In this document: piece after piece, positions 1 through 11,635 of the stretch | How positions within the stretch are numbered: the first letter of the stretch is position 1 | Layout: every line of letters begins with the position of its first letter | Virus record (IMG/VR): IMGVR_UViG_2660238190_000006 | Reading direction: 5' to 3' (one strand) | Length of the DNA: 11,635 nt | Origin: a virus | Lineage: Duplodnaviria; Heunggongvirae; Uroviricota; Caudoviricetes | Notes under the pieces: model-generated | The model's input: the letters and a program-made list of their open reading frames with translations, nothing else | Told to the model about the DNA's origin: nothing | The model's database searches: none | Program-made: the position numbers and the translations under genes

Positions 1-1218
1 ATGAACAAACTGAGCGATACCTTGCTAAGGAAACTTCATGGTAAGCCAGCGGAGAAAAACACGTTTTATAGTGATGGCGGAAACCTGAGCGTGAAATATT
101 TAACATCAGGGAAATTGACCTGGTATTTCACATACAGGGCCGGAACGGGAAGGGAGACACGACCCGAACGCATTAAGCTGGGAAGTTATCCTGATCTGAG
201 CCTGAAAGCAGCCAGGGAAAAAGCCGCACAGTGTCGCACATGGCTGGCTGAGGGGAAAAATCCACGTCATGAGATGAATTACACCGTACAGGAAGCGTTA
301 AAGCCCGTAACGGTTGGCGATGCGCTCACCTACTGGCTTGAGTATTACGTAAAGGAAAACCGCGTGGATTATATCGCCCTGAAAAGGCGACTTAATAATC
401 ACGTAATACAGCAGATTGGTGCTATGCCGCTGGATAAATGCGAGCTACGGCACTGGCTGGCCTGTTTTGACCAGGTGGCAAAGCGAACGCCTGTTACTGC
501 CGGATTCGTGCTACAGGCGTGCAAACAGGCGCTTAAGTTCTGCCGTAGGCGGCGCTATGCAATCAGCAACGTTCTGGACGATCTGAACGTGGCGGACGTT
601 GGGAAAAAACCGGATATAAGCGAACGTGTCTTAAGTAACAAAGAACTTGGCGAATTATTGCAGGCACTGGACAAAAAAATATTTTCCCCTTACTACGTCG
701 CGTTAATCCGCCTCCTGATTGTCTTCGGAGCCAGGACGGTAGAACTGAGGCTATCGGAGATCGGGGAGTGGGATTTTACGGAAATGCTATGGACCGTTCC
801 GAAGGAGCACAGCAAAACGAAGGTCGCAATATTCCGGCCCATACCGGAAGCGATCCTGCCGTTCGTCACGCAGCTGGTGGAGCAGAACAGGCACACGGGC
901 TTATTGCTGGGGGAAGTGAAACAGGAGGCCAGCGTATCGCAGTATGGAAGATTAGCGCACAGGAGGCTTAATCATCCTCACTGGTCACTGCATGACATCC
1001 GGCGCACCTTTACAACCATGCTGAACGATTTAGGCGTTGATCCGCATGTCGTGGAGCAGCTTACAGGTCATCAGATGCCAGGAATTCAGCGAGTTTATAA
1101 TCATTCCCGTTATCTGGATGCTAAACGCAATGCGCTGGATATGTGGATGGAGCGGTTAGGGATACTGGCGGGAACACATGAAAACGTAACCACGCTACCA
1201 GTAGCCAGAAGAAAATAA
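1..1218 (+). CDS. int: Tyrosine site-specific integrase, P4-like
   Basis: 405-aa ORF starting at base 1. N-terminus (MNKLSDTLLRKLHGKPAEKNTFYSDGGNLSVKY...WYFTYR) resembles the arm-binding domain of P4-type integrases. C-terminal catalytic signature HDIRRTF...GHQ...RVYNHSRY fits the R..H..R..Y tyrosine recombinase motif. Confidence 0.9.
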   Translation: MNKLSDTLLRKLHGKPAEKNTFYSDGGNLSVKYLTSGKLTWYFTYRAGTGRETRPERIKLGSYPDLSLKAAREKAAQCRTWLAEGKNPRHEMNYTVQEALKPVTVGDALTYWLEYYVKENRVDYIALKRRLNNHVIQQIGAMPLDKCELRHWLACFDQVAKRTPVTAGFVLQACKQALKFCRRRRYAISNVLDDLNVADVGKKPDISERVLSNKELGELLQALDKKIFSPYYVALIRLLIVFGARTVELRLSEIGEWDFTEMLWTVPKEHSKTKVAIFRPIPEAILPFVTQLVEQNRHTGLLLGEVKQEASVSQYGRLAHRRLNHPHWSLHDIRRTFTTMLNDLGVDPHVVEQLTGHQMPGIQRVYNHSRYLDAKRNALDMWMERLGILAGTHENVTTLPVARRK

Positions 1219-1260
1219 TTTTTTTCGTGTTTTTTCAGTATGCGCATACTGGATATGCGA

Positions 1261-1320
1261 ACAGATACAACATGCAACAATGAGCAACAATGAGCAACAA
1301 TGCGGAACAACTACGAACAA
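1261..1320. repeat. Six tandem 10-bp-phased repeats ending in AACAA (two exact TGAGCAACAA units); candidate Int/AlpA (excisionase-like) binding array
   Basis: Seen: acagatacaa / catgcaacaa / tgagcaacaa / tgagcaacaa / tgcggaacaa / ctacgaacaa with strict 10-bp register, in the int-alpA intergenic region. Function is inferred. Confidence 0.6.
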
Positions 1321-1602
1321 GAGACGAAAAAGTGTACGGATTTATAAGTAGCTGATTTTTAATGTGTTACTGGTTTTTTATACACTAGCGAATCACTCTT
1401 TAAATAGCGAGAAAAAAGGCATGAAACAATATTTTATGCCTTTGTATTAACATGAATTTAAATGATTTTATCCTGATTATTCCTGTTTCTGTAAACCATA
1501 CGACCTCAACATTTGCCAACTCTGAATCATCCTGACACAATCAGACACATCCCAACGCAATAGAACACGAAATAACTCTTTAAGAAACGAAAGGGGGCAA
1601 TA

Positions 1603-1791
1603 GTGTTAAGCACTGATCGGTTTATACGTGAAAAAGAATGCGAAAAGCTAACAGGCCTTAGCCGCTCATGCCGCTACCGCCTGGAAAAGGCCGGACAATT
1701 CCCATCACGTCGTAAACTTGGCGGTCGTTCCGTTGGCTGGTCTTTATCCGAGGTTCTGGCCTGGAAGGATAGCTGCAAGGCAGTTCATTAA
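1603..1791 (+). CDS. alpA: AlpA-family (Xis/MerR-like HTH) transcriptional regulator / excisionase-like protein
   Basis: 62-aa ORF with GTG start preceded by AAAGGGGG. Sequence ...KECEKLTGLSRSCRYRLEKAGQFPSRRKLGGRSVGWSLSEVLAWK... matches the AlpA pattern (tG.sr...Y.l...G.FP...lg.rsvgW...ev..W). Typical position immediately downstream of int. Confidence 0.8.
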   Translation: MLSTDRFIREKECEKLTGLSRSCRYRLEKAGQFPSRRKLGGRSVGWSLSEVLAWKDSCKAVH

Positions 1792-1937
1792 TCACGCTGG
1801 CGGCACACAGCCGCCACACATCAATCATCTGAACACAGAGCTATAACCATGAAGATTGAATATACGCCAGAACGTGGGCGGGGATTCGTTCGCCCTGGTG
1901 AGACTGGAAAACCACAAAATTGGGGTTTTTCAGGCAT

Positions 1938-1970
1938 AAAAAAAGCGGCCCCGAAATGGAGCCGCCTTTC
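1938..1970 (-). terminator. Rho-independent terminator between convergent alpA and the minus-strand genes (strongest in minus orientation)
   Basis: Seen: A7-GCGGCC-loop-GCCGCC-TTTC on + strand, so on the minus strand a GC stem is followed by a T7 run. Lies about 95 bp downstream of the minus-strand ORF stop at 2061. Confidence 0.5.
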
Positions 1971-2060
1971 TGAACAGATAACACGCTGCGCCGTTTGTGT
2001 GTGTGATCCCAAACATAAGCACGGGGATGATAGCCGCTATCAGGCTGGTGGGCAATGCAA

Positions 2061-2249
2061 TCAGTCTGGTTCAGTTCGTTGCCATACCTGCAATGAGCGC
2101 TTTTCCCTGTACTCTTTAAGGAATTGCTCAAGGGCAAAAGCACATGGCGCGAATCTTTCTGATTCATGCTCTATCTTTCTGCGCCGTCTTTTCCGTGCCG
2201 GTGATAATGTTTTGGTCAATTCTTTATCGGTCATTGTGTTGTCCTGCAT
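2061..2249 (-). CDS. Small basic hypothetical protein (62 aa; alternative start at 2234 with AGGA RBS)
   Basis: ORF with Arg/Lys-rich stretch ARKRRRRKIEHE. In the same reading frame as the upstream RHH ORF, separated only by a TAA and 14 sense codons. Followed by the 1938-1970 terminator. No family recognised. Confidence 0.4.
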   Translation of the reverse strand: MQDNTMTDKELTKTLSPARKRRRRKIEHESERFAPCAFALEQFLKEYREKRSLQVWQRTEPD

Positions 2250-2291
2250 AGCAATGCGCCGTAATACCTCACACCACGGCGCTGATAGTTT

Positions 2292-2483
2292 TTATCCTTT
2301 GGGTTCTATACCGCGCCGCTTTAGTTCAGTACGCCCCAACTCTTTAAGCCAGTTGGCTAGGCTTATGCCGTCGCTCTGTGCTTCTTTATCGAATTGCTCT
2401 TTTAGCTCTGGAGAAATTCGCATTCTGAATTGTGGGGATTGCCCGTCCCCTTTAGGGCTTTTATCGCGTTTGATTGTTGACAA
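2292..2483 (-). CDS. Ribbon-helix-helix (CopG/Arc-like) DNA-binding protein, antitoxin-like
   Basis: 63-aa ORF with TTG start preceded by GGTGA. Segment FRMRISPELKEQFDKEAQSDGISLANWLKELG fits a beta-strand/helix/helix RHH fold pattern. Call is inferred from pattern only. Confidence 0.5.
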   Translation of the reverse strand: MSTIKRDKSPKGDGQSPQFRMRISPELKEQFDKEAQSDGISLANWLKELGRTELKRRGIEPKG

Positions 2484-2617
2484 GTGGTCACCTATTGAAT
2501 TAGCCTTTCTATTGTTAGGTGGTCACCTTAACACAAGAGCACTTAAAAAAGCAAAGCCCCGCAAGTGTCATTACCACTCGCAGGGCTTCTAACCAACAAC
2601 GTAAACTAGGAGCCGTT

Positions 2618-2815
2618 ATGGTTGCTGTAAATCATATACCACACCTTGTACACACACAAACGGCCTTTGTGTGGCGTTTTCTGGCACTGAGTGCCGGAGA
2701 ATCTCAAATCATCCACGTAACCGCCTGGACGGAACGCGAAGCGCGTAGCCGTTGCCCGTCCGGTTGTGTTGCTGTATTCGCCGCCCGTATTCGTCAGGAG
2801 GTGCGCCATGATTAA
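2618..2815 (+). CDS. Icd-like host cell division inhibitor family small protein (tentative)
   Basis: 65-aa ORF from ATG 2618 with strong RBS AGGAG 5 nt upstream. Sequence MVAVNHIPHLVHTQTAFVWRFLALSAGESQIIHVTAWTEREARSRCPSGCVAVFAARIRQEV resembles, from memory, the Icd-like proteins annotated in P4-like prophages. The 2519 start of the tracked ORF was rejected. Confidence 0.55.
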   Translation: MVAVNHIPHLVHTQTAFVWRFLALSAGESQIIHVTAWTEREARSRCPSGCVAVFAARIRQEVRHD

Positions 2816-3020
2816 TCTGTCACTTACTGACCTTAACCGCATTCAGTTTCGTGAGAAATTCACAGGGCAGCTACTGGTCAATGTGGATAAAGGTCGCGTG
2901 GTGTGTAATTACCACTTACCAGATGAAGCAATTGTCGCCACAAGGGAATCATTACAGGAAATCACAAAACGTGCCGGAATGATTAACACGAATATTCAGG
3001 GGATGCTTTATGCACAATAA
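2808..3020 (+). CDS. Hypothetical protein (70 aa)
   Basis: ATG 2808 overlaps the upstream stop (8-nt overlap) with RBS AGGAGG 7 nt upstream; translationally coupled chain. No family recognised. Confidence 0.6.
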   Translation: MINLSLTDLNRIQFREKFTGQLLVNVDKGRVVCNYHLPDEAIVATRESLQEITKRAGMINTNIQGMLYAQ

Positions 3021-3474
3021 AACCACACCGGACGCAGCCGCCGAAGCCATCAAAACGCTGATGCACGCGCTGATTGATATTTCTGTTATCGCGGACAGGG
3101 CACATAAGCACGCCACCAGCGAAACAGAATATGCCGGTGCTTTCGTTCCTCACTCACTGGCTGTCATGCAATTTAGTGCTGATACGGCGCTGAATGAGGC
3201 CAAAGCTATCCTGATTGCTGATTGTGAAAATGGGGGGGTTATGCGTGATGATCGTTTTAATTCCCTGAAACAGGAATTTACCGGCGTTCCTGATGATGCG
3301 GCTGATGCGCTTTCGTCAATGCCAGAACTTATTAGAGCGGCTTTTTTCTTACTTTCCACGAGAGAATATAAATCAACGGGGCTTGATGTACTGAATATCG
3401 CCGCCGATTATGCGGAATATGTGGCAGAGGCGCGTTATAGAAGAAAATTTCCTGAGGATGTAAGCCATGCGTGA
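3010..3474 (+). CDS. Hypothetical protein (154 aa)
   Basis: ATG overlaps the upstream gene end; RBS CAGGGGA upstream. Alanine-rich, predicted helical. No family recognised. Confidence 0.65.
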   Translation: MHNKTTPDAAAEAIKTLMHALIDISVIADRAHKHATSETEYAGAFVPHSLAVMQFSADTALNEAKAILIADCENGGVMRDDRFNSLKQEFTGVPDDAADALSSMPELIRAAFFLLSTREYKSTGLDVLNIAADYAEYVAEARYRRKFPEDVSHA

Positions 3475-3700
3475 TATTTACCACCAAACAATAGACCGCG
3501 CATTTCTTGCACTTTCTCACAGTGAAAACATGCTGGAAATATTGCGCATATGGCTTGAAACACTTGGCGACAATGAACGCGACAAACAAAAATCAAGAAT
3601 TGCCACGGCATTAATAACGCTTCTTGAGCCTGTAATAATGGAACTGCAAGAAATAGATCTATTGCACGACAGATATAAAGAACAGCACACCGGAGAATAA
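3467..3700 (+). CDS. Hypothetical protein (77 aa)
   Basis: ATG 3467 overlaps the upstream stop (ATGCGTGA); RBS GAGGA 8 nt upstream. No family recognised. Confidence 0.6.
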   Translation: MRDIYHQTIDRAFLALSHSENMLEILRIWLETLGDNERDKQKSRIATALITLLEPVIMELQEIDLLHDRYKEQHTGE

Positions 3701-3705
3701 AAATA

Positions 3706-4005
3706 ATGAAACTTAAATATTCTGGCTTAACTGCCAGTGGCAACACTCACCCTAAATTTACGCGCGGTGATATTTACCGCGACCAGTACGGCGGCACGGT
3801 AATGATTAAGGGCGTGGAAGAACGGCGCGTAACCTACCGCCGTGAAGGTTACGAATATGATTGCGTGATGCCTGTTTATCAGTTCCGGCGTGATTTTTCT
3901 CTGGTACAGACCGCGCCGCATAACGTGCCCACCAGCAACGCCAGGGCACGGGCAAACATCCAGAAGCTGAAAACCATGGTTAACGGATTCAGGGGCAAGA
4001 AATGA
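3706..4005 (+). CDS. Hypothetical protein (99 aa)
   Basis: RBS GGAGA about 10 nt upstream; stop overlaps the replicase start (ATGA). No family recognised. Confidence 0.6.
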   Translation: MKLKYSGLTASGNTHPKFTRGDIYRDQYGGTVMIKGVEERRVTYRREGYEYDCVMPVYQFRRDFSLVQTAPHNVPTSNARARANIQKLKTMVNGFRGKK

Positions 4006-5402
4006 AAAGCGCACCGAACTTAAAAAAACAGCCTTACGACAAGATGACCGAAGTCATCATTTTTGCGGGTAGTGATGCGTGGGCACATGCGAAACAGTGG
4101 CAGGAACAGGACGGGCGACTGGCTGGCGATAATGTGCCTCCCATTGTGCTGGCTGATGATCAACTGGATGAACTGGCAGACCTGAGAATCATCGACGAGG
4201 GGCGCTATTGTGTCCGGCTGTACAAGGCAGGCCACATCAGGCCATCAAATATTAATGCCATTGCGCACAAGCTGGCGGCGGCGGGCGTAACTGATGCGAA
4301 TTATTACCCCGAAGGGATGCACAGCCATATGCGGGAGAACTGGCGCGAATACCTGGAACGGGTGCGCGGGAAAGAGCCGGCGGAAGAAAAAAACCACCAG
4401 CGAAAAACCACGCTACCGATGAGCGTTGGATCTACCGGATACGACACGCAACTGGATTACGTGGTTAAGGGGATTATTCCGGCGGTATCGCTATGCAGCA
4501 TATACGGGGCTAGCGGGTCCTATAAATCATTCCTTGCCGGATCGTGGGCGTGCCATGTTGCCACTGGTCGCCAGTGGGGAGGCCGCAGGGTTGCACATGG
4601 TGCGGTTCTCTATGTGGTTGGTGAAGGCGGTATAGGTGTTCCGCGTCGTGTAAAAGCCTGGGAGGTTGTGCACGATGAGCAGGTGAAAAATCTGTATCTG
4701 GTAAACCGCCCCATCTTTCCGGCTGCCCCGCTTGATGTTGATGAAATGGTTATCGCTGCCCGTCAGGTGGAGCGGGAAACGGGTAAACCTGTACGCATGA
4801 TTATTCTGGATACGCTGGCGCGTTGCTTTGGTGGGAATGATGAAAATGATTCCCGTGATATGGGGGCGTTTATCCGTGGTTGTGACGAACTGAAACGACG
4901 CACAGGGGCCACGGTGCTGGTGGTTCACCATTCCGGCAAGGATGAGACGAAAGGCGCGCGCGGTTCCAGTGCATTTCGTGCTTCGCTGGATGCTGAATAC
5001 CGGATACGCAGGGAGGACGCAGGAAGCGAAGCGCTGGTTATCTCATGCACCAAAATGAAGGACGCGGAGGAACTCAAAGAAGCCGCATATGACTTACGCG
5101 TGGTGGAGCTTTTTACCGACGCTGACGGTGAATTAATCACGTCGCTGGTGGTGGTGGATGATCCGCGCCCTCCTGTTGAACTGGAGCGCATCGAGGAGGC
5201 AGGGAACAAGACGGAAAACCATACCGCGCTATGGGGGTGCATCCGTTCACGCACACAGAACGGCGACAAGTGCACGATCCAGATGTTACGTGATGACATG
5301 AAAAAGCTGGGGTATGAAATGAAAAACTTCCGGCGCTGGCTGTACAAGCTGGAAAAAGATGGGGTTATTCGTATCGATGGGGATGATGTAGCGCCGCTAT
5401 AA
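4002..5402 (+). CDS. Replication protein: RecA/DnaB-like P-loop ATPase (RepA/AAA_25-type helicase) with an N-terminal domain of unknown function
   Basis: 466-aa ORF. Walker A GASGSYKS (in IYGASGSYKSFLAG), Walker B-like hydrophobic-D stretch MIILDTLARCFGG, and HHSGKD (sensor-like) typical of RepA/DnaB-family replicative ATPases found in satellite pri-rep modules. Iteron cluster lies immediately downstream. Confidence 0.8.
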   Translation: MKSAPNLKKQPYDKMTEVIIFAGSDAWAHAKQWQEQDGRLAGDNVPPIVLADDQLDELADLRIIDEGRYCVRLYKAGHIRPSNINAIAHKLAAAGVTDANYYPEGMHSHMRENWREYLERVRGKEPAEEKNHQRKTTLPMSVGSTGYDTQLDYVVKGIIPAVSLCSIYGASGSYKSFLAGSWACHVATGRQWGGRRVAHGAVLYVVGEGGIGVPRRVKAWEVVHDEQVKNLYLVNRPIFPAAPLDVDEMVIAARQVERETGKPVRMIILDTLARCFGGNDENDSRDMGAFIRGCDELKRRTGATVLVVHHSGKDETKGARGSSAFRASLDAEYRIRREDAGSEALVISCTKMKDAEELKEAAYDLRVVELFTDADGELITSLVVVDDPRPPVELERIEEAGNKTENHTALWGCIRSRTQNGDKCTIQMLRDDMKKLGYEMKNFRRWLYKLEKDGVIRIDGDDVAPL

Positions 5403-5593
5403 AAGTGAGGAGCAAAAGCGAGGGGGATAGAAAGAGGGCCAAAATTAGCCCGCTCCCCCTCACTTTTCGACCTGTATACATCCTCAAAAGTGAGGGGTAA
5501 AAAAATACTTATGAAACACACACATAGAAAAACCGAAAATCCCAACTGCGACGAAGTGAGACGCTTGAAAAAGTGAGGCGAAAAAGTGAGAGG
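5401..5593. promoter_or_regulatory. Iteron cluster (AAAGTGAGG repeats, both orientations) with an AT-rich spacer; putative replication origin and/or operator
   Basis: Seen: AAAAGTGAGG at 5401-5410, inverted copy at 5455-5467, AAAAGTGAGGGG 5486-5497, GAAGTGAGAC 5553-5562, AAAAAGTGAGG 5568-5578, AAAAAGTGAGAGG 5581-5593, plus degenerate AAAGCGAGGGGGA 5415-5427. An AT-rich tract at 5497-5545 lies between copies. Position directly 3' of the replicase gene is typical for satellite/PICI origins (inference). Confidence 0.55.
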
Positions 5594-5602
5594 TTGCGAG
5601 AA

Positions 5603-5854
5603 ATGACCCAAAAACGCAGAGACAGAACAGAGCCAAAATATAAAGCGTTAGACATGACTGAGCACACCTTAAAGGTGGCAATCAGAACGATAGACCGCCA
5701 CACGCGGGAAGGATACGCGAAGGAACATCCCGACCTGATAAGCGCATTCATGACCACGGCGGCGGCAAACTTTGCCACGCTGACAGAACGGGAGATTGCC
5801 GAAGCGGAACAGGTAACAACCATCAACGTTAAAACCGGAGAGTTGGAATCATGA
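5603..5854 (+). CDS. Hypothetical protein (83 aa)
   Basis: ATG 5603 with RBS GAGAGG (inside the last iteron); the tracked ORF's upstream start at 5573 lies within the iterons and was rejected. No family recognised. Confidence 0.55.
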   Translation: MTQKRRDRTEPKYKALDMTEHTLKVAIRTIDRHTREGYAKEHPDLISAFMTTAAANFATLTEREIAEAEQVTTINVKTGELES

Positions 5855-6156
5855 GCGAACCAAAATTTGGTGAAAAACTTTACAAGCACAACGGACGGAT
5901 CACGATTCAGCAAATAAGCGCAGCTACACCAGGCTGGTGGGTTGAAACAGACGAAGGATCCTCACCCGTGGCATCATGGGCGCTTTGTGTGCTTAGTTAC
6001 CCTGACCGCGATGTGTATCAGGATATTCTGCCTGTGATATCCACTGATAAAGGCATGAAGCCCGTAGACATCAAAAACATGGGTTTTCAGTGCGTAATGC
6101 TCACTGAAAAAATGATGGAAGAGATGAAAAAGAACAACGCCGGATCGCTTCACTGA
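5851..6156 (+). CDS. Hypothetical protein (101 aa)
   Basis: ATGA overlap with the upstream gene; RBS GGAGAG 9 nt upstream. No family recognised. Confidence 0.6.
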   Translation: MSEPKFGEKLYKHNGRITIQQISAATPGWWVETDEGSSPVASWALCVLSYPDRDVYQDILPVISTDKGMKPVDIKNMGFQCVMLTEKMMEEMKKNNAGSLH

Positions 6157-6165
6157 GGTGGCAAT

Positions 6166-6576
6166 ATGACAGCACAAATTGCAGCTTACGGGCGGCTGGT
6201 GGACGACCCGCAGGTAAAACAGACCAGCAAGGGTACACCGATGACGCTGGCGCGTATGGCGGTATCGCTGCCATGCAGCCAGGCACAGGATGGACAGGCG
6301 ACGTTATGGCTATCGGTCATCGCATTTGGTAAGCAGGCCGACTTCCTGGCTAAACATCAAAAAGGCGACGTTGCCAGCGTATCCGGCACGATGCAGGTCA
6401 GCCAGTGGACCGGACAGAACGGGGAAACGCGGCAGGGTTATCAGGTTATTGCAGACAGCGTAATCAGTGCCCGTGCGGCACGTCCTGGTGGGAGCCGACG
6501 CAAGACCACAGGCACACAGGGTAATCAGCCACCAGCGGGAGGCGATGACCCTTACGGTGATGATATTCCGTTCTGA
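6166..6576 (+). CDS. ssb: Single-stranded DNA-binding protein (SSB-like)
   Basis: 136-aa ORF. OB-fold-like N-terminal region, Gly/Gln/Pro-rich linker and C-terminal acidic tip DDPYGDDIPF, matching the conserved DDDIPF tail of bacterial SSB. RBS GAGGTGG upstream. Confidence 0.75.
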   Translation: MTAQIAAYGRLVDDPQVKQTSKGTPMTLARMAVSLPCSQAQDGQATLWLSVIAFGKQADFLAKHQKGDVASVSGTMQVSQWTGQNGETRQGYQVIADSVISARAARPGGSRRKTTGTQGNQPPAGGDDPYGDDIPF

Positions 6577-6588
6577 GGGGTGGGGACG

Positions 6589-6861
6589 ATGGTACATGAC
6601 CGCATAGCGGAAGAACTGGAGGCGAAAGGCTTTTACCGGAGAGCGTCGGCGCGATGGGGTGAAGTCATGCAACTGGTGGAGACAGACAAGGAACGGCATC
6701 ACATCACGATGCGACGGCTGGAATGTTCCAGGAAGGCACAGAGGCCACCGGAGCCGCCGGATAATTACGGAGACCTGAAAAAGGCGGTCGATCGCACTTA
6801 TGCCGAAATGGGTATGGATGGTGCTGGTGATGAAATATGGCGAAATTACCAGGACAGATAA
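6589..6861 (+). CDS. PerC-family-like transcriptional activator (tentative)
   Basis: About 90-aa ORF. AEELEAKGFYRRASARWGEVM resembles the PerC/Pch N-terminal signature (LE..G.WRRAA..W) as remembered. ATG 6589 with GAGGGG RBS is preferred over GTG 6580. Followed by a terminator. Confidence 0.5.
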   Translation: MVHDRIAEELEAKGFYRRASARWGEVMQLVETDKERHHITMRRLECSRKAQRPPEPPDNYGDLKKAVDRTYAEMGMDGAGDEIWRNYQDR

Positions 6862-6867
6862 TCACAC

Positions 6868-6890
6868 AGCCGGAGCAATCCGGCTTTTTG
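6868..6890 (+). terminator. Rho-independent terminator after the PerC-like gene
   Basis: Seen: AGCCGGA-GCAA-TCCGGCT stem-loop followed by TTTTT. Confidence 0.65.
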
Positions 6891-6918
6891 TCATGTTTTG
6901 TAAATTATTTGTTCGTGG

Positions 6919-6933
6919 TTGTTCCACGTTGTT
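6919..6933. repeat. 15-mer TTGTTCCACGTTGTT (copy 1) within three tandem TTGTTC-containing decamers
   Basis: Seen: exact 15-mer shared with 11370-11384. Local context tatTTGTTCgtggTTGTTCcacgTTGTTCgctg. Confidence 0.5.
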
Positions 6934-7111
6934 CGCTGACCGGATCGGCATATTTTACCCGAACTGAATCATGATTATTCTCGCCCGTGGTGCCAGGACG
7001 CTGGGGCCACTTTCCCGCCTGTTAATGTGCCCGCCAATATTCATTACCAGGCGGGAAAACGATCGGTGCGATTGCTGATTTCCTTATGAAAAACGGTTGA
7101 GTGTTTGCCGC

Positions 7112-7148
7112 GTCCTGGAGTTCCTTACTTAACTTCAGGACTTTTTTT
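7112..7148 (+). terminator. Strong intrinsic terminator/attenuator hairpin ending in T7, directly abutting the capsid start codon and sequestering its RBS
   Basis: Seen: 11-bp stem GTCCTGGAGTT (7112-7122) pairing with AACTTCAGGAC (7131-7141), one G-U pair, 8-nt loop, then TTTTTTT (7142-7148), then ATG at 7149. The AGGA RBS (7137-7140) is inside the 3' arm. Confidence 0.6.
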
Positions 7149-8306
7149 ATGCCGAGAATAATCGAATTACGCCAGCAGAAAACCGCCATTAAAAATCAGA
7201 TGCGCGACATGCTGGAGAACGCGGAAAAAGAAAACCGCAGCCTTAACGATGCTGAGGGCGCAAAATTTGACGAATTACGCGCTAAAGCTGAATCCCTCGA
7301 TAAAGACATCTCCCGCCTTGAGGCCGTTGCTGACGAAGAGCGCAGTAAACCAGGCAAAAACAGCCAGACCACTGACCCCGCCGAACTACGTCACTACATT
7401 CTGACAGGTGAAACCCGCGCATTGAGTACAGGCGTTCCCGCTGATGGTGGTTATACCGTTATCCCCGAACTGAACACCGAAATCATGCGAATGCTGACGG
7501 ATGAATCCACCATGCGCCGCATCTGTACCGTGAAGAAAATCAGCAGCAACGAGTTTAAGCAGCTTGTTTCCGCTGGCGGTGCGACCGTTAACCACGGTGA
7601 AGAGGGTAAGGCACGCGAACAGACCAGCACCCCGCAGATTAACGAGGTGAGCATTAAGCTGTATCCGGTCTATGCGTACCCGCGCACCACGCAGGAAATC
7701 GTGGATTTTTCCGATGTGGACATCCTTTCATGGCTGACGGGCGAGATTGGCGACACCTTCACGGAAACCGAAGAAAGCGATCTGGTTGTGGGCGACGGTG
7801 ACAAAAAAGCAAAAGGCTTTTTATCCGTACCCCGTGCAGAGAAGAACGACAAAGAGCGTGATTTTGGTACGTTGCAGGTAATTAAACCTTCCGAATCTCT
7901 GGCGTGGACATCTGCGGACCCGCTGATCGACCTGAAATTTGCATTACGTAAAAAATACCGCAAAAACGCGGTCTGGGTGGTTAACTCCACGACGGCGGCA
8001 AAACTCCAGAAGGTGAAGAACGCGAACGGTGATTACATCTGGCGTGACCGTTTACAGGCGGGTGATCCTGATACGTTGCTGGGCCTTCCGGTCGAATATC
8101 TGGAGTTTATGCCGGATAACGTTATTGCCCTGGGTGACTTCAAACGCGGTTACTACATTGTTGATCACGAAACAGGTGTTCGCACCAGACCGGACAACCT
8201 CACAGAGCCGGGCTTCATCAAAATTTTCGCGCAGAAATATTTAGGCGGTGGCGTGGTGGATTCGAACGCGATCAAGATTCTGGAACTGCCACAGGACGAC
8301 GATTAA
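7149..8306 (+). CDS. Major capsid protein, HK97 fold, with N-terminal coiled-coil scaffold (delta-like) domain
   Basis: N-terminal coiled coil RIIELRQQKTAIKNQMRDMLENAEKENRSLNDAEGAKFDELRAKAESLDKDISRLEAV matches the HK97-family MCP delta-domain pattern. GDGDKKAKGFLS fits the conserved G.G...p.Gil region. Start 7149 chosen over GTG 7101; start is uncertain. Confidence 0.85.
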   Translation: MPRIIELRQQKTAIKNQMRDMLENAEKENRSLNDAEGAKFDELRAKAESLDKDISRLEAVADEERSKPGKNSQTTDPAELRHYILTGETRALSTGVPADGGYTVIPELNTEIMRMLTDESTMRRICTVKKISSNEFKQLVSAGGATVNHGEEGKAREQTSTPQINEVSIKLYPVYAYPRTTQEIVDFSDVDILSWLTGEIGDTFTETEESDLVVGDGDKKAKGFLSVPRAEKNDKERDFGTLQVIKPSESLAWTSADPLIDLKFALRKKYRKNAVWVVNSTTAAKLQKVKNANGDYIWRDRLQAGDPDTLLGLPVEYLEFMPDNVIALGDFKRGYYIVDHETGVRTRPDNLTEPGFIKIFAQKYLGGGVVDSNAIKILELPQDDD

Positions 8307-8316
8307 CAGCATACAG

Positions 8317-8345
8317 AAGGGGCTTAAAAGCCCCTTTAGTGTTTT
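8317..8345 (+). terminator. Hairpin (partial terminator/attenuator) between capsid and protease genes
   Basis: Seen: AAGGGGC-loop-GCCCCTT followed by T-rich TAGTGTTTTA. Could tune capsid versus protease expression (inference). Confidence 0.4.
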
Positions 8346-8918
8346 ATGGGTGAAAAAATTATGAAGAGTATGGAAATCCGGTCATCGGAAATCACCACCA
8401 GCGGAGCCGGTACGCTGACGGGCTACATTGTTCGCTGGGATAAGCTTTCAGAACTGTTATGGGGTGAGTTTTACGAAAAATTCCAGCGGGGGGCGTTTAC
8501 TGAATGGCTTGCGGCGGGTAATGACGTTCGCGGCCTGTATGAGCATGACCACAGCATGTTACTGGGGCGCACCCGTTCCGGCACGCTGAAACTGGAAGAG
8601 GACGAAACAGGGTTACGCTTTGAACTGACCCCACCGGATACCAGTACAGGGCGCGACGTTATCGAACTGGTTAAACGAGGTGATATATCCGGCATGAGCT
8701 TTGGCTTTCGTTCCCGTAAGGATGTATGGGATACCACAACAGATCCATGCGTGCGCACCGTGCTGGTGGCGGAACTGTACGAAATTACCGTTACATCCGT
8801 ACCGGCTTACCCTGATTCCGACGTGGAGCTGGCCCGCCGTTCCCTGTATGAGCAGCACCCCGAAAAAATGCCGCGTGCGGATAATCGCCGCTGGTGGGCG
8901 GATTTAGCGGGGGTGTGA
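8346..8918 (+). CDS. Prohead maturation protease, HK97 family (S78/U35-like)
   Basis: Motifs GYIVRWDKLSELLWGEFYEKFQRGAF, LYEHDHSMLLGRT, GLRFELTPPDTSTGRDVIELVKRGDISGMSFGF and YEITVTSVPAYPDS match the HK97 prohead protease family pattern. Start may instead be ATG 8361 or 8370. Confidence 0.85.
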   Translation: MGEKIMKSMEIRSSEITTSGAGTLTGYIVRWDKLSELLWGEFYEKFQRGAFTEWLAAGNDVRGLYEHDHSMLLGRTRSGTLKLEEDETGLRFELTPPDTSTGRDVIELVKRGDISGMSFGFRSRKDVWDTTTDPCVRTVLVAELYEITVTSVPAYPDSDVELARRSLYEQHPEKMPRADNRRWWADLAGV

Positions 8919-10438
8919 TATGTGGCCTTTCCAGGGTGTGCCCGCACGTAAAAGGGCCGATGCGTGGCAGACCCATTGAGCTGGAGCCGTGGCAGCAGTT
9001 CGCCTTTGCGTGCATCCTCGGCTTTAAGGTTAAGGCCACCGGACGGCGCAAATACACGAGCGCCTTTATCGAAGTGCCGCGCAAAAATGCGAAATCCACG
9101 ACCGCCGCGATTCTGGCTAACTGGTTTCTGATTATGGAGAACGGTCAGCAGGATATCTACACCGCAGCGGTGAGCCGTGACCAGGCGCGGATCGTCTTTG
9201 ATGATGCGCGTCAGATGTGCCTTTTATCCCGACCGTTACGCAGGCGGGTGAATATTCAGGCGCATAAGGTGATGCACCCGAAAAGCAACAGCCTGTTAAA
9301 GCCGCTGGCAGCAAAAGCGGCAACCATCGAGGGAACAAACCCCAGCCTTTCCATCGTGGACGAATACCACTTGCACCCCGATAACGGCGTTTATTCCGCG
9401 CTTGAGCTGGGGATGGGCGCACGCCCCGAAGGGCTGTTATTTGCTATTACCACATCAGGCAGTAACGTCGTTTCAGCCTGTAAGCAGCACTATGATTATT
9501 GCTGCCAGATCCTGGACGGCGAAGAGGTCAACGATTCAATTTTTGTACTGATTTACGAACTGGACGACGAAAACGAGGTTGATGATCCGGCGATGTGGAT
9601 AAAGGCGAACCCTAATATTGATGTTTCCGTGGATCGTGAAAAACTGGCCTCAACCATCCAGAAAGCGCGGGGTATTCCGTCGCAGTGGGTGGAGATGATG
9701 ACAAAGCGATTTAATATCTGGTGCCAGGGGGCTACCCCGTGGATGGGTAACGGCGCATGGGCTGAGTGTGCCGGAACGTTCACGGAGGAAGATTTACACG
9801 GCCAGGAGTGTTACGCGGGGCTGGACTTATCATCAACCAGCGATATTTCCAGCGTGTGCTATGCCTTTCCGGTCGGTAAAACCATTATGCTGGTTTCCCG
9901 TCACTATCTGCCGGAATTTCAGCTACAGAACCCCGCCAATAAAAACCGCGCCATCTATCGTCAGTGGGCTAAAGCAGGCTGGATACGCACAACGCCTGGC
10001 GACTGCATTGATTACGACCGGATCAGAGATGACATCATGCAGGACGCGGAGAAATTTAATATCAGGCTGGTGGGCTTTGATACGTGGAACGCCACGCATC
10101 TCAGAACGCAATTACAGGGGGCAGGTTTTGAGGTGGAGCCGTTCCCGCAAACCTACCTCAGATTCAGTCCGGCGGCGAAATCGTTCGAAGTTTTTGTTAA
10201 CCGCAGGGTGATTGTGCATCGTGGCGATCCGGTGTTGTCCTGGTCGATGAGTAACGTCGTGATGCAGAGTGACGCGAACGCCAATATCAAGCCGAACAAG
10301 AAAAAATCACCGAACAAGATAGACCCGAGCGTGGCGGCGCTGATGGCGTTTGGTACATTCCAGGCAGAGCATGAGGATTTTGCTTTTGATATAAGCGACA
10401 GCCACCGCCAGAAACTGGAAGAATTTAGCGGGGTGTAA
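8894..10438 (+). CDS. Terminase large subunit (Terminase_1 / COG4626-type), with a short N-terminus
   Basis: Motifs recognised: LEPWQQF; P-loop EVPRKNAKSTTAA; AAVSRDQARIVF; Walker B SIVDEYHLH; ITTSG; WIKANPNIDVSV; GLDLSSTSD; C-terminal KPNKKKSPNKIDPSVAALMAF. Start ambiguous (GTG 8894 overlapping the protease end, GTG 8936, or ATG 8960). Confidence 0.85.
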   Translation: MGGFSGGVICGLSRVCPHVKGPMRGRPIELEPWQQFAFACILGFKVKATGRRKYTSAFIEVPRKNAKSTTAAILANWFLIMENGQQDIYTAAVSRDQARIVFDDARQMCLLSRPLRRRVNIQAHKVMHPKSNSLLKPLAAKAATIEGTNPSLSIVDEYHLHPDNGVYSALELGMGARPEGLLFAITTSGSNVVSACKQHYDYCCQILDGEEVNDSIFVLIYELDDENEVDDPAMWIKANPNIDVSVDREKLASTIQKARGIPSQWVEMMTKRFNIWCQGATPWMGNGAWAECAGTFTEEDLHGQECYAGLDLSSTSDISSVCYAFPVGKTIMLVSRHYLPEFQLQNPANKNRAIYRQWAKAGWIRTTPGDCIDYDRIRDDIMQDAEKFNIRLVGFDTWNATHLRTQLQGAGFEVEPFPQTYLRFSPAAKSFEVFVNRRVIVHRGDPVLSWSMSNVVMQSDANANIKPNKKKSPNKIDPSVAALMAFGTFQAEHEDFAFDISDSHRQKLEEFSGV

Positions 10439-10451
10439 TGAGGTCAGCAGC

Positions 10452-10733
10452 ATGACAGAAGCCGAAATAACGGGATTAATCCGCCGCGTTGCCGGAATCA
10501 GCCAGCAGGCTGACGAACAGGCCACGCAGCCGGACAGCGTGACAGCCGAAAACTATGCGCGTGTTGTTGCTGAGGTGATGCGCCGTGATGGTATAGAACT
10601 TAATGGCGTGGATATGCGCAACATACGAACCAGAGCTCTTGAGTTGCTGGCCTACCGTCGCCGCGTGGAGATGTATCGGGAGAAGGAGAAAATAACGTAC
10701 CACTGGAAGAAGCCGGAGCGGTTGCGGCGGTAA
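10452..10733 (+). CDS. Hypothetical protein (93 aa) downstream of TerL
   Basis: ATG with RBS GAGGT 8 nt upstream, 13 nt after the TerL stop. Possibly a head-completion/connector-like or packaging accessory protein, but no family recognised. Confidence 0.55.
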   Translation: MTEAEITGLIRRVAGISQQADEQATQPDSVTAENYARVVAEVMRRDGIELNGVDMRNIRTRALELLAYRRRVEMYREKEKITYHWKKPERLRR

Positions 10734-11026
10734 CTGGTTGATATTCCCGACGGACCAAAAATGGGTGGCTACATCCCTCGCTTCTGAGGACTGTTAACAA
10801 GCTGCCTGAAAGACAGTCACAAACTACGAAATTTTCGCAGTTTAATTAATGATCAGCTTAATCGCTAACCCGCTGATATTTTCGGAAACCTCAATTTGAG
10901 GAAGTCGGCGCGGTAACTCGCTGAACTTTAAGCAAAGTGCAAAATTGCGCTTGCTGAATAATCATTATGATTACGCAGATGATTAAGGAATGACCGAAGG
11001 CGGAAATTCGCCTGTGGTTAATGGGG

Positions 11027-11170
11027 GAGTTGCAGATCTGCAACTCGACCATGAAACTACGGAAACTACCCGTAGTTTGGGTAGTAAGAGTAACACCCAG
11101 ATTTTGGGTCTTACTCGTGATACCCAAATTTGGGGTATCAGTGGCAACCATAACGACTTTCGTTACGGTT
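11027..11170. other. Array of five consecutive perfect or near-perfect palindromes/hairpins in non-coding DNA (candidate packaging site, operator array or structured RNA)
   Basis: Seen: 20-bp perfect palindrome GAGTTGCAGATCTGCAACTC (11027-11046); hairpin AAACTACGG/CCGTAGTTT (11054-11078); ACCCAGATTTTGGGT (11095-11109) with flanking GAGTAA/TTACTC; GATACCCAAATTTGGGGTATC (11119-11139); AACCATAACG/CGTTACGGTT (11146-11170). Confidence 0.5.
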
Positions 11171-11369
11171 GATGCTTTTACCCCATTGGGGGAAAGGTAT
11201 TACGATAATCATAACACCTACCGAACAGGTAAAGCCCACCAGCCTGATTAACGTTTAACCGGAAAAAAATTCCGGTAGGTGGGGATCCCCATATCGACAT
11301 TAACGCCCCTCATGAATTGGTGCGCTTCCCCCTGGAAAGATGATCCGCCTGTATATTTCTTGTGTCTAT

Positions 11370-11384
11370 TTGTTCCACGTTGTT
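11370..11384. repeat. 15-mer TTGTTCCACGTTGTT (copy 2)
   Basis: Seen: exact match to 6919-6933; shared TATTTGTTC prefix as well. Confidence 0.5.
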
Positions 11385-11470
11385 TCATACAGTGCACCGA
11401 ACGGTGTAGTCACTGGTGTAGTCATTTTGCGATTTTTGGCACTTTTTGCGGTGAAAATTATTTAATTAAA

Positions 11471-11635
11471 TCAACGTGTTATGTGAAATAAGTTATATAT
11501 AACAGCAATAAATAATGCGAGAATAAACGGCACGATGATCTCGGCGGCAAAACGGATACCGCAGAGAATAATGACCAGCATTCCCAACATAATGACGATT
11601 TTTAGGCCATTGAGCGTGATGATCGGCTTTGCCAT
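11471..11635 (-). pseudogene. tqsA: 5' fragment (54 codons) of an AI-2E-family transporter gene (TqsA/YdgG-like), apparently truncated at the island junction
   Basis: Minus-strand ORF starting at the last base of the window: [54 protein letters not shown]. The N-terminal 45 or so residues match my recollection of E. coli TqsA; the ORF then diverges and stops. It is shorter than 60 aa, so absent from the supplied track. Confidence 0.45.

Follow-up and report, generated by a model that had tools for sequence, protein, structure and literature searches.

The window, by which we mean the whole analysed stretch of 11,635 nucleotides, carries an ordinary E. coli capsid-forming phage satellite of an already known kind, minus a 3-kb block of head and packaging genes. 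With a probability of roughly 93%, we regard the element as a decaying, deletion-damaged capsid-forming PICI (cf-PICI) of the EcCIEDL933 family, inserted in tqsA, and not as a new satellite lineage. EcCIEDL933 is the prototype capsid-forming PICI, from E. coli O157:H7 EDL933 (Alqurainy et al., bioRxiv 10.1101/2022.09.08.507074; locus L020). The original prediction had read a compact head module of about 3.3 kb as the mark of a distinct, possibly undescribed lineage. Such a module is present, but it consists of the major capsid protein (MCP), the protease and a 5'-truncated TerL joined over a deletion scar. The proposal of a separate lineage is not supported: the minimal module goes back to an internal deletion of about 3,044 bp, by which six genes and the 5' end of terL were lost. 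For the coordinates of all features see Table 1.

Table 1. Features of the window and the evidence on which they were assigned.
Feature	Position	Strand	Evidence
Tyrosine integrase, P4-type arm-binding and catalytic domains	1..1218	+	PF13356, PF00589, phrog_1
10-bp tandem repeat, ACAATGAGCA-like overlapping copies, int-alpA intergenic	1267..1306		repeat family D2
AlpA regulator/excisionase-type HTH	1603..1791	+	PF05930 5e-18
Conserved 247-aa ORF, downstream of alpA	1849..2592	+	99.2% aa identity to EcCIEDL933 hypothetical protein
Icd-like small protein, 65 aa	2618..2815	+	homologue annotation in L001, L020
Four small conserved genes, 70/154/77/99 aa, the last DUF4222	2808..4005	+	PHROG 340, 2512, 2196, 285; PF13973
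RepA-family AAA_25 helicase, replication initiator/helicase, 466 aa	4002..5402	+	PF13481 2.4e-43, phrog_2850 2.7e-266
Iteron cluster, putative replication origin	5401..5612		repeat families D1, D3, I4
Two small genes, 83 and 101 aa	5603..6156	+	phrog_1231, phrog_27268
Single-strand DNA-binding protein (SSB)	6166..6576	+	PF00436 4e-17
PerC-family transcriptional activator, 90 aa	6589..6861	+	PF06069 3e-43
HK97-fold MCP, 385 aa, intact	7149..8306	+	PF05065 (Phage_capsid) 1.1e-61
S78 prohead maturation protease, 190 aa, intact	8346..8918	+	PF04586 (Peptidase_S78) 2.5e-48
Portal remnant, ATG and three codons	8920..8931	+	window vs L001 sequence; blastn breakpoints
Deletion junction, GCCTTT(C) microhomology	8925..8931		blastn breakpoints; window vs L001
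5'-truncated terL, codons ~50-553 of 553	8932..10438	+	TerL_ATPase 1.1e-25, TerL_nuclease 8.9e-51
Conserved 93-aa gene	10452..10733	+	phrog_1561 1.9e-55
Sub-terminal repeat GTGCACCGAACGGTGTAGTCACTGGTGTAGTCA	11392..11424		blastn of the two element ends in L015
Right copy of 9-bp att core ATAACAGCA	11499..11507		K-12 empty-site and L015 comparison
tqsA 5' fragment (host AI-2 exporter gene), disrupted at about codon 46	11499..11635	-	translation = K-12 TqsA residues 1-46

The element is bounded by the 9-bp repeat ATAACAGCA, with its right end at window position 11498 and its left end 187 bp upstream of the window start. The predicted island size of about 11.5 kb was about right, the element being 11,685 bp long. 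One copy of ATAACAGCA is found in the empty site of K-12 and one at each end of the insert in contig L015, where the host genes pntB and mdtJ immediately flank the element. The attachment site is located within tqsA and not in a tRNA gene, and a tRNA scan of the window found no tRNA genes. In L001 (NZ_CP024127) tqsA is carried as an annotated pseudogene. A second copy of GTGCACCGAACGGTGTAGTCACTGGTGTAGTCA lies 38–70 bp upstream of the window start; these repeats are probably arm-type binding sites of the integrase. Rfam gave no matches in the window at gathering thresholds, and the weak sub-threshold matches seen between positions 1200 and 3100 at relaxed thresholds were treated as chance.

The left end comprises an integrase, an AlpA-type regulator and a replication module with a putative iteron origin, as is characteristic of cf-PICIs. 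The predicted backbone of integrase, AlpA, RepA-type replicase with iterons and SSB was thereby confirmed, with all family assignments far above chance in the Pfam and PHROG profiles. The integrase (Arm-DNA-bind_3 1.4e-18, Phage_integrase 1e-15) starts 12 nt upstream of the window according to the gene callers and has 409 amino acids in the call for L015; it is 90.9% identical to the EcCIEDL933 integrase at the amino acid level. The intergenic region between int and alpA has a low GC content (0.39–0.40), and its ACAATGAGCA-like tandem repeat probably has a regulatory role. AlpA (98.4% amino acid identity to EcCIEDL933) acts as a helper-activated inducer in cf-PICIs, and mutation of alpA in EcCIEDL933 was published to abolish induction and transfer. 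The 247-aa ORF had no Pfam, PHROG or PADLOC match, and its coding assignment is uncertain given the small overlapping antisense ORFs, one of which (2292–2483) shows weak HicB/Arc-like matches. For the 65-aa gene, the homologous coding sequences in L001 and EcCIEDL933 are labelled 'host cell division inhibitor Icd-like', and an ORF overlapping it matches phrog_1743/29966. The series of 70-, 154-, 77- and 99-aa genes recurs in L004 and L015. A PADLOC scan of ten accessory ORFs gave no matches to defence systems.

The homologues of the replicase are annotated in the relatives as 'helicase RepA family protein'. Adjacent to its gene, AAAAGTGAGG occurs six times between positions 5401 and 5591 (five direct copies, one inverted) versus 0.76 copies expected by chance; none of 200 shuffles reached six. 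The 83-aa and 101-aa genes are also found in L004, L009 and L013, and the SSB is 98.5% identical to that of EcCIEDL933.

The element possesses its own HK97-type MCP and prohead protease (98.7% and 96.8% amino acid identity to EcCIEDL933, respectively). The MCP carries the maturation motif STGVPAD, which corresponds to the SxGxxAD motif described in 10.1101/2025.02.11.637232, and its exact sequence was found in 523 blocks of the genome collection. The profile search against Pfam and PHROGs confirmed the capsid, protease and TerL families with strong scores. The predicted capsid and protease genes are intact and the TerL domains are real, but the ORF taken as TerL (8894–10438) is no intact gene. 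Its start, a GTG at 8894, falls within the protease gene, and TerL sequence begins only at about position 8932. The ATPase and nuclease domains are intact, whereas the native start, the ribosome binding site and the 49 N-terminal residues are gone. In L001 terL starts with TTG, 147 nt before the breakpoint. An alignment with the TerL of HK97 (6Z6D) starts at residue 46 of the full-length protein. Gene callers report the truncated TerL, which is 98.0% identical to EcCIEDL933 TerL, with either 514 residues (from the GTG in the protease gene) or 492 residues (from an internal ATG at 8960). The 93-aa gene directly follows terL in the locus of every cf-PICI relative. The reading frames of MCP, protease and what remains of terL are unbroken, which is consistent with a recent deletion; full loss of function is not thereby proven.

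Compared with all 23 full-length relatives inspected, EcCIEDL933 among them, the element lacks about 3,044 bp. In the blastn alignments the relatives align to window position 8931 and restart at 8925, and 3,042–3,044 bp of their sequence separate the two points; in L001 these are 3.8 kb apart owing to an IS1 insertion. The gene order in all 23 relatives is MCP, protease, portal, head closure, connector, HNH, a 60-aa ORF, TerS, TerL and the 93-aa gene, which is the published order for proteobacterial cf-PICIs. The lost block contains the portal gene except for four codons, the genes for head closure/adaptor, head-tail connector and HNH, the 60-aa ORF (gene 1792 of EcCIEDL933), terS and codons 1–49 of terL. 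The junction fuses the ATG and three further codons of the portal gene, out of frame, to approximately codon 50 of terL. From this ATG the frame now stays open for 19 codons, through TerL sequence, and meets a TGA at 8977–8979.

Of the 403-aa portal present in all relatives only these four codons (8920–8931) are left. The genes for head closure/adaptor and head-tail connector (PF05521, PF05135) are found in the relatives and not in the window, and the HNH and TerS genes of the relatives (PF01844, PF05119) fall within the deleted block. According to 10.1101/2025.02.11.637232, cf-PICIs have no tail or lysis genes and a size of about 10–18 kb; no tail or lysis genes were found among the window ORFs (ORF list, Pfam, PHROG). 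SatelliteFinder demands at least 9 of 11 core components for a cf-PICI (PMC10085698). A hand count credits the element with no more than 6 of 11, namely int, alpA, replicase, capsid, protease and terL, which is below this threshold.

Descent from the prototype is nevertheless evident from homology across the island: of the 17 window ORFs compared with EcCIEDL933, 11 show 91–99% amino acid identity, in the same gene order. Both elements follow the plan int, alpA, small genes, DUF4222, replicase, SSB, PerC, MCP, protease, TerL and 93-aa gene, and both lack tail and lysis genes. Besides the missing block, a RepA AAA_25 helicase occupies the place of a DUF927 primase in EcCIEDL933, and the element is inserted in tqsA whereas EcCIEDL933 lies between roxA and phoQ, and the integrases share only the 90.9% identity given above. 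The sizes are 11.7 kb and 15.4 kb, respectively. The intact cf-PICIs in tqsA of other E. coli strains (for instance L001 and L022, the latter from ED1a, CU928162) have the same att site and right end (98–99.9% nucleotide identity) but still possess all nine genes of the packaging module as well as a TerL of 553 residues. The left-half relative L004 matches the window with 99.89% identity along 6.3 kb of its replication and head-left region.

With classical Gram-negative PICIs (EcCICFT073, EcCIED1a) and P4-like satellites the element shares the P4-type integrase, AlpA, a replication module and the small size. These satellites have no MCP, protease or TerL of their own and act on the capsids of the helper, which they remodel or redirect (Rpp; Sid and Psu). 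The window element, in contrast, has genes for an MCP and a protease of its own, a TerL remnant and no TerS, and a classical Gram-negative PICI was rejected on these grounds. A P4-like satellite was rejected as well: Psu, Sid, delta, epsilon and the alpha primase had no Pfam or PHROG match among the 20 ORFs scanned, and the replicase is a RepA AAA_25 helicase. The predicted cf-PICI-type island, as opposed to a P4 or classical PICI, is thus upheld by the close kinship to the prototype.

Only six contigs carry the truncated TerL. In four (L015, L016, L002 and L003) there is enough host flank for a comparison, and this flank is 100% identical over 8 kb among them versus 98.3–99.6% in most other strains; a fifth contig of 1.9 kb has no flank. 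Among the 517 complete E. coli genomes with the head module, not one spans the junction, and the exact junction had no match in a one-genome-per-species collection or in JGI metagenomes. The identical junction (99.9–100% identity) was observed in at least four other sequencing runs (DRR576449, SRR30640790, SRR28735533 and SRR26857947). Two other 492-aa TerL variants, which differ by 3–4 residues, occur in NCBI draft genomes, so that the truncation is perhaps not confined to one clone.

Based on these comparisons we propose the following course of events. Illegitimate recombination between two GCCTTT microhomologies would have caused the internal deletion of about 3,044 bp in a cf-PICI of the EcCIEDL933 family. 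The intact left half (int, alpA, repA with its iterons, ssb) probably leaves the element inducible and still able to excise and replicate. MCP and protease would yield at most empty, portal-less procapsids, and the element would neither package its own DNA nor join helper tails, which would leave it immobile by the cf-PICI route and decaying in place. In the published mutagenesis of EcCIEDL933, mutation of each packaging-module gene tested abolished transfer, or severely reduced it in the case of gene 1792, and helper-phage homologues were no substitute. From these mutant data, both helper-induced small capsids and transfer via helper tails are predicted to be negative.

A different fate, which we consider very unlikely, would be that the derivative kept a cos outside the deleted block and is packaged in trans by a co-resident intact cf-PICI. 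It would then be a defective-interfering-like parasite of a satellite, and further copies in other backgrounds would account for the other TerL variants of 492 residues in draft genomes. We did not find a mapped cos position stated in the cf-PICI papers, and at 11.7 kb the element reaches about 76% of the unit length (15.4 kb), a size that a T=4 capsid might still package. In HK97-type systems, however, cos is located between hnh and terS. By analogy with this arrangement, cos would have been lost with the deleted block. Moreover, all carriers inspected have the element at the same site, with an identical flank where available, which points to vertical inheritance, and sister strains are losing replication and capsid genes. 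A functional minimal lineage that builds capsids with no more than its own MCP and protease, uses its TerL and relies on a helper for portal, connectors, TerS and HNH is largely refuted and extremely improbable. In its favour, the island has an intact int, alpA, repA and origin, and intact ORFs with complete Pfam domains for MCP, protease and most of TerL. On the other hand, the junction interrupts two genes and has cost terL its start codon, and the head genes are 97–99% identical to those of standard cf-PICIs, with no divergence of a separate lineage. The absence of the junction from the 517 complete genomes, the single flank shared by the carriers, some of which also lack the MCP 5' end and repA, and the failure of helper homologues to replace the packaging genes of EcCIEDL933 argue against it as well.

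A mis-join can be given next to no probability. The source is a draft assembly (GCA_000948005.1) and an E. coli genome may contain several related islands (up to eight matching places), but independent assemblies of the other sequencing runs contain the identical junction. The original prediction had named a decayed prophage remnant with tail and portal genes just outside the window as the outcome that would speak against it. This was right in spirit, as the element is decayed; the missing genes, however, are gone from the locus altogether and do not lie hidden beyond the window, and it descends from a cf-PICI, not from a prophage. Although the HK97-type head genes are phage-derived, a prophage remnant is refuted by the host flanks seen in L015, where pntB and mdtJ lie directly outside the 9-bp att duplication in tqsA, and its probability is negligible. 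All 23 intact relatives are devoid of tail and lysis genes. A known phage was also rejected, since a near-identity search of phage records gave two matches, both to terL only, at 78–79% identity.

The deletion-damaged cf-PICI is of small general biological weight, being one more mobile element that decays in the chromosome after loss of its means of transfer. For annotation it illustrates that a cf-PICI with an internal deletion can pass for a novel 'minimal' satellite and, by our hand count, drops under the SatelliteFinder quorum. Two of the assemblies with the junction, L002 and L003, have suffered further, independent deletions: one lacks the stretch corresponding to window positions 2033–7878 (from alpA to the 5' part of the MCP gene), the other that of 4439–7661 (from repA to the 5' part of the MCP gene). 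Together with the window, they form a small natural series of three nested deletions on the speed at which a disabled satellite erodes.

The window is 100% identical to contig JRLM01000034.1 of the NCBI draft assembly GCA_000948005.1 (source locus L015, positions 1042–12676). We set the ends of the element by comparing this locus with the empty site of E. coli K-12. At 11,685 bp, the inserted element interrupts the AI-2 exporter gene tqsA at about codon 46. A 9-bp duplication, ATAACAGCA, borders it on both sides, the right copy lying at 11499–11507 and the left copy 187–195 bp upstream of the window start. Directly outside the element the source locus carries pntAB on one side and mdtJI on the other. 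Since these are ordinary host genes, no phage-like sequence is concealed outside the window, and the portal and tail genes of a decayed prophage, which the original prediction had named as a finding that would count against it, are not what the flanks contain. Just inside both ends we observed a 33-bp sub-terminal direct repeat with a tandem GGTGTAGTCA motif. These repeats are probably arm-type binding sites of the integrase.

The gene content was derived from an ORF listing and profile searches of the window ORFs, which bore out the earlier gene calls, from the P4-like integrase to the large terminase (see the table). Six copies of AAAAGTGAGG are located just 3' of repA, compared with a chance expectation of 0.76, so the predicted replicase with iterons stands. 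In the window, a tRNA scan found no tRNA genes and no Rfam family matched at gathering thresholds.

Features of the window, with amino acid identity to EcCIEDL933 (L020)
Feature	Position	Strand	Identity	Source
P4-type tyrosine integrase	1–1218	+	90.9%	
10-bp tandem repeats	1267–1306			
AlpA	1603–1791	+	98.4%	
Conserved 247-aa ORF, no assigned function	1849–2592	+	99.2%	
Antisense ORFs	2061–2249; 2292–2483	-		
Icd-like protein	2618–2815	+		
Four small genes, the last DUF4222	2808–4005	+		
RepA-family AAA_25 helicase	4002–5402	+		
Iterons	5401–5591			
Two small genes	5603–6156	+		
SSB	6166–6576	+	98.5%	
PerC-family activator	6589–6861	+		
Inverted repeat	7011–7058			
HK97-type major capsid protein (MCP)	7149–8306	+	98.7%	
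S78 prohead protease	8346–8918	+	96.8%	
ORF with complete TerL ATPase and nuclease domains	8894–10438	+	98.0% (residues 11–514 of window ORF)	Pfam
Conserved 93-aa gene	10452–10733	+		
Sub-terminal repeat copies	11392–11424; 38–70 bp upstream of window start (L015 972–1004)			

The 247-aa ORF matched no family and has an odd composition rich in Cys, Ser and Arg. It is overlapped by two antisense ORFs with weak Arc/HicB-like and phrog_21027 matches, and it is unclear which strand is coding here. The gene 3' of alpA is described as variable and without known function in the cf-PICI papers (10.1101/2022.09.08.507074; 10.1101/2025.02.11.637232). Overlapping tandem repeats (ACAATGAGCA-like) in the AT-rich int-alpA intergenic region may be bound by a regulator controlling induction. 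The PerC-MCP intergenic region, 5' of the head operon, contains an inverted repeat of 17 bp (94% complementary, 14-nt loop, TTTCCCGCCTG...CAGGCGGGAAA), which might act as a terminator or in regulation.

For comparison with the prototype capsid-forming PICI (cf-PICI), EcCIEDL933 was taken from the EDL933 chromosome, between roxA and phoQ. The high identity to this element shows that the assignment to the cf-PICI type was right. The replicases differ: EcCIEDL933 has a DUF927 primase, whereas the window encodes a RepA helicase, a difference that fits module swapping among relatives. Near-identical head and packaging modules occur in the loci L004–L014 and L020–L030, and 523 blocks list exactly the same 385-aa MCP. 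The replicases of these loci are the RepA AAA_25 helicase, D5_N-type primases of 582–605 aa (some with Pox_D5) or the DUF927 primase, and their integration sites number at least four (tqsA, roxA-phoQ, rcnR-thiM and cspD-clpS). One head module combined with three replicases at four or more sites shows that modules have been shuffled extensively between the cf-PICIs of E. coli.

For proteobacterial cf-PICIs the published order is capsid-protease-portal-head connectors followed by hnh-terS-terL, and the size given, that of EcCIEDL933, is 15.4 kb (10.1101/2022.09.08.507074); the packaging module has nine genes (10.1101/2025.02.11.637232). Of the complete E. coli genomes searched (5,426), 69 match at least 80% of the window at a single place, and the top matches are each about 15 kb long and annotated with a portal protein. 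In the best match, a tqsA relative with intact TerL (L001, NZ_CP024127), the order is MCP, protease, portal, (IS1), head closure, head-tail connector, HNH, a 60-aa ORF, P27-family TerS, a 553-aa TerL and the 93-aa gene. The alignment of the window with this locus stops at 8931 and restarts at 8925, at a point 147 nt into terL. Identical breakpoints, 3,042–3,044 bp apart, were found in all 23 full-length relatives inspected, which represent four chromosomal sites and three replicase types. The junction reads ...GTGTGATATGTGGCCTTT/CCAGGGTGTGCCC... (the slash marks the fusion point) and fuses the portal ATG and three further codons to about codon 50 of terL. A GCCTTT microhomology at the junction is found at both parental sites.

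From the portal ATG (8920) the open frame stops after 19 codons. The remaining terL frame no longer has its TTG start or its ribosome-binding context and is 49 codons short at the N-terminal end. Gene callers open it either at a GTG within the protease gene, giving 514 aa, or at an internal ATG at 8960, giving 492 aa. When the full-length protein is aligned with the HK97 TerL structure (6Z6D), the match begins only at its residue 46; the truncation thus spares the catalytic core, and for this reason the Pfam domains look complete. The predicted head genes are present, but terL is not intact. Two of the nine packaging-module genes are intact (MCP and protease), one is truncated (terL) and six are lost. 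What looked like a minimal head module is the scar of a deletion.

Among the 517 complete E. coli genomes that have this protease-portal region, not one covers a 551-nt query spanning the junction, all alignments ending at the breakpoint, and the exact junction was not found in a one-genome-per-species collection or in JGI metagenomes. The proposal of a distinct, minimal and undescribed lineage is not supported by this distribution and the scar. As a degraded copy from the cf-PICI family, which has already been described, the element adds no new satellite family.

By exact-protein look-up, the TerL truncated in this way was found on no more than six contigs, namely those of the source assembly, of DRR576449, SRR30640790, SRR28735533 and SRR26857947, and a sixth. 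In the four carriers with 8 kb of host flank available (L015, L016, L002 and L003) this flank is 100% identical, compared with 98.3–99.6% in most other strains, which points to vertical inheritance of the junction within one clone. Spread of the deletion derivative, e.g. by packaging in trans by an intact cf-PICI, has a small probability. Two further 492-aa TerL variants (P0010 and P0012; EED0951394.1, EEY2985012.1, EEQ1838767.1, EFI4265904.1), 3–4 residues different from that of the window, are encoded by other draft genomes of E. coli. They could reflect this same deletion in a different background, or 5' truncations that arose independently. L026 (GCA_028652915.1) carries an intact, clearly different cf-PICI at tqsA (96.7% nucleotide identity in the MCP region, D5-type primase) beside an 8-kb flank 99.99% identical to the window's (one base different). 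This suggests that the island was replaced, or recombined within, in a near-identical host background.

Two of the sister assemblies have decayed further, through independent deletions. L002 (SRR28735533) also lacks window positions 2033–7878, which take in most of the region 3' of alpA and reach into the 5' portion of the MCP gene. L003 (SRR26857947) lacks 4439–7661, from within repA, most of which is gone, into the same portion of that gene. The additional junctions are clean, with microhomologies of 2–7 bp, while the portal-terL junction and the host flank are as in the window. The window, L002 and L003 form a nested decay series of one island. This pattern is progressive erosion, and the deletions in the sister assemblies give no sign of selection keeping a minimal head module.

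In the cycle of an intact cf-PICI, a helper phage activates alpA, leading to excision and replication of the island. The island supplies the MCP, protease, portal and connectors for a small T=4 capsid of its own; its DNA is packaged from a cos site by TerS, TerL and HNH, and helper tails are then added (10.1101/2022.09.08.507074; 10.1101/2025.02.11.637232). Gene-by-gene mutation of the EcCIEDL933 packaging module abolished transfer (severely reduced for gene 1792) and left replication unaffected, and helper homologues did not substitute (10.1101/2022.09.08.507074). With int, alpA, repA, ssb and its iterons undamaged, the window element can probably still be induced, excised and replicated. Its MCP and protease could yield at most portal-less, empty procapsids, an expectation based on HK97 gp4/gp5 expression experiments, and DNA packaging and tail attachment would be impossible. 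By analogy, cos is probably lost as well, since it lies between hnh and terS in HK97-type systems; its position in cf-PICIs was not found stated in the cf-PICI papers (10.1101/2022.09.08.507074; 10.1101/2025.02.11.637232).

Other copies also show damage or irregular gene calls in the packaging module, of differing kinds. IS1 is inserted between portal and head closure in L001 (13271–13968), the portal call is shortened or split in L006 (11756–11944), and the gene in the HNH region of L025 (13322–13927) is called with 201 aa and has no HNH match on record. Decay of the packaging module may be common among cf-PICI copies.

Follow-up and report, generated by a model that had tools for sequence, protein, structure and literature searches.

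A run of direct repeats, spaced exactly 10 bp apart, lies between the integrase gene and the alpA gene in a satellite of E. coli. The questions raised by this locus are which protein would read the repeats and what that protein would do from there. They are addressed here in a stretch of 11,635 nucleotides (IMG/VR virus record IMGVR_UViG_2660238190_000006), called the window throughout, and in its relatives.

The island and its genes

The window is an E. coli capsid-forming PICI (cf-PICI) of the EcCIEDL933 type, inserted in tqsA. Islands of this class are recognized by an int-alpA-replication module together with their own capsid, protease, portal, connector, HNH, TerS and TerL genes, without tail or lysis genes, by a length of ~10-15 kb, and by a specific att site. 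All of these features were found, the gene order being read from locus L001 and from EcCIEDL933 (L005), and the window being bounded by the split tqsA. L001 is near-identical DNA in E. coli NMBU-W12E19, where the annotated order is tqsA' - int - HTH regulator - icd-like - replication protein - ssb - perC - capsid, continuing with protease - portal - connectors - HNH - terS - terL. In the int-alpA spacer, the window is 89% identical to the prototype EcCIEDL933 and 78% identical to the classical PICI EcCICFT073.

The far end of the window (11471-11635, - strand) is the 5' part of tqsA, which encodes an AI-2 transporter; it reads into island DNA and then stops. The window thus spans the island from the int start codon to attR. 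The sequence TGCTGTTAT is common to this 5' part and to the tqsA 3' part beside int in L001. Sister islands with ~90% identical Int use other sites, namely roxA-phoQ, abgR-smrA or cspD-clpS. The genes and the att core on which the argument turns are as follows.

1..1218, + strand: int, a tyrosine recombinase with PF00589 and an N-terminal PF13356 (Arm-DNA-bind_3) domain
1603..1791, + strand: alpA, encoding a 62-aa winged-helix excisionase-type protein, the proposed ligand of the repeats (PF05930, Phage_AlpA, E 5e-18)
11499..11507, - strand: TGCTGTTAT, probable crossover core inside the split tqsA

The AF2 model of AlpA, predicted from the single sequence, has a pLDDT of 87 and the topology H-H-E-E-H. 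Its best PDB match is the GIsul2 excisionase 8c3t (TM 0.79, 39% identity), followed by RdfS and TorI. By this predicted fold, AlpA is an excisionase-type (recombination directionality factor, RDF) winged helix, and the element encodes a small winged-helix RDF of its own. The P. aeruginosa AlpA antiterminator was rejected as a model: larger than PICI AlpA and Q-like, it recognizes a lone GGGACG element, with contact residues R128-H142, so that the two proteins have only a name in common.

The repeat array between int and alpA

1261..1320, + strand: array 1, six 10-bp units of the form nnnn[G/C][G/A/C]-ACAA, proposed AlpA binding platform

Array 1 begins 43 bp past the int stop codon and ends 283 bp ahead of the alpA start codon; its placement between the two genes, as first read, is borne out by the Pfam domains of their products (int 1-1218, alpA 1603-1791). 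In order, the units are ACAGATACAA, CATGCAACAA, TGAGCAACAA, TGAGCAACAA, TGCGGAACAA and CTACGAACAA. The sequence-only reading had described six units all ending in AACAA. The six exact 10-bp units stand, but AACAA ends only five of them (starting at 1276, 1286, 1296, 1306 and 1316, in exact 10-bp steps); the first ends in TACAA, and the ending common to all six is ACAA. The next 10 bp (1321-1330) end in AAAA. Tandem Repeats Finder reports a period of 10 at 1274-1310 with 92% matches. The repeats are direct, in a single orientation and about one helical turn apart, which is the arrangement of an RDF array.

AACAA by itself is not enriched across the window (30 seen vs 34 expected). The phased pair is: allowing one mismatch or none, AACAA-N5-AACAA is present 10 times where 1.24 would be expected, and 0 of 200 shuffles match that count. 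A position weight matrix (PWM) built from 33 distinct units, and scored as the sum over three phased units, gives 32.7 at 1271-1300 (+ strand), the maximum over 200 shuffles being 17.3. Array 1 is real and far beyond chance.

Conservation of the array was followed in 70 distinct int-alpA spacers, obtained from an IMG/VR integrase search (80 loci) and from E. coli loci. Wherever the 62-aa AlpA is encoded (at least 90% identity), the island has an array of 5-6 units that keeps the 10-bp register exactly; 22 sequence variants of the array were seen. The array is kept in about 60 related islands, with ACAA and the 10-bp phase constant while the spacers drift. Among 18 right-aligned variants, the mean pairwise difference per site is 0.022 in the ACAA columns vs 0.394 in the six spacer columns, and variable columns number 4/20 in the motif vs 27/30 in the spacers. 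Judged from these alignments, such a contrast bears the mark of selection for a short motif and its phasing and not of recent repeat expansion. EcCICFT073 carries a 6-unit version. The window has one extra perfect TGAGCAACAA copy. Elsewhere this copy occurs only in L010, an IMG/VR contig whose Int, AlpA (both 100% identical) and spacer are the same as those of the window and which may be its source; among 877 complete E. coli genomes that match, the best are 10 bp shorter here.

Further copies of the motif

The inverted motif (TTGTTC) forms additional phased arrays at the perC-capsid junction, in the attR arm, and in the attL arm of relatives. In the window, the phased-pair search of the minus strand matches at 6909-6933 and 11370-11384, and the PWM, against the same shuffle maximum, scores 32.2 at 6909-6938 (-) and 32.3 at 11360-11389 (-).

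6909..6938, - strand: array 2, three phased units CAGCGAACAA CGTGGAACAA CCACGAACAA
11360..11389, - strand: attR-arm array, three phased units TATGAAACAA CGTGGAACAA ATAGACACAA
11403..11425, + strand: GGTGTAGTCAC-T-GGTGTAGTCAT, candidate Int arm-type pair, 13 bp from the attR-arm array

The attR-arm array is also present in the attR arms of EDL933, CFT073, L007 and L008, and in relatives four units stand in the attL arm, immediately ahead of int. Every related island examined carries the same set: i) a 4-unit array in attL; ii) the 5-6 unit array after int; iii) a weaker array over the predicted alpA promoter; and iv) a 3-unit array in attR. Among these islands, the 3-unit array past the perC terminator is confined to cf-PICIs; it was found in L001, L002, L005 and L007 and is absent from the non-capsid PICIs CFT073, L008 and L009.

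In the window this last array, array 2, lies just past the perC terminator (6868-6885) and ~210 bp ahead of the capsid gene. Its position suggests a further action of AlpA in cf-PICIs, at the start of the packaging operon. Relative to their downstream genes, array 1 and array 2 have opposite orientations. A consensus scan of the array 2 surroundings, the perC-capsid interval and the attL arm found no sigma-70 promoter. At 7112-7141 (+ strand), directly before the capsid ATG of the EDL933 annotation, is a strong 11-pair hairpin followed by seven T; it may terminate or attenuate transcription into the packaging operon, or else act in translation.

The predicted alpA promoter and the proximal array

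1513..1541, + strand: predicted alpA promoter, TTGCCA-17 bp-CACAAT with TG upstream, from a consensus scan
1531..1570, + strand: array 1b, weaker phased units CCTGACACAA TCAGACACAT CCCAACGCAA TAGAACACGA

The predicted promoter, TTGCCA-17-[C/A]ACAAT, is invariant in 63 loci. Its distance from the proximal end of array 1 is 192 bp in 45 of the 63 and 193-196 bp in another 17. The spacing thus stays at 192-196 bp in 62/63 loci although the spacer DNA diverges by ~22% (window vs CFT073). By eye, no convincing hexamers were found for a leftward promoter out of array 1.

Array 1b overlaps the -10 and the early transcribed region of this promoter, its first unit being the -10 hexamer itself. Its PWM score is 22.1 in CFT073 and 15.1 in the window (1521-1550, + strand), where it exceeds the 95th percentile of the shuffles and stays below their maximum. 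The array has 3 or 4 units depending on the lineage, with lengths that differ by exactly 10 bp. This difference falls between the invariant TTGCCA and the alpA leader (window 1519-1570 vs L005 17290-17330) and amounts to 4 vs 3 phased ACA units; thus, like the distal array, the proximal one differs between lineages by entire units. From ACAA to ACAA, the offset between array 1 and array 1b is 220 bp, or 22 repeat periods.

Other features of the spacer were noted. A hairpin, AAGGCAT...ATGCCTT, at 1416-1445 has its T-run on the minus strand and therefore looks like a leftward intrinsic terminator. One of its stem pairs changes from A-T through G.T to G-C across lineages, and the hairpin has no Rfam match. 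In the window the hairpin is overlapped by a 9-codon mini-ORF with its ATG at 1421; CFT073 has no such overlap. The sequence ACTCTTTAA occurs twice, 180 bp apart: at 1395-1403, in a conserved block after array 1, and at 1575-1583, in the part of the alpA leader that directly precedes the ribosome-binding site. Across 11 diverged lineages, either copy shows almost no variation. An Rfam-type search found 0 known RNA families in the int-alpA spacer or in the rest of the window.

Readings without AlpA or integrase

The extra perfect copy in the window, which the closest relatives lack, is what a neutral, slippage-prone tandem repeat without function might show. Such a repeat is a very unlikely explanation of array 1, because the spacers have diverged ~18-fold more than the ACAA columns, which slippage homogenization would not produce; the same motif recurs at three or four other unlinked places, and the distance from array to promoter is fixed. 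Phased direct repeats are also typical of iterons, and the P4 ori and crr iterons contain TGTTCACC. It is nonetheless hardly conceivable that array 1 is a set of origin iterons for an island initiator, since every Rep type comes with iterons of its own, located directly behind the rep gene, whereas the AACAA array is the same in all three islands compared. Iterons are expected beside the initiator gene and specific to that initiator, and the AACAA array is neither; this candidate was rejected.

The three islands encode different replication proteins: a RepA-like helicase in the window, a DUF927 protein in EDL933 and a primase-type protein in CFT073. They share only the N-terminal ~125 residues (62-82% identity). 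In the window, AAGTGAG(G/A) occurs six times at 5403-5590, one copy being inverted at 5459, directly after the helicase gene, and this stretch is likely to be the replication origin. At the same place, EDL933 has iterons of TAACCCGCA and CFT073 has iterons of GTCTACC.

AlpA sites or integrase sites

The att arms contain a second repeat, and in the window this GGTGTAGTCAC-type pair is restricted to the att arm. Two copies of GGTGTAGTCAC stand beside TTGTT units in both att arms (window 11403-11425; L001 11844-11866). In the attL arms of L001, L005, L006 and L008, the TTGT units adjoin the arm pair in the same layout as in the attR arm. The pair comes in three variants, each associated with its own version of the Int N-domain.

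Arm pair GGTGTAGTCAC: goes with Int N-domain segment ..SVKYLTSGKL..
Arm pair GGTGTAGTTAA: goes with Int N-domain segment ..SVRHSTSGLL..
Arm pair TGTGTGGTCAGT: goes with Int N-domain segment ..EIKHSKGGKL..

The match of three pair variants to three N-domain variants makes the pairs candidate integrase arm-type sites. AlpA is 98% identical between islands with GGTGTAGTCAC and those with GGTGTAGTTAA pairs.

The AACAA array behaves differently. Between the window and EDL933, the Int N-domains are 78% identical and AlpA 98%, and both islands have the AACAA array. In L009, the Int N-domain is 80% identical to that of EDL933 and AlpA only 55%, and a different phased array occupies the array 1 position. 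Depending on the lineage, the post-int array of the L009 type reads aaATCG-tagaatATCG-gaaaatATCT or aaATCG-tcgaagTTCG-accaaagTTCG; a CGAAC(A) array lies ~110-150 bp upstream of alpA in L009. These type-2 islands, with a 69-aa AlpA that is 55% identical (L009 16600-16650 and 16820-16870; L064-L089), have a hairpin right after int and then the phased array, whose (A/T)ATCG, GTTCG or ATATCT units resemble the TorI core GTTCG; their second array, of CGAAC(A) units, is upstream of alpA. In the att arms, type-2 islands read TTGTTCG, enriched in CG as their promoter arrays require, and type-1 islands read TTGTTCC, TTGTTTC and similar. That type-2 arms retain TTGTTCG when TCG is the part stressed in the promoter arrays speaks against AlpA as the reader. 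The motif thus changes with the RDF: type-1 AlpA goes with AACAA, and type-2 with (A/T)TCG, GTTCG or CGAAC. Since the arm pair tracks Int and the AACAA array tracks AlpA, the pair behaves as Int arm-type sites and AACAA (TTGTTC) as AlpA sites. The same motif is found in the att arms beside the pairs that we infer to be Int arm-type sites. Only a handful of independent events underlie this covariation (two to three AlpA types, three Int types), and part of the pattern could also arise from linkage within recombination blocks.

These comparisons bear directly on the possibility that array 1 is itself a set of integrase arm-type sites, from which Int regulates transcription or bridges distant DNA. 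Int does have an arm-binding domain, the motif occurs in both att arms, and the arm copies keep TTGT in islands with diverged AlpA. But array 1 lies ~1.3 kb or more from the attL core, past the 1.2-kb int gene, where arm sites would be expected within roughly 50-150 bp. Its motif is the same across Int N-domains of 78% identity and is replaced at 80% Int identity when AlpA is different. The separate, arm-restricted repeat follows the Int N-domain through all three variants, and array 2 occupies a promoter-like position far from any att site. Array 1 as arm-type sites, one of the two options first raised for it, is therefore quite unlikely; the repeat that follows the Int N-domain is the double GGTGTAGTCAC, not AACAA. 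It is rather unlikely, too, that some other DNA-binding protein reads array 1, either the island DUF4222 protein or a host response regulator of the OmpR, ArcA or TorR type. The DUF4222 protein is encoded in all these islands, and its divergence parallels that of AlpA, so that the two cannot be told apart by covariation alone; it has no known DNA-binding role. Regulators of the OmpR, ArcA and TorR type bind phased direct repeats of 10-11 bp with TGTT/ACA-like cores, which speaks for a reader of this kind. Against such readers, each att arm has the sites next to Int-type sites, the placement known for RDF sites in KplE1, and the motif changes with AlpA type inside one host species, which a host factor would not require. 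PerC was rejected as a reader of the array, L008 having no perC and keeping the array.

Proposed role of AlpA

The favoured reading, held with reasonable though well short of full confidence, is that array 1 represents 5-6 head-to-tail sites for cooperative AlpA binding, and that this copy acts on alpA transcription. The arrays, their conservation and placement, and their covariation with AlpA type were observed; the identity of the ligand, the cooperativity and the action on alpA are points that we infer. The earlier suggestion of a cooperative platform on one DNA face, for a protein of the AlpA/Xis type, is thereby indirectly supported: the att-arm copies beside the Int-type repeat, the tracking of AlpA type and the likeness to TorI sites all point to it.

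According to the proposed mechanism, one AlpA monomer would bind per 10-bp unit, reading ACAA (TTGT[T][C] on the other strand) on one face of the DNA, and the monomers would form a cooperative nucleoprotein filament. The att-arm copies beside the Int arm-type sites would serve excision, the copies upstream of and over the alpA promoter would serve autoregulation, and the cf-PICI copy after the perC terminator would place AlpA ahead of the capsid/packaging operon. Array 1 would be the distal cis-element of AlpA positive feedback, 192 bp upstream of the -35-like element, and would possibly work together with the proximal array over the promoter.

Self-activation by AlpA has been reported. In EcCICFT073, AlpA activates its own promoter, PalpA, and not Pint, and its over-expression leads to excision and replication (PMC6092414); alpA is required for induction of EcCIEDL933 (bioRxiv 10.1101/2022.09.08.507074). 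EcCICFT073 and EcCIEDL933 belong to the same island family, with AlpA 93-98% identical, and both have the array. The fixed spacing between array and promoter, the 220-bp offset and this self-activation are the grounds for proposing array 1 as the distal platform of the alpA control region; by sequence, this copy probably serves alpA autoregulation.

Two functions first attributed to array 1 find no support for this copy. Control of int expression was one, but the array lies downstream of int, the int promoter must be in the attL arm, and the AlpA of EcCICFT073 does not act on Pint. The other was the directionality of excision, for which the arm copies are placed and array 1 is not. From a site downstream of int, control of either int initiation or excision directionality is unlikely.

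Array 1 lies at about -230 to -290, which is far upstream for a simple activator. The sequence is equally compatible with activation by looping to array 1b, by unsilencing of the AT-rich spacer, or through a further, hypothetical promoter within the conserved block 1352-1405. The overlap of array 1b with the -10 would suggest repression, not the published activation. As a tentative extension, a single motif might let AlpA act directly at four or five places, i.e., the att arms, the distal and proximal alpA arrays and the head of the capsid operon, with loop or filament feedback and a threshold set by the number of units. Because the distal and proximal arrays are exactly 220 bp apart, an AlpA filament or loop could create all-or-none positive feedback.

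Relation to known excisionases

In lambda, Xis monomers bind head to tail on the phased sites X1-X1.5-X2, forming a bent microfilament beside an Int arm site. The lambda sites are in one arm only and have no promoter role; in the PICIs, arrays of as many as six units occur, at promoters as well as in each arm. P4 Vis, an AlpA homologue required for excision, autoregulates PLL and stimulates Psid, the promoter of the capsid-size operon. Like 186 Apl and P2 Cox, Vis is a small protein that binds phased direct repeats and couples excision to a transcriptional switch, as is proposed here for AlpA. Apl and Cox belong to other sequence families and are mainly repressors between divergent promoters. 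The 186 Apl protein binds direct repeats one helix turn apart, at att and at promoters (PMC7498355).

The closest parallel in site layout is KplE1 (CPS-53) of E. coli K-12, in which TorI, a small winged-helix RDF, binds five attL sites with cores GTTCG, GATCG or GTCCG. The sites are 8 bp long; three are 2 nt apart (10-bp phase), are bound cooperatively and abut the -35 of PintS, and the TorI sites are followed in attL by the IntS arm sites and then intS (PMC2951348, PMC3509656). In the MG1655 sequence, the TorI-site region reads acaGTTCGtcatgGTTCGcttcaGATCGTTGACA. As in KplE1, the PICI attL order is core, TTGTTC-type units at 10-bp phase, Int-type pair and int, and the arm units TTGTTC(G/C) compare with TorI GTTCG at the same phase. 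TorI is distant from the window AlpA, with 26% identity and a pairwise E of 2e-4, and scores too low for the Pfam AlpA family. Reports place TorI sites in attL alone and describe repression of int from there; PICIs have further arrays, in the alpA promoter region and ahead of the capsid operon. Unlike TorI, PICI AlpA is reported to be an activator without control of Pint.

In the PICI literature searched, no AlpA binding site, operator or att-arm architecture was described for EcCICFT073 or EcCIEDL933. Literature on PDB 8c3t and GIsul2 held no binding-site information, and the papers on the Shewanella CP4So and Pf4 excisionases gave no AlpA-type site motif. The design, a dual-purpose excisionase-regulator on phased repeats, is known; the novelty appears to lie in the motif and in the four to five places that it occupies in PICIs and cf-PICIs of E. 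coli.

Implications for satellite induction

These arrays leave the general picture of how excisionase-type proteins act unchanged. The switching-on of Gram-negative PICIs is only partly understood: AlpA is necessary and self-activating, and its DNA targets are undescribed in the literature searched. The motif map gives concrete candidate sites to mutate and footprint, and the motif predicts a direct AlpA regulon of cf-PICIs. If the all-or-none feedback proposed above is true, it would commit the satellite to induction, and the presence of 5 or 6 units would tune the threshold. The motif also offers a sequence signature by which the att arms and control regions of such satellites may be recognized in genomes.

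Follow-up and report, generated by a model that had tools for sequence, protein, structure and literature searches.

At positions 2061-2483 of the DNA analysed here, an 11,635-nucleotide stretch of the IMG/VR record IMGVR_UViG_2660238190_000006 that we call the window, two small open reading frames lie on the minus strand in one and the same frame, and the locus raises the question whether they are the halves of a broken gene, an antitoxin with its effector, or something else. The minus-strand translation of 2061-2483 reads LSTIKRD...GIEPKG KLSAPWCEVLRRIA MQDNTMTDKE...TEPD, that is, a 63-aa ORF (2292-2483) closed by TAA (2292-2294), 14 sense codons and a 62-aa ORF (2061-2249), just as the initial annotation described it. 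We consider it likely that window positions 1938-2528 on the minus strand form a short leftward operon of an Escherichia coli capsid-forming PICI-type phage satellite, with an Arc-type ribbon-helix-helix (RHH) repressor that has its own operators and a separately translated accessory gene, ORF2. Literature searches returned no publications on these two genes beyond annotation-derived lists.

Host element

The element carries int, alpA (AlpA match 5e-18), DUF4222, primase, SSB, capsid, protease and TerL genes and is inserted in tqsA, like its relatives. The EDL933 element, which is the prototype cf-PICI (bioRxiv 10.1101/2022.09.08.507074), is 99% identical to window positions 1800-2800. With int, alpA, a primase, a phage-like capsid and packaging module and a dedicated attachment site, the element has the composition of the capsid-forming PICIs, and the portal-to-terS block is missing from this copy. 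Int and AlpA are convergent with the leftward unit on its downstream side, and the Icd-like, DUF4222 and primase genes are divergent from it upstream. Of 5426 complete E. coli genomes, 1667 have DNA that matches 2040-2500, for the most part its ORF2 half. Synteny in other genera was followed with iterated HMMs, since tblastn with a single query was too insensitive, and the Icd-like hits of these models downstream of the RHH gene are not trusted.

Two separate genes on the minus strand

The initial annotation left open that a nonsense mutation had split one ancestral gene of about 140 aa, and a related idea is that readthrough of the TAA produces a fusion protein. The two ORFs are indeed in the same frame, with no stop among the 14 codons that separate them here; frame sharing, however, has a 1-in-3 chance of arising and is inherited along with the spacer. 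When homologues were aligned, as had been proposed, none had a single uninterrupted ORF (54 RHH and 36 ORF2 homologue clusters), and no fused or full-length homologue of about 140 aa turned up in a word search of 5.8 billion proteins with each half or in an exhaustive profile search with ORF2; RHH entries of greater length (94-111 aa) owe it to an over-extended N-terminus. The RHH gene is intact in all 88 unique DNA copies, ORF2 has a conserved Shine-Dalgarno sequence and start codon of its own, a second in-frame stop is present in about ten homologous spacers, and the two halves recombine independently of each other. TAA is, in addition, an efficient stop codon. The split-gene reading is already refuted by these comparative data, and we give it practically no chance of being right.

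In RefSeq/PGAP annotation the region holds a plus-strand hypothetical protein of 247 aa (window 1849-2592), called in both EDL933 and 14EC001, and if this were the true gene, a possibility that the initial annotation had itself raised, the minus-strand ORFs would be its shadows. The plus-strand frame is open through the ORF2 part in 26 of 26 variants. Its third codon positions coincide with those of both minus-strand ORFs, the classic phase of a shadow ORF, and because of this sharing neither third-position periodicity nor openness can tell the strand of ORF2; since the shadow frame is always open there, ORF2 is called as coding from its substitution patterns, its dN/dS and the conservation of its Shine-Dalgarno sequence and ATG. 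Over the RHH gene the difference is plain, as the minus-strand ORF is unbroken (59-70 aa) in 88 of 88 unique DNA copies and the antisense frame is broken in 42 of them. Replacements are worse when read on the plus strand, with mean BLOSUM scores of -0.93 and -1.19 against -0.28 and -0.06 on the minus strand (the second figure of each pair being that for ORF2), and dN/dS is 0.23-0.28 for ORF2 and 0.34-0.38 for the shadow frame. A plus-strand gene would also be a chimaera spanning a cassette boundary, protein-family matches are obtained for the minus-strand products only, and in other strains PGAP calls assorted "incomplete" pseudogenes or nothing, or sometimes the minus-strand ORF2 instead. We regard it as very improbable that the true gene is on the plus strand; judged by these patterns the 247-aa frame is a shadow ORF. 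Frame intactness, replacement quality and dN/dS all favour the minus strand, as the initial annotation had it, and on comparative grounds both minus-strand genes are established as real and separate.

The RHH protein

The first gene (2292-2483, minus strand; TTG start at 2483, TAA stop) encodes a 63-aa regulator of the RHH type, in agreement with the initial annotation. Homologues are present in many Enterobacterales genera and are nearly all 63-64 aa long. Their N-terminus is conserved, and all but a few end in GIEPKG followed by the stop. The best solved relative in a profile search of the PDB is the Arc repressor of phage P22 (E 0.004, 25-28% identity), aligned along essentially its full length, with the N-terminal arm KG..PQF included, and the protein matches PHROG 228 ("Arc-like repressor") at 5e-7; the match to Pfam Arc (E 0.14) is under the curated threshold. 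In the AF2 model (pLDDT 82), helices at residues 25-37 and 42-56 come after an extended segment, and this is the β-strand-helix-helix topology of about 45 residues found in the Arc/MetJ type. A Foldseek search of the PDB with this model returned P22 Arc as the top seven matches, with target-normalised TM-scores of 0.69-0.88, and RHH antitoxins further down the list.

Public annotation names the protein a "HicB family antitoxin", and its score against Pfam HicB (PF05534) is 20.4 bits, where the cut-off is 21 bits. HicB has an N-terminal RNase-H-like domain and a C-terminal DNA-binding domain; here there is an arm and one RHH domain. Neither ORF2 nor the neighbouring ORFs match hicA (PF07927) in Pfam or NCBIfam. 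Because there is no hicA, no RNase-H-like domain and no partner that matches a toxin family, the HicB label is best seen as an over-extended domain match, and the sequence and model comparisons identify the protein as Arc-like and not as a HicB antitoxin. The 63 residues align over essentially all of Arc, so that no C-terminal neutralising domain is left; only about 7 residues follow helix 2, and the GIEPKG tail that they contain is conserved even at loci without ORF2.

The ORF2 protein and its spacer

ORF2 (2061-2234, minus strand) encodes a small protein of 57 aa that starts at ATG 2234, with an AGGA Shine-Dalgarno sequence at 2242-2245. That the downstream product is basic was correctly noted earlier (15 K/R against 10 D/E), but the 62-aa length was not, as Met 2249 is not conserved in diverged copies; what is conserved is ATG 2234 with a CAGG/AGGA Shine-Dalgarno sequence 8-9 nt upstream. 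Since ORF2 starts at 2234, the true gap between the genes is 57 nt, and this length is found in nearly all of the 102 ORF2 occurrences examined. The spacer folds into an RNA hairpin (2256-2282, minus strand; MFE fold, 11-bp stem, z = -2.2) that is kept in diverged copies through changes compatible with G.U pairing on the minus strand. The RHH-type genes that precede ORF2 and its constant spacer are of at least five sequence types and have two types of C-terminal tail.

The core of the protein, ERFAPCxFALEKFLKEY, varies synonymously, and this includes an AGA/CGA exchange that is synonymous in this frame only. Even the most diverged member, with about 50% identity, keeps the motif ER(F/Y)xPCxFALEKFLKEY. 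Indels in the first 45 codons are all in frame, whereas the C-terminal third varies by frameshift.

ORF2 belongs to a tiny family that is almost confined to E. coli and its close relatives. It matches PHROG 21027, a family of unknown function, at 1e-15, and nothing in Pfam, NCBIfam, PADLOC or the PDB sequences; a tblastn search of phage genomes gave no match and a search of plasmids gave six uninformative records. The exhaustive profile search, among 1.8 billion representative proteins, gave 11 hits and no remote relatives: the small proteins among them are the same family, and the two long ones (more than 1000 aa, with many short matching stretches) are probably spurious repeat matches. The AF2 model suggests a disordered, Arg-rich basic N-terminus followed by a single amphipathic helix. 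ORF2 would be translated on its own from the transcript that it shares with the RHH gene, after the hairpin spacer.

Candidate operators

We propose two operator sites for the RHH protein. Site 1, AAGTGGTCACCT on the plus strand (2482-2493), overlaps the RHH gene's Shine-Dalgarno sequence and its start codon; site 2, AGGTGGTCACCT (2517-2528), lies 35 bp from it and agrees with it in its centre. With at most one mismatch, the motif AGGTGNNCACCT matches the window only at these two places, where 0.29 matches are expected by chance. The position of site 1 is also occupied at homologous loci of many genera, and in most of the 88 loci examined, again from many genera, both sites have fixed positions. 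Among 51 unique site combinations, site 2 is at -45 from the start codon in 28 and between -43 and -45 in 39. In 40 of the 51, no more than 3 mismatches separate site 1 from site 2 of the same locus, while cross-locus controls peak at 5 mismatches.

The centres of the two operators covary within a locus, and the resulting classes track residue X of the β-strand motif F-X-h-R-h. Where X is R or K the operator is GTG-NN-CAC, where it is H the operator is GTGTACAC, where it is Q it is GTACGTAC, and N and S go with CTAT/ATAG and CCAT/ATGG, respectively; the correlation is partly confounded by shared descent. Residue X aligns with Asn11 of Arc, the β-strand being PQFRMRI here and PQFNLRW in Arc. 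Asn11 is a base-contacting residue in the crystal structure of Arc with its operator, and PDB 1par is among the structure matches of the RHH model. As a prediction from this code, Gln in place of the β-strand Arg (FRMRI) should go with operators AGGTACGTACCT. To judge from the sequences, the protein would share with Arc and MetJ the use of repeated or palindromic operators that are read by β-strand side chains.

RHH dimers would bind two 12-bp palindromes (AGGTG-NN-CACCT), one over the gene's own translation start and the other further upstream, in a stretch that also belongs to the divergent promoter. Given this placement, the RHH protein would autoregulate the leftward operon, and, in the quiescent satellite, it probably also damps the replication operon that runs rightward. 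Site 1 and site 2 are inverted copies of one another in several classes, and an RNA stem that hides the Shine-Dalgarno sequence is therefore also possible, if transcription starts further upstream. A scan with the sigma-70 consensus found no promoter in 2484-2620, and hand-picked hexamers there were too weak to count as promoters.

Terminator and candidate small RNA

The leftward operon ends in an intrinsic terminator convergent with alpA (about 1938-1969, minus strand), predicted to fold into a 12-bp stem of GGCGGCUCC/GGGGCCGC with A-U pairs, followed by U7. The earlier view of a tightly linked pair of genes that ends in a terminator of its own is confirmed. It was also thought to be the only minus-strand unit of the island, which holds for protein genes; directly upstream, however, at about 2545-2640, the minus strand has a conserved unit of putative promoter, hairpin and T run. 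This candidate antisense small RNA has a putative extended -10 element at about 2631-2641 and a terminator hairpin at 2553-2589 followed by a T run, and its body would be antisense to the Shine-Dalgarno sequence and ATG of the Icd-like gene (2606-2620). The terminator scan gave a 15-bp stem, only on the minus strand does the fold stand out (z-score -3.4), and RNAalifold on 12 variants gave 18 pairs, 4 of them with compensatory double changes, G.U/G.C alternation being frequent. No Rfam family matches the candidate, and the whole window gave two noise hits only at E up to 1 (rnk_pseudo, E 0.47, and a snoRNA). The idea of an immunity RNA like those of P1 and P4 was dropped, as Rfam shows no C4/CI-type RNA.

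Cassette exchange between satellites

The alignment with the closest relative, L176, which is 98-99% identical elsewhere, breaks exactly at 2289 and resumes at 2547, and the part in between (2290-2546), with the RHH gene and its promoter/operator region, is a swappable cassette. In its place L176 has a different regulator, a 59-aa gene of the YlcI/YnfO type, with three direct repeats, (G)TGTCAGCCAC; in a profile-profile comparison with hhalign the two types match weakly (E 0.007, probability 5%), and the YlcI/YnfO-type partners are RHH proteins only tentatively. Only 112 of the 1667 matching E. coli genomes have at least 80% of 2040-2500 covered, and among the matches listed the partial ones end or begin at query positions of about 245-288, near the RHH stop codon, so that a cassette boundary lies between the RHH gene and ORF2. 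The RHH gene and its candidate operators pass between satellites together, as a probable specificity cassette, much like the immunity regions of lambdoid phages.

The slot behind the RHH gene is almost always filled by ORF2 in E. coli. ORF2 is absent from 80 of 80 non-E. coli loci, where the slot often has nothing in it or else carries genes unrelated to ORF2: a methyl-directed restriction enzyme (as in L056), a PemK-domain protein, DUF4225, Hcp or a SWIM protein. In Xenorhabdus a terminator comes immediately behind a solitary RHH gene. Some occupants of the slot in other genera match PADLOC models, for example mREase_II at 6e-43. The earlier description of the whole unit as cargo fits this slot, which is variable and holds defence-like genes in other genera, but not the RHH gene, a conserved regulatory gene at the junction of int/alpA and the replication operon in many genera.

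Function of the operon

The initial annotation offered, as the alternative to a split gene, a module of an antitoxin-like RHH protein and a small effector, and a type II toxin-antitoxin, addiction or defence module does have points in its favour. In a single operon with palindromic operators, an RHH gene is followed by the gene for a small protein, the public name and the near-threshold HicB score agree with it, RHH antitoxins do occur among the structure matches, and the occupant of the slot is a PemK/MazF-domain protein in Pectobacterium (L075) and a methyl-directed restriction enzyme in L056. Yet the RHH protein is a whole Arc fold without a neutralising tail or the N-terminal domain of HicB, and ORF2 matches no toxin family, its model being disorder and one helix; at E <= 0.01 neither protein matches a defence model in PADLOC. 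Nor are the genes inherited as a pair, with RHH genes lacking ORF2 elsewhere, ORF2 following several regulators and the cassette boundary running between them. The variety of regulators and tail types ahead of ORF2 argues against a specific neutralising contact, and a 57-nt gap with a hairpin is unlike the overlapping or abutting genes that are usual in toxin-antitoxin systems. We find such a module unlikely.

It could also be that translation is limited to the RHH gene, and that what looks like ORF2 is conserved RNA, a 3' untranslated or regulatory segment of the leftward transcript, for example one directed against read-through from the convergent alpA. The extremely narrow family, the frameshifts in the C-terminal third, the conserved hairpin and a model that predicts no globular fold would all suit an RNA. 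They have to be set against an ATG and Shine-Dalgarno sequence that are conserved at a fixed spacing, 45 codons in which every indel is in frame, a core with synonymous changes that extend to the first position of an Arg codon, a dN/dS of about 0.25, and a peptide motif that survives at half identity, and with these an untranslated ORF2 seems decidedly unlikely. Our verdict is that the RHH gene and ORF2 are an ordinary operon of a regulator and an accessory gene, and probably not a toxin-antitoxin pair. The best guess is that ORF2 would be a nucleic-acid- or partner-binding accessory factor that is co-expressed with the repressor, comparable to the genes on prophage repressor transcripts.

Comparison with known systems

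A close parallel is the immI region of Salmonella phage P22, which has the arc-ant operon and where the small antisense RNA sar acts. Arc (53 aa) and the RHH protein are both small RHH proteins with an N-terminal arm and a β-strand motif, and in both operons the RHH gene comes first, a second gene follows and the placement at a divergent control region would allow self-repression; the candidate RNA at 2545-2640 parallels sar. There are also differences, in that Arc has a single 21-bp operator and two separated 12-bp palindromes are predicted here, that the gene after arc is Ant, to which the 57-aa protein is unrelated, and that P22 is a phage and the element a phage satellite. HicB shares the RHH DNA-binding motif, but the HicAB system differs by its hicA, its RNase-H-like N-terminal domain and a partner of a toxin family, whereas the partner downstream here matches none.

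The Stl/Rpr master repressors of Gram-positive PICIs are, like the RHH gene, divergent from the replication operon and next to int, although their fold is HTH and not RHH. As in the lambdoid immunity regions, regulator and operators are swapped as a cassette between near-identical elements, and like rexAB behind cI in lambda, ORF2 lies directly downstream of the regulator on the same transcript. Published defence hotspots of satellites, such as that of P4 between psu and int, lie elsewhere than the slot described here, and ORF2 matches no defence model.

Implications

If none of the regulatory inferences holds, the locus is merely a small regulator and a small ORF. A bolder reading, which we put forward as possible although doubtful, is that the Arc-like protein and its two candidate operators, possibly together with an antisense RNA at the start of the Icd-like gene, make up the quiescence (immunity) switch of Gram-negative PICIs and cf-PICIs, that several interchangeable specificities exist and make satellites "heteroimmune", and that ORF2, in E. 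coli always co-transcribed with the switch, is a small Arg-rich effector on nucleic acid of the helper phage or the satellite. The annotation needs correction, as many E. coli genomes are mislabelled here, both by the name "HicB antitoxin" and by plus-strand pseudogene calls such as "hypothetical", "Icd-like" or "BRO-N". ORF2 is a very common uncharacterised small protein.

For Gram-negative PICIs, only the activator AlpA has been characterised, and the founding paper describes the existence of a repressor as unclear (PMC6092414). The Arc-type protein, with its mapped candidate operators, is a candidate for this repressor. The proposed code would connect one β-strand residue with the operator centre, and the cassette structure explains the mosaicism between satellites.

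Results

The window is a phage satellite from E. coli, of the capsid-forming PICI (cf-PICI) type, inserted in tqsA. It carries int (1-1218), alpA at 1603-1791 (AlpA in Pfam, 5e-18) and, at 2618-2815, an Icd-like gene (NCBIfam, 1.3e-17), 3' of which follow genes for a DUF4222 protein, primase, SSB, capsid, protease and the large terminase subunit. The EDL933/Sakai Sp7 element shares 99% identity with positions 1800-2800, and the EDL933 element is EcCIEDL933, the prototype cf-PICI (bioRxiv 10.1101/2022.09.08.507074). Compared to the closest relative, locus L176, the window lacks about 3.8 kb at about 8925-8931, the junction between the protease end and terL. The corresponding part of L176 (9309-13129) holds the portal gene, IS1, head-closure and head-tail connector genes, HNH, terS and the 5' end of terL, and this cf-PICI copy is therefore probably packaging-defective.

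Two minus-strand ORFs lie between alpA and the Icd-like gene. As described in the initial annotation, minus-strand translation of 2061-2483 gives a 63-aa ORF (the ribbon-helix-helix or RHH gene, 2292-2483), a TAA, 14 sense codons and a basic 62-aa ORF (ORF2) in the same frame, and the pair has its own intrinsic terminator (12-bp stem and U7) at about 1938-1969. RefSeq has instead a 247-aa plus-strand ORF (1849-2592) spanning both, with third codon positions that coincide with those of both minus-strand ORFs, which is the phase where shadow ORFs remain open. Among 88 unique DNA copies, which come from many genera, the RHH ORF is intact in every one (63-64 aa in 74; start codon ATG in 63 and TTG in 13), and the opposite frame has stops in 42 of them; the mean BLOSUM of replacements is -0.28 for the sense frame, against -0.93 for the antisense frame. 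The shadow frame over ORF2 is open in all 26 unique copies, and openness is therefore no guide to the strand of this gene. Its replacements average -0.06 in sense versus -1.19 in antisense, dN/dS for residues 1-42 is 0.23-0.28 versus 0.34-0.38 for the shadow frame, and the synonymous variation in the conserved core, including Arg AGA/CGA, is synonymous in the minus-strand frame only. In diverged strains PGAP omits the plus-strand ORF or converts it to various 'incomplete' pseudogenes, and in some cases it is the minus-strand ORF2 that is called. Both minus-strand ORFs are therefore genes, and the plus-strand ORF, considered earlier as the possible true gene, is an artefact. The RefSeq/PGAP shadow calls (window 1849-2592, loci L001, L082-L085 and L176) include 247-263-aa hypothetical proteins and 'Icd-like incomplete' or 'BRO-N' pseudogenes, and the real genes mostly lie unannotated beneath them.

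The shared frame had raised the idea of a gene of about 140 aa split by a nonsense mutation. RHH homologues (54 clusters) are 61-68 aa, save for truncated calls of 43 aa, a single variant of 58 aa and a few 94-111-aa N-terminal over-extensions, and end, with few exceptions, in GIEPKG before the stop codon; ORF2 homologues (36 clusters) are 57-70 aa, save for two products of frameshifts (100 aa) and one 41-aa form with a deletion. The fused form is absent from both sets, nor did exhaustive profile searching of 1.8 billion representative proteins turn one up. The 62-aa ORF begins with a Met that is not conserved, and the real start of ORF2 is ATG 2234 (57 aa), which has a conserved upstream Shine-Dalgarno sequence (CAGG/AGGA). 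The gap between the genes is 57 nt in nearly all of the 102 ORF2 occurrences examined, about 10 of which have an extra in-frame stop within it, and the shared frame is thus a 1-in-3 coincidence, inherited along with the spacer. Lengths, start and gap stops refute both a split gene and read-through of the TAA.

The best solved relative of the RHH protein by sequence is the Arc repressor of P22 (E 0.004), aligned over essentially the whole chain, N-terminal arm included. The AF2 model (pLDDT 82) has RHH topology, Arc accounts for each of its seven best PDB matches, and the protein matches PHROG 228, 'Arc-like repressor' (5e-7). The public name 'HicB family antitoxin' derives from a match to Pfam's short HicB model that falls below threshold; unlike HicAB, the locus has no HicA gene and the protein no HicB N-terminal domain. 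The protein is new to the Arc family and has been mis-annotated.

Two predicted operators, AGGTG-NN-CACCT at 2482-2493 (site 1, overlapping the RHH Shine-Dalgarno sequence and start codon) and 2517-2528 (site 2), are the sole matches to this pattern in the window, where 0.29 are expected by chance, and most of 88 homologous loci examined have two sites at matching positions. Across loci the outer AGGT/ACCT is invariant and the centre varies, while within a locus the centres agree (at most 3 mismatches in 40 of 51 unique combinations, against a peak at 5 in cross-locus controls). The class of centre tracks residue X of the β-strand motif F-X-h-R-h: R/K goes with AGGTG-NN-CACCT, H with AGGTGTACACCT, Q with AGGTACGTACCT (ACAC/GTGT centres in the KAPAF subgroup), N with a CTAT/ATAG centre and S with CCAT/ATGG. 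Residue X aligns with Asn11 of Arc, a base-contacting residue in the Arc-operator structure. For the inverted site pairs an RNA stem is conceivable, but most sites are themselves palindromic, which suits a dimeric protein better. The RHH protein is, on good comparative evidence, a predicted sequence-specific autoregulator. Within 2481-2493, the first two bases of its start codon are the last two of site 1, and the start is TTG in the R/K class and ATG in the others; operator and start codon are therefore mutually constrained.

Alignment to L176, 98-99% identical elsewhere, breaks exactly at 2289 and 2547, between which L176 has a YlcI/YnfO-type 59-aa gene and three (G)TGTCAGCCAC repeats. Just 112 of 1667 matching E. 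coli genomes cover at least 80% of 2040-2500, and partial matches, among those listed, have a boundary at about 245-288 of the query, near the RHH stop codon. Regulator and operators therefore move jointly as an exchangeable specificity module, bordered by the ORF2 spacer on one side and a conserved minus-strand terminator on the other. Other regulator types adjoining ORF2 have distinct repeats of their own (L176 2780-2865; loci L159-L162 and L130), and upstream of YlcI/YnfO-type genes these include the three (G)TGTCAGCCAC copies, the 14-bp palindrome ATGGTAATTACCAT and TGTAATG-TGT-CATTACA. These repeats are consistent with several interchangeable specificities.

Directly upstream of the cassette is a conserved minus-strand unit (about 2545-2640), a candidate antisense small RNA with an extended -10 (TG-n-TATGAT/TATAAT), a terminator hairpin (2553-2589) and a body with about 40 nt antisense, complementary at 2606-2620 to the Shine-Dalgarno sequence and ATG of the Icd-like gene. 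Among 12 variants, 4 of the 18 hairpin pairs have compensatory double changes, and there is G.U/G.C alternation; the unit matches no Rfam family. It may be an antisense repressor of the first replication-operon gene, reminiscent of sar in P22 immI.

ORF2 and its 57-nt spacer, which contains an RNA hairpin maintained through G.U-compatible changes, are found behind RHH-type genes of at least five sequence types, in two classes by C-terminal tail. The regulators preceding ORF2 end in either ELxxRGIEPKG or RRQRRKAKExE, and these tails are shared even between regulators with different DNA-reading N-terminal halves (L001, L082 and L101 versus L083-L113). The ORF2 family is tiny, found in Escherichia and Shigella only and without a match in the phage collection, and its sole assignment is PHROG 21027 (unknown function). 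In the AF2 prediction it has one helix and an N-terminus that is disordered and Arg-rich; in the most diverged member the Arg tract is missing, but the motif ER(F/Y)xPCxFALEKFLKEY is kept. We can only propose that ORF2 is an accessory factor that is co-expressed with the regulator and binds nucleic acid or a partner.

Discussion

The pair had been thought to be cargo, with an antitoxin-like RHH protein and a small effector. In many genera, however, the RHH gene occupies this same junction, with convergent Int (39 of 81 loci) and AlpA (22 of 81) downstream and Icd-like, DUF4222 and primase genes divergent upstream, and it is not cargo. The slot downstream of it is variable: empty in Xenorhabdus (locus L003), where a terminator directly follows the RHH gene, and occupied elsewhere by a methyl-directed restriction enzyme (DUF6998; PADLOC 6e-43), a 331-aa PemK-domain protein, DUF4225, a pentapeptide/ion-channel protein, Hcp, a SWIM zinc-finger protein or a small membrane protein; a membrane protein of 128 aa recurs in Pectobacterium and Brenneria. 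Unrelated cargo lies about 30-190 nt past the RHH stop (loci L056, L066, L075, L046, L073, L045 and L086), and the cargo-bearing slots are from other genera and one E. coli strain. The cargo intuition therefore fits the slot and not the RHH gene. Satellite surveys give 'HicB' and 'YlcI/YnfO' as annotation-derived accessory or toxin-antitoxin genes (PMC13612085), and our literature search found no published functional description of the RHH gene or ORF2. That RHH and ORF2 form a toxin-antitoxin pair is quite improbable, as ORF2 matches no toxin family, the RHH protein has no neutralising extension and the two are not inherited as a pair; family, defence and structure database searches likewise gave no link between ORF2 and toxins or defence.

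We propose an autoregulated repressor. A leftward promoter, although none was mapped here by our scan, would transcribe RHH and ORF2, and RHH dimers on the two palindromes would shut off their own operon. For the candidate antisense RNA to have a target, the start of the rightward transcript has to lie left of 2545, and the same binding would therefore probably also limit the Icd-like/primase operon. AlpA is a known activator (PMC6092414), and when induced by a helper it would have to overcome RHH repression.

What was first observed at this locus is thus confirmed, and its interpretation partly supported. The module is of an ordinary kind, a small autoregulated repressor with another gene carried downstream, and is of moderate interest in that the RHH protein is a candidate for the missing regulator of Gram-negative PICIs.

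Follow-up and report, generated by a model that had tools for sequence, protein, structure and literature searches.

A predicted cis-antisense RNA at the start of the Icd-to-replicase early operon of an Escherichia coli PICI

Introduction

Gram-negative PICIs, a known kind of phage satellite, are defined by a terminal integrase gene, after which come alpA and a primase/replicase gene in the same orientation, a size of about 10-15 kb, an attachment site of their own, a gene content free of lysis and tail genes and, in function, helper-phage induction by way of AlpA with transfer at high frequency (PMC6092414). How these islands are kept silent and how their replication is switched on is partly understood: control of the E. 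coli islands has been assigned to the activator AlpA, no repressor was found, and RgdR was present in every E. coli PICI analysed (PMC6092414). RgdR is ECs1581 of EHEC, where LEE1 and type III secretion are under its positive and motility under its negative control, effects shown for ECs1581 and C1493 only; its RGD motif is needed for activation of type III secretion (the R20C variant is inactive), it binds DNA non-specifically in vitro, deletion of OI-51 reduces colonisation of sheep, and the islands of LEE-negative strains also carry RgdR-family genes (PMC3378721). An Icd-like protein is in turn part of the ECOR61 prophage system, which together with linked genes, a primase gene among them, brings about programmed cell death upon phage accessory gene expression, and in which transposon suppressors were located in three genes, the Icd-like one included (Silas et al., bioRxiv 10.1101/2023.04.06.535777).

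In phage P1, the immI region runs c4 RNA, icd, ant1/ant2; the annotation of the P1 record gives a 4-nt overlap of icd and ant1, an apparent need of icd for ant expression and C4 RNA targets at the icd ribosome-binding site. The same record annotates an RNA antisense to the 5' region of kilA, upstream of repL, and in this kilA-repL arrangement a short antisense RNA (PaskilA/P53as) acts on the first cistron with a replication gene downstream. Phage P22 arc-ant with Sar RNA and plasmid R1 tap-repA with CopA likewise place an antisense RNA on a leader or toxic gene that is followed by a dependent downstream gene. The left operon of P4 reads ORF137 (Ash/Icd-like), epsilon, orf151, cnr and alpha, in which small genes with 8-nt overlaps lead into the primase/helicase gene; P4 immunity relies on the CI RNA, and Cnr, encoded just upstream of the primase gene, is a replication regulator. 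Here we describe the early operon of an E. coli PICI in which a chain of small genes, headed by an Icd-like gene and closed by an RgdR-family gene and a replicase gene, faces a predicted cis-antisense RNA.

Results

A PICI integrated in tqsA of E. coli

The window, the whole stretch of 11,635 nucleotides from IMG/VR record IMGVR_UViG_2660238190_000006, represents a PICI of E. coli with tqsA as its integration site. The island begins with int at position 1 and reaches about 11.4 kb, ending before the tqsA N-terminus:

1-1218, integrase gene int (PF00589, PF13356)
1603-1791, AlpA gene (PF05930, E=5e-18)
11471-11635, N-terminus of tqsA, at the right end of the window

As in the structural part of the published definition, int at one end is followed by alpA and the replicase gene in the same orientation, size and attachment site agree, and no lysis or tail family was found among the proteins of the window scanned against Pfam and PHROG, some small ORFs lying outside that scan. 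Further island genes encode SSB, a PerC-family regulator, a capsid protein (PF05065), an S78 protease and TerL. The packaging genes stand in the order capsid-protease-TerL, and no portal, TerS, HNH or head-tail connector gene was identified in the window, which sets it apart from the capsid-forming PICIs of the EcCIEDL933 type; its packaging module is incomplete or rearranged.

EcCI042, EcCICFT073 and EcCIEDL933 (O-island 51/CP-933C/Sp7 of O157:H7) share the window's layout of int, alpA, small genes, RgdR, replicase, SSB and PerC. The early module of E. coli 042, in the same tqsA site, is 99% identical in DNA across the chain, and its island has been named EcCI042 (PMC6092414). In the O157:H7 island at roxA (locus L005), the OI-51 site according to PMC3378721, the control region and first cistron are nearly identical to those of the window, whereas genes of 61, 63 and 80 aa replace the second and third cistrons, the fourth has a divergent relative and the replicase is of the DUF927 rather than the RepA type. 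DNA related to the segment occurs in 1,812 of 5,426 complete E. coli genomes, about one third; among these relatives is the island of EHEC O157, through whose RgdR type III secretion and colonisation of the gut are modulated. The loci compared range over Escherichia and Shigella; a scan of genome contigs from an RgdR alignment, in which the back-translated patterns were over-strict, returned two loci only.

Five small genes and a replicase form one chain

Five ORFs tile positions 2618-4005, each starting with ATG, and run into the replicase gene:

2618-2815, plus strand, O1, Icd-like protein of 65 aa, first cistron (NF033153, E=5.8e-18)
2808-3020, plus strand, O2, protein of 70 aa (phrog_340, E=1e-23)
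3010-3474, plus strand, O3, acidic all-helical protein of 154 aa (phrog_2512 over its full length; phrog_5146 on residues 1-73; phrog_24341 on residues 78-154)
3467-3700, plus strand, O4, acidic helical protein of 77 aa (phrog_2196, E=4e-42)
3706-4005, plus strand, O5, RgdR-family (DUF4222) protein of 99 aa (PF13973, E=1.6e-24, residues 16-68)
4002-5402, plus strand, replicase, RepA-family helicase (AAA_25), distal cistron (PF13481, E=2.4e-43; phrog_2850 over its full length; RefSeq 'helicase RepA family protein')

These coordinates and lengths agree throughout with those of an earlier note on this DNA, which had described a chain overlapping start to stop. Overlaps are present at four of the five junctions, the one with the replicase gene included (O1/O2 -8, O2/O3 -11, O3/O4 -8 and O5/replicase -4 nt, an ATGA), and O4 and O5 are separated by a 5-nt gap. 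The good ribosome-binding sites attributed to all five hold in that a Shine-Dalgarno-like sequence precedes each (AGGAG, AGGAGG, GGGGA, GAGGA and GGAG, in order from O1 to O5), that of O5 being weaker and more distant. Gene structure and conserved junctions support the proposed co-expressed, tightly linked early operon ending in the replicase gene, with translational coupling as a prediction; since each cistron has its own Shine-Dalgarno sequence, independent initiation is possible, which counts against coupling. The satellite context given there proved right (a PICI with int, alpA and replicase in the tqsA site), as did the presence of one Icd-like gene, although this gene is O1 itself, one of the five, and not their neighbour.

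All five ORFs have PHROG matches (E 1e-23 to 8e-92), the same five CDSs are annotated by RefSeq in near-identical islands, and protein clusters for them number in the hundreds. Against divergent orthologues, dN/dS is below 1 throughout (mostly 0.16-0.58, with a low-divergence outlier at 0.82), and the five ORFs are under purifying selection. Over 102 related loci, the junction distances cluster at -4, -8, -11, +5 and +6, and a common plan is observed, with an Icd-like gene first (about 85 of the 102), one to six shuffled small genes, RgdR last (99 of the 102) and then the replicase gene; mosaicism is strong among the middle genes, for which the 102 loci show 60 or more architectures, and gene order is kept alongside four replicase types.

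O1 and O5 belong to described families; O2, O3 and O4 are satellite-specific

Sequence comparison establishes genuine homology between O1 and the Icd protein of phage P1: the two share 38% identity over 52 aa (BLASTP E=5e-8), and NF033153 scores O1 at 64.7 bits and P1 Icd at 52.6 bits. Homology thus suggests the control of host division that the earlier note had read into this gene, and O1 may inhibit division or act as a toxin, like P1 Icd. For toxicity of an Icd-like protein with linked genes and a primase, the ECOR61 system offers an experimental precedent (bioRxiv 10.1101/2023.04.06.535777).

O5 has a pI of 10.2, the DUF4222 core (residues 20-68), RGD at residues 20-22 and K35, matching ECs1581 (PMC3378721). 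It is identical at 80 of 99 positions (81%) to an O157:H7 protein whose molecular weight and pI equal the published ECs1581 values and which appears to be ECs1581 of EHEC. Across related islands the R of the motif varies (N, H, P) and GD is retained. The AF2 model shows the core as an SH3/Tudor/KOW-like barrel, with a basic helix after it at the C-terminus. O5 would be a small, basic SH3/Tudor-like regulator that binds nucleic acid or RNA polymerase. The presence of RgdR in all these islands makes it likely that the protein works for the island itself, in its programme of replication or transcription; what it does to LEE and motility in EHEC would be cross-talk.

O2 belongs to a family that occurs, without a set position, in 21 of the 102 loci, a longer variant of 121-127 aa being present in 13 others. 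O3 is, by its sequence matches, a fusion of two modules of about 75 aa, O3N (residues 1-77) and O3C (from Met78, 'MRDDRF'). In a related locus (L004) the two halves are separate genes with an O2-like gene between them, and half-length and differently fused relatives also occur. O4 is present in 63 of the 102 loci and lies directly upstream of RgdR in 62 of these 63; counted from the replicase-side end, O4 takes position -2 and O3C position -3 in related loci. An alternative gene of 106 aa occupies position -2 in 23 loci; as the O4-family HMM missed it, we do not claim it as one family with O4.

Searches returned no match for O2 in Pfam, NCBIfam, PADLOC or PDB, none for O4 in Pfam or PDB, and none for O2 and O3 by tblastn against GenBank phages (50,697 phage records for O2). 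The AF2 model of O3 has five helices (pLDDT 70), and Foldseek against the PDB gave nothing at E<2. A PDB sequence search with all five proteins gave nothing below E ~0.8, and PADLOC gave no match at E<=1 for the five, the replicase or the Arc-like protein described below. The statement in the earlier note that no family was recognisable gives way for O5, which is DUF4222/RgdR (Pfam E=1.6e-24; PMC3378721); its proposed profile search, asking whether all five are known housekeeping proteins, gives a negative answer, with O2, O3 and O4 still without a function. These three belong to satellite-specific families for which sequence and structure searches gave no function. We infer that O2, O3N, O3C and O4 are interchangeable, mostly acidic helical accessory proteins, whose probable mode of action is to bind proteins of the helper or the host. 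O2, O3 and O4 form a small, shuffled repertoire, which makes them promising as factors that interact with helper or host. That this position serves helper sensing, interference or host takeover, as earlier suggested, is plausible, the ECOR61 system being the closest experimental support (bioRxiv 10.1101/2023.04.06.535777).

An antisense RNA is predicted over the O1 start

Upstream of O1, the control region holds the following features:

2292-2483, minus strand, divergent Arc/ribbon-helix-helix-like gene (phrog_228 'Arc-like repressor', E=5e-7; Pfam HicB, E=4.9e-4, just under the cut-off)
2477-2528, plus strand, early promoter region (-35 TTGACA at 2477-2482; 17-nt direct repeats at 2477-2493 and 2512-2528, core GTGGTCACCT)
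2545-2626, minus strand, predicted cis-antisense RNA of ~80 nt, covering the O1 Shine-Dalgarno sequence and AUG
2589 to 2553, minus strand, antisense terminator hairpin from the terminator scan, with a U-run from 2550 to 2545
2631-2636, minus strand, predicted antisense promoter -10, TATGAT, inside O1 codons 5-7

The 17-nt direct repeats are candidate operators. Related loci have a TTGAC(A/G) -35 at the equivalent place, with repeated sequences that differ by type; the -10 of the early promoter in the window, TAGCCT as read from the sequence, is poor. The Arc-like protein is a candidate repressor of this promoter, and at the position of its gene RefSeq annotates YlcI/YnfO-family genes in related islands. 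The assignment of E. coli PICI control to AlpA, with no repressor found (PMC6092414), counts against such a repressor.

The predicted antisense RNA folds at an MFE of -35.5 kcal/mol (z=-5.2), with an anti-Shine-Dalgarno CUCCU in the loop of its first stem-loop. Conservation of the terminator hairpin is strand-specific: each of the 41 variants folds more stably as minus-strand RNA (mean -24.0 against -17.2 kcal/mol on the plus strand), and pairing is kept in 94.1% of hairpin cells on the minus strand (61 G·U) against 79.0% on the plus strand (0 G·U), the evidence from covariation being limited in one hairpin arm, where the pattern used to collect the loci fixed six bases. The predicted antisense -10, a TA...T hexamer (TATGAT, TATAAT or TATTAT, mostly preceded by TGn), keeps a constant spacing to the hairpin in 130 of the 131 loci, part of which conservation could be at the protein level, as the hexamer lies within coding sequence; it is nevertheless retained despite type-specific O1 N-termini, and His-to-Tyr/Asn codon changes keep or improve it. 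In the commoner leader variant (97 of the 131 loci), an invariant recognition stem, with one compensatory double change, carries 11 distinct 7-nt loops, an arrangement that would let islands sharing a cell differ in their RNA 'immunity' specificity.

Rfam gave no match to the whole window at gathering thresholds, and in E-value mode over 1500-4100 it gave sub-threshold chance matches only, with no C4 or IsrK-like RNA among them. In the literature we found no sRNA in CP-933C and no functions for ECs1576-ECs1580, nor, for these PICIs, any function of O1-O4 or an antisense RNA. Set against the layout of a type I toxin-antitoxin locus, which pairs a small toxic protein with a cis-antisense RNA across the start of its translation, the O1 start is overlain by a predicted -10, stem-loop and terminator that are conserved and strand-specific. 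RgdR was already known from these islands (PMC6092414); what is new here is the prediction of the antisense RNA, and the predicted gate is the most interesting lead of this analysis.

Discussion

We consider it rather probable that the locus is a PICI early operon in which a promoter, an antisense gate and a coupled Icd-to-replicase chain act together. Transcription would start from a sigma-70 promoter whose -35 overlaps the direct-repeat operators, with the Arc-like protein as presumed repressor; a constitutive cis-antisense RNA of ~80 nt would mask the O1 Shine-Dalgarno sequence and AUG and so oppose ribosome entry. Once O1 is translated, ribosomes would be passed through the stop/start overlaps to O2, O3 and O4, on to RgdR and, at the ATGA, to the RepA-type replicase, such that this coupled hand-over would let one gate set the output of all cistrons. 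The wider proposition, that in E. coli PICIs the entire early operon with its replicase is gated by a new ~80-nt cis-antisense RNA at the Icd-like start, with the decision passed on by translational coupling, is tentative, and we regard it as possible rather than probable. If true, repressor and operator together with an antisense RNA ahead of the Icd-to-replicase chain would form a concrete control circuit, and this circuit would account for how a toxic first gene is kept from being expressed by leakage. If none of this holds, the locus is an ordinary early operon of a common satellite.

Precedents for such a gate share its logic with the window and differ in their parts. As in P1 immI, Icd comes first and overlaps the next gene, with an RNA regulator, predicted in the window, at its ribosome-binding site. 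The P1 C4 RNA, however, lies upstream on the same strand and has short target sites, whereas the RNA predicted here would be a true cis-antisense RNA, and downstream of icd P1 has an antirepressor in place of small proteins and a replicase. The predicted logic is also that of P1 kilA-repL. The antisense precedents in P1, P22 and R1 have no sequence relationship to the window, which has five cistrons ahead of its replicase. P4 resembles the window in its run of overlapping small genes, but its immunity relies on the CI RNA rather than on a cis-antisense RNA as predicted here, and the window has neither an alpha-type replicase (its own being RepA/AAA_25) nor the late genes sid, delta and psu. 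No relatives of P4 epsilon (Derepression family) or Cnr (DUF5375) were found among the small proteins of these loci, the best BLASTP match of epsilon having E=0.02.

A different reading, which we think unlikely but worth keeping in view, is that the chain is an abortive-infection or superinfection-exclusion module, with the Icd-like protein as effector of death or stasis and the small neighbours and replicase sensing a protein of the incoming phage. The ECOR61 system is a precedent with an Icd-like gene (bioRxiv 10.1101/2023.04.06.535777), and the many middle-gene architectures, at least 60 in 102 loci, are what an arms race predicts. Yet the ECOR61 Icd-like protein has a long N-terminal extension that O1 lacks, PADLOC has no model that fits one of the five proteins, and the universal linkage to a replicase and fixed gene order fit a life-cycle operon; such a role would be compatible with the gated early operon.

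We give similarly little weight to the proposal that RgdR, perhaps with O4 and O3C, supplies replication accessory factors that bind the origin or the replicase, comparable to P4 Cnr. This would account for the tight translational link to the replicase, and it draws on the fixed positions of RgdR (last in 99 of 102 loci), O4 (-2 in 62 of 63) and O3C (-3), on the ATGA overlap with the replicase gene in the window and in all RefSeq-annotated loci examined, on the non-specific DNA binding of RgdR in vitro (PMC3378721), and on the likeness to the P4 left operon, where 8-nt-overlap small genes lead through cnr to alpha. Four unrelated replicase types accompany RgdR, however (RepA helicase, DNA primase family, DUF927 and DUF5906), which argues against a specific protein partner, and P4 Cnr is DUF5375, not DUF4222. 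A kinship of RgdR with P4 ORF151 is likewise unproven (BLASTP E=0.22, hhalign probability 15%, and ORF151 has no DUF4222 match).

It is quite improbable that the genes are cargo ('moron') regulators that benefit the bacterial host through virulence or motility and have no role in the satellite cycle. The activity of RgdR on LEE1, type III secretion and motility and the colonisation defect of the OI-51 deletion in sheep (PMC3378721) would fit, as would the PerC-family regulator in the same island, but the genes lie inside the early operon and outside PICI accessory positions, RgdR-family genes also occur in the islands of LEE-negative strains (PMC3378721), the places of RgdR and Icd are fixed across loci (99 of 102 last; about 85 of 102 first), and the operon appears to be under repression while the island is at rest. 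If instead the wider proposition of an antisense gate in E. coli PICIs is right, the universal Tudor/SH3-like RgdR would belong to the satellite's core functions, with RNA polymerase or DNA as its target, and would not be virulence cargo. That some of the five are chance ORFs of a compact region, short as they are, three without known function and in a place where RefSeq sometimes annotates doubtful ORFs, has practically no probability given the strong PHROG matches, dN/dS below 1, protein clusters in the hundreds, and frames and junctions kept in about 100 loci.

A 247-aa ORF at 1849-2592 was dropped as a part of the system, as it is probably spurious; RefSeq sometimes annotates such doubtful ORFs here. 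Among GenBank phages, the sole tblastn match of O1 is a 16.5-kb 'induced prophage' record, and the O5 core has weak matches (~41-45% identity) in temperate phages. The C-terminal region of P4 ORF137 resembles the long Icd-like forms found in PICIs (BLASTP E=4e-8).

Gene structure and family membership

The five chained ORFs O1-O5 are real genes, with coordinates and amino acid counts identical to those that the earlier note had proposed:

2618-2815, plus strand: O1, 65 aa, ATG start, Shine-Dalgarno AGGAG
2808-3020, plus strand: O2, 70 aa, ATG start, Shine-Dalgarno AGGAGG
3010-3474, plus strand: O3, 154 aa, ATG start, Shine-Dalgarno GGGGA
3467-3700, plus strand: O4, 77 aa, ATG start, Shine-Dalgarno GAGGA
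3706-4005, plus strand: O5, 99 aa, ATG start, GGAG, weaker and farther off
4002-5402, plus strand: replicase gene, 466 aa

All five match PHROG families (E 1e-23 to 8e-92), the same five CDSs appear in the RefSeq annotation of nearly identical islands, and pairwise comparison with divergent orthologues gives dN/dS values mostly of 0.16-0.58, with one low-divergence outlier at 0.82, indicating purifying selection. The good ribosome-binding sites that had been claimed are borne out by a Shine-Dalgarno-like purine-rich stretch before each of O1-O5. Start-stop overlap, claimed for the whole chain, is found at O1/O2, O2/O3 and O3/O4 (8, 11 and 8 nt) and as a 4-nt ATGA overlap at O5/replicase, but O4 and O5 are separated by a 5-nt gap.

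O1 had been called Icd-like, and rightly so: it matches NCBIfam NF033153 (“host cell division inhibitor Icd-like”, E=5.8e-18), as does phage P1 Icd, to which it aligns with 38% identity over 52 residues (E=5e-8). Because of this shared match and alignment, O1 is by sequence a true Icd homologue, from which we infer that it may inhibit cell division. The statement that the proteins belong to no recognisable family fails because O5 is identifiable by homology as RgdR. It is a DUF4222 protein (Pfam E=1.6e-24), is identical at 80/99 positions to the protein of the O157:H7 island (L005), whose computed mass of 11,703 Da and pI of 10.09 are the published ECs1581 values, and carries the RGD motif (residues 20-22) and K35. 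RgdR (ECs1581), a basic 99-aa protein from O-island 51 / CP-933C, switches on the LEE1 promoter and type III secretion, represses motility and binds DNA non-specifically; its activation of type III secretion requires R20 of the RGD motif (PMC3378721). Both O1 and O5 are basic, and O3 and O4 acidic (pI about 5). Separately, the N-terminus of phage P4 ORF151 (7440-7895 of L135), PGEIYRS...YRRKFSIL, resembles the RgdR core RGDIYRD...FRRDFSLV (window 3706-4005), with 30% identity over 46-50 positions (hhalign E=0.0018, probability only 15%) and no DUF4222 match in ORF151; RgdR may thus have remote kinship with this P4 early gene.

Searches of Pfam, NCBIfam, PADLOC and PDB returned nothing for O2, O3 or O4, and tblastn against GenBank phages gave no match for O2 or O3. 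O3 is a fusion of two modules, O3N (residues 1-77) and O3C (78-154), each with separate ~75-aa relatives in PHROGs and in a HMMER scan of 1.84 billion representative proteins. In one locus (L004) each half is a gene of its own and an O2-like gene lies between them, the second half beginning at the methionine equivalent to O3 residue 78, and the further fusions O2+O3C and Icd+O3N were also seen. The AF2 model of O3 is all-helical (pLDDT 70), and a search for its structural neighbours gave none that were significant.

Conserved ends and a variable middle

We collected 131 loci with the shared leader motif from E. coli genomes and IMG/VR, and walked the ORF chains in the 102 with sufficient downstream sequence. 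The order is conserved: the first gene is Icd-like in most (about 85), one to six small genes come next, and an RgdR-family gene, present in 102/102 and the final small gene in 99/102, is followed by a replicase of 457-710 aa. The O4 family directly precedes RgdR in 62/63 loci, and O3C, free or fused, precedes O4. The commonest junction distances are -4 (113), -8 (105), -11 (56), +5 (54) and +6 (26). At least 60 different length architectures occur among the 102 loci; the operon thus has two fixed ends and, in the middle, about ten small families in shuffled combinations. The claim of a co-expressed early operon holds.

Early promoter and predicted antisense RNA

The region upstream of O1, beyond the coordinates of the earlier note yet relevant to the mechanism, contains:

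2064-2249, minus strand: 62-aa ORF (phrog_21027, E=1.6e-15)
2292-2483, minus strand: Arc-like gene (phrog_228, E=5e-7; Pfam HicB just under cut-off)
2477-2493 and 2512-2528: 17-nt direct repeats

A -35 element, TTGACA, lies between the chain and the divergent Arc-like gene, inside one of the two repeats. Related islands keep the -35 and differ in the repeats (GTGGCTGACACC, ATGGTAATTACC, GTGTTCAACAC, inverted GTGTGTTTCATG), a pattern that would be expected of repressor/operator specificity types. Furthermore, comparison of the window with L001, L002, L004, L006, L008 and L013 places a TTGAC(A/G) -35 at the same position in each island type, surrounded by that type's own pair of repeated 10-12-nt sequences, and the opposite-strand YlcI/YnfO- or Arc-like gene, where annotated, differs per type. 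E. coli PICIs (phage-inducible chromosomal islands) may accordingly fall into several repressor/operator specificity groups.

A 15-bp hairpin occupies the stretch 30-65 nt before the O1 start, downstream of the promoter, and is followed by a U run on the minus strand. Its conservation as a terminator is strand-specific: minus-strand RNA is the more stable form for all 41 hairpin variants (mean -24.0 vs -17.2 kcal/mol), and when 29 variants are aligned, 94.1% of the minus-strand cells can pair (61 G·U cells), against 79.0% (0 G·U) when the same columns are read as plus strand; three pairs show both-side changes. Some 45 nt farther upstream in the minus-strand direction, TATGAT lies within O1 codons 5-7. 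This -10 region reads TGGTATGAT in most loci and TGGTATAAT in seven, and a TA...T hexamer is conserved at fixed distance in 130/131, despite an N-terminal peptide that differs between leader types; His-to-Tyr and His-to-Asn codon changes retain or improve it. The predicted minus-strand transcript, from about 2625 to 2545, would fold into a stem-loop 1 with CUCCU (anti-Shine-Dalgarno) in its loop and then the terminator (MFE -35.5 kcal/mol, z=-5.2). We found no Rfam family and, in a literature search, no published description for this antisense RNA over the O1 start, which is a prediction only.

The commoner leader variant (97/131 loci, including L004, L012 and L013; the window has the other type) has a stem-loop just upstream of the Shine-Dalgarno, with an invariant 5-bp stem CGAUA/UAUCG, compensatorily changed to CGCUA/UAGCG in L062, and 11 versions of a 7-nt loop. 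Such a hypervariable loop looks like the site where an antisense RNA and its target recognise each other. A different leader occurs in L003, L007, L009 and L011 (islands at tRNA-Pro and others with “ash family” pseudogene annotation), where a plus-strand hairpin CCGCCACC...GGTGGCGG just before the Icd-like start becomes CCACCGCC...GGCGGTGG in other loci, which amounts to two compensatory pairs and suggests a second, unrelated RNA element before the Icd-like gene.

Proposed mechanism and alternatives

We consider it reasonably probable that the chain is the promoter-proximal section of the island early operon and is gated at O1: the Arc-like protein would repress the early promoter, the antisense RNA would block O1 translation, and ribosomes would pass from one overlap to the next as far as RgdR and the replicase; the role assigned to each protein is putative. 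Phage P1 offers the two closest precedents (record annotation). In c4-icd-ant an RNA is aimed at the icd ribosome-binding site, icd and ant1 overlap by 4 nt, and icd is “apparently required for expression of ant”; in kilA-repL an RNA is antisense to the kilA 5' region. The left operon of P4 shares this geometry: ORF137, which has an Ash/Icd-like region, is followed by epsilon, orf151, cnr and alpha, and two of the overlaps are 8 nt long. Counting against this mechanism are the Shine-Dalgarno at every cistron, the weak early -10 in the window, and the ascription of PICI induction to the activator AlpA, with no repressor found (PMC6092414).

An abortive-infection or exclusion module with the Icd-like protein as effector, supported by the ECOR61 system of a prophage Icd-like gene and linked genes (Silas et al.), is compatible with the gated operon and possible, if rather unlikely. 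Similarly doubtful are replication accessory factors acting in the manner of P4 Cnr: they would suit the fixed place beside the replicase, but there are four unrelated replicase types (RepA helicase, DNA primase family, DUF927 and DUF5906 in RefSeq) and no homology to Cnr. Regulators carried as host-benefit cargo, which the RgdR phenotypes in EHEC would favour, are quite improbable, as the genes are universal and sit within the early operon. Chance ORFs are scarcely credible.

The five-gene chain is already present in described islands, as the PICI early operon. In the literature covered we found no account of a satellite function for O1-O4, the shuffling of middle genes, or the predicted antisense RNA and its loop variation, and offer all three as leads rather than results.

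Host island and distribution

The window is an E. coli PICI, with these further features:

1-1218: tyrosine integrase
1603-1791: AlpA
directly after the five-gene chain: RepA-family helicase (the replicase of 4002-5402), then two small genes
6166-6576: SSB
6580-6861: PerC (PF06069, E=3e-43)
within 7101-10438: HK97-type capsid (PF05065), S78 prohead protease, large terminase
11471-11635, minus strand: tqsA N-terminus

The early module is found, 99% identical, at the same tqsA site in E. coli 042, where the island has been named EcCI042 (PMC6092414). Of 5,426 complete E. coli genomes, 1,812 carry DNA related to 2484-4005, and 320 of these cover at least 80% of it at one place; at megablast level this DNA is absent from 50,697 GenBank phage records. 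By CGH, ECs1576-ECs1581 were listed as lineage-specific in O157:H7 (PMC1890555).

A 247-aa plus-strand ORF (1849-2592), a hypothetical protein in related genomes in RefSeq, is probably spurious, since it matches nothing in Pfam, PHROGs, NCBIfam or PADLOC and overlaps the two family-matching minus-strand ORFs at 2064-2249 and 2292-2483; this leftward two-gene operon probably represents the real genes here.

The packaging module has the unusual order capsid-S78 protease-large terminase, and no gene for a portal, small terminase, HNH protein or connector appears before the island end at tqsA. The module resembles a capsid-forming-PICI one that has been truncated or rearranged, and the island may therefore be unable to package itself. 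Finally, the island combines a PerC-family regulator with RgdR; members of each family reportedly act on LEE1 in EHEC/EPEC, yet both are standard components of E. coli PICIs.

What the first reader, a model, noticed from the sequence alone, without database searches (positions are those of the whole stretch)
5401..5593. Iteron cluster immediately 3' of the replicase: probable satellite origin of replication
Six to seven copies of AAAGTGAGG in both orientations flank an AT-rich tract directly after the RepA-like gene. This matches the organisation of SaPI/PICI origins, where the origin follows pri-rep. The last iteron overlaps the RBS of the next gene, so the same sites could also autoregulate downstream expression.
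Basis: partly seen in the sequence, partly recalled or inferred. Interest (0 to 1): 0.6.

Follow-up and report, generated by a model that had tools for sequence, protein, structure and literature searches.

The report
Replication origin of a phage satellite
The repeat cluster just after the replicase gene is almost certainly the replication origin of an E. coli phage satellite (a capsid-forming PICI), a known kind of origin, and comparison with about 90 relatives suggests that one amino acid of the replicase sets which repeat sequence it recognises.

Summary
Seven strong copies of (A)AAAG[T/C]GAG(G) lie in 5400-5593, six on the + strand and one on the - strand, and none lies elsewhere in 11.6 kb. 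About 0.014 copies are expected per 200 nt. The window is an E. coli capsid-forming PICI: integrase, AlpA-like regulator, DUF4222, RepA-family helicase, SSB, PerC, capsid, protease and TerL.

The cluster has the published PICI origin layout. It starts at the rep stop codon and has two iteron sets around the least stable DNA of the spacer. About 60 of 80 Enterobacterales relatives keep the same positional layout while the iteron sequence changes.

The iteron base co-varies with Rep residue 442, which sits at the start of the recognition helix of a predicted C-terminal winged helix. Asn goes with GTGAGG, His or Lys with GTGGGG, and Arg-Lys-Ser/Gly with GTGCGG. This holds in 78 of 79 loci, and 7 of 8 predictions made in advance were met. 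One pair of Reps differs in the C-terminal domain only at this residue.

Rep(119-466) plus the iterons is swapped as one cassette relative to EcCICFT073, whose origin at the same position was shown experimentally, and relative to EcCIEDL933.

Verdict: a Rep-cognate origin and a new member of a known kind. The suggested control through the RBS is unsupported.

The parts
4002..5402 (+). rep: a 466-aa initiator-helicase. Residues 1-125 form an N-terminal domain shared with other PICI Rep types, about 140-390 a RepA/AAA_25 RecA-fold helicase core, and about 400-466 a winged-helix DNA-binding domain.
   Evidence: Pfam AAA_25 at 2.4e-43. Weak match to RSF1010 RepA 1g8y. Foldseek places the core with the RecA/Rad51/RadA fold and T7 gp4. 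AF2 gives the CTD a pLDDT of about 90, and its best fold matches are winged-helix domains.
5325..5327 (+). Codon of Asn442, the residue just before recognition helix H3 (443-452). It is the proposed specificity residue that reads the variable iteron base.
   Evidence: Co-variation N->A, H/K->G and RK[S/G]->C holds in 78/79 loci. The pair P0047/P0004 differs in the CTD only at this residue.
5400..5425 (+). Left iteron set: iteron 1 (5400-5412, overlapping the TAA stop) and iteron 2 (5413-5425, the AAAGCGAGG variant). A degenerate third copy lies at about 5426-5438.
   Evidence: The same positions (+0, +11, +21 from the stop) hold in about 60 relatives.
5456..5497 (.). Central palindrome: inverted iteron 3 (5456-5468, - strand), an 18-nt spacer CGACCTGTATACATCCTC with the conserved TGTATA(C/T)A core, and iteron 4 (5485-5497, +). 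It is a candidate site for head-to-head Rep assembly and first melting.
   Evidence: Perfect 12-nt inverted repeat. As single-stranded DNA it folds with dG -11.2 kcal/mol, z -5.3. An inverted pair with a TATA-rich spacer about 50 nt after the stop is present in about 60 loci whatever the iteron sequence.
5497..5550 (.). A-rich, low-stability tract (TAAAAAAATACTTATGAAACACACACATAGAAAAACCGAAAATCCC), the probable DNA-unwinding region between the two iteron sets.
   Evidence: GC 0.37-0.40. Stability minimum of the intergenic region at 5495-5520. The block AAAAAA..CTTATGAAACA is invariant in 6 E. coli variants of both iteron classes.
5551..5601 (+). Right iteron set: iterons 5 (5551-5563), 6 (5568-5580) and 7 (5581-5593), plus a degenerate copy at about 5594-5601. 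The last copies double as the Shine-Dalgarno region of the next gene.
5603..5854 (+). Downstream 83-aa gene (phrog_1231, function unknown). It marks the right boundary of the swapped rep-ori cassette and is 74% identical to its EcCICFT073 counterpart.
4357..5600 (+). The rep-ori cassette: the stretch with no homology to EcCICFT073 or to Sakai Sp7/EcCIEDL933, although both flanks are homologous. It comprises the helicase, the winged helix and all iterons.
   Evidence: In blastn of the window against L096 and L082, homology stops at 4356/4367 and resumes at 5601/5675.

Best explanation
5400-5601 is the vegetative replication origin of a capsid-forming phage-inducible chromosomal island, and the Rep protein encoded just upstream (4002-5402) recognises it. 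The proposed mechanism has four steps, all inferred.

1. After induction and excision, Rep binds the 9-12-bp iterons through its C-terminal winged helix. Residue Asn442, at the start of the recognition helix, reads the variable A of AAGTG-A-GG.
2. Rep molecules on the left set (5400-5425), the head-to-head pair (5456-5497) and the right set (5551-5601) oligomerise and distort the DNA.
3. The TGTATACA core and/or the adjacent A-rich tract (5497-5550) melts.
4. The RecA-fold RepA-type helicase domain loads itself on the single strand as a ring, without DnaA or a separate loader. Host or helper enzymes then prime and elongate.

Three things are shown here: the repeats, their non-random clustering and conserved layout, their concerted change together with one Rep residue, and the inheritance of helicase, winged helix and iterons as one cassette. 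Binding, melting, helicase loading and the requirement for replication are inferred.
For: 1. Statistics: seven sites all within 5400-5593, P about 5e-13.

2. Context: integrase, DUF4222, RepA helicase, SSB, PerC, capsid, protease and TerL. The element sits inside tqsA in near-identical E. coli elements.

3. Literature: PICI origins lie immediately 3' of rep, with two iteron sets around an AT-rich region. The EcCICFT073 pri-ori segment drives plasmid maintenance, and deleting ori or rep reduces or abolishes it (PMC6092414). SaPI Rep binds iterons through a C-terminal winged helix (PMC9371898).

4. Synteny: the EcCICFT073 origin lies in the syntenic gap between rep and the homologue of the gene at 5603-5854, but with different iterons (GGTAGACAG) and an unrelated Rep body. 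Sakai Sp7/EcCIEDL933 has a third Rep body and TAACCCGCA iterons. Homology breaks exactly around Rep(119-466) plus the iterons.

5. Conserved layout: about 60 of 80 Enterobacterales loci keep the iteron positions (+0, +11, +21, -52, +82, +142 to +190 from the stop) although the sequences differ.

6. Co-variation: KNF goes with GTGAGG, KHF/KKF with GTGGGG and RK[S/G]F with GTGCGG in 78/79 loci. All copies in a locus change together, even within alignable E. coli origins. Seven of eight predictions made from the Rep sequence before reading the DNA were met. P0047 and P0004 differ in the 75-aa CTD only at this residue and have GTGAGG x8 and GTGGGG x8 respectively. On a helicase-core tree the residue changes at least 12 times, the base at least 12 times and the pair only 13 times.

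7. Structure: the CTD is a confident winged helix (pLDDT 85.6) whose best structural matches are DNA-bound winged helices and the ORC/MCM WH domains.

8. No DnaA box or IHF consensus in 5380-5620, which fits a self-loading initiator.

9. A Klebsiella relative is deposited as a 16,971-bp circular 'plasmid' with the same rep-ori layout.
Against: Nothing here is experimental for this cassette, and no paper found in the library tests a RepA-type PICI origin.

The A-rich tract is only moderately unstable and is not the least stable DNA in the window.

Only one iteron is inverted, so the arrangement described for SaPIs (opposite orientation on the two sides of the AT tract) is not reproduced exactly.

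One relative (Salmonella L090) has an Asn Rep with mixed GTGAG and GTGGG iterons. About 20 of the 80 loci show a weak array or none.

Co-variation proves a shared constraint between Rep and the repeats, not that the constraint is replication. Part of the apparent independence of switches may reflect recombination that moves CTD and ori together.

The full-length Rep model is poor in parts of the helicase core (mean pLDDT 68.7). The fold matches for the CTD have weak E-values (0.047 or more).

The window's element has lost its portal-to-terS genes, so it may no longer be mobile even if it can still replicate.
Confidence: 0.85

Rival explanations
1. Rep does bind the repeats, but they work mainly as operators or copy-control sites (autorepression, transcriptional roadblock or handcuffing) for the rightward operon. 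Replication would start elsewhere or depend on the helper phage.
For: The array lies inside a co-directional gene string, with no promoter and no + strand terminator predicted. The last copies overlap the Shine-Dalgarno region of the next gene in the E. coli clade. Iterons of plasmids are known to serve copy control as well as initiation (established knowledge; review PMC4980987). The co-variation fits any Rep-binding function equally well.
Against: The syntenic region of EcCICFT073 is needed for Rep-dependent plasmid maintenance (PMC6092414). The layout includes a conserved TA-rich core and a low-stability tract, which an operator does not need. The overlap with the RBS is not conserved in distant relatives. 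No other iteron-like cluster exists in the window to serve as the origin.
Confidence: 0.07
2. The repeats are binding sites for a different protein, such as the AlpA-like or PerC regulator, the small 83-aa product downstream, a host factor or a helper-phage protein, and Rep does not read them.
For: Nobody has shown binding. PerC and an HTH regulator are encoded in the element. The downstream 83-aa protein has no known function.
Against: The downstream gene, SSB and PerC are shared with EcCICFT073 and Sakai Sp7 at 74-93% identity, although those elements carry entirely different iterons. The iteron base tracks a single Rep residue, even between CTDs that are otherwise identical. The iterons travel with the Rep body in cassette swaps.
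Confidence: 0.04
3. The cluster is a packaging (cos/pac) or recombination site, or a chance low-complexity purine run.
For: Terminase small subunits also recognise short repeated sites, and the region is purine-rich (AT skew 0.3-0.6).
Against: Chance is excluded. The same array occurs in relatives with unrelated packaging modules (ClpP-capsid fusion type, lambda-like capsid type), and in this window, which has lost terS. In intact relatives terS lies about 7 kb away. The integrase att sites are at the element's ends.
Confidence: 0.02

Closest known systems
Gram-negative PICI replication origins (EcCICFT073 pri-rep-ori; Fillol-Salom et al. 2018, PMC6092414)
   Same: Same host species and same syntenic slot: DUF4222, then rep, then ori, then a small gene, SSB and PerC. 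The origin lies immediately 3' of rep and has two iteron sets around an AT-rich stretch. The first 125 residues of Rep are 62% identical.
   Different: The iterons differ (GGTAGACAG against AAAGTGAGG). The Rep body is unrelated: a 584-aa 'DNA primase family' protein against a 466-aa RepA/AAA_25 helicase with a winged helix. This cassette has not been tested experimentally in any paper I found.
SaPI origins and Rep / Pri-Rep self-loading helicases (Ubeda 2007, 2012; PMC9371898)
   Same: Short iterons (5-6 nt there, a 9-12 nt unit here) lie directly after rep on both sides of an AT-rich region. The initiator is itself the helicase and reads the iterons with a C-terminal winged helix. Each Rep is specific for its own origin.
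   Different: SaPI Reps are SF3/AAA+ helicases, whereas this Rep has a RecA-fold RepA (RSF1010-like, DnaB/gp4-related) core. Here only one iteron is inverted, and it forms a palindrome around a TGTATACA core rather than mirror-image sets across the AT tract.
EcCIEDL933 / Sakai Sp7, the prototype capsid-forming PICI (bioRxiv 10.1101/2022.09.08.507074)
   Same: The rest of the element is 93-97% identical: integrase, early genes, downstream small gene, SSB, PerC, capsid, protease and TerL.
   Different: It carries a 710-aa Rep and TAACCCGCA iterons in a 370-nt gap and integrates at roxA-phoQ rather than tqsA. The window has also lost the portal-to-terS genes.
Iteron plasmids (pPS10, RK2, F, R6K) and RSF1010
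   Same: Repeated initiator-binding sites lie next to an AT-rich unwinding element, and binding is through winged helices. The helicase core resembles RSF1010 RepA.
   Different: There is no Rep_3-type two-winged-helix initiator, no 17-22-bp iterons, and no DnaA box or IHF site. In RSF1010 the iterons are bound by RepC and the RepA helicase is a separate protein. Here the helicase and the origin-binding domain are one polypeptide.
Viral initiator-helicases at palindromic origins (SV40 large T antigen, papillomavirus E1)
   Same: Analogy only, from my own knowledge: short recognition elements in inverted orientation around a core that melts, flanked by an A/T tract, and a helicase that assembles head to head.
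   Different: These are unrelated proteins (SF3) from eukaryotic viruses. The resemblance is a lead and was not tested.

Membership tests
PICI replication origin (SaPI/EcCI type) | Lies immediately 3' of the replication initiator gene of a PICI | tested here: met
   Iteron 1 overlaps the rep stop codon at 5400-5402. The element has integrase, an AlpA-like HTH, rep and co-directional genes, and is flanked by tqsA halves in relatives.
PICI replication origin (SaPI/EcCI type) | [quoted passage not shown] | tested here: met
   Left sites lie at 5400-5497 and right sites at 5551-5601. Between them GC is 0.37-0.40 and the local stability minimum falls at 5495-5520.
PICI replication origin (SaPI/EcCI type) | [quoted passage not shown] | tested here: inconclusive
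   Orientations are + + - + | AT | + + + (+). Only 5458-5466 is inverted, and it pairs with 5487-5495 on the same side of the AT tract. Relatives share this pattern, and some Xenorhabdus loci add an inverted copy just before the right set.
PICI replication origin (SaPI/EcCI type) | Iterons are specific to the cognate Rep | tested here: met
   This was tested by comparison only. The iteron base tracks Rep residue 442 in 78/79 loci, 7 of 8 advance predictions were met, and Rep body plus ori are swapped as a cassette.
PICI replication origin (SaPI/EcCI type) | Rep-dependent autonomous replication of a rep-ori fragment; loss on ori deletion | not testable with these tools
   This has been shown only for EcCICFT073, SaPIbov1, SaPI1 and EfCIV583 (PMC6092414). 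A circular 17-kb Klebsiella relative deposited as a plasmid is weak indirect support.
SaPI-type Rep (SF3 self-loading helicase with C-terminal winged helix) | C-terminal winged-helix domain that reads the iterons | tested here: met
   The fold is predicted, not solved. AF2 gives H-H-H plus a beta hairpin for 405-465 at pLDDT about 90. Foldseek top hits are winged helices such as LexA-DNA, DtxR, ORC2 and MCM8 WH.
SaPI-type Rep (SF3 self-loading helicase with C-terminal winged helix) | SF3/AAA+ helicase core | tested here: not met
   The core is Pfam AAA_25 (RepA-like, RecA fold). The best PDB sequence match is RSF1010 RepA, and the best fold matches are Rad51/RadA and T7 gp4. It therefore works like a SaPI Rep but is not a member of that protein family.
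Capsid-forming PICI (cf-PICI) | A PICI early region plus its own capsid, protease, portal, connectors, HNH and terS/terL, with no tail genes | tested here: inconclusive
   Capsid, protease and TerL are present. Portal, head-closure, connector, HNH and terS, and the 5' end of terL, are deleted relative to L001 and Sakai Sp7 (junction 8928-8931). The window is a deletion derivative of a cf-PICI.
Iteron-plasmid origin (Rep_3 / DnaA-dependent) | A Rep_3-family initiator, 17-22-bp iterons and DnaA boxes | tested here: not met
   There is no Rep_3 hit. The repeat unit is 9-13 bp. There is no DnaA box with up to 1 mismatch in 5380-5620.

The most novel reading that the evidence does not exclude
Origin specificity in this widespread family of satellite replicons is set by a one-residue code at the N-cap of the winged-helix recognition helix. 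Asn reads A, His or Lys reads G, and an Arg-Lys-Ser/Gly variant reads C at the sixth base of AAGTG-N-GG. The residue and all 7-10 iterons have switched together a dozen or more times, sometimes with no other change in the domain. That would mean repeated selection for new, non-cross-reacting rep-ori pairs, for example to avoid competition or incompatibility between satellites sharing a cell. It would also give a natural, minimal system for reprogramming an initiator-helicase to a new origin with a single substitution.
Probability: 0.5. Interest if true: 0.55.

Novelty: new member of a known kind. Interest (0 to 1): 0.4.

Why it matters
The finding assigns a function to the 200-nt gap after rep in a satellite carried by roughly 8-9% of complete E. 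coli genomes (491 of 5,426 have this origin or a variant), including O157:H7 and other Shiga-toxin lineages. It delimits the rep-ori cassette (4357-5600) that recombination exchanges among PICIs. It also shows that a RecA-fold RepA-type helicase fused to a winged helix can take the role that SF3 Reps play in SaPIs, with the same origin design, which looks like convergence on one architecture.

The residue-to-base rule predicts which satellites can cross-activate each other's origins. It can be tested directly with a single point mutation (N442H) and a matching iteron swap.

Tried and rejected
1. Promoter and terminator scan of 5100-5900: no sigma-70 site. The only hit was a - strand terminator-like hairpin at 5436-5451, no more than shuffles give. 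A promoter/operator reading got no support.
2. Rfam over the whole window: no family. A non-coding RNA reading was dropped.
3. DnaA-box and IHF consensus searches: nothing in the origin with up to 1 mismatch.
4. Megablast of the window against phage genomes: only TerL matched. The element is not a known phage.
5. I first assumed the window was EcCIEDL933 itself, because O157:H7 genomes hold this origin at 99.6% identity. That was wrong. Sakai Sp7/EcCIEDL933 carries a different Rep and different iterons, so O157 strains carry the window's cassette at another locus.
6. The preprint's remark that EcCIEDL933 rep is 'identical' to that of EcCICFT073 or EcCIED1a holds only for the first 125 or so residues in my comparisons.
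7. The ED1a and EDL933 records were not in the collection, so I could not check whether the RepA-type origin is one of those drawn in Fig. 2a of PMC6092414. Figures are not held, and the supplements do not list iteron sequences.
8. Fold search with the full-length Rep model returned only RecA-fold hits and nothing for the end domains, so the CTD was modelled separately.
9. The conserved spacer element GAAACCCGCAT..ATTACTGGG, seen in other loci, was examined and is absent from the window. It was not pursued.
Full report
**Observation**

This is correct.

- With at most one mismatch the motif occurs at 5402, 5415, 5487, 5570 and 5583 on the + strand and at 5458 on the - strand. The only other match in the 11,635-nt window is a one-mismatch hit at 10889.
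- AAGTGAG adds a seventh copy at 5554.
- A weight matrix built from the seven copies scores them 13.5-19.5. The best score elsewhere is 10.0.
- About 0.014 copies of AAAGYGAG are expected in 200 nt and six are seen.
- In an unbiased scan, AAGTGAG at 5401-5600 is the most repeated 7-mer of any 200-nt window: 6 copies against at most 4 in 100 shuffles.
- Only one copy is inverted. With the copy at 5486-5497 it forms a perfect 12-nt inverted repeat across an 18-nt spacer.
- GC falls to 0.37-0.40 over 5475-5599. The least stable 20-mers of the gap lie at 5495-5520, though these are not the least stable in the whole window.
- The first copy overlaps the rep stop codon. The last copies lie over the Shine-Dalgarno region of the ATG at 5603.

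**What the window is**

The + strand encodes a tyrosine integrase (1-1218), a DUF4222 protein (3706-4005) and a 466-aa AAA_25/RepA-family helicase (4002-5402). It then encodes a small protein of unknown function (5603-5854), an SSB (6166-6576), a PerC regulator (6580-6861), an HK97-type capsid protein, a prohead protease and a large terminase.

Near-identical elements lie inside tqsA in E. coli chromosomes. Besides these genes they carry portal, head-closure, connector, HNH and terS genes. This is the gene set of capsid-forming PICIs (bioRxiv 10.1101/2022.09.08.507074).

The window has lost about 3.8 kb, from the end of the protease gene into terL, at a junction at 8928-8931. It is therefore a packaging-defective derivative.

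**What is known about such regions**

In PICIs of Gram-positive and Gram-negative bacteria the origin lies immediately 3' of rep. [quoted passage not shown] For EcCICFT073, a plasmid carrying pri-rep plus this region is maintained at the restrictive temperature, and deleting rep or ori abolishes or reduces maintenance (PMC6092414). SaPI Reps are self-loading helicases that read the iterons with a C-terminal winged helix (PMC9371898).

**Positional homology and cassette structure**

EcCICFT073 (L082) has the same gene order: DUF4222, rep, a 288-nt gap, a homologue of the gene at 5603-5854 (74% identity), SSB and PerC. Its Rep shares only residues 1-125 with the window's Rep (62%). The rest is unrelated, and its gap holds GGTAGACAG-type iterons.

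Sakai Sp7, which Table S2 of PMC6092414 equates with the EDL933 element, is 93-97% identical to the window over most of its length. It carries a third Rep (710 aa, same N-terminal domain at 66%) and TAACCCGCA iterons in both orientations.

In both comparisons DNA homology stops near 4356-4367 and resumes at 5601-5675. Helicase body, C-terminal domain and all iterons are therefore exchanged as one cassette. The right edge of that cassette is the start of the next gene.

**Conservation of layout**

A scan of one genome per species returned 80 loci with relatives of this Rep across Enterobacterales. The genera include Xenorhabdus, Photorhabdus, Serratia, Pectobacterium, Pantoea, Morganella, Yersinia, Kluyvera, Kosakonia and Citrobacter.

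In about 60 of them the most repeated 8-mer downstream of rep occupies the same positions relative to the stop codon: about 0, +11 and +21 (direct), +52 (inverted), +82 (direct), and +142 to +190 (three or four direct). The inverted and direct copies at +52 and +82 nearly always form a perfect inverted repeat. Its 14-22-nt spacer has a TGTATA(C/T)A or CATATATA centre, whatever the iteron sequence.

The rest show weak arrays or none, or the contig ends. Within E. coli, an alignment of six diverged origins shows the iterons, the TGTATA core and an A-rich block (AAAAAA..CTTATGAAACA) conserved while other spacers vary.

**Co-variation with Rep**

The iteron core is AAGTG-N-GG, and N differs among lineages. 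It tracks the residue before the Phe/Met/Leu of a C-terminal motif K-x-[FML]-x-[RK]-W-L, which is Asn442 in the window.

| Residue class in Rep | Iteron base N |
|---|---|
| Asn | A |
| His | G |
| Lys | G |
| Arg-Lys-Ser/Gly variant | C |

These assignments hold in 78 of the 79 loci that have at least four iterons. The single exception is Salmonella L090.

I derived the rule from the species scan and then tested it.

- Two E. coli origins alignable with the window but carrying GTGGG in every copy encode His.
- For eight Rep proteins I predicted the iteron from the protein before reading the DNA. Seven predictions were right. One, Salmonella L090 with Asn, has a mixed GTGAG/GTGGG array.
- P0047 and P0004 have identical 75-residue C-terminal domains apart from Asn versus His. 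Their origins carry GTGAGG eight times and GTGGGG eight times.
- On a neighbour-joining tree of the helicase core, parsimony needs at least 12 changes of the residue, at least 12 of the base and only 13 of the pair. The two characters therefore change on the same branches. Some of these events may be recombination that moves the domain and the origin together, which argues for the same linkage.

**Structure**

AlphaFold2 models residues 400-466 with pLDDT of about 90, both in the full-length run and in a run of the domain alone (85.6 overall). The topology is that of a winged helix: H405-419, a one-residue bridge, H426-435, H443-452 and a beta hairpin at 456-465.

Foldseek's best PDB matches are winged-helix domains: LexA on DNA, IclR, DtxR/IdeR and MarR regulators, linker histone, ORC2 and MCM8 WH domains. 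Probabilities are 0.9-0.99 and TM-scores 0.6-0.77, but E-values are only 0.05-0.2, as expected for 75 residues.

Residue 442 immediately precedes the third helix, which is the usual recognition helix. Asn pairing with adenine and Lys/His with guanine fits common protein-DNA contacts. That last point is general knowledge and was not tested here.

The helicase core is RecA-fold. It matches Pfam AAA_25, has a weak sequence match to RSF1010 RepA, and has fold matches to Rad51/RadA and T7 gp4. Parts of it are modelled poorly.

**Mechanism proposed**

Rep binds the iterons through its winged helix and oligomerises across the left set, the head-to-head pair and the right set. It opens the TGTATACA core and/or the A-rich tract at 5497-5550, and its own helicase domain loads there.

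The absence of DnaA boxes and IHF sites fits an initiator that needs no host loader. A Klebsiella relative deposited as a 16,971-bp circular plasmid has the same layout, with an RKSF Rep and AAGTGCGGC iterons. This is weak support for episomal existence. Binding, melting, loading and the requirement for replication are all inferences.

**Rivals**

- Rep-bound operator or copy-control array without origin function. This cannot be excluded by sequence, but it does not explain the conserved TA-rich core and unwinding tract, or the proven function of the syntenic EcCICFT073 region.
- Binding by another protein. The neighbouring genes are shared with elements that carry entirely different iterons, while the iterons follow a single Rep residue.
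- Packaging site. The array occurs with unrelated packaging modules and in this terS-less window.
- Chance. Excluded by the statistics above.

The last iterons do overlap the Shine-Dalgarno region of the next gene, and this holds across the E. coli clade. More distant relatives have a separate Shine-Dalgarno sequence. A DNA-bound protein cannot mask an RBS on RNA, and no promoter is predicted here. The purine-rich iteron core probably just serves also as a ribosome-binding sequence. A roadblock effect remains possible but untested.

**Novelty and score**

The kind of feature is established, so the finding is a correct identification rather than a discovery. I found no paper that tests or describes this particular cassette, a RepA-type RecA-fold helicase fused to a winged helix with AAAGTGAGG iterons. 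I could not see Fig. 2a of PMC6092414 to check whether it is drawn there.

The one-residue specificity rule and the conserved palindromic core are new details that can be tested with a point mutation. I rate it a new member of a known kind, with interest 0.4.

Noticed in passing
window 8928-8931 (junction); compare L001 12009-15833: The window lacks about 3.8 kb present in close relatives: portal, head-closure, head-tail connector, HNH, terS and the first ~150 nt of terL. The protease gene runs straight into terL with 4 nt of overlap, so this copy of the satellite probably cannot package itself.
   Followed up: partly
window 4002-4376 (Rep residues 1-125): The N-terminal domain of Rep is shared at 62-66% identity with two otherwise unrelated PICI Rep proteins (EcCICFT073 Pri-Rep and Sakai ECs_1582). 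It has an alternating strand-helix topology, a confident model (pLDDT 85-90) and invariant Glu17, Asp43 and Asp65. Pfam gives no hit and only a weak PHROG 'DNA primase' match. Its role (priming, or a partner of DUF4222?) is unknown.
   Followed up: partly
L027, L034, L046, L070, L079 and others, about +90 to +125 after the rep stop; L082 7170-7200: Many RepA-type origins, and also the unrelated EcCICFT073 origin, carry a conserved element GAAACCCGCAT..ATTACTGGG in the tract between the iteron sets. Its core resembles the TAACCCGCA iteron of Sakai Sp7/EcCIEDL933. The window has an A-rich block there instead. It may be a host-factor site or a trace of cross-talk between origin types.
   Followed up: partly
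L090 (Salmonella, SRR3081675 contig), 2101-2330: This is the one exception to the residue-base rule. Its Rep has Asn, but the origin mixes GTGAG and GTGGG iterons, and the inverted copy is of the GGGG type. It could be a recombinant or decaying origin, or a sign that Asn tolerates G.
   Followed up: no
L097 = CP018459.1 (K. pneumoniae pKp_Goe_795-4, 16,971 bp circular): A record deposited as a plasmid is in fact a capsid-forming PICI: integrase, RepA-type Rep, capsid and terminases. It also carries a gene annotated as a tape measure protein (10983-14390), which is unexpected in a satellite family described as tail-less.
   Followed up: partly
window 5470-5480 and the equivalent spacer in about 60 loci: The centre of the inverted iteron pair is always a TGTATA(C/T)A or CATATATA motif, in all four iteron classes. 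This points to a sequence requirement beyond low stability, for example the first melted base pairs or a priming signal.
   Followed up: partly
one search hits (e.g. NZ_CP015843.2 at 1634692) against L096 (Sakai Sp7): O157:H7 genomes hold this window's origin at 99.6% identity at a locus other than Sp7/EcCIEDL933. These strains therefore carry two related satellites with different rep-ori cassettes (AAAGTGAGG and TAACCCGCA), as expected if distinct origin specificities allow co-residence.
   Followed up: no
window 1849-2592 (+) and 5851-6156 (+): A 247-aa ORF has no Pfam or PHROG family at all. A 101-aa ORF (phrog_27268) is absent from L001, Sakai Sp7 and EcCICFT073, because homology skips window 5855-6154 in all three. 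Both are candidate accessory genes.
   Followed up: no

Follow-up and report, generated by a model that had tools for sequence, protein, structure and literature searches.

A gene for a small protein of the PerC family lies between the replication genes and the head genes of a phage satellite, which raises the question of what its product controls: a virulence regulon of the host, the late genes of the satellite, or some other process. The first-pass annotation of this DNA (hereafter the window, the whole stretch of 11,635 nucleotides analysed here) had assigned the gene at 6589-6861 to the PerC/Pch family, and had proposed that it was either a cargo virulence regulator, for example of the LEE via ler, or the satellite's own late-gene activator. 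Our analysis led to another explanation, to which we give a probability of roughly 0.55 as a whole: the gene would be an allele of pchE that closes a short operon (small ORFs, ssb, perC) beginning at the replication origin, and its product would be a protein-protein modulator. The features needed for the argument are as follows.

1-1218: integrase (int).
1603-1791: AlpA.
3706-4005, + strand: DUF4222 protein, a homologue of RgdR.
4002-5402: RepA/AAA_25 helicase.
5401-5600, + strand: iteron region resembling a replication origin, with AAAAGTGAGG repeats (direct repeats D2 and D4).
5603-5854, + strand: small ECs1586-like ORF (PHROG 1231) that opens the putative ssb-perC operon.
5851-6156, + strand: small ORF (PHROG 27268), second in the putative ssb-perC operon.
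6166-6576, + strand: ssb (Pfam SSB, E 4.2e-17), probably co-transcribed with perC.
6575-6585, + strand: purine-rich stretch GAGGGGTGGGG, a putative ribosome-binding site read from the sequence.
6589-6861, + strand: perC/pchE-like coding sequence (PF06069 over the full length, 88% identity to ECs_1588, dN/dS about 0.26).
6868-6890, + strand: intrinsic terminator-like hairpin AGCCGGAGCAATCCGGCT with a T-run, from a terminator scan, 7 nt past the perC stop.
6893-6939, + strand: conserved cis-block with three TTGTTC (6909, 6919 and 6929) at exact 10-bp spacing, part of the head module and not of perC.
7011-7058, + strand: 17-bp inverted repeat or hairpin in the capsid leader (−23.5 kcal/mol, z −4.2).
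7112-7148, + strand: 11-bp hairpin with a run of seven T, ending at the capsid ATG (−16 kcal/mol, z −4.5).
7149-8306, + strand: major capsid protein of the HK97 type, encoded at the start of the head operon (Phage_capsid, E 9.9e-62; TIGR01554, E 2.1e-88).

The perC frame runs from the ATG at 6589 to the TAA at 6859-6861 on the + strand and encodes 90 aa. The ORF listing places the start further 5′, at a GTG at 6580; the homologues all begin at the MVHD... ATG. The GAGGGGTGGGG stretch before this ATG is largely kept in Sakai Sp7 and strain 14EC001, with substitutions and a 2-nt length difference. Searches against Pfam matched the protein to PF06069 (PerC) with an E-value of 2.7e-43 and 146.6 bits (cut-off 22.6 bits), residues 1-89 aligning with profile positions 1-89 of 90, and this end-to-end match confirmed the family call of the first-pass annotation. 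PHROG 994 was also matched (E 2.9e-46), and PerC and ANR were the sole families that the profile searches returned. The frame is intact in 78 of 78 loci, and the mean dN/dS over the 39 distinct alleles found there is about 0.26, indicating purifying selection; perC is therefore regarded as a functional gene, less constrained than ssb (0.16) and the capsid gene (0.06). Because the PerC frame holds both the profile match and the selection signature, the overlapping ORFs at 6310-6702 (−), 6704-6865 (−) and 6800-6967 (+) were judged spurious. PADLOC recognised neither PerC nor its small neighbours as part of a defence system. Between the ssb stop (6576) and the start of the gene are 12 nt, and 287 nt separate its end from the capsid ATG at 7149; it thus does lie between the replication and head modules as had been described.

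The satellite context proposed earlier also held: the window carries a phage-inducible chromosomal island (PICI) of the capsid-forming type (cf-PICI) that is inserted in tqsA, with its right end adjoining the 5′ part of that gene. The PICI order of int, alpA and replication module is present, small ORFs sit between AlpA and the DUF4222 gene, and the head operon follows perC in the order capsid, prohead protease and TerL. The scanned ORFs of the window showed no tail or lysis domains. The head and packaging set is incomplete, in that capsid, protease and an N-truncated TerL are present, and the portal, head-closure, connector, HNH and TerS genes of the full cf-PICI set are absent. The closest E. 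coli relatives of the island have a full head operon, and the IMG/VR locus L022 is an intact twin whose RepA, ssb, PerC, capsid and protease proteins are 100% identical to those of the window. Compared with L022, 3,043 bp are missing from the interior of the window's head operon, between the end of the protease gene and about codon 49 of terL; the junction, with a 7-bp overlap, is at window 8925-8931, and the missing segment corresponds to L022 10343-13385. Since this deletion took all five absent genes, the window represents a defective cf-PICI, which, unlike the intact twin, cannot build or fill its own capsids. A terminal small ORF at 10452-10733 (+; PHROG 1561), whose product ends in ...YHWKKP.R.RR, is kept at the right end in all PICI types seen, including the Pantoea and Erwinia islands (counterparts at L005 16409-16597 and L004 14294-14494).

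Comparison of the window protein with characterized members of the family revealed 88% identity over 89 residues (11 differ) to PchE (ECs_1588) of E. coli O157 Sakai Sp7 and 96% identity to the copy in strain 14EC001, against 41% to EPEC PerC of pMAR2 and 43% to a 104-aa group-1 Pch encoded beside EDL933 prophage lysis genes. By sequence comparison covering group 1 and EPEC PerC, the window gene is an allele of pchE, a group-3 PerC homologue. Sp7 is the same element as CP-933C and OI-51, the prototype cf-PICI EcCIEDL933; its corresponding gene is annotated pchE, and the order ssb-perC-(cassette)-capsid is the same. Megablast located perC-like copies in 767 of 5,426 complete E. coli genomes, 90 of the copies being at least 99% identical and some 100%, and every copy among the matches listed was annotated as 'PerC family transcriptional regulator'. 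Furthermore, an identical perC allele occurs in a cf-PICI at the roxA/phoQ site that has a different primase, which showed that the ssb-perC module moves between island backbones.

The operon to which perC would belong is suggested by work on O157, where 5′ RACE gave a single ECs1586-ssb-pchE transcript starting 10 nt upstream of ECs1586 (PMC7369912). By analogy with the Sakai transcription start (PMC7369912), the operon start and its promoter would fall within 5401-5600. This stretch carries the iterons and is a PICI-type origin preceding the ssb-perC operon. The origin region varies between elements with different replication proteins; the iterons of Sakai Sp7 and D17EC0246 differ (ATAACCCGC; CTGTCTACC), matching their own replication proteins, and those of the window are AAAAGTGAGG. 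To describe the neighbourhood more widely, we surveyed 80 IMG/VR loci with PerC of at least 76% identity, 76 of which had enough downstream sequence for neighbour counts. SSB lies immediately upstream of PerC in 72 of these 76 loci, and an 18-nt stem-loop with a T-run lies no more than 60 nt past PerC in 72 IMG/VR loci. In the window, the AGCCGGAGCAATCCGGCT hairpin folds as RNA with −13.2 kcal/mol (z −4.3). It occupies the first 28 nt of the 287-nt spacer between perC and the capsid gene, the sole part of that spacer common with loci without an HK97 capsid gene; the remaining 260 nt or so are found only together with an HK97 capsid gene, at 92-99.7% identity. Since the hairpin alone is common to both island types, it marks the boundary of the ssb-perC module. 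A cassette of about 355 bp with a 74-aa ECs1589-like ORF lies between perC and the next module in many relatives (L001 9584-9940, L002 9049-9400), bracketed by two copies of the perC terminator hairpin. It is missing from the window (between 6861 and 6890) and from at least 11 loci, as if gained or lost via recombination between the hairpins.

One of the two roles first put forward, that of a cargo virulence activator of ler and the LEE in the manner of EPEC PerC or PchA-C, could draw on the common PF06069 family, on the 41-43% identity to PerC and group-1 Pch with an N-terminal motif in common, and on one study in which ler rose slightly more than 2-fold under pchE over-expression. We consider it highly improbable, since the gene falls in the PchE clade and not near the LEE-activating members. 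Two papers that cite Porter 2005 (PMC6265319, PMC11773190) give PchE-type (group 3) proteins little or no effect on LEE1/ler, and the Uhlich group (PMC6265319, PMC7369912) describes Pch of groups 2 and 3 as not required for ler/espA expression. According to PMC11773190, the PerC-like genes of EcCIEDL933 and EcCICFT073 left LEE1-lacZ unaffected. The PICI homologue EcCIMP1_025 represses LEE1, and the C-terminal tail of the 104-aa group-1 protein is missing from the window protein. Moreover, the island type has another LEE1 activator: RgdR is a LEE1 and motility regulator of OI-51, and ecs1581 was named as the island's LEE1 activator (Flockhart et al., PMC3378721). The DUF4222 protein of the window shares 81% identity with RgdR (ECs1581) and retains the R20-G21-D22 motif, so that the known virulence regulator of this island is the gene at 3706-4005 and not the PerC homologue.

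A host-directed role of another kind is described in the PchE literature. Over-expression of pchE represses csgD/curli, lpfA1 and eae and induces flhDC/fliC (PMC6265319, PMC7369912), the PchE phenotypes coming mostly from plasmid over-expression (Uhlich group). Of the suggestion that perC is a cargo virulence regulator, the host-directed part is therefore supported for curli and flagella, and LEE activation is unlikely.

To see how such effects could arise, we considered the predicted structure. The AlphaFold2 model (pLDDT 88) consists of four helices, the first three of which form a TPR/ANR-like bundle, and no DNA-binding motif (HTH or zinc finger) was present in the predicted fold. Alignment of 61 PerC sequences showed that D4, A7, L10, Y16, R22, W23, R36 and C46 are invariant, also in comparison with EPEC PerC and group-1 Pch; the single conserved Cys argues that PerC has no zinc finger. 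A search of solved structures by sequence gave spurious coiled-coil matches (PACSIN F-BAR and others) at E 0.006 or worse and was uninformative. The ANR model NF033650 aligned residues 7-52 of the window protein with profile positions 9-54 at 19.1 bits, below the 32-bit cut-off (E 8.6e-4), and it was matched by 50 of the 61 family members (best E 1.9e-8). On these profile scores ANR is a related family, of which the window protein is not counted as a member.

ANR/Aar is a three-helix protein without a DNA-binding domain that binds AggR and H-NS directly (PMC4983702, PMC5570504), and Pch de-silences LEE1 via reduced H-NS binding (PMC4764244). The likeness to ANR, the binding partners of Aar and the effect of Pch on H-NS are the reasons why we prefer a protein-protein modulator, a mechanism that would extend to the window allele by analogy. 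Judging from its predicted fold, PerC would read no specific DNA site and would act through protein-protein contacts with the silencers H-NS, StpA and Hha and/or with AraC-type activators. The H-NS-controlled genes of the host would thereby be retuned, in the case of PchE with curli/csgD down and flhDC/fliC up. ChIP placed Pch at promoters (PMC4764244), and by the same analogy some DNA association of a PerC-type protein is possible. We infer that the window protein is neither a LEE activator nor a dedicated activator of the capsid operon.

The latter role was the second proposal of the first-pass annotation, namely that PerC, as the product of an early operon, switches on the head operon via 6862-7148 as the satellite's late-gene activator. 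The location directly before the head operon is typical of phage late activators, and PerC precedes a morphogenesis or packaging module in both PICI types. A scan of 5300-7400 for consensus sigma-70 sequences found no promoter, so the capsid operon probably requires an activator or read-through. Over-expression of alpA has been reported to be sufficient for EcCIEDL933 reproduction, and this result is compatible with a late activator because it would induce perC too. Against these points stands the comparison of the loci with a close PerC: an HK97 capsid gene follows in 32 of 76 and is absent in 44. L034, the one of these 44 that was examined, has a module of the lambda E/D/Nu1 type, preceded by unrelated sequence (9082-11656, homologues of lambda-type capsid E, decoration D and a Nu1-like small terminase). 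As L034-type islands carry lambda-type genes instead, close perC alleles precede two unrelated morphogenesis modules, and the terminator hairpin is the only sequence that the two island types have in common. Besides, PerC alleles of 77-100% identity are followed by a capsid-upstream region that varies little (92-99.7% identity); varied alleles thus meet an unchanged region, and the two do not co-vary. In L016, PerC has almost nothing downstream.

The predicted fold without a DNA-binding motif argues in the same direction, as does the expression of pchE, which is low and steady without induction and drops upon SOS induction (PMC6265319, PMC7369912). Neither the folds of established late activators (Ogr/Delta zinc fingers, Q, RinA/ArpU-type) nor a co-varying site was found, and the conserved cis-element, a TTGTTC array that is also present beside int, in the int-alpA spacer and close to the right end, points to a DNA binder of the recombination or AlpA type. 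Comparative data and predicted fold thus speak against the satellite's own late-gene activator, and a dedicated late-activator role for PerC is unlikely.

The cis-block itself (6893-6939) is nearly invariant in all 37 head-operon loci among those listed. In the alignment with L018, a divergent cf-PICI (capsid 74%, AlpA 60%, PerC 59% and Int 41% identical), no part of the spacer other than this block is well conserved. Clusters of at least three exact TTGTT at 10-bp spacing occur twice in the window, at 6909-6933 (+) and at 1276-1320 (−) in the int-alpA spacer. With one mismatch allowed, the int-alpA array extends to six repeats (1266-1320), and a third array, close to the right end, appears at 11360-11384 (+). 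A fourth TTGTT array lies immediately left of int in complete relatives (L001 2899-2933), which also carry a 23-bp repeat at each end of the island. Binders of the excisionase or integrase type typically have phased arrays of this kind beside the attachment arms, which points to AlpA or Int, rather than PerC, as the protein acting upstream of the capsid operon. We therefore offer as a lead that the TTGTTC arrays are candidate binding sites of AlpA/excisionase or Int, which would link excision to control of the head operon. L018 and L028 have the array before the capsid gene and lack the arrays elsewhere, and this weakens the argument for one and the same binder. The 23-bp repeat, CGGTGTAGTCACTGGTGTAGTCA (a tandem 11-mer), lies inside the tqsA junctions, with copies at 11402-11424 (+) in the window and at 2941-2963 and 18268-18290 in L001. 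Such end repeats may be a set of arm-type recombinase sites.

Between the cis-block and the capsid gene, the 17-bp inverted repeat (7011-7058) lies 50 nt upstream of the hairpin at 7112-7148, whose 3′ arm holds an AGGA Shine-Dalgarno sequence. Their predicted folding suggests that the capsid gene is subject to attenuation or translational masking; in L018 neither hairpin is conserved. A weak promoter might be read into the sequence, with TTGTTC at 6929-6934 as −35 and TATTTT at 6951-6956 as −10. An Rfam search of 6400-7400 returned nothing meaningful.

PerC homologues with 40-58% identity occur, among the matches listed, in E. albertii, E. ruysiae, Pantoea, Erwinia, Lonsdalea, Chimaeribacter and Buttiauxella, and more were found in Salmonella, Enterobacter and further E. 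coli islands. All surveyed homologues lie about 8-10 kb downstream of an integrase, and in most islands the interval holds alpA, a DUF4222 gene or an identifiable primase or helicase. PerC directly follows either the replication gene or an ssb or ProQ-like gene. The conserved order is int..alpA..DUF4222..primase or helicase..(SSB or ProQ)..PerC. Among 50,697 phage records there was one fragmentary PerC match, and the family is small, with 334 clusters at 50% identity (E up to 0.001). This context, together with the near absence from phage records, means that PerC is a positionally fixed part of enterobacterial PICIs and not a phage gene. In the islands L005-L010 of Pantoea, Erwinia, Lonsdalea, Chimaeribacter and Buttiauxella (about 10360-15000), PerC is followed by signal-peptide or lipoprotein-like cargo and a conserved 108-aa protein, and the loci read also encode a long tape-measure-like protein of 584 to 1,136 aa, a layout unlike that of the E. 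coli islands. L018 and L019 (E. coli GCA_000220005.2 and GCA_949281735.1) are cf-PICIs with a 59%-identical PerC, each interrupting a resident prophage's gene for the large terminase; fragments of TerL flank the island, and the gene call in L019 fuses the N-terminal part of TerL to the island integrase.

The strict position of PerC in satellites of plant-associated genera without the LEE suggests, from gene order, a role for the satellite itself, which the modulator explanation does not supply. PerC could accordingly be imagined as a core satellite function other than late activation, and not as cargo, if it countered H-NS silencing of the island or modulated a regulator of the helper phage or host during induction. 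In favour of this idea are the constant position of the gene and the purifying selection on it throughout Enterobacterales PICIs, those of genera lacking the LEE among them, its near absence from sequenced phages, the small and narrowly distributed family and the action of Pch and ANR on H-NS. It is nonetheless doubtful: the PICI and PchE literature examined contained no life-cycle phenotype of perC, published reports call perC an accessory or virulence gene, and only 'some' E. coli PICIs encode PerC alleles (Fillol-Salom et al. 2018, PMC6092414). The capsid-upstream region is also not AT-rich (GC about 0.47), for which reason H-NS silencing of the capsid promoter was rejected as an explanation of an adjacent anti-silencer. 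In a broader form we entertain, tentatively, that PerC-type proteins provide a conserved backbone function of Enterobacterales PICIs, for example as an anti-silencer or adaptor that the island would need to express or time its morphogenesis module or to manipulate the helper. If this were true, the effects on LEE, curli and flagella would be side-effects, and PerC would not be virulence cargo.

Either role proposed by the first-pass annotation had been thought notable. Publications already describe PerC-like genes of Gram-negative PICIs, as well as PchE on this type of island (PMC3378721, PMC6092414, PMC11773190), Flockhart et al. listing PchE among the OI-51 genes (PMC3378721). PchE and satellites of this kind are both known, so that the occurrence of such an allele in the window is documented already; the gene stands in the RefSeq annotation, is named pchE in O157 and is treated in the PICI literature, and it means little as a discovery. 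The value of the analysis lies in a correction, in that the PerC-like gene of this island type should not be assumed to be a LEE activator or a switch of the capsid operon.

Among known systems, PchE of EcCIEDL933 is like the window gene in its 90-aa length, the ssb upstream, the terminator hairpin, the HK97 capsid operon downstream and the type of element. The two islands differ in that Sakai Sp7 sits between roxA and phoQ and has a primase, whereas the window island is in tqsA and has a RepA-type helicase; in Sakai Sp7, moreover, the 74-aa ECs1589 cassette, missing from the window, separates perC from the capsid gene, and the window head operon has the 3-kb deletion. EPEC PerC (pMAR2/pEAF) and the EHEC group-1 Pch proteins (PchA/B/C) belong to the same Pfam family, are of similar size and have D4, A7, L10-E11, Y16-R17-R18-A19, R22-W23, R36, R43 and C46 in common with the window protein. 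Neither is found in a PICI, EPEC PerC being encoded on a virulence plasmid and group-1 Pch at the lysis-gene end of lambdoid prophages. The 104-aa group-1 Pch has a 14-residue C-terminal extension that is missing in the window protein, and EPEC PerC and PchA/B/C activate LEE1, whereas PchE, according to the papers cited above, does not. EcCIMP1_025 of the PICI EcCIMP1 is, like the window protein, a PICI-borne member of the PerC family; it is about 40% identical to the EcCIEDL933 and EcCICFT073 proteins, its authors note a resemblance to ANR, and it silences LEE1-lux in C. rodentium (PMC11773190). The ANR proteins (Aar, Rnr, Cnr) have a three-helix core like that predicted for PerC. Aar is about 63 aa long, whereas the window protein has 90 aa with a fourth helix, and ANR genes typically accompany AraC-type virulence activators, whereas perC in the window follows the replication module of a satellite.

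Follow-up and report, generated by a model that had tools for sequence, protein, structure and literature searches.

Phased TTGTTC decamer arrays as candidate AlpA operators at the attachment arms, the alpA region and the capsid leader of a capsid-forming phage satellite

The exact 15-mer TTGTTCCACGTTGTT occurs twice, both times on the plus strand, in a stretch of viral DNA of 11,635 nucleotides (IMG/VR record IMGVR_UViG_2660238190_000006; the whole stretch is referred to as the window): once upstream of a capsid gene (6919-6933) and once near the right end (11370-11384). What does this repeat mark, and which protein might read it? A sequence-only reading of the window had reported the two copies with a shared prefix, and had taken them as unlikely to be due to chance and as possible sites of a common regulator or promoter elements. 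Both positions were reproduced, and TATTTGTTC was located at 6906-6914 and 11367-11375. A third copy of TTGTTCCACGTTGTT, with two mismatches, was located at 1296-1310 on the minus strand.

The argument from chance was found to hold for the surrounding structure and not for the bare repeat. Some exact direct 15-mer repeat appeared in 25 of 300 dinucleotide-preserving shuffles of the window (8%); taken alone, the 15-mer is only mildly unlikely by chance and constitutes weak evidence. TTGTTCCACGTTGTT is, however, made up of two neighbouring units of a helically phased array of TTGTTC(C/G) direct repeats with a 10-bp period. The pattern TTGTTN5TTGTT, with at most one mismatch allowed, was matched ten times in the window (1.29 expected), and chains of at least three TTGT at exact 10-bp spacing were found three times, against a mean of 0.007 in 300 shuffles. 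This periodic structure is far beyond chance.

The relatives of the window are E. coli chromosomal islands in tqsA with genes for an integrase, an AlpA-type HTH protein, a RepA helicase, SSB, PerC, and HK97-type head and terminase proteins. On the strength of its sequence, the window was assigned, as an E. coli phage satellite inserted in tqsA, to the family of capsid-forming PICIs (cf-PICIs; prototype EcCIEDL933). The gene set used for this family comprised int, alpA and rep together with HK97-type capsid, protease, portal, connectors, HNH, terS and terL. Only part of the set was present: int, alpA, repA, capsid, protease and a truncated terL are kept, and a 3.04-kb deletion relative to the complete island L012, which runs from portal through terS into terL, has removed the portal, head-closure, connector, HNH and terS genes. 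By its gene content, the window was therefore classed as a degraded member of the family. The int gene (1-1218, plus strand) encodes a P4-type tyrosine integrase with an N-terminal Arm-DNA-bind_3 domain (Pfam); the window begins 12 nt inside the gene as annotated in relatives, and the left att arm falls just outside. The alpA gene (1603-1791, plus strand) encodes a 62-aa winged-HTH protein (PF05930, E = 5e-18), which is our proposed binder of the arrays. PerC (Pfam) is encoded at 6580-6861, with its stop codon at 6861, and the major capsid protein at 7149-8306 (plus strand). An att core identity block, ATAACAGCA, was placed at the tqsA junction (11499-11507; strand not assigned); L001 carries this block at each of its two ends (2305 and 17865). 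A search of the capsid leader and of the whole window against Rfam gave no family match.

The array upstream of the capsid operon (array B) has a core of three units, TTGTTCGTGG TTGTTCCACG TTGTTCGCTG (6909-6938, plus strand), which was delimited by its decamer periodicity and holds the 15-mer at 6919-6933; two degenerate units, TTGTCATGTT TTGTAAATTAT (6888-6908, plus strand), precede it. The three tandem TTGTTC decamers come, as the sequence-only reading had stated, directly after a terminator-like hairpin (6868-6885, plus strand) and T run downstream of the PerC stop codon, a structure that would separate the capsid operon from upstream transcription; the major capsid gene is the first gene of the operon downstream. 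A promoter scanner found no consensus site at the capsid leader. A weak sigma-70 promoter may nevertheless overlap the last array B unit (6929-6956, plus strand), with the TTGTTC of that unit as -35 element, a spacer of 16 nt and TATTTT as -10 element, and this arrangement is common to the window and L062, the capsid proteins of which are 69% identical. Two further resemblances were noted in passing: TTTTGTAAATTATTTGT gave only a poor match to the IHF consensus, and a likeness to the DnaA box (TTCCAC versus ATCCAC) was seen in some units only. A hairpin CGTGG/CCACG in array B was considered and rejected, L013 and L015 having CCAGG, which breaks the pairing.

The second exact copy of the 15-mer (11370-11384) lies inside array C, which consists of three units, TTGTGTCTAT TTGTTCCACG TTGTTTCATA, and a degenerate fourth, CAGTGCACCG (11360-11399, plus strand; core 11360-11389). 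This array is located in the attR arm and is followed by a doubled 12-bp motif, GGTGTAGTCAcTGGTGTAGTCA (11403-11426, plus strand), which was found in the two att arms only and provides putative integrase arm-type sites. The attL arm was read from full-length L001, between the tqsA junction and the start of int, as TTGTTCCAGC TTGTTTCACG TTGTAGCCCT TTGTGCAACG, 3 nt, and then GGTGTAGTCAcTGGTGTAGTCA; three to four decamer units were found in attL of the relatives. Lying just left of the window, this array could not be seen by the sequence-only reading. In the reconstructed attP, counted from the core centre, the decamer arrays occupy -143 to -114 (attR) and +90 to +129 (attL) and the doubled motif about -100 to -77 and +133 to +154; each att-arm array is thus followed by a GGTGTAGTCA pair. 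The suggestion that the right-end copy might be a promoter for a function at the island end was not borne out: the copy stands in the attR arm, 114-143 bp from the att core, and has a near-duplicate module in attL.

The largest array (array A), which the sequence-only reading had overlooked, comprises six units, TTGTTCGTAG TTGTTCCGCA TTGTTGCTCA TTGTTGCTCA TTGTTGCATG TTGTATCTGT (1261-1320, minus strand), 43 bp past the stop codon of int and about 285 bp upstream of alpA. Weak proximal units of the TTGTGTC type may also be present at 1533-1575 (minus strand), where they overlap a predicted alpA promoter (TTGCCA-17-CACAAT, 1513-1541); the position of the TTGTGTC-type unit is conserved among group-1 islands. 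All units of the window arrays read TTGT and none reads TTGC, arrays having been detected by their TTGT core.

Conservation was assessed in islands at roxA/phoQ, yifB, abgR/smrA and cspD/clpS, including EcCICFT073, with integrases 75-100% and AlpA proteins 59-100% identical to those of the window, and in 58 IMG/VR loci found via the capsid protein; for locus counts, three or more TTGT in a chain, spaced 9-11 bp apart, were taken as an array. Four array positions were conserved over islands at tqsA and at these four sites. An array was present upstream of int in 18 of 21 loci, a minus-strand TTGT chain downstream of int in 28 of 36, and an array upstream of the capsid homolog in 48 of the 56 loci that had such a homolog and enough upstream sequence; nearly all arrays outside these three classes were the attR array, and the right end of most related islands carries the same array as array C. 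Many of the counted loci are close relatives, and the counts overstate independence. An additional TTGTTC array was noticed in L025, just downstream of alpA and ahead of the next operon. The exact 15-mer was found 62 times across 73 loci (L001-L073, which include L008 and L009, merely distant AlpA relatives): 35 copies upstream of the capsid gene, 25 in an att arm and followed by the doubled motif GGTGTAGT, two on the minus strand and none elsewhere.

The contrast between fixed cores and changing spacers, which resembles a footprint, is better evidence than the locus counts. In the alignment of the int-alpA region (A2) the AACAA cores are fixed, and spacers and flanks vary. BLAST comparison between types matched array B and the capsid gene, and the leader between them did not align. 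At the degenerate units upstream of the array B core (6888-6908), TTTGTAAATTAT is the best-conserved element of cf-PICI capsid leaders, those of distant types included, with one to three substitutions in L057, L063 and L064. Array B was confined to capsid-forming islands; in the non-capsid-forming islands of the EcCICFT073 type, no array was found before the late genes and other sequence stands there. A generic host repeat of the REP or ERIC kind was rejected as an explanation, since arrays are scarce in the chromosome (two in 194 kb of flanking E. coli sequence, against 32 in 143 kb of island DNA) and in the 73 loci the 15-mer was confined to the positions given above. The motif search of related islands that the sequence-only reading had proposed thus returned a motif that is conserved in homologous elements and is no generic host repeat.

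The arrays are also independent of other island modules. They are unchanged in islands with RepA-type helicase, primase-family or DUF927 initiators, and this absence of covariation with three unrelated initiators led us to reject replication iterons, that is, distant ori-like and crr-like sites bound by the island initiator as in P4. In favour of the idea, P4 has iterons, TGTTCACC, at two distant sites, ori and crr, which its record annotates, and the unit TTGTTCCAC is superficially like that iteron; the arrays do not, however, lie beside the rep gene, and a separate set of repeats, AAAAGTGAGG in three copies (5401-5585), stands where PICI origins are expected. We regard iterons as barely credible here. 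PerC was likewise excluded as binder, because islands without it keep the capsid-upstream array: L003 and L015 lack PerC and retain array B, and array B stands in cf-PICIs with ProQ/FinO in place of PerC. The proposal of a common regulator for the two copies was accordingly upheld in its core and narrowed in its candidates; a single DNA-binding regulator for both copies is supported, AlpA being among those named, and PerC is removed from the list.

Array B could instead be a non-functional piece of an att arm that was left behind when the capsid module was captured, so that the shared 15-mer would reflect common descent. Over 35 nt around array B, identity to the attR arm is 77% (family D1; alignment A1), and PICI modules recombine freely. 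Such a relic would nevertheless have to account for an array that lacks the doubled 12-bp motif, that always occupies the same position between terminator and capsid gene, and that has stayed intact next to capsid genes with 63%, 70-75% and 98-100% identity, although the adjoining leader has been replaced. On these grounds common descent without function was judged very improbable.

For the att arms, the presence of two motif classes side by side suggests that one presumably serves Int and the other an excision factor. It is conceivable that the TTGTTC arrays are the arm-type sites of the P4-like integrase and that arrays A and B are extra Int sites regulating alpA and the capsid operon, or relics of such sites: the integrase has an arm-binding domain, the arrays are found in both att arms in the same orientation as arm sites would be, tandem triplets at about 10 bp resemble P'1-P'3 of phage lambda, and within the clade the arrays always accompany this integrase family. 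Confinement to att, which is a feature of arm-type sites, was nevertheless observed for the GGTGTAGTCA pair and not for the TTGTTC arrays, the nearest att core being 1.3 kb and 4.6 kb away from the best of them; to our knowledge, integrase arm sites at promoters far from att would be without precedent. The features labelled "attP arm sequence repeats" in the GenBank record of P4 are doubled 12-bp tandem pairs that flank the core on either side (int-side pair: TTGGGGGCATAA TTGGGGGCATCT), at distances like those of the GGTGTAGTCA pairs and matching their positions rather than those of the decamers. This doubled 12-bp form is absent from the decamer arrays and present in the neighbouring GGTGTAGTCAcTGGTGTAGTCA. 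In helper-embedded PICIs (HE-PICIs), a doubled attP motif, tgTGTATTGCantgTGTATTGCa, was described at 81 bp upstream of the attP centre and 132 bp downstream of it and was suggested by the authors to bind four integrase arm domains (PMC10111431); it has the same geometry as the GGTGTAGTCA pair, with two co-oriented copies, and was reported to be absent from other PICIs (PMC10111431). The likeness concerns the doubled motif and not the TTGTTC arrays, no decamer arrays being described in that work. By analogy with the arm repeats of P4 and of the HE-PICIs, GGTGTAGTCA is likely to be the Int arm site, and this geometry leaves the TTGTTC arrays for the excision factor. Int as reader of the decamers was therefore considered unlikely.

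Natural separation of int from alpA would have allowed the two products to be told apart. The genes were never separate in about 1000 E. coli and about 70 IMG/VR copies examined; megablast and blastn searches of E. coli genomes and an AlpA scan of IMG/VR gave co-linear int-alpA only and no recombinant that joined this alpA to an unrelated integrase or the reverse, and a scan of genome contigs with AlpA gave three loci, two of them too distant to use. Covariation within the clade hence cannot distinguish Int from AlpA. Nor did CP4-57, the home of the K-12 AlpA archetype, lend independent support, since no phased decamer array was found near its intA or alpA. Scanning IMG/VR for TTGTTC-N4-TTGTTC-N4-TTGTTC returned 118 loci, 95 of them without an Int, AlpA, PerC or capsid homolog and most of these 95 probably chance matches; the scan also yielded L091.

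This locus and L014, both helper-embedded cf-PICIs, provide a partial natural experiment. Their integrase is 41% identical to that of the window and is accompanied by a different doubled arm motif, TGTATTGC, which is the one described for HE-PICIs (PMC10111431); no TTGTT array was found at their att sites, and array B is perfect in L091 and degenerate in L014. Array B beside an integrase of a different clade argues against Int as its binder. Two AlpA-like genes are present in these loci, one of which overlaps int; the product of the second is 60% identical to the window AlpA and has a similar recognition region. A division of roles would fit this pattern, in which a separate Xis serves att and AlpA serves the promoters. 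It could also have arisen by recent module exchange, and the degenerate array B of L014 could be an orphan site there. The absence of att-arm arrays together with the other integrase clade fits Int and a clade-specific recombination directionality factor (RDF) alike; array B persists.

A factor from outside the island was also considered, either a helper protein (the inducer of alpA, or a protein of the Xis/Cox type acting as P2 Cox does on the P4 late promoter) or a host protein. Helper phages do activate alpA transcription through such an external factor, three tandem decamers of the CTTTAAGTGG type are found in the late-promoter region of P4 (9176-9205), which we take to be P2 Cox sites whose occupation activates that promoter, and TTTGTAAATTAT persists in the capsid leaders of distant cf-PICIs with diverged AlpA. 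An external reader is difficult to reconcile with arrays in both of the island's own att arms beside Int sites, which point to its own excision factor. Many different helpers mobilise these islands, which is a poor fit to one phage-specific DNA-binding specificity, and phage lambda, a known helper of such PICIs, was found to have no such array. The lambda CII consensus consists of TTGC-N6-TTGC tetrads flanking the -35 region; CII-type sites were rejected, the units here reading TTGT. A helper-phage late activator, which the sequence-only reading had listed, is the less likely binder, and a non-island factor of any kind appears to be quite unlikely.

The reading that we favour, and hold to be probable with moderate confidence, is that the TTGTTC arrays are cooperative AlpA operators, at which AlpA would act as excision factor in the att arms and as regulator at the alpA and capsid promoters. 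RDFs line up head-to-tail on direct repeats in tandem, spaced by one helical turn, and at least three adjacent sites are needed, a requirement that was shown for Apl; Apl (186), Cox (P2) and Vis (P4) have similar arrays as further targets, at promoters remote from att (PMC7498355). The arrays in the window have this anatomy: the spacing is exactly 10 bp in all three, the units are adjacent and number 6, 3 (+2) and 3 (+1), the att-arm arrays stand beside putative integrase arm-type sites, and alpA supplies a cognate gene for a small winged-HTH protein within the element. Arrays with the same motif lie remote from att (1261-1320 and 6909-6938), as is typical of dual-function RDFs, and have a putative regulatory role. 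The position of the right-hand 15-mer in the attR arm, beside putative Int sites, makes an excision factor that also regulates promoters the likely logic, rather than two co-regulated promoters.

Several lines of evidence connect this activity with AlpA. The protein is 47% identical to P4 Vis, which binds attP (PMC2603039), and matches an AlpA family protein of known structure (PDB 8c3t, E = 2.6e-6); the annotation of these islands lists no second xis-like gene. In CP4So and PICMI, homologs of AlpA serve as excisionases. Neither EcCICFT073 nor the capsid-forming EcCIEDL933 is induced without AlpA, which activates transcription of its own gene; overexpressed AlpA sets off the excision and replication of EcCICFT073. 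Other observations count against AlpA. A Pint-lacZ fusion in EcCICFT073 was unchanged by AlpA, despite an array 55-90 bp upstream of int in that island. Array A is inverted and lies 130-250 bp from the predicted alpA promoters, which speaks against a clear autoregulatory role, and it is absent from group-2 islands (AlpA 64-66% identical), in which the att and capsid arrays are kept. Nor do non-capsid-forming PICIs such as EcCICFT073 have an array in front of their late genes. In the literature searched, no defined AlpA operator, no usable Vis box sequence and nothing usable on PDB 8C3T was found, nor any account of what turns on the capsid operon in capsid-forming islands.

From the sequence we infer that AlpA is the binder and that its effect at the capsid promoter is activation. 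In the mechanism proposed here, a helper phage would turn on alpA, and AlpA would then assemble head-to-tail along the arrays. In the two att arms, attL and attR, it would introduce a bend into the DNA and, jointly with Int bound to the adjoining GGTGTAGTCA sites, steer recombination towards excision; near alpA it would control its own expression; in the capsid leader its target would be the weak promoter, the -35 element of which overlaps the last array unit, and it would thereby turn on the packaging operon behind the PerC terminator, which would otherwise isolate the capsid promoter from upstream transcription. A more far-reaching version of this scheme is put forward tentatively, at a little under even chances: AlpA would be a bifunctional excision factor and activator, the phased TTGTTC arrays would wire the att arms, alpA and the capsid promoter into one helper-triggered switch, and array B and the capsid module together would make up a portable cassette, responsive to AlpA, that functions in PICIs with unrelated integrases. 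If this is true, the arrays would be the first defined AlpA operator, and the regulons of AlpA, the master switch of Gram-negative phage satellites, would become predictable across these elements. The two motif classes of the att arms, decamer arrays and doubled 12-bp motifs, should also help to model the excision complex of P4-type integrases.

Phage lambda is one of the known systems for comparison. Its Xis binds as a filament (PMC7498355). The Xis sites X1, X1.5 and X2 adjoin the Int arm site P2 and are likewise a phased RDF array beside an Int arm-type site in an att arm; they are restricted to one arm, and no promoter-regulating arrays of lambda Xis are known elsewhere. The arrays of 186 Apl and P2 Cox are another such system, with direct repeats one helical turn apart, at least three units, and sites at an att arm and at a distant promoter. 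The proposed binder here belongs to the AlpA/Vis family (PF05930) instead of the Cox/Apl family, the arrays are found in both att arms and one precedes a capsid operon, and AlpA is known to activate its own promoter, repression being the main action of Apl and Cox. The same layout was seen in L061, where TTTGCCA arrays are present at the att arm of a P2/186-like prophage and, inverted, upstream of an apl/cox-like gene.

P4 has the same type of integrase, and its Vis protein is annotated in the P4 record as "excisionase and transcriptional regulator". By our own reading of the P4 sequence, the int-side doubled repeat is adjoined by a run of (G/T/A)TCC with a period of about 10 bp, much like the TTGTT array next to GGTGTAGTCA here. 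The two systems differ in that the integrases are just 24% identical, the arm motif is TTGGGGGCATAA in P4 and GGTGTAGTCA here, and P4 lacks a capsid operon. The closest functional analogue of array B is the group of CTTTAAGTGG-type decamers near the P4 late promoter, which are bound by the excisionase of the helper. Here the array motif is also present in the island's own att arms, which points to the island's own protein. The four-site system is probably an undescribed member of the known dual-function excisionase operators, and it would extend the principle of Apl, Cox and Vis without introducing a new one.

Alignment with the complete capsid-forming satellite (cf-PICI) L012 indicates that the island in the window is a deletion derivative: 3.04 kb comprising the portal, head-closure, head-tail connector, HNH and terS genes, together with approximately the first 49 codons of terL, are absent relative to L012. 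The deletion junction (8925-8931) has a 7-bp overlap and lies within an ORF at 8894-10438. The element is probably unable to make or fill capsids of its own.

The leader of the remaining capsid gene (6939-7148) is structured, and contains a 17-nt inverted repeat (7011-7027/7042-7058) and a terminator-like hairpin (7112-7141) followed by a T run that reaches the capsid ATG. Both structures are kept in L062, a relative with a 69% identical capsid, and could form an attenuation or antitermination element; the leader had no match to any Rfam family. Ahead of cf-PICI capsid genes, distant types included, conservation was highest in TTTTGTAAATTATTTGT (window 6894-6912; capsid leaders of L056-L064), or minimally in TTTGTAAATTAT with 1-3 substitutions. 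The repeat units that follow TTTGTAAATTAT in the distant cf-PICI types are TTTACCC-like (L057, L058 and L063) or degenerate (L056, L059 and L061).

Directly downstream of the RepA helicase gene, three AAAAGTGAGG-containing repeats were located at 5401-5417, 5486-5502 and 5569-5585 (spacing 85 and 83 bp). This region is a candidate replication origin; PICI origins have been reported to lie downstream of pri/rep. The window is also strongly enriched in Chi sites (GCTGGTGG), with 15 in 11.6 kb (873, 2044, 3113, 3929, 4394, 4916, 5144, 5933, 6195, 6529, 8395, 8762, 8890, 10066 and 11236) versus 0.35 expected from shuffles, and Chi is contained in several of its longest exact repeats, for example ATCAGGCTGGTGGGC (three copies). 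Chi density was 0.76-1.30 per kb in 11 related islands, compared with 0.06-0.6 per kb in the flanking chromosome. Such enrichment might shield the island from RecBCD while its DNA is linear or replicating; no paper on Chi enrichment of such islands was found in a literature search.

Decamer arrays and other repeats were also found in further elements. A related island, L025 (Int 67% and AlpA 64% identical to those of the window), carries a three-unit TTGTTC array (2551-2580) just downstream of alpA and about 50 bp ahead of the gene that follows, a place where the window lacks an array. At locus L061, a P2/186-like prophage that adjoins a cf-PICI bears TTTGCCA decamer arrays (14395-14429 and 16084-16139), with four units in its att arm beside a tRNA gene and six inverted units directly upstream of an apl/cox-like ORF; this arrangement is the textbook layout of a dual-function excisionase. 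In the helper-embedded cf-PICI (HE-PICI) L014, from E. coli 042, the stretch from terL to the attR arm (18100-18265) contains GCGGGTTA(T/C) repeats at ~21-bp spacing and then TAACCCGC repeats in inverted orientation.

The doubled 12-bp motif GGTGTAGTCAcTGGTGTAGTCA, a putative arm-type site, is present in both att arms (window 11403-11426; full-length relative L001, 2442-2463 and 17769-17790), and the doubled motif of HE-PICIs, TGTATTGC, agrees with this pair in geometry. The HE-PICI type was reported as not found in other PICIs (PMC10111431); its occurrence in the window and in L001 thus extends the motif type to a second integrase clade. The annotated arm repeats of phage P4 share the geometry of GGTGTAGTCAcTGGTGTAGTCA. 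In P4 attP (L263, ~3966-4010, minus strand), a (G/T/A)TCC run with 10-bp spacing (cGTCCtgcgtcTTCCgaggttGTCCgttgaaATCC), which may be a site for Vis, the P4 homologue of AlpA, directly adjoins the doubled arm repeat on the int side, an arrangement that parallels that of the window, in which a TTGTT array lies beside GGTGTAGTCA.

Follow-up and report, generated by a model that had tools for sequence, protein, structure and literature searches.

A proposed attenuator-like RNA leader, absent from Rfam, upstream of the capsid operon of a capsid-forming PICI of Escherichia coli

Immediately in front of the major capsid gene in the 11,635-nt stretch of DNA analysed here (the window), a hairpin and a run of T lead directly into the start codon. 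The window is a capsid-forming PICI (cf-PICI) of E. coli, of the EcCIEDL933 type: Pfam assignments gave int, alpA, a replication module and then an HK97-type packaging module on one strand, with the order capsid/protease/portal/connector/HNH/TerS/TerL used as the criterion for the packaging module, and ~3 kb is gone from this copy of the island from portal to TerS. The segment containing the leader (6860-7200) is 100% identical to the FORC_042 island, located between roxA and phoQ, positions 2546-8931 are 99.4% identical to that island, and EDL933 carries the same island. The capsid gene was taken to start at ATG 7149 rather than at the in-frame GTG 7101, in agreement with the RefSeq annotation of the identical FORC_042 island and with a conserved N-terminus of the capsid protein (M1 and E6-K11 invariant). 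cf-PICIs release tail-less capsids that then capture foreign phage tails, and spread between species in this way; the literature searched gave no description of how their capsid production is timed or dosed.

The hairpin (H3) has 11 pairs, five of them G-C (GTCCTGGAGTT at 7112-7122 and AACTTCAGGAC at 7131-7141), with a wobble at pair 7 (G7118.U7135) and an 8-nt loop (7123-7130). The sequence and a terminator scan bore out the first-pass annotation of an 11-bp stem followed by T7 ahead of the capsid ATG, with the correction that the T-run does not end 1 nt before the start codon, as had been stated, and instead abuts ATG 7149-7151 with 0 nt between them. The only plausible ribosome-binding site had been placed inside the stem, and AGGA at 7137-7140, 8 nt from the ATG, is the sole purine-rich stretch within 7120-7148. 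Folded in isolation, H3 reached ~-16 kcal/mol (z = -2.78; 3 of 200 shuffles were equally stable), and the terminator scan returned five terminator-like sites in 6400-7600 compared to 1.3 +/- 1.3 expected. Defining an intrinsic (Rho-independent) terminator by a G+C-rich stem, a short loop and at least five U within 0-2 nt, on the transcribed strand and with a promoter upstream, H3 with its U7 tract has the form of such a terminator, the transcription start site (TSS) mapped in EDL933 being 206 nt upstream of the ATG. A separate terminator reported further upstream was also present (6868-6885 plus TTTTT), directly 3' of the PerC stop codon.

Within the window lineage, the base of H3 (GUCCUG/CAGGAC) and the T7-8 run were invariant in 10 of 10 distinct 3' ends, including L128, a relative in which the loop and linker of this region have diverged and one A-U pair is swapped to U-A. 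Covariation in H3 was not significant (five distinct rows, with a score matched by 97 of 500 shuffles), and in most copies from E. coli pair 8 is an A.C mismatch.

Cappable-seq of EDL933 placed the capsid TSS 206 nt before the ATG and found it active in seven of eight uninduced culture conditions (PMC10469882, supplement 6). Because this TSS maps to the equivalent of window position 6944, H3 is promoter-proximal (+169 to +205), as the first-pass annotation had proposed. A start at ~6987, guessed from an invariant TATxxT, had been considered as the main TSS and is superseded by this mapping. Repeats of the TTGTTC type that cover the mapped promoter also occur at 1275-1320 (- strand) and 11360-11385, and are candidate sites for AlpA, a member of an excisionase/regulator family. 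A k-mer cluster search for promoter repeats elsewhere, carried out on 22 islands, was noisy, with null counts of 3-25 per island; at the level of suggestion, it showed repeat arrays upstream of int.

A second promoter is predicted shortly after the mapped start. T1, A2 and T6 of its TATTCT hexamer were invariant across the 98-sequence alignment, and 52 of 97 counted leaders had a TTTAC(A/C/T) -35-like hexamer. Cappable-seq detected no TSS there in uninduced EDL933. The hexamer at 6976-6981 may alternatively be a sigma70 pause element at +33 to +38. The early transcribed region carries -10-like elements at +8 to +13 (TATTTT) and at +33 to +38 (the invariant TATxxT).

Table 1. Features of the capsid-operon leader and its surroundings, in window coordinates.
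Feature	Position	Strand	Basis or remark
Intrinsic terminator closing the PerC transcription unit	6868..6890	+	stem AGCCGGA/TCCGGCT, loop GCAA, then TTTTT
Conserved box TTTTGTAAATTATT	6896..6909	+	precedes the capsid gene in almost every cf-PICI lineage
Three TTGTTC repeats in exact 10-bp phase (6909, 6919, 6929)	6909..6934	+	cover -35 to -10 of the mapped promoter
Transcription start site	6944	+	homology to EDL933 position 1687918 (Cappable-seq)
Predicted second promoter	6954..6981	+	TTTACC (6954-6959), 16-nt spacer, TATTCT (6976-6981)
Hairpin H1	6987..7010	+	GUGGU-G-CCAG-GACG-CUGG-G-GCCAC; GACG loop nearly invariant, inner stem covaries
CCAGGACGC, antiterminator partner inside H1 (5' arm, loop, 1 nt)	6993..7001	+	complementary to 7110-7118
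Hairpin H2 (inverted repeat)	7011..7058	+	arms 7011-7021/7048-7058, inner 7023-7027/7042-7046
Weak small hairpin H2b	7061..7080	+	7 pairs, 3 wobbles; window lineage only
Segment Z GCGUCCUGG	7110..7118	+	pairs with 6993-7001, or 7112-7118 with 7135-7141 (terminator)
Hairpin H3, terminator stem-loop burying Shine-Dalgarno AGGA (7137-7140)	7112..7141	+	sequence, terminator scan, folding
U7 tract of terminator, adjoining start codon	7142..7148	+	T7 or T8 in 10/10 distinct window-lineage 3' ends
HK97-fold major capsid protein gene	7149..8306	+	heads the packaging operon

The 205-nt leader that results (6944-7148) folded to -76.3 kcal/mol (z = -5.48), and none of 200 shuffles was as stable. Comparison of 98 distinct leaders from related islands revealed two common hairpins, H1 and H2. 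The inner-stem pairs of H1 change together across the 98 leaders (UA in 80 and CG in 18; CG in 80 and AU in 18; AU in 75, GC in 18 and CG in 5) with zero unpaired cells, and 95.4% of H1 cells were paired compared to 28-61% when the partner was slid. G.U pairs within H1 point to an element that acts as RNA rather than as DNA. H2 begins 0-4 nt past H1 and was present, in 41 different arm-pair versions, in essentially all 98 leaders, its sequence, length and branching varying freely while pairing is kept. In the window its arms are a perfect 11-bp inverted repeat (TTTCCCGCCTG/CAGGCGGGAAA) with five extra inner pairs; the first-pass annotation had recognized the perfect repeat and misplaced its arms by 2 and 11 nt. 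An operator-like role for this repeat was rejected, as it is the second conserved leader hairpin, with free sequence and maintained pairing. A cos site or a replication origin was likewise rejected as the source of the hairpins on grounds of position, with cos expected between HNH and terS and the origin beside rep, and of the G.U pairs in H1.

Part of H1 is also complementary to segment Z at the 5' side of H3, forming nine contiguous Watson-Crick pairs (6993-7001 with 7110-7118). This is the only complement of at least 9 nt between 6944-7099 and 7100-7148, and such a length was reached in 7 of 5000 shuffles. CGUC within segment Z was invariant in 98 of 98 leaders, and the GACG:CGUC core was nearly invariant, with exceptions at two of its four pairs (one G.U at one, two G.U at the other). 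The flanking pairs covary without any unpaired case (45-170: UA75/CG18/GC5; 47-168: AU80/GC18), and 81.5% of H1:Z cells were paired across the 98 leaders compared to 23-51% when slid. Only ~3 independent lineages (A, B and B') underlie the covariation evidence, and there were accordingly fewer evolutionary events than the sequence counts suggest. A protein-bound inverted DNA motif could in principle mimic the covariation between H1 and Z. An RNA switch with an alternative antiterminator fold, which the first-pass annotation had raised as a possibility, is supported because the pairing between H1 and the terminator 5' arm covaries.

The H1:Z helix and H3 are mutually exclusive, and H1:Z also competes with the covarying H1. 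In nascent transcripts with a 3' end at 7118-7133, the H1:Z helix was the minimum free energy fold or tied with it, and from a 3' end of 7139 onward H3 was ahead by ~12 kcal/mol. At equilibrium the OFF state was favoured by 10-14 kcal/mol in the window lineage, meaning that the ON state requires a kinetic route or a factor.

On balance, the cf-PICI capsid operon appears to have a conserved, structured 5' leader that acts as an attenuator, with H3 and U7 as its expression platform. Transcription would begin ~160-205 nt upstream, at the mapped TSS or at the second start predicted near 6987, and H1 and H2 would fold first, with H2 as a sequence-free spacer hairpin that would draw H1 and Z together. 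As segment Z emerges, it could pair with its partner and open H1, or wait to form H3, which together with U7 would halt RNA polymerase right before the AUG. In transcripts that read through, the Shine-Dalgarno would still be buried by H3. Formation of H1:Z would block both effects, as the H3 5' arm would lose 7 of its 11 nt to this helix and AGGA would stay single-stranded. Since the ON and OFF states are nearly isoenergetic until the 3' arm of H3 is made, the outcome would be kinetic, tipped by whatever stabilises or melts H1. We infer that termination and read-through at H3 both occur in vivo, and the switch probably sets the number of capsids made by the satellite.

The U-tract terminator was found in the window lineage only, as most relatives (type B) have just a ribosome-binding-site-sequestering hairpin, which likewise uses the CGUC segment. 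Across 63 distinct 3' regions of type B, each of 62 nt, this hairpin buries the presumed Shine-Dalgarno and has no U-tract; the conserved function is accordingly something other than termination. The type B 3' hairpin is invariant and therefore holds no covariation information (RNAalifold). AT-rich islands (type C) lack the structured leader altogether. Type D is an independent leader type with three CAUG-centred motif copies in the same three-partner arrangement, and its 5' end pairs directly with the Shine-Dalgarno. The leader is confined to sites upstream of cf-PICI capsid genes, and some sister islands share this promoter and leader but have no perC (L004). Leader-peptide attenuation via ATG 6971, which is ~90% conserved, was rejected since it has no Shine-Dalgarno and neither peptide nor stop codon is conserved; the reading frame spans 35 codons in the window and 10 in type B and is absent in several lineages. 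A mini-ORF at 7086-7100 was also rejected as a leader peptide, being missing in L128.

Among other explanations, we consider it unlikely that the operon is controlled by protein-mediated processive antitermination in the style of lambda PR'-qut-tR', with AlpA or another small island protein loading on polymerase at the capsid promoter, H3 and the post-capsid hairpin being ignored and RNA pairing being secondary. The layout fits this explanation, with a constitutive promoter, a terminator ~200 nt downstream and head genes beyond, as do the TTGTTC repeats that occupy the core promoter between -35 and -10, both -10-like elements and a further terminator-like hairpin on the 3' side of the capsid gene. 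In addition, alpA overexpression drove EcCIEDL933 reproduction for particle purification (10.1101/2025.02.11.637232). However, none of the 16 island ORFs matched an antiterminator family, Q included, or an RNA-binding family in Pfam or PHROGs. The window AlpA belongs to Pfam Phage_AlpA and to a PHROG described as 'excisionase and transcriptional regulator', and its only specific match in a PDB sequence search (E <= 1) was 8c3t, an AlpA-family phage regulatory protein, the rest being chance. No chain of the RNA polymerase-AlpA antitermination complex was matched in that search, and a relationship to the Pseudomonas aeruginosa AlpA antiterminator was rejected as a coincidence of names. Processive antitermination also leaves unexplained the covarying H1:Z complementarity and the translation of read-through transcripts whose Shine-Dalgarno is buried in H3. 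An N/boxB-like system was rejected, with no boxA and no Pfam or PHROG match for a small arginine-rich protein. The N-terminus of orf83 reads MTQKRRDR, which is too weak to count as N-like.

It is quite unlikely that H3 functions chiefly as a translational operator or mRNA-stability element and causes little termination, with the U-run incidental or serving as an A/U-rich translation enhancer. The burial of the Shine-Dalgarno within H3 in the window, the type B hairpins that do the same without a U-tract and the direct pairing of the type D 5' end with the Shine-Dalgarno are all consistent with this alternative. In contrast, a G+C-rich stem of 7-11 bp followed immediately by 7-8 U is a near-ideal intrinsic terminator, and the U-tract stayed invariant in the lineage even where loop and linker diverged. 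This alternative overlaps with attenuation, as both need H1:Z to open the site, and differs solely on whether polymerase stops.

A stand-alone constitutive sRNA, in which the terminated leader acts in trans like P4 CI RNA or lambda 6S/oop, on transcripts of the helper, host or island, and its position before the capsid gene is secondary, seems very unlikely. A TSS that is constitutive in uninduced cells, a very stable 205-nt product ending in a terminator hairpin and an exposed, nearly invariant H1 loop are features that such an sRNA would have, but the same leader contains, in cis, the conserved complement of H1. Without the terminator, as in most lineages, no discrete sRNA would be made. A search for sRNA annotation of the capsid-leader locus gave nothing relevant.

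The first-pass annotation had suggested that the head genes stay silent until a helper-encoded or PerC-like factor acts, and activation of the operon by a helper-phage late regulator or antiterminator is extremely improbable: its architecture resembles lambdoid late operons, and that alone favours it, whereas cf-PICIs including EcCIEDL933 form packaged tail-less capsids in non-lysogens and without an inducing helper phage, so that a helper antiterminator is not required, and EcCIEDL933 was reproduced by overexpressing alpA (10.1101/2025.02.11.637232). These published data indicate that the trigger of the proposed attenuator is island- or host-encoded, or purely stochastic, and not helper-phage-encoded. 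A more speculative possibility, which we put forward tentatively, is that H1-H2-H3 represents an undescribed class of cis-regulatory RNA specific to capsid-forming satellites, a self-contained, kinetically balanced and co-transcriptional switch behind a constitutive promoter, that a small and fixed share of transcripts would escape termination because ON and OFF are isoenergetic at the decision point, and that an island or host factor binding the nearly invariant H1 would raise this fraction after AlpA induction. If true, the fixed escape fraction would explain the spontaneous appearance of packaged tail-less capsids without helper phage.

Classical attenuators and riboswitch expression platforms such as trp, pyrBI and T-box use a terminator, an antiterminator and an anti-antiterminator. 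The cf-PICI leader resembles them in its three mutually exclusive partners, in having an intrinsic terminator in the 5' leader, immediately ahead of the gene under control, and in a kinetic decision between near-isoenergetic alternatives during synthesis of the terminator 3' arm. Unlike them, it lacks a conserved leader peptide, a recognisable aptamer and an Rfam match at the gathering score, and its terminator 3' arm holds the Shine-Dalgarno while the U-tract adjoins the AUG, placing transcription and translation under one helix.

The lambda PR'-qut-tR' leader (6S RNA) is 194 nt long, and the two systems share a constitutive promoter, a leader of ~200 nt closed by an intrinsic terminator, and head genes that follow it. 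In contrast to lambda, no Q-like protein was detectable among the 16 island ORFs (Pfam, PHROGs), and the cf-PICI leader has a covarying RNA antiterminator, a device that lambda is not known to employ. The put RNA of HK022 is similar in that two adjacent stem-loops (~70 nt) form near the start of its transcript, with a -10-like element beside them and terminators downstream (PMC9378689). Homology to put was rejected, as a profile of the 98 leaders found no match in two HK022 stretches containing putL, putR and Q (12.5 kb in total; nhmmer, E <= 10), and blastn-short of putL and putR against the leaders gave 9-nt chance matches only (E = 3). Unlike the put stems, H2 is free in sequence, length and branching, and H1 pairs with a terminator arm, which put does not need.

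In P4 immunity, premature termination is controlled by the CI RNA and seqA/seqB/seqC, and the pairing causes termination, acting in trans after RNA processing. Both P4 and the cf-PICI are satellites in which transcription from a constitutive promoter is governed, at the level of termination, by RNA-RNA pairing within leader sequences; the cf-PICI pairing differs in acting in cis and in that it would prevent termination, and the elements are unrelated, cf-PICIs not being P4-like. Translational activation of Mu com/mom by the Com protein likewise involves a hairpin that sequesters the ribosome-binding site and whose opening depends on an adjacent upstream hairpin. Here, in contrast, the window-lineage hairpin doubles as a terminator, and no equivalent of Com was identified in the island.

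Rfam returned no match for the whole window at the gathering threshold and, for 6850-7200 at E <= 10, four far-sub-threshold matches that were judged meaningless. We conclude that the leader is an attenuator-like switch absent from Rfam, a conserved RNA motif with ~100 distinct sequence variants in Enterobacterales-type islands. It provides a testable control point for capsid production, combining a promoter already active without induction, a terminator that also masks the ribosome-binding site and a conserved competing helix. Satellite annotation benefits too, since the motif shows where the cf-PICI packaging operon begins. The window leader had no match among 50,697 phage records; the type B leader matched three, at least the best of which resembles a mis-filed island.

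By Pfam and RefSeq annotation the window is an E. coli capsid-forming phage-inducible chromosomal island (cf-PICI) of the EcCIEDL933 type, with all genes in one direction. The 341 bases surrounding the hairpin before the capsid gene are 100% identical to strain FORC_042, and at least 95% identity was found in 354 of 421 matching E. coli genomes (5,426 searched), chromosomal in every case. About 3 kb of packaging module, from portal to TerS, is present in FORC_042 and in strain EDL933 and missing from the window copy (portal, head closure, connector, HNH, small ORF, TerS and the start of TerL; compare 10072-13117 of locus L001). Since the 3' end of the protease gene joins TerL directly (junction 8925-8931), the packaging module is defective in this copy. 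After alpA lies a Cys/Ser/Arg-rich 247-aa ORF (1849-2592) with no match in Pfam or PHROG; this region is only ~90% identical to FORC_042 and in part unalignable, which fits the variable gene noted downstream of alpA in the literature.

Genes, repeat arrays and leader features (window positions unless a locus is named)
Feature	Position	Strand, basis or extent
Integrase	1-1218	Pfam/RefSeq annotation
TTGTTC-N4-TTGTTC array, int-alpA gap	1275-1320	- strand
AlpA	1603-1791	Pfam/RefSeq annotation
RepA-type helicase	4002-5402	Pfam/RefSeq annotation
SSB	6166-6576	Pfam/RefSeq annotation
PerC-family protein	6589-6861	Pfam/RefSeq annotation
TTGTTC-N4-TTGTTC array, capsid promoter	6909-6934	+ strand
HK97-fold major capsid protein	7149-8306	Pfam/RefSeq annotation
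Prohead protease, then terminase	protease 8346-8918	Pfam/RefSeq annotation
TTGTTC-N4-TTGTTC array, near right end	11360-11385	+ strand
Type D leaders	L053, L057, L059, L121	~150 nt 5' of capsid start
Terminator-like hairpin + T-tract over third promoter repeat	L007 ~2880-2906	equivalents in L008, L009, many type B/C loci

The first-pass annotation had placed a terminator hairpin and T-tract at the capsid start with the ribosome-binding site in its stem, and this observation is confirmed. The arms of the hairpin, H3, are GTCCTGGAGTT (7112-7122) and AACTTCAGGAC (7131-7141), forming 11 pairs, one of them G.U, around an 8-nt loop (~-16 kcal/mol, z = -2.78). T7 (7142-7148) follows directly, then the capsid ATG (7149), and the Shine-Dalgarno (SD) AGGA (7137-7140) is part of the 3' arm, at a distance of 8 nt from the ATG. 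The base of H3 and the T7-8 tract are invariant across the window lineage although the loop and linker of its distant member L128 have diverged. The five distinct rows of window-type H3 contain one A-U to U-A swap and two G.U/G-C changes, most E. coli copies carry an A.C mismatch at pair 8, and covariation of the helix was not significant with only five distinct rows, so that support for H3 comes from strict conservation instead. The separate upstream terminator that had been claimed is confirmed as that of PerC (6868-6885 plus T5), and the claimed perfect 11-bp inverted repeat exists, but at 7011-7021/7048-7058 and not at 7009-7019/7059-7069.

For 'phage major capsid protein', published Cappable-seq of E. 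coli O157:H7 EDL933 lists a single gene-specific transcription start site (TSS), + strand position 1687918 (PMC10469882, supplementary table S5), detected in seven of eight culture conditions, all uninduced. The EDL933 capsid ATG is at 1688124 and this TSS corresponds to window 6944, which places H3 and the U-tract at +169..+205 of a constitutively made transcript; the promoter-proximal regulated terminator originally proposed is right in kind.

We fetched ~170 loci with capsid proteins 54-99% identical to that of the window from species-representative genomes, IMG/VR and metagenomes, and extracted their upstream regions. The leader RNA is conserved, and 97 distinct leaders plus L128 (alignment A2) share a common plan: a box TTTTGTAAATTATT, three phased repeats of lineage-specific sequence, a TATxxT hexamer, hairpin H1 and, after 0-4 nt, hairpin H2, followed by a linker rich in pyrimidines and a hairpin on an invariant CGUC just 5' of the ATG. 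A U-tract after the 3' hairpin is confined to type A, the window lineage (E. coli/Shigella and the more distant L128). In the majority type B (80 leaders; GGUUUC-A-CGU...ACG-GAAACC, then ACUCC-AUG) the 3' hairpin covers the presumed SD and is not a terminator, and in type C, from AT-rich islands, the leader is short and unstructured. Leaders were found solely upstream of cf-PICI capsid genes.

H1 (6987-7010; GUGGU-G-CCAG-GACG-CUGG-G-GCCAC) has three inner pairs that each occur as two or three pair types with 0 of 98 sequences unpaired, and 95.4% of its cells are paired versus 28-61% in controls with a shifted pairing partner. It is almost invariant in the 80 type B leaders from many hosts, suggesting factor recognition or a dual-pairing constraint. 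H2, the inverted repeat of the first-pass annotation, forms in essentially all 98 leaders. Its arms come in 41 different pairs, usually of 9-13 contiguous bp, and enclose loops or three-way junctions spanning 34-63 nt: the pairing is kept and the sequence is free. The key result is that CCAGGACGC (6993-7001), within H1, is perfectly complementary to GCGUCCUGG (7110-7118; segment Z), which takes in the first seven bases of the terminator 5' arm. H1:Z is the sole complement of at least 9 nt between the leader and its last 49 nt, matched by 7 of 5000 H1 shuffles. Its equivalents are AGACGUGAG : UUCACGUCU in type B, from the H1 loop and 3' arm, and GACGGGA : UCCCGUC in a further lineage, B'. Across A2 the core GACG:CGUC hardly varies; the counts are UA75/CG18/GC5 for pair 45-170 and AU80/GC18 for pair 47-168, zero unpaired in both, and 81.5% of cells are paired versus 23-51% in the shifted controls. 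Columns 45-47 thus change in concert with both partners, the one in H1 and the distant one, which is the hallmark of two selected structures that exclude each other; the changes trace to ~3 lineages, so independent covariation events are few. Type D leaders are unrelated in sequence and carry a CAUG-centred motif (CAUGYRGG / CCUGCAUG) three times, with three partners arranged analogously. One copy lies over the SD, pairing is possible between the 5' end and the SD region, and the competing-helix logic is the same as in the window leader.

The computed folding energy of the 205-nt leader is -76.3 kcal/mol (z = -5.48). Once the terminator is complete, the fold with H1, H2 and H3 (OFF) is more stable than enforced H1:Z in the window (-69.8 versus -56.2 kcal/mol), the common E. 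coli variant (-67.9 versus -57.9) and type B (-54.6 versus -50.3). At nascent 3' ends 7118-7133, when Z is out and the H3 3' arm is not yet made, H1:Z is the minimum free energy structure or a tie, and from 7139 on H3 prevails. By these folding energies the choice between the folds is thus kinetic and closely balanced, like that of known attenuators. This nascent-stage pairing and its covariation support the alternative of an RNA switch, for which a search by folding for an antiterminator had been suggested. In the proposed mechanism, H3 and U7 would halt polymerase right before the AUG, and H3 in escaped transcripts would sequester the SD as well. H1:Z pairing would block H3 and leave AGGA single-stranded, so that one helix would switch on both transcription and translation of the capsid protein, the most abundant structural protein, with H2 as a spacer drawing H1 and Z together. 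Attenuation with combined ribosome-binding site sequestration is a known class of mechanism. The leader had no match in Rfam and no similarity to HK022 put; the novelty lies in the leader element, in its distribution and in its dual-action design, and the leader RNA was previously undescribed.

The mapped promoter is unusual in that its -35 TTGTTC (6909-6914) is the first of three TTGTTC repeats at exact 10-bp spacing and its -10 region is the third (TTCGCT in the window, TTCACT in EDL933). The TTGTTC-N4-TTGTTC arrays at three window sites give 12 matches versus 1.5 expected, a number reached by 0 of 200 shuffles, and the repeat sequence varies between island lineages in step with AlpA similarity. 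AlpA is a member of the 'excisionase and transcriptional regulator' family (PHROG) and a transcriptional activator that is also autoregulating (PMC6092414). The arrays may be sites for AlpA (excisionase/regulator) or arm-type sites for integrase, and we infer that AlpA may bind the repeats and act on the capsid promoter.

PerC, named earlier as a possible switching factor, appears doubtful because some islands that share this promoter and leader lack it; the passage in PMC11773190 citing Porter 2005 reports no effect of the EcCIEDL933 PerC-like protein on LEE1. Helper-controlled switching is disfavoured by published data: cf-PICIs including EcCIEDL933 yield packaged tail-less capsids without an inducing phage, making a helper-encoded antiterminator unnecessary, and alpA overexpression served to drive EcCIEDL933 reproduction for particle purification (10.1101/2025.02.11.637232). 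Pfam and PHROG scans of the island ORFs matched no antiterminator family. The island AlpA has no link to the Pseudomonas AlpA antiterminator, an unrelated protein.

Downstream of the mapped promoter lies a second sigma70-like signature (TTTACC, 16 nt, TATTCT; 6954-6981) that ends 5 nt 5' of H1. T1, A2 and T6 of its TATxxT hexamer are invariant in the 98-sequence alignment, and 52 of the 97 leaders counted have a TTTAC(A/C/T) -35-like hexamer. The uninduced EDL933 Cappable-seq data have no TSS at this site, which may be a promoter that needs induction or, alternatively, a sigma70 pause element. Over the invariant TATTCT, GATTATTCTCG (6973-6983) is an 11-nt perfect complement of capsid codons 2-5, CGAGAATAATC (7153-7163); the duplex (-15.1 kcal/mol, z = -4.7) loses strength in the common E. 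coli variant and is missing from type B. Only transcripts started at 6944 would have their start region locked by it; those begun at the predicted second promoter would not.

The box TTTTGTAAATTATT (6896-6909), found once in the window, is conserved 5' of the capsid gene in nearly all cf-PICI lineages examined, including AT-rich lineages that lack a structured leader. Most other lineages have a terminator-like hairpin and T-tract (e.g. CCCCTGTCTCTGACGGGGGTTTTCTTT) over the third promoter repeat and likely start region, which probably ends the upstream operon right atop the capsid promoter; a weak window counterpart lies at 6935-6949. A 9-bp G+C-rich hairpin, GAAGGGGCTTAAAAGCCCCTTT and then AGTGTTTTAT (8316-8337; L001 9457-9478), comes immediately behind the capsid stop codon, ahead of the protease gene, and may be a partial terminator or stabiliser setting the capsid:protease ratio. 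The same Cappable-seq table gives EDL933 (NZ_CP008957.1) TSSs at 1681887 and 1681896, just 5' of alpA, and one at 1692589 inside terS, assigned to terL, that suggests an internal promoter within the packaging operon (PMC10469882).

What the first reader, a model, noticed from the sequence alone, without database searches (positions are those of the whole stretch)
10990..11300. Palindrome-dense 730-bp non-coding tail after the last gene
Five strong hairpins/palindromes occur back to back (including a 20-bp perfect palindrome and two related ACCCA(A/G)ATTT(T)GGGT-type symmetric sites), followed by CCGGAAAAAAATTCCGG and GGGGATCCCC. The ORFs predicted here merely translate the palindromes. Candidates: a cos/pac packaging recognition region for the island's own TerL, an operator array for a dimeric repressor, or a highly structured small RNA (P4 immunity uses a processed RNA). 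The similarity between the two ACCCA...GGGT sites argues for protein recognition.
Basis: seen in the sequence. Interest (0 to 1): 0.65.

Follow-up and report, generated by a model that had tools for sequence, protein, structure and literature searches.

The report
Palindrome-repeat trailer of E. coli phage satellites

Summary
The window is a capsid-forming PICI-type satellite inserted in tqsA. Its non-coding tail (10734-11498) has about 5 times the hairpin density of the rest of the island, and the region folds far better than shuffles (z about -9.7 on both strands).

Comparison with 66 distinct tails shows a modular mosaic with four parts:
- Co-oriented units of a 19-nt box matching the IHF consensus plus a hairpin of variable sequence.
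- Hairpin + ACGCAGATGATTAAGG units.
It is 94.5% identical across islands, against 77.6% at third codon positions of the adjacent gene.
- An att-proximal arm with Chi, two palindromes and doubled integrase repeats.

The tail always follows a conserved 93-aa gene. It does not track packaging, replication or integrase type.

It is not cos/pac. EcCICFT073's mapped cos sites lie elsewhere, the core co-occurs with lambda-type cosN, and 12 of 20 cf-PICI tails lack it. It is not the origin, a tRNA or an Rfam family. It cannot be one repressor's operator array, because 33 different hairpin sequences occur.

Best reading (inferred, about 0.4): a satellite-private analogue of BIME-1/RIP extragenic palindromes. 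Function is untested.

The parts
10452..10733 (+). Conserved 93-aa backbone gene that always precedes the tail. Predicted helical, with a basic C-terminus ...YHWKKPERLRR. Its stop codon lies inside the first repeat box.
   Evidence: 1019 homologues, all unnamed. Codon-position identities are 90.1% at positions 1+2 and 77.6% at position 3. AlphaFold pLDDT is 70 with three helices, and there is no PDB fold or sequence hit. It is present in EcCICFT073, O157 and tRNA-Ile-site satellites that have different packaging modules.
10731..10766 (+). Type-A unit 1: box TAACTGGTTGATATTCCCG (reverse complement matches the IHF consensus WATCARNNNNTTR) plus a degenerate hairpin ACCAAAAATGGGT.
10776..10843 (+). 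Two further recurrent hairpin modules: CCTCGCTTCTGAGG+ACTGTTAAC, and AAACTACGAAA/TTTCGCAGTTT.
   Evidence: Read from the sequence. The same modules occur in L003, L018 and L019.
10866..10901 (+). Type-A unit 2: box TAACCCGCTGATATTTTCG (IHF-consensus match) plus hairpin CCTCAATTTGAGG.
   Evidence: Compensatory variants at four of its pairs.
10914..10952 (+). Type-A unit 3: degenerate box TAACTCGCTGAACTTTAAGC plus extended hairpin AAAGTGCAAAATTGCGCTT.
10959..10988 (+). Type-B unit: palindrome TAATCATtATGATTA followed by the conserved CGCAGATGATTAAGG. The right arm ATGATTA is repeated, which allows an alternative pairing.
   Evidence: The same layout with different arm sequences occurs in L003, L017 and L005.
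10993..11018 (+). Hairpin ACCGAAGGCG-GAAATT-CGCCTGTGGT. It is homologous to the 26-36-bp palindrome ACCGAGGGCGGAATTCCGCCTTCGGT, which lies after the core in other islands, so module order is shuffled.
11022..11144 (+). Optional 123-bp core module made of four hairpins: hpA 11027-11046; hpB 11054-11078 (alternative 11065-11085); hpC 11079-11125 (three helices); hpD 11118-11140.
   Evidence: 24 variants from 50 copies, 94% mean column identity, 90 invariant columns. 96.2% of stem cells are paired, with one compensatory pair (T-A to T.G to C-G) and G.U-type changes at 7 sites against 1 C.A site. Present in 706 of 5426 E. coli genomes and never annotated. Presence is independent of packaging type. 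Two copies in L018 and L067.
11145..11196 (+). Hairpins CAACCATAACGA-CTT-TCGTTACGGTTG and TTTTACCCCATTGGGGGAAAG.
   Evidence: Stems are kept while loops differ (CTT, ACA, ATTAC) in L003 and L017. The CCNCCATTGGNGG hairpins recur with compensatory arms (CCCCC/GGGGG, CCACC/GGTGG) in L005.
11229..11498 (+). Att-proximal arm. It holds a Chi site on the minus strand (CCACCAGC, 11236-11243); the nested hairpin CCCACC...ACCGGAAaaaaaTTCCGGT...GGTGGG (11235-11283); the GGGGATCCCC palindrome (11281-11290); doubled direct repeats GGTGTAGTCA (11403-11412 and 11415-11424), which are probably integrase arm sites; and the island end at 11498.
   Evidence: About 90% identical to EcCICFT073 and O157 islands with related integrases, and replaced by other arms in islands with other integrases. 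Repeats. Host junction. A 'doubled DNA sequence motif' in attP regions of these satellites is reported in 10.1101/2022.07.18.500453.

Best explanation
The palindromes belong to a conserved, non-coding trailer about 765 bp long. E. coli/Shigella PICI-type satellites carry it between their last backbone gene (a 93-aa protein) and attR.

What is shown: it is a mosaic of short repeat modules whose number and order differ between islands.
- (i) Co-oriented units spaced about 48-54 bp apart where adjacent. Each has a 19-nt box whose reverse complement fits the IHF consensus WATCARNNNNTTR, followed at a fixed distance by a 4-12-bp hairpin. The hairpin sequence varies while the pairing is kept.
- (ii) Hairpin + ACGCAGATGATTAAGG units.
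- (iii) An optional, very conserved 123-bp block of four hairpins (11022-11144).
- (iv) The att-proximal arm with Chi, two palindromes and doubled integrase repeats.

What is inferred: it works like the BIME-1/RIP class of extragenic palindromes.
- It is transcribed as the untranslated end of the late operon. The hairpins fold in the RNA, protect the 3' end, and hinder read-through into attP, cargo genes and host genes.
- On the DNA, the boxes bind and bend with IHF next to attP.

It is not a packaging site, an origin, a known RNA family, or the operator set of one repressor.
For: Shown:
- Hairpin excess and folding z-scores. 66 distinct tails have a median of 20 hairpins per kb.
- 140 box+hairpin units lie in the operon's orientation against 20 in the other. 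74 of 79 unique units carry a hairpin, with 33 different hairpin sequences.
- The box matches the IHF consensus 120 times in one orientation in 46.4 kb of tails, against 2.0 +/- 1.3 in shuffles. 58 of 66 tails have at least one match.
- Box and unit layout are kept in a locus whose 93-aa protein is only 45% identical.
- The first box overlaps the stop codon. Internal units repeat the gene's last bases, GGCG(C)GGTAAC.
- Hairpin arms show compensatory changes. Pairs beyond the 4 required ones are 61-71% Watson-Crick.
- Loops are A-rich on the sense strand.
- G.U-compatible changes outnumber C.A ones: 7:1 in the core, 11:4 in unit arms, 11:8 in other hairpins.
- In some tails an intrinsic terminator follows the first units, which places those units inside the transcript.
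- The core is 94.5% identical, against 77.6% at third codon positions of the adjacent gene.
- The tail is linked to the 93-aa gene across rppA-type, TerS-type, DUF1441-type and cf-PICI satellites.

Inferred: IHF binding, transcription of the tail, and any effect on RNA stability or read-through.
Against: - There is no direct evidence of transcription or of IHF binding.
- The window's tail has no canonical terminator or promoter on either strand.
- Half of the hairpins have centres of 2 nt or less, so they are true DNA palindromes. RNA hairpins do not need this.
- The strand bias of wobble changes is weak. It is absent in a cruder count (18 vs 16) and in the att-proximal modules.
- The loops and linkers of the core are as invariant as its stems. 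This points to sequence-specific recognition rather than plain hairpins.
- The RNAalifold covariation term is only -0.54.
- The REP consensus is absent, so the link to BIME is analogy, not membership.
- High identity of the core could reflect recent spread by recombination rather than selection.
Confidence: 0.4

Rival explanations
1. Extended attP arm. The tail acts only at the DNA level, as a nucleoprotein platform of IHF plus AlpA/RDF and integrase that assembles the excisive or integrative complex.
For: - IHF-consensus boxes are abundant.
- The tail abuts the att core and the doubled arm repeats at 11403-11424.
- In the circular form, 93-aa gene, tail, attP and int are contiguous.
- Many of the palindromes are true DNA palindromes.
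- An alternative module in core-less tails carries four GTGAC repeats phased at about 10 bp, which is typical of RDF sites.
Against: - Only the last 270 bp or so co-vary with integrase type.
- The units and the core are shared by islands with different integrases and att sites: tqsA, the phoQ side, tRNA-Ile and prophage capsid genes.
- Boxes lie up to 770 bp from the core, far beyond known attP arms.
- 33 different palindromes cannot serve one sequence-specific protein.
Confidence: 0.2
2. Target array of an island-encoded protein, for example the co-inherited 93-aa basic helical protein. The protein could bind the box and hairpin as DNA, or as nascent RNA in a nut-like (boxA+boxB) manner.
For: - The tail is strictly linked to the 93-aa gene.
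- Each unit is a conserved linear box, then at a fixed distance a GC-stem hairpin with an A-rich loop, co-oriented with transcription.
- The protein's C-terminal helix is Arg/Lys-rich.
- A hypothetical gene ('1792') in the EcCIEDL933 packaging module is needed for full transfer, but its identity is unresolved.
Against: - The protein has no recognisable nucleic-acid-binding fold.
- The box stays the same where the protein has diverged to 45% identity, which fits a host factor better.
- The units lie after the last gene, not ahead of genes to be read.
- Loops are 1-4 nt, not boxB-like pentaloops.
Confidence: 0.12
3. No function. The tail holds recombination scars and self-propagating quasi-palindromes, kept perfect by template switching, in a cargo hotspot.
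For: - Copy number, order and presence of modules vary freely. The core is optional: 36 tails with it, 30 without.
- Modules are shuffled and truncated.
- The region after the packaging module is described as a variable region expected to hold immune genes.
- Template switching can mimic compensatory change.
Against: - The core is more conserved than first and second codon positions of the neighbouring gene.
- The box is conserved across 45%-identity relatives.
- Units have a strict orientation, 140:20.
- Every one of the 66 tails is hairpin-rich, 8-32 per kb.
Confidence: 0.15
4. A trans-acting small RNA or RNA sponge, analogous to P4 CI or CsrB, encoded by the core.
For: - The block is a compact run of four hairpins with very high primary-sequence conservation, including its loops.
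- G.U-type changes favour the sense strand, 7:1.
Against: - No Rfam family matches, even at E = 10.
- Sequences flanking the core differ between islands, so there is no conserved promoter or terminator.
- A divergent copy (75% identity) loses hpC.
- GGA motifs are not enriched (manual count in the sequence).
Confidence: 0.08
5. cos/pac packaging site recognised by the island's own or the helper's terminase.
For: - The region is non-coding and lies after terL.
- It contains a 20-bp perfect palindrome and IHF-like boxes, as lambda cosB does.
Against: - No cosN-like sequence occurs in the tail.
- In EcCICFT073 the only exact cosN copies, taken to be the published cos1 and cos2, are at L005 15559 and 16298, outside the tail. 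Deleting both cos sites abolishes transfer, and cloned cos1 alone is enough for RppA-dependent packaging.
- The core coexists with lambda-type cosN.
- 12 of 20 cf-PICI tails lack the core.
- The same core serves four packaging types.
- No phage in INPHARED shares the tail.
- This island has no TerS, HNH or portal.
Confidence: 0.03

Closest known systems
BIME-1 / RIP (repetitive IHF-binding palindromic) elements of E. coli, built from REP palindromic units
   Same: - Extragenic, placed directly after the last gene of an operon.
- A mosaic of short palindromic units in variable number and order.
- An IHF consensus sits next to the palindromes.
- Pairing is conserved more than sequence.
- Expected to act both in the transcript (hairpins) and on the DNA (IHF).
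   Different: - No REP consensus, even with 3 mismatches allowed.
- Palindromes are mostly 11-15 nt, against about 35 nt for REP.
- The repeats are private to PICI satellites, with a median of 1 locus per genome, rather than dispersed over the chromosome.
- The mosaic contains a unique 123-bp conserved core.
lambda-type cos (cosQ-cosN-cosB with IHF site I1), and EcCICFT073 cos1/cos2
   Same: - Non-coding.
- Near the packaging genes.
- Contains IHF-type sites and dyad symmetry.
   Different: - No cosN.
- The cos sites of the homologous satellite lie elsewhere.
- The core is optional and independent of packaging type.
lambda attP P arm (IHF, Xis and Fis sites plus integrase arm sites)
   Same: - Lies next to the att core.
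- Has IHF-consensus sites.
- Has doubled arm-type repeats at 11403-11424.
   Different: - Three times longer than known arms.
- The distal 500 bp do not co-vary with integrase type.
- Filled with hairpins of variable sequence.
lambda nut sites (boxA + boxB) and HK022 put RNAs
   Same: - A conserved linear box is followed at a fixed distance by a short GC-stem hairpin with an A-rich loop.
- The units are co-oriented with transcription and repeated.
   Different: - Located after the last gene.
- No N-like protein identified.
- Loops are 1-4 nt.
- No NusB/E boxA consensus.
P4 CI / P1 C4 immunity RNAs
   Same: A structured non-coding element in a satellite.
   Different: No covariance-model match, a different location, and no promoter.

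Membership tests
lambda-type cos site | cosN nicking sequence (GGGCGGCGACCT or a close variant) | tested here: not met
   No match with 3 or fewer mismatches in 10776-11498. The nearest hit is a 3-mismatch chance-level match at 10763, and the whole window holds 6 hits against about 10 expected by chance. Exact copies occur in EcCICFT073 outside the tail.
lambda-type cos site | Position immediately upstream of terS/rpp, and presence tied to the packaging type | tested here: not met
   The tail lies downstream of terL and the 93-aa gene. The core is present or absent within every packaging type.
lambda-type cos site | Virion DNA ends map to the site | not testable with these tools
   This needs end-mapping of packaged cf-PICI DNA.
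REP/BIME elements | REP (PU) consensus GCC(G/T)GATGCG(G/A)CG | tested here: not met
   No match with 3 or fewer mismatches on either strand of the tail.
REP/BIME elements | Extragenic mosaic of palindromic units placed after an operon's last gene | tested here: met
REP/BIME elements | IHF consensus adjacent to the palindromes (BIME-1/RIP) | tested here: met
   By sequence only: 120 matches against 2.0 expected. Binding was not tested.
REP/BIME elements | Hundreds of dispersed chromosomal copies | tested here: not met
   Median of 1 place per genome, maximum 6, always in satellite tails.
Rfam RNA families (including phage and satellite immunity RNAs) | Covariance-model score at or near the gathering threshold | tested here: not met
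   The best hits in the tail score 12-17 bits against thresholds of 33-100.
Intrinsic terminators | GC-rich stem followed by a U tract | tested here: not met
   No strong candidate in the window's tail: the tool scan gives only two weak, chance-level hits (10719-10736 on +, 11109-11095 on -), and a stricter scan (at least 6 T in 8) finds none. With the stricter scan only 8 of 66 tails have one on the + strand.
Iteron-type satellite origin | Direct and inverted iterons flanking an AT-rich stretch next to the rep gene | tested here: not met
   The window's iterons (AAAAGTGAGG) are at 5401-5600, just after the rep gene. No comparable iteron array was seen in the tail.
attP arm | Arm-type integrase repeats, and co-variation with integrase type | tested here: inconclusive
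   Met for 11229-11498. Not met for 10734-11228, which is shared between islands with different integrases.
Operator array of one dimeric repressor | Several copies of one palindromic consensus | tested here: not met
   33 different hairpin sequences occur, and the two ACCCA...GGGT sites are not conserved as a pair.

The most novel reading that the evidence does not exclude
The trailer may be a fourth, unrecognised functional module of Gram-negative PICIs, alongside integration, replication and packaging. In this reading it is a cis-acting array read by host IHF together with the co-inherited 93-aa basic protein. It would control what happens to late transcription at the attP boundary (nut-like anti-termination or insulation) or control intasome assembly, and it would be needed for efficient transfer. 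The 123-bp core and the GTGAC/terminator module would be exchangeable regulatory cassettes for the same slot.
Probability: 0.15. Interest if true: 0.75.

Novelty: new variant of a known kind. Interest (0 to 1): 0.5.

Why it matters
- **Prevalence.** Part of this tail is present in 1326 of 5426 complete E. coli genomes, and the 123-bp core in 706. It is never annotated, and the PICI and cf-PICI papers read here do not mention it.
- **Constraint.** The core is more conserved than the coding gene next to it and travels with the satellite backbone whatever the packaging strategy. It is therefore a candidate cis-acting determinant of satellite biology.
- **Annotation.** Provirus callers cut the satellites at the last gene, so the tail is missing from many database entries.
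- **Engineering.** If the tail controls transfer, integration or late-operon expression, it matters for PICI-based delivery vehicles.
- **cos mapping.** The cos site of cf-PICIs is still unmapped. This work argues it should be sought elsewhere, for example in the hnh-terS gap.

Tried and rejected
- **cos/pac.** Rejected on the grounds given under the rival explanations.
- **Origin.** Rejected: the iterons sit after the rep gene.
- **Known RNAs and tRNA.** Rfam at gathering and at E = 10 and ARAGORN gave nothing.
- **Phage relatives of the tail.** None in INPHARED.
- **Shared palindrome with phages.** The 20-mer palindrome also occurs inside KilA-N genes of lambdoid and Stx phages. Only 21 nt are shared, about what chance allows in a collection of that size, so it was not used as evidence.
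- **Rpp homology of the 93-aa protein.** None. Its predicted fold matches nothing in the PDB.
- **Cross-genus comparison through the 93-aa protein.** Failed: only Shigella among the GTDB species representatives.
- **Strand test by wobble counts.** Suggestive in the core (7:1), not overall.
- **Small ORF in the core** (MKLRKLPVVWVV...). No Shine-Dalgarno sequence, a frame-breaking deletion in L026 and an early stop in L212, so rejected.
- **Core as an integrase arm site.** GTAGT motifs resemble GGTGTAGTCA, but the core is identical across integrase types, so rejected.
- **CsrA-type sponge.** GGA is not enriched.
- **LexA and lambdoid operator look-alikes.** None convincing.
- **Identity of EcCIEDL933 gene '1792'.** Could not be resolved from the text.

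Full report
**1. Context**

The window is a PICI-type phage satellite of E. coli. Its genes are:
- integrase, 1-1218
- RepA-like helicase, 4002-5402
- SSB, 6166-6576
- PerC, 6580-6861
- HK97-type capsid, 7101-8306
- prohead protease, 8346-8918
- TerL, 8894-10438
- a 93-aa protein with no family, 10452-10733

The tail is 100% identical to the capsid-forming PICI of strain PCN033, but the window lacks 3,048 bp of that island. Window 8928 joins L001 11195. This removes the portal, head-closure, connector, HNH and TerS genes and the first ~50 codons of TerL.

Homology to uninterrupted tqsA starts at 11499, so the island ends at 11498. 246 complete genomes carry an island at this site.

**2. The observation**

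| Region | Perfect-stem hairpins per kb |
|---|---|
| 10990-11300 | 38.6 |
| 10734-11340 | 28 |
| rest of the island | 6.0 |
| shuffles | 5.9 +/- 3-5 |

The region folds 45-50 kcal/mol better than dinucleotide shuffles on both strands, with z = -9.7 and -9.5. The excess begins at the stop codon of the 93-aa gene, not at 10990.

**3. What the tail is made of**

I collected 66 distinct tails from complete E. coli genomes and IMG/VR contigs. All are hairpin-rich: the median is 20 per kb and the range 8-32. They are mosaics of a few module families.

*(a) Type-A units.*
- Each has a box TAAC-NNN-YTGAT(A/T)TTYYCG, then 22-24 nt after the start of the box a hairpin.
- There are 140 copies in the orientation of the operon against 20 in the other.
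- There are 79 unique units; 74 have a hairpin, and 33 different hairpin sequences occur. Examples are CCTCAAtTTGAGG, CAGCCaacGGCTG, TCCCCCAtTGGGGGA, AACGCAAaaTTGCGTT, CCCAaaaaTGGG and CCTGCAaTGCAGG.
- The reverse complement of the box is the IHF consensus WATCARNNNNTTR, and part of the box variation (positions 2-3 of the four N's) falls in the consensus N positions.
- The consensus is matched 120 times in one orientation in 46.4 kb of tails, against 2.0 +/- 1.3 in shuffles. 58 of 66 tails have at least one match, and common spacings are 48, 54, 96 and 135 bp.
- The first box overlaps the stop codon of the 93-aa gene. Internal units repeat the gene's last bases.
- The window has units at 10731-10766, 10866-10901 and 10914-10952.

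*(b) Type-B units.* A palindrome is followed by ACGCAGATGATTAAGG. The window's copy is at 10959-10988.

*(d) Further hairpins, 11145-11196.*

*(e) The att-proximal arm, 11229-11498.* It contains a Chi site, the ACCGGAA/TTCCGGT hairpin nested in CCCACC/GGTGGG, GGGGATCCCC, and the doubled repeat GGTGTAGTCA.

Module order differs between islands. For example, the ACCGAGGGCGGAATTCCGCC palindrome lies before the core in the window and after it in L002, L211 and L212.

**4. Conservation**

- Parts of the tail occur in 1326 of 5426 complete E. coli genomes, and the core in 706. Nothing is ever annotated there.
- The tail always follows the 93-aa gene, in satellites with four different packaging modules: rppA type (EcCICFT073), capsid + decoration + TerS type (O157), ClpP/capsid fusion + DUF1441 type, and cf-PICI.
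- Over 21 comparisons, the 93-aa gene is 90.1% identical at codon positions 1+2 and 77.6% at position 3. The non-coding core is 94.5% identical.
- In the core, 90 of 135 columns are invariant, loops included.
- A locus whose 93-aa protein is only 45% identical still has four type-A units with the same box and new hairpins, followed by an intrinsic terminator.

**5. Structure tests**

- *Core.* 96.2% of stem cells pair. One pair shows the path T-A, T.G, C-G. Seven stem sites vary to G.U on the + strand against one to C.A.
- *Covariation in the core.* The RNAalifold covariation term is small (-0.54) because the block hardly varies.
- *Divergent copy.* A copy at 75% identity keeps hpA (one compensatory G-C to A-T change), a shortened hpB and a 7-bp hpD, but not hpC.
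- *Other window hairpins.* Of 54 Watson-Crick sites, 30 are invariant and 7 show more than one Watson-Crick type. G.T variants number 11 and A.C variants 8.
- *Unit arms.* Pairs beyond the four required ones are 61-71% Watson-Crick, with G.T 11 and A.C 4.
- *Cruder count.* A count over all single-mismatch hairpins gives 18 against 16.
- *Loop lengths.* Half of all hairpins have centres of 2 nt or less, so they are true palindromes.

Pairing is clearly maintained. Whether it acts in the RNA or in the DNA is not settled; the sense-strand RNA reading has only weak support.

**6. What it is not**

*Not cos/pac.*
- No cosN-like sequence occurs in the tail.
- In EcCICFT073, deleting cos1 and cos2 abolishes transfer, and cloned cos1 suffices for RppA-directed packaging (PMC6092414, PMC6739421).
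- I located the only two exact cosN copies of that island at L005 15559-15570 (+), upstream of rppA, and at 16298-16309 (-), upstream of the 93-aa gene. I take these to be cos1 and cos2. The tail starts at 16656.
- Several islands have both lambda-type cosN and the core.
- Among cf-PICI-type tails, 8 have the core and 12 do not.

*Not the origin.* The iterons AAAAGTGAGG flank an AT-rich stretch at 5401-5600.

*Not a known RNA, tRNA or tmRNA*.

*Not intrinsic terminators*.

*Not REP*.

*Not shared with any phage in INPHARED*.

**7. Most likely mechanism**

Shown:
- the repeat architecture
- its orientation
- its linkage to the 93-aa gene
- its conservation
- the match to the IHF consensus

Inferred:
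- The tail is the untranslated end of the late operon. In some islands a terminator follows the first units.
- Its hairpins act in the transcript, and its boxes bind IHF on the DNA next to attP.

This is how the BIME-1/RIP extragenic palindromes of E. coli are thought to work. I file the tail as working like them but not as a member, because the REP consensus and the dispersed distribution are not met. I put this at about 0.4.

The main rivals and their weights are:

| Rival | Weight |
|---|---|
| DNA-only recombination platform | 0.2 |
| No function: recombination scars in a cargo hotspot | 0.15 |
| Target array of the 93-aa protein | 0.12 |
| Trans-acting RNA | 0.08 |
| cos/pac | 0.03 |

The core and an alternative module never occur together: 36 tails have the core only, 17 the alternative only, 13 neither, and 0 both. 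The alternative module has four phased GTGAC repeats plus terminators on both strands. This suggests the two modules fill the same slot.

**8. Literature**

The PICI and cf-PICI papers read here do not describe the tail. One of them calls the region after the packaging module a variable region expected to encode immune systems. Searches combining PICI terms with small RNA, IHF or antitermination found nothing relevant.

Noticed in passing
window 8920-8935 (junction); compare L001 8147-11194: The island is a deletion derivative of a capsid-forming PICI. 3,048 bp are missing: portal, head-closure, connector, HNH, a small ORF, TerS and the first ~50 codons of TerL. The TerL frame has no native start, so the element cannot build or fill its own capsids.
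   Followed up: partly
whole window (Chi at 873, 2044, 4916, 5144, 5933, 6195, 8762, 8890, 10066 on +; 3113, 3929, 4394, 6529, 8395, 11236 on -): The satellites are very rich in Chi (GCTGGTGG) on both strands. The window island has 15 in 11.5 kb, and four islands run at 0.7-1.3 per kb. Chromosomal flanks have 0-0.22 per kb, and a 50-kb stretch of CFT073 that is mostly a lambdoid prophage has 0.04 per kb. This may protect the linear or rolling-circle DNA of elements that lack a Gam function.
   Followed up: partly
window 11027-11046; L008-L125 (e.g. L009 4770-4789): The palindrome GAGTTGCAGAT(C/T)TGCAACTC also lies inside the KilA-N domain gene of many lambdoid and Stx phages, and it is kept in two divergent versions of that gene. 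The shared stretch is only 21 nt, so this could be chance.
   Followed up: partly
L018 4522-5089; L067 937-1506: In two IMG/VR contigs the 123-bp core is duplicated about 435 bp apart. The copies flank an origin-like cassette: TTGCGGGTTA x3, an AT-rich stretch, then TAACCCGC x3.
   Followed up: no
tails of L156, L160, L178 and 14 others: Core-less tails often carry an alternative module. It has four GTGAC repeats phased at about 10 bp, then ACGGTTTAACCGT and GACGTGGCCAACGTC-T6, which are terminator-like on the two strands. It never occurs together with the core.
   Followed up: partly
window 5401-5600: The satellite origin: direct and inverted iterons AAAAGTGAGG around an AT-rich stretch, immediately after the RepA-like helicase gene.
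   Followed up: yes
window 1255-1300: Three tandem copies of GCAACAATG(A/C) lie just downstream of the integrase gene. Their role is unknown.
   Followed up: no
L127-L206: 35 of 80 IMG/VR loci end exactly at the stop codon of the 93-aa gene (locus length 3282). The provirus records therefore stop at the last gene, and the tail and att site are left out of the database entries.
   Followed up: no
L001 10581-10703: The hnh-terS gap of the intact cf-PICI is G-rich (GACGGGGTGGGGGGCG...CCCGACCCCGCCGGGC). By analogy with HK97-type phages it is the likeliest place for the still unmapped cf-PICI cos site. This gap is deleted in the window.
   Followed up: no
window 10452-10733: The 93-aa protein family is restricted to Escherichia and Shigella among GTDB species representatives. 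It has no Pfam, PDB or fold match. It may or may not be the 'hypothetical gene 1792' whose loss severely reduces EcCIEDL933 transfer.
   Followed up: partly

Follow-up and report, generated by a model that had tools for sequence, protein, structure and literature searches.

The right end of the stretch analysed here, 11,635 nt of viral DNA from IMG/VR record IMGVR_UViG_2660238190_000006 (hereafter the window), raises the question of whether a satellite island has come to lie inside the coding region of a host transporter gene and, if so, what becomes of that gene. An earlier note had described a minus-strand ORF at this end as the beginning of an AI-2E-family transporter of the tqsA type, and had proposed an insertion near the 5' end of the gene. 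Our reading is that window 11471-11635 is the attR of a PICI integrated site-specifically into a dedicated site in tqsA, with the gene inactivated while the island is resident; we put the probability of this reading at roughly 93%.

Truncated tqsA reading frame at the window end

The terminal 137 nt of the window (11499-11635) matched the annotated 5' end of tqsA in 5,423 of the 5,426 complete genomes of E. coli, most of them with 100% identity (E ~3e-64), and showed 0 differences from nt 1-137 of BL21 tqsA; the ORF thus does start as an AI-2E-family transporter, at 100% nucleotide identity. The match to TqsA ended at residue 46, in agreement with the divergence after about 45 residues that had been claimed, and the 54-aa ORF then ran through eight island-derived codons unrelated to TqsA (YNLFHITR) to a TGA stop (11471-11473) at codon 55. 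Divergence from TqsA sets in at codon 47, residue 46 being retained only because ATA and ATT both encode Ile. Short natural homologues had been named as grounds for abandoning this reading; intact TqsA is 344 aa long, so that such brevity is not natural to the family. Measured against a full-length AI-2E transporter (344 aa; H1-H4, TMH5-6, HP1-2), the window ORF retained residues 1-46 only, and a Pfam scan of ORF 11471-11635 returned no match. Among public assemblies, ED1a included, 1,687 blocks are on record with exactly this 54-aa chimera. In the cryo-EM structure of TqsA (PMC9475539), the horizontal helix H2 comprises Ala31-Trp57 and H1 forms the main cytoplasmic contact of the pentamer; with the boundaries taken from that structure, the island break falls in mid-H2 and cuts H1 off from the rest of TqsA.

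Attachment site and junctions

The window starts at the integrase ATG and holds neither attL nor the tqsA 3' fragment, and the left junction was therefore read from relatives and from Logan contigs that carry the unique deletion junction of the window. BL21 served as the empty site and relatives such as PCN033 and 14EC001 as occupied genomes. The reconstruction of the empty site and att core that had been suggested as a check succeeded: a 9-bp core, ATAACAGCA (window 11499-11507), was common to attB (gttaagaATAACAGCAataaat), attL (gttaagaATAACAGCAttttatc), and attR (gttatatATAACAGCAataaat), and on the coding strand it corresponds to tqsA codons 44-46 of 344. Island-specific sequence stopped at 11498. 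This core, lying within tqsA and derived independently, equals the published core of the EcCI042 group. One Logan contig, which matched window 7879-11635 at 100% identity and window 1-2032 at 99.95%, had the same attL, with the tqsA 3' fragment and pntB immediately to the left of int.

Alignment gave a tqsA-type attP of the form TTATATAT-AACAGCA-TTTTATCA. In the attP of related islands located at phoQ, TGATAAAA-GGACATA-TTTTATCA, a perfect 8-bp inverted repeat surrounds 7 bp, and by analogy with it we infer that strand exchange in the tqsA type would involve a 7-bp overlap, AACAGCA, flanked by AT-rich half-sites; at attR the overlap would lie between TTATATAT and the host half-site ATAAATAA (Table 1). 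The palindrome TTATATATAA was found at 11493-11502, where it had been placed, and spans the island/core boundary. We rejected it as a functional element of its own, because it consists of the AT-rich island half-site TTATATAT entering the first bases of the shared core; the recombinase-core-like dyad is centred on AACAGCA, not on TTATATATAA. The pair of GGTGTAGTCA repeats in the int-distal arm recurred upstream of int in relatives. Over the int-proximal attP arm, PGAP calls a 60-aa hypothetical protein (L001 911-1093, minus strand; WP_001332680.1 or WP_001364171.1), with an equivalent in all tqsA-site loci. This 60-aa ORF (WP_001332680.1) lies opposite the int start and shares the frame of tqsA, from which, however, it is cut off by TGA TAA; it is probably a spurious call across the arm-site region.

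Table 1. Features of the window, with position, strand, and basis of assignment.
Feature	Positions	Strand	Basis
Tyrosine integrase, tqsA-specific type, 405 aa from ATG	1-1218	+	Pfam Arm-DNA-bind_3, Phage_int_M (weak), Phage_integrase
AlpA-type excisionase/transcriptional regulator	1603-1791	+	Pfam Phage_AlpA 5e-18; PHROG 'excisionase and transcriptional regulator'
Replication module	3706-5402	+	DUF4222 protein and RepA-like helicase
DUF4222 protein	3706-4005	+	Pfam DUF4222
RepA-like helicase	4002-5402	+	Pfam AAA_25 2.4e-43; annotated in relatives as 'helicase RepA family protein'
SSB	6166-6576	+	Pfam SSB
PerC-family regulator	6580-6861	+	Pfam PerC 3e-43
HK97-type major capsid protein (cf-PICI module)	7101-8306	+	Pfam Phage_capsid 1e-61
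Prohead protease (cf-PICI module)	8346-8918	+	Pfam Peptidase_S78 2.5e-48
N-truncated large terminase, TerL residues 50-553 plus 10 upstream codons	8894-10438	+	Pfam TerL_ATPase, TerL_nuclease; blastn mapping
Deletion junction, 7-bp microhomology	8925-8931	.	blastn of window vs L001, L003, L004, L005; L004 12007 joins 15052
Conserved 93-aa PICI ORF, function not assigned	10452-10733	+	phrog_1561 1.9e-55
Tandem arm-type repeats GGTGTAGTCA(ct)GGTGTAGTCA, int-distal arm; putative Int-binding sites	11403-11424	+	two exact copies
Chimeric 54-codon ORF, TqsA 1-46 + YNLFHITR + stop	11471-11635	-	translation
attR recombination core; half-site/overlap split predicted	11493-11515	.	attB/attL/attR comparison; core equals published one
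Putative core-type half-site TTATATAT	11493-11500		
Putative 7-bp overlap AACAGCA	11501-11507		
Putative host half-site ATAAATAA	11508-11515		
tqsA 5' fragment, codons 1-46 (H1 and half of H2), wild-type DNA	11499-11635	-	matches to annotated tqsA; structure paper PMC9475539

Disruption of tqsA in occupied genomes

That the island lies inside the tqsA coding region near its 5' end, as had been proposed, was confirmed in complete genomes: tqsA is annotated as two pseudogene pieces on either side of the island in PCN033, 14EC001, 042, and ten further genomes. PCN033 matched the last 336 bases of the window at 100%, and in PCN033 and 14EC001 the piece lacking its C-terminus and the piece lacking its N-terminus lay ~15.3-15.6 kb apart, with the integrase adjoining the 3' piece. 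We also ran the suggested check of whether the island terminus restores the transporter reading frame, and rejected restoration at both ends, given an in-frame TGA TAA at attL, directly upstream of the core and the tqsA 3' piece, and eight foreign codons followed by TGA at attR. The earliest conventional in-frame starts in the 3' piece are GTG51 and ATG54, and gene finders call a 291-aa product from Met54; such a product is formally possible, would lack H1 and half of H2, and would be without the native promoter. No AI-2E homologue was found by Pfam among the island ORFs scanned. When the flanks were joined in silico through the core, a 344-aa TqsA resulted with 0-1 aa differences from BL21, and for the Logan contig identical at 100% to window 7879-11635 the rebuilt TqsA equalled that of BL21 with 0 differences.

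The tqsA site was uninterrupted at attB in 5,171 of the 5,426 complete E. coli genomes, while 247 contained attL and 246 attR, such that ~247 (4.5%) carry the junction. In a few genomes (NZ_CP073976.1, MB20; NZ_CP014583.1, CFSAN004176) tqsA is broken elsewhere, the match ending at ~window 11553 or, for the attB query, at nt 116; an IS element or some other insertion that has nothing to do with the PICI site is the probable cause. The 3' fragment in 12 occupied genomes, which represent 6 haplotypes, contained no stop or frameshift and had 0-2 aa changes as against 10-19 nt changes, and a decay test of both tqsA halves found no lesions in 13 occupied genomes, with nucleotide changes that were mostly synonymous. 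Unbroken halves of this kind fit both recent insertion and upkeep by selection. The islands at the tqsA site vary in their replication module (RepA helicase or D5-type primase) and in their packaging module, which points to several independent integrations.

Gene content of the island and the packaging deletion

The window displayed the Gram-negative PICI architecture described by Fillol-Salom et al. 2018, namely int at the left end, AlpA, rightward genes, a replication module, and a size in the ~10-15 kb range. All identified island genes are on the plus strand, and the island measures ~11.7 kb core to core (Table 1). Both int and alpA are intact; the integrase is annotated as 409 aa in relatives, from an upstream GTG. 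The 93-aa ORF was found in all relatives, EcCI042 and L006 included, and scans of the window ORFs found no tail or lysis domain.

Compared with full-length relatives, ~3.04 kb has been deleted from the window, comprising portal (after its first 4 codons), head-closure, head-tail connector, HNH, a small ORF, TerS, and TerL codons 1-49. The full head and packaging module of the EcCIEDL933 family is therefore not present, portal, head-closure, connector, HNH, and TerS having been lost, and this island copy is a degraded cf-PICI derivative rather than a functional member. With the portal-to-TerS genes gone, it probably can no longer package itself. No end-to-end match to the window was found among the 5,426 complete genomes, and the deletion junction, with its truncated-terL ORF, was shared only by Logan short-read contigs, 3 independent ones, each of which leaves out a different internal segment, possibly through an assembly artefact. 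Two Logan contigs (SRR28735533_115, L031; SRR26857947_190, L032) were 100% identical to the right 3.7-4.0 kb of the window and skipped different internal blocks, window 2033-7878 in L031 and 4439-7661 in L032. These gaps may be either further decay of the lineage or short-read assembly collapse over sequence shared with other PICIs.

The non-coding right end contains, at window 11040-11150, three consecutive short inverted repeats (aaactacgg...ccgtagttt, acccagattttgggt, and gatacccaaatttggggtatc). An Rfam scan of the window, these repeats included, returned no family; a promoter and terminator consensus scan of 10400-11635 found sites no more numerous than in shuffles; and over the repeats themselves the consensus scan gave no terminator-like site on the plus strand and one weak site on the minus strand. 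The repeats could belong to the packaging (cos) region, or they could serve in replication or regulation.

Two sites, two integrase alleles, and a mosaic island

Relatives of the island in O157:H7, FORC_042, and Shigella flexneri are located between roxA (ycfD) and phoQ, with a core, GGACATATTT, that overlaps the phoQ stop codon. Two other tqsA-site islands have an Int that is 98.3-98.5% identical to that of the window, and for the phoQ-site Int the figure was 89-90%. In the one pair compared residue by residue (window vs FORC_042), 40 of 45 differences fell within residues 1-200, the arm- and core-binding parts. The arm repeats differed as well, being GGTGTAGTCA(C) in the tqsA type and GGTGTAGTTAAT in the phoQ type (GTAGTCAC vs GTAGTTAAT), and this change covaried with the substitutions in Int residues 1-200 between tqsA- and phoQ-type islands; the phoQ-type repeats of the FORC_042 island (L004) lie at 2940-2965 and 17483-17507. 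The int-proximal half of attP (TTTTATCA...) is common to both types. The five islands sampled sorted by site, all three at tqsA having the tqsA-type Int and both at phoQ the other Int. The two types may provide a compact natural case of integrase retargeting. An integrase survey of species-representative genomes returned one locus only, a phoQ-type island in Shigella flexneri, a result that is uninformative on tqsA targeting outside E. coli.

Window 2546-8931 was 99.4% identical to the FORC_042 island at the roxA/phoQ site, while the int region (window 1-2289) was only 90% identical; over aligned segments, window 1-6889 was 94-99% identical to the classical PICI EcCI042 (L030). Judged by these alignments, the island is a mosaic with int/attP as a putative exchangeable module, and the copy in the window reads as an EcCI042-like int, regulation, and replication half joined to a cf-PICI (EcCIEDL933-like) packaging module. 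Int/attP and packaging modules appear to have been swapped between PICI types.

A probable free form of the satellite

The attP junction predicted for excision, GTTATATATAACAGCATTTTATCA, was found in one IMG/VR contig of 11,098 bp whose 119-nt terminal repeat marks it as a circular assembly. This virome/metagenome contig (L006; IMGVR_UViG_3300045988_152974, 1-11098) is a circular EcCI042-like PICI of ~10,979 bp in which the tqsA-type attP is intact; its int is the same, its gene set resembles that of EcCI042, and it appears to be a free or packaged form of the satellite. Because the exact attP sits in a circular contig, the int/attP module evidently exists outside the chromosome and must be able to excise.

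Proposed explanation and alternatives

In the explanation that we favor, the P4-type tyrosine integrase (window 1-1218) presumably binds the tandem GGTGTAGTCA arm repeats on both arms together with the AT-rich core half-sites, and strand exchange would take place within ATAACAGCA, likely across the 7-bp overlap. Integration splits tqsA: its promoter and start codon stay with H1 and half of H2, now in a 54-codon chimeric ORF, and the remaining 298 codons lie ~11.7 kb away to the left of int. With the frame restored at neither junction and no replacement gene on the island, tqsA would be inactive for as long as the island resides there. Excision by Int, aided by AlpA, would rebuild tqsA exactly. 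The junction anatomy, the core, the split, the unrestored frame, the exact in silico rebuilding, the prevalence, and a circular attP form are shown directly; loss of tqsA function and excision in this host are inferred, as are the overlap position and the arm and core binding sites, which are predicted from symmetry and covariation.

The only point in favor of a chance ORF, a naturally short tqsA-like gene, or a deletion remnant is the brevity of the ORF, and we rejected this reading as next to impossible: its first 137 nt are tqsA at 100% identity, the full gene has 344 codons and is uninterrupted in 5,171 genomes, and the missing 3' part lies on the other side of the island wherever that side is visible. 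Hardly more credible is off-target integration by an Int whose real target is the ycfD(roxA)-phoQ intergenic site. It is true that the Int of closely related islands targets GGACATATTT, a sequence overlapping the stop codon of phoQ, that the two Int types agree at 89-90% identity, and that they share the int-proximal attP half; however, the tqsA-site islands possess an attP core of their own (ATAACAGCA, not GGACATATTT), arm repeats of their own, and a distinct Int allele, the five sampled islands sort cleanly by site and Int type, and a free attP of the tqsA type exists.

A further reading, regulated gene integrity, accepts the insertion and takes it for a selected reversible switch, in which the resident island would hold AI-2 export off and helper-triggered, AlpA-dependent excision would turn tqsA on, or the reverse in a subpopulation. 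What speaks for it is a dedicated and precise site with the same junction in ~247 genomes, the presence at tqsA of two PICI types (EcCI042/L006 with a lambda-like capsid and the HK97-type cf-PICI), halves free of lesions in 13 occupied genomes (6 haplotypes among 12), exact in silico restoration by excision, and the candidacy of tqsA in Mageeney et al. 2020 on similar computational grounds. That study looks for target-gene domains that integration breaks and does not restore, in several independent events brought about by integrases of one tight clade, and this is the pattern seen here across different island types, replication modules, and 6 host tqsA haplotypes. Intact halves, however, are equally expected of recent insertions, most of the nucleotide differences probably predating integration; occupancy is only 4.5% of genomes; the copy in the window is decaying through its 3-kb deletion, a poor fit to a maintained switch; and a PICI normally excises when a helper phage is induced and the cell dies, so that there is little scope for a regulatory benefit. 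We therefore consider this reading unlikely, and we doubt in particular that a PICI in tqsA acts as a selected, phage-responsive on/off switch of AI-2 export, with residence keeping AI-2 intracellular and helper-triggered excision restoring export. If it did, a resident satellite would raise lsr expression, biofilm, and motility as in tqsA deletions, and quorum signalling would be coupled to satellite and phage dynamics.

A satellite splits tqsA in about one complete E. coli genome in 22; strain 042, the enteroaggregative reference, is among them, as are ED1a and several STEC lineages. According to Herzberg et al. 2006 (cited in PMC9475539), strains deleted for tqsA contain more AI-2 inside the cell, express lsr more strongly, and show greater motility and biofilm formation. 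The insertion could thus alter how quorum-sensing and biofilm phenotypes of occupied strains are read, and the possibility of a reversible switch is a hypothesis already raised by others.

Comparison with known systems

The elements of dusA-specific integrases are reportedly inserted in the 5' end of the host gene and supply a replacement 5' end, so that dusA stays intact. They resemble the present island in having their target close to the start of a protein-coding gene, in place of a tRNA gene or a 3' end, but differ from it in that the tqsA junctions bear in-frame stops and provide no replacement end.

The tqsA site itself, its core, and the disruption of the gene are already documented, so that the insertion finding is correct and not new. 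Bobay et al. 2013 (PMC3603311) named tqsA among the conserved genes disrupted by integration; Table S1 of Fillol-Salom et al. 2018 (PMC6092414) gives tqsA as att gene and ATAACAGCA as att core for EcCI042 (FN554766.1 1832521-1843554, 11 kb) and EcCIK1516, and places the GGACATATTT core of EcCICFT073 at ycfD-phoQ; and Mageeney et al. 2020 (PMC7192596) listed tqsA as a new candidate for regulated gene integrity (Eco282.16.tqsA, Eco33.11.tqsA, Eco557.15.tqsA). Both published cores are exactly those derived here, and EcCI042 was re-derived at 11,034 bp core to core. The literature searched yielded no phenotype or excision experiment for the tqsA site. The earlier note had called an insertion of this kind unusual, which holds relative to other PICI sites only; as a documented, dedicated PICI site, tqsA is not a novelty. 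What is added here is the prevalence figure, the intactness of both halves, the free attP form, a predicted layout of half-sites and overlap, the covariation of arm sites with Int across tqsA- and phoQ-type islands, and a packaging-defective mosaic copy.

EcCI042 and EcCIK1516 share with the window the att gene tqsA, the core, and the junction sequences, and the EcCI042 Int is identical to that of the window at 401 of 405 aa, which assigns both to the same cognate allele. EcCI042 differs in having a lambda-E-like capsid, a decoration protein, and small packaging genes, whereas the window has an HK97-type capsid, protease, and TerL together with the 3-kb deletion; the chimeric ORF is 48 aa in 042 and 54 aa in the window. 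The EcCIEDL933-type cf-PICIs resemble the window in the gene order and content of the packaging module as annotated in relatives (capsid, protease, portal, head-closure, connector, HNH, TerS, TerL). Unlike the window copy, which is without portal-to-TerS, the O157:H7 and FORC_042 copies reside at roxA (ycfD)-phoQ, where no gene is disrupted because they lie between roxA and phoQ with a core that overlaps the phoQ stop codon. For E. coli, Alqurainy et al. (bioRxiv 10.1101/2022.09.08.507074) count six attB sites of cf-PICIs, of which four also serve classical PICIs.

The elements grouped under regulated gene integrity (PMC7192596) include the comK prophage of Listeria, the skin element in sigK of Bacillus, and the E. 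coli mlrA prophages; excision-dependent reactivation has been shown by experiment for comK and sigK, whereas for tqsA it is predicted in silico. Like them, the tqsA islands are inserted site-specifically inside a conserved host gene that the end of the element does not restore, and precise excision would rebuild the target gene.
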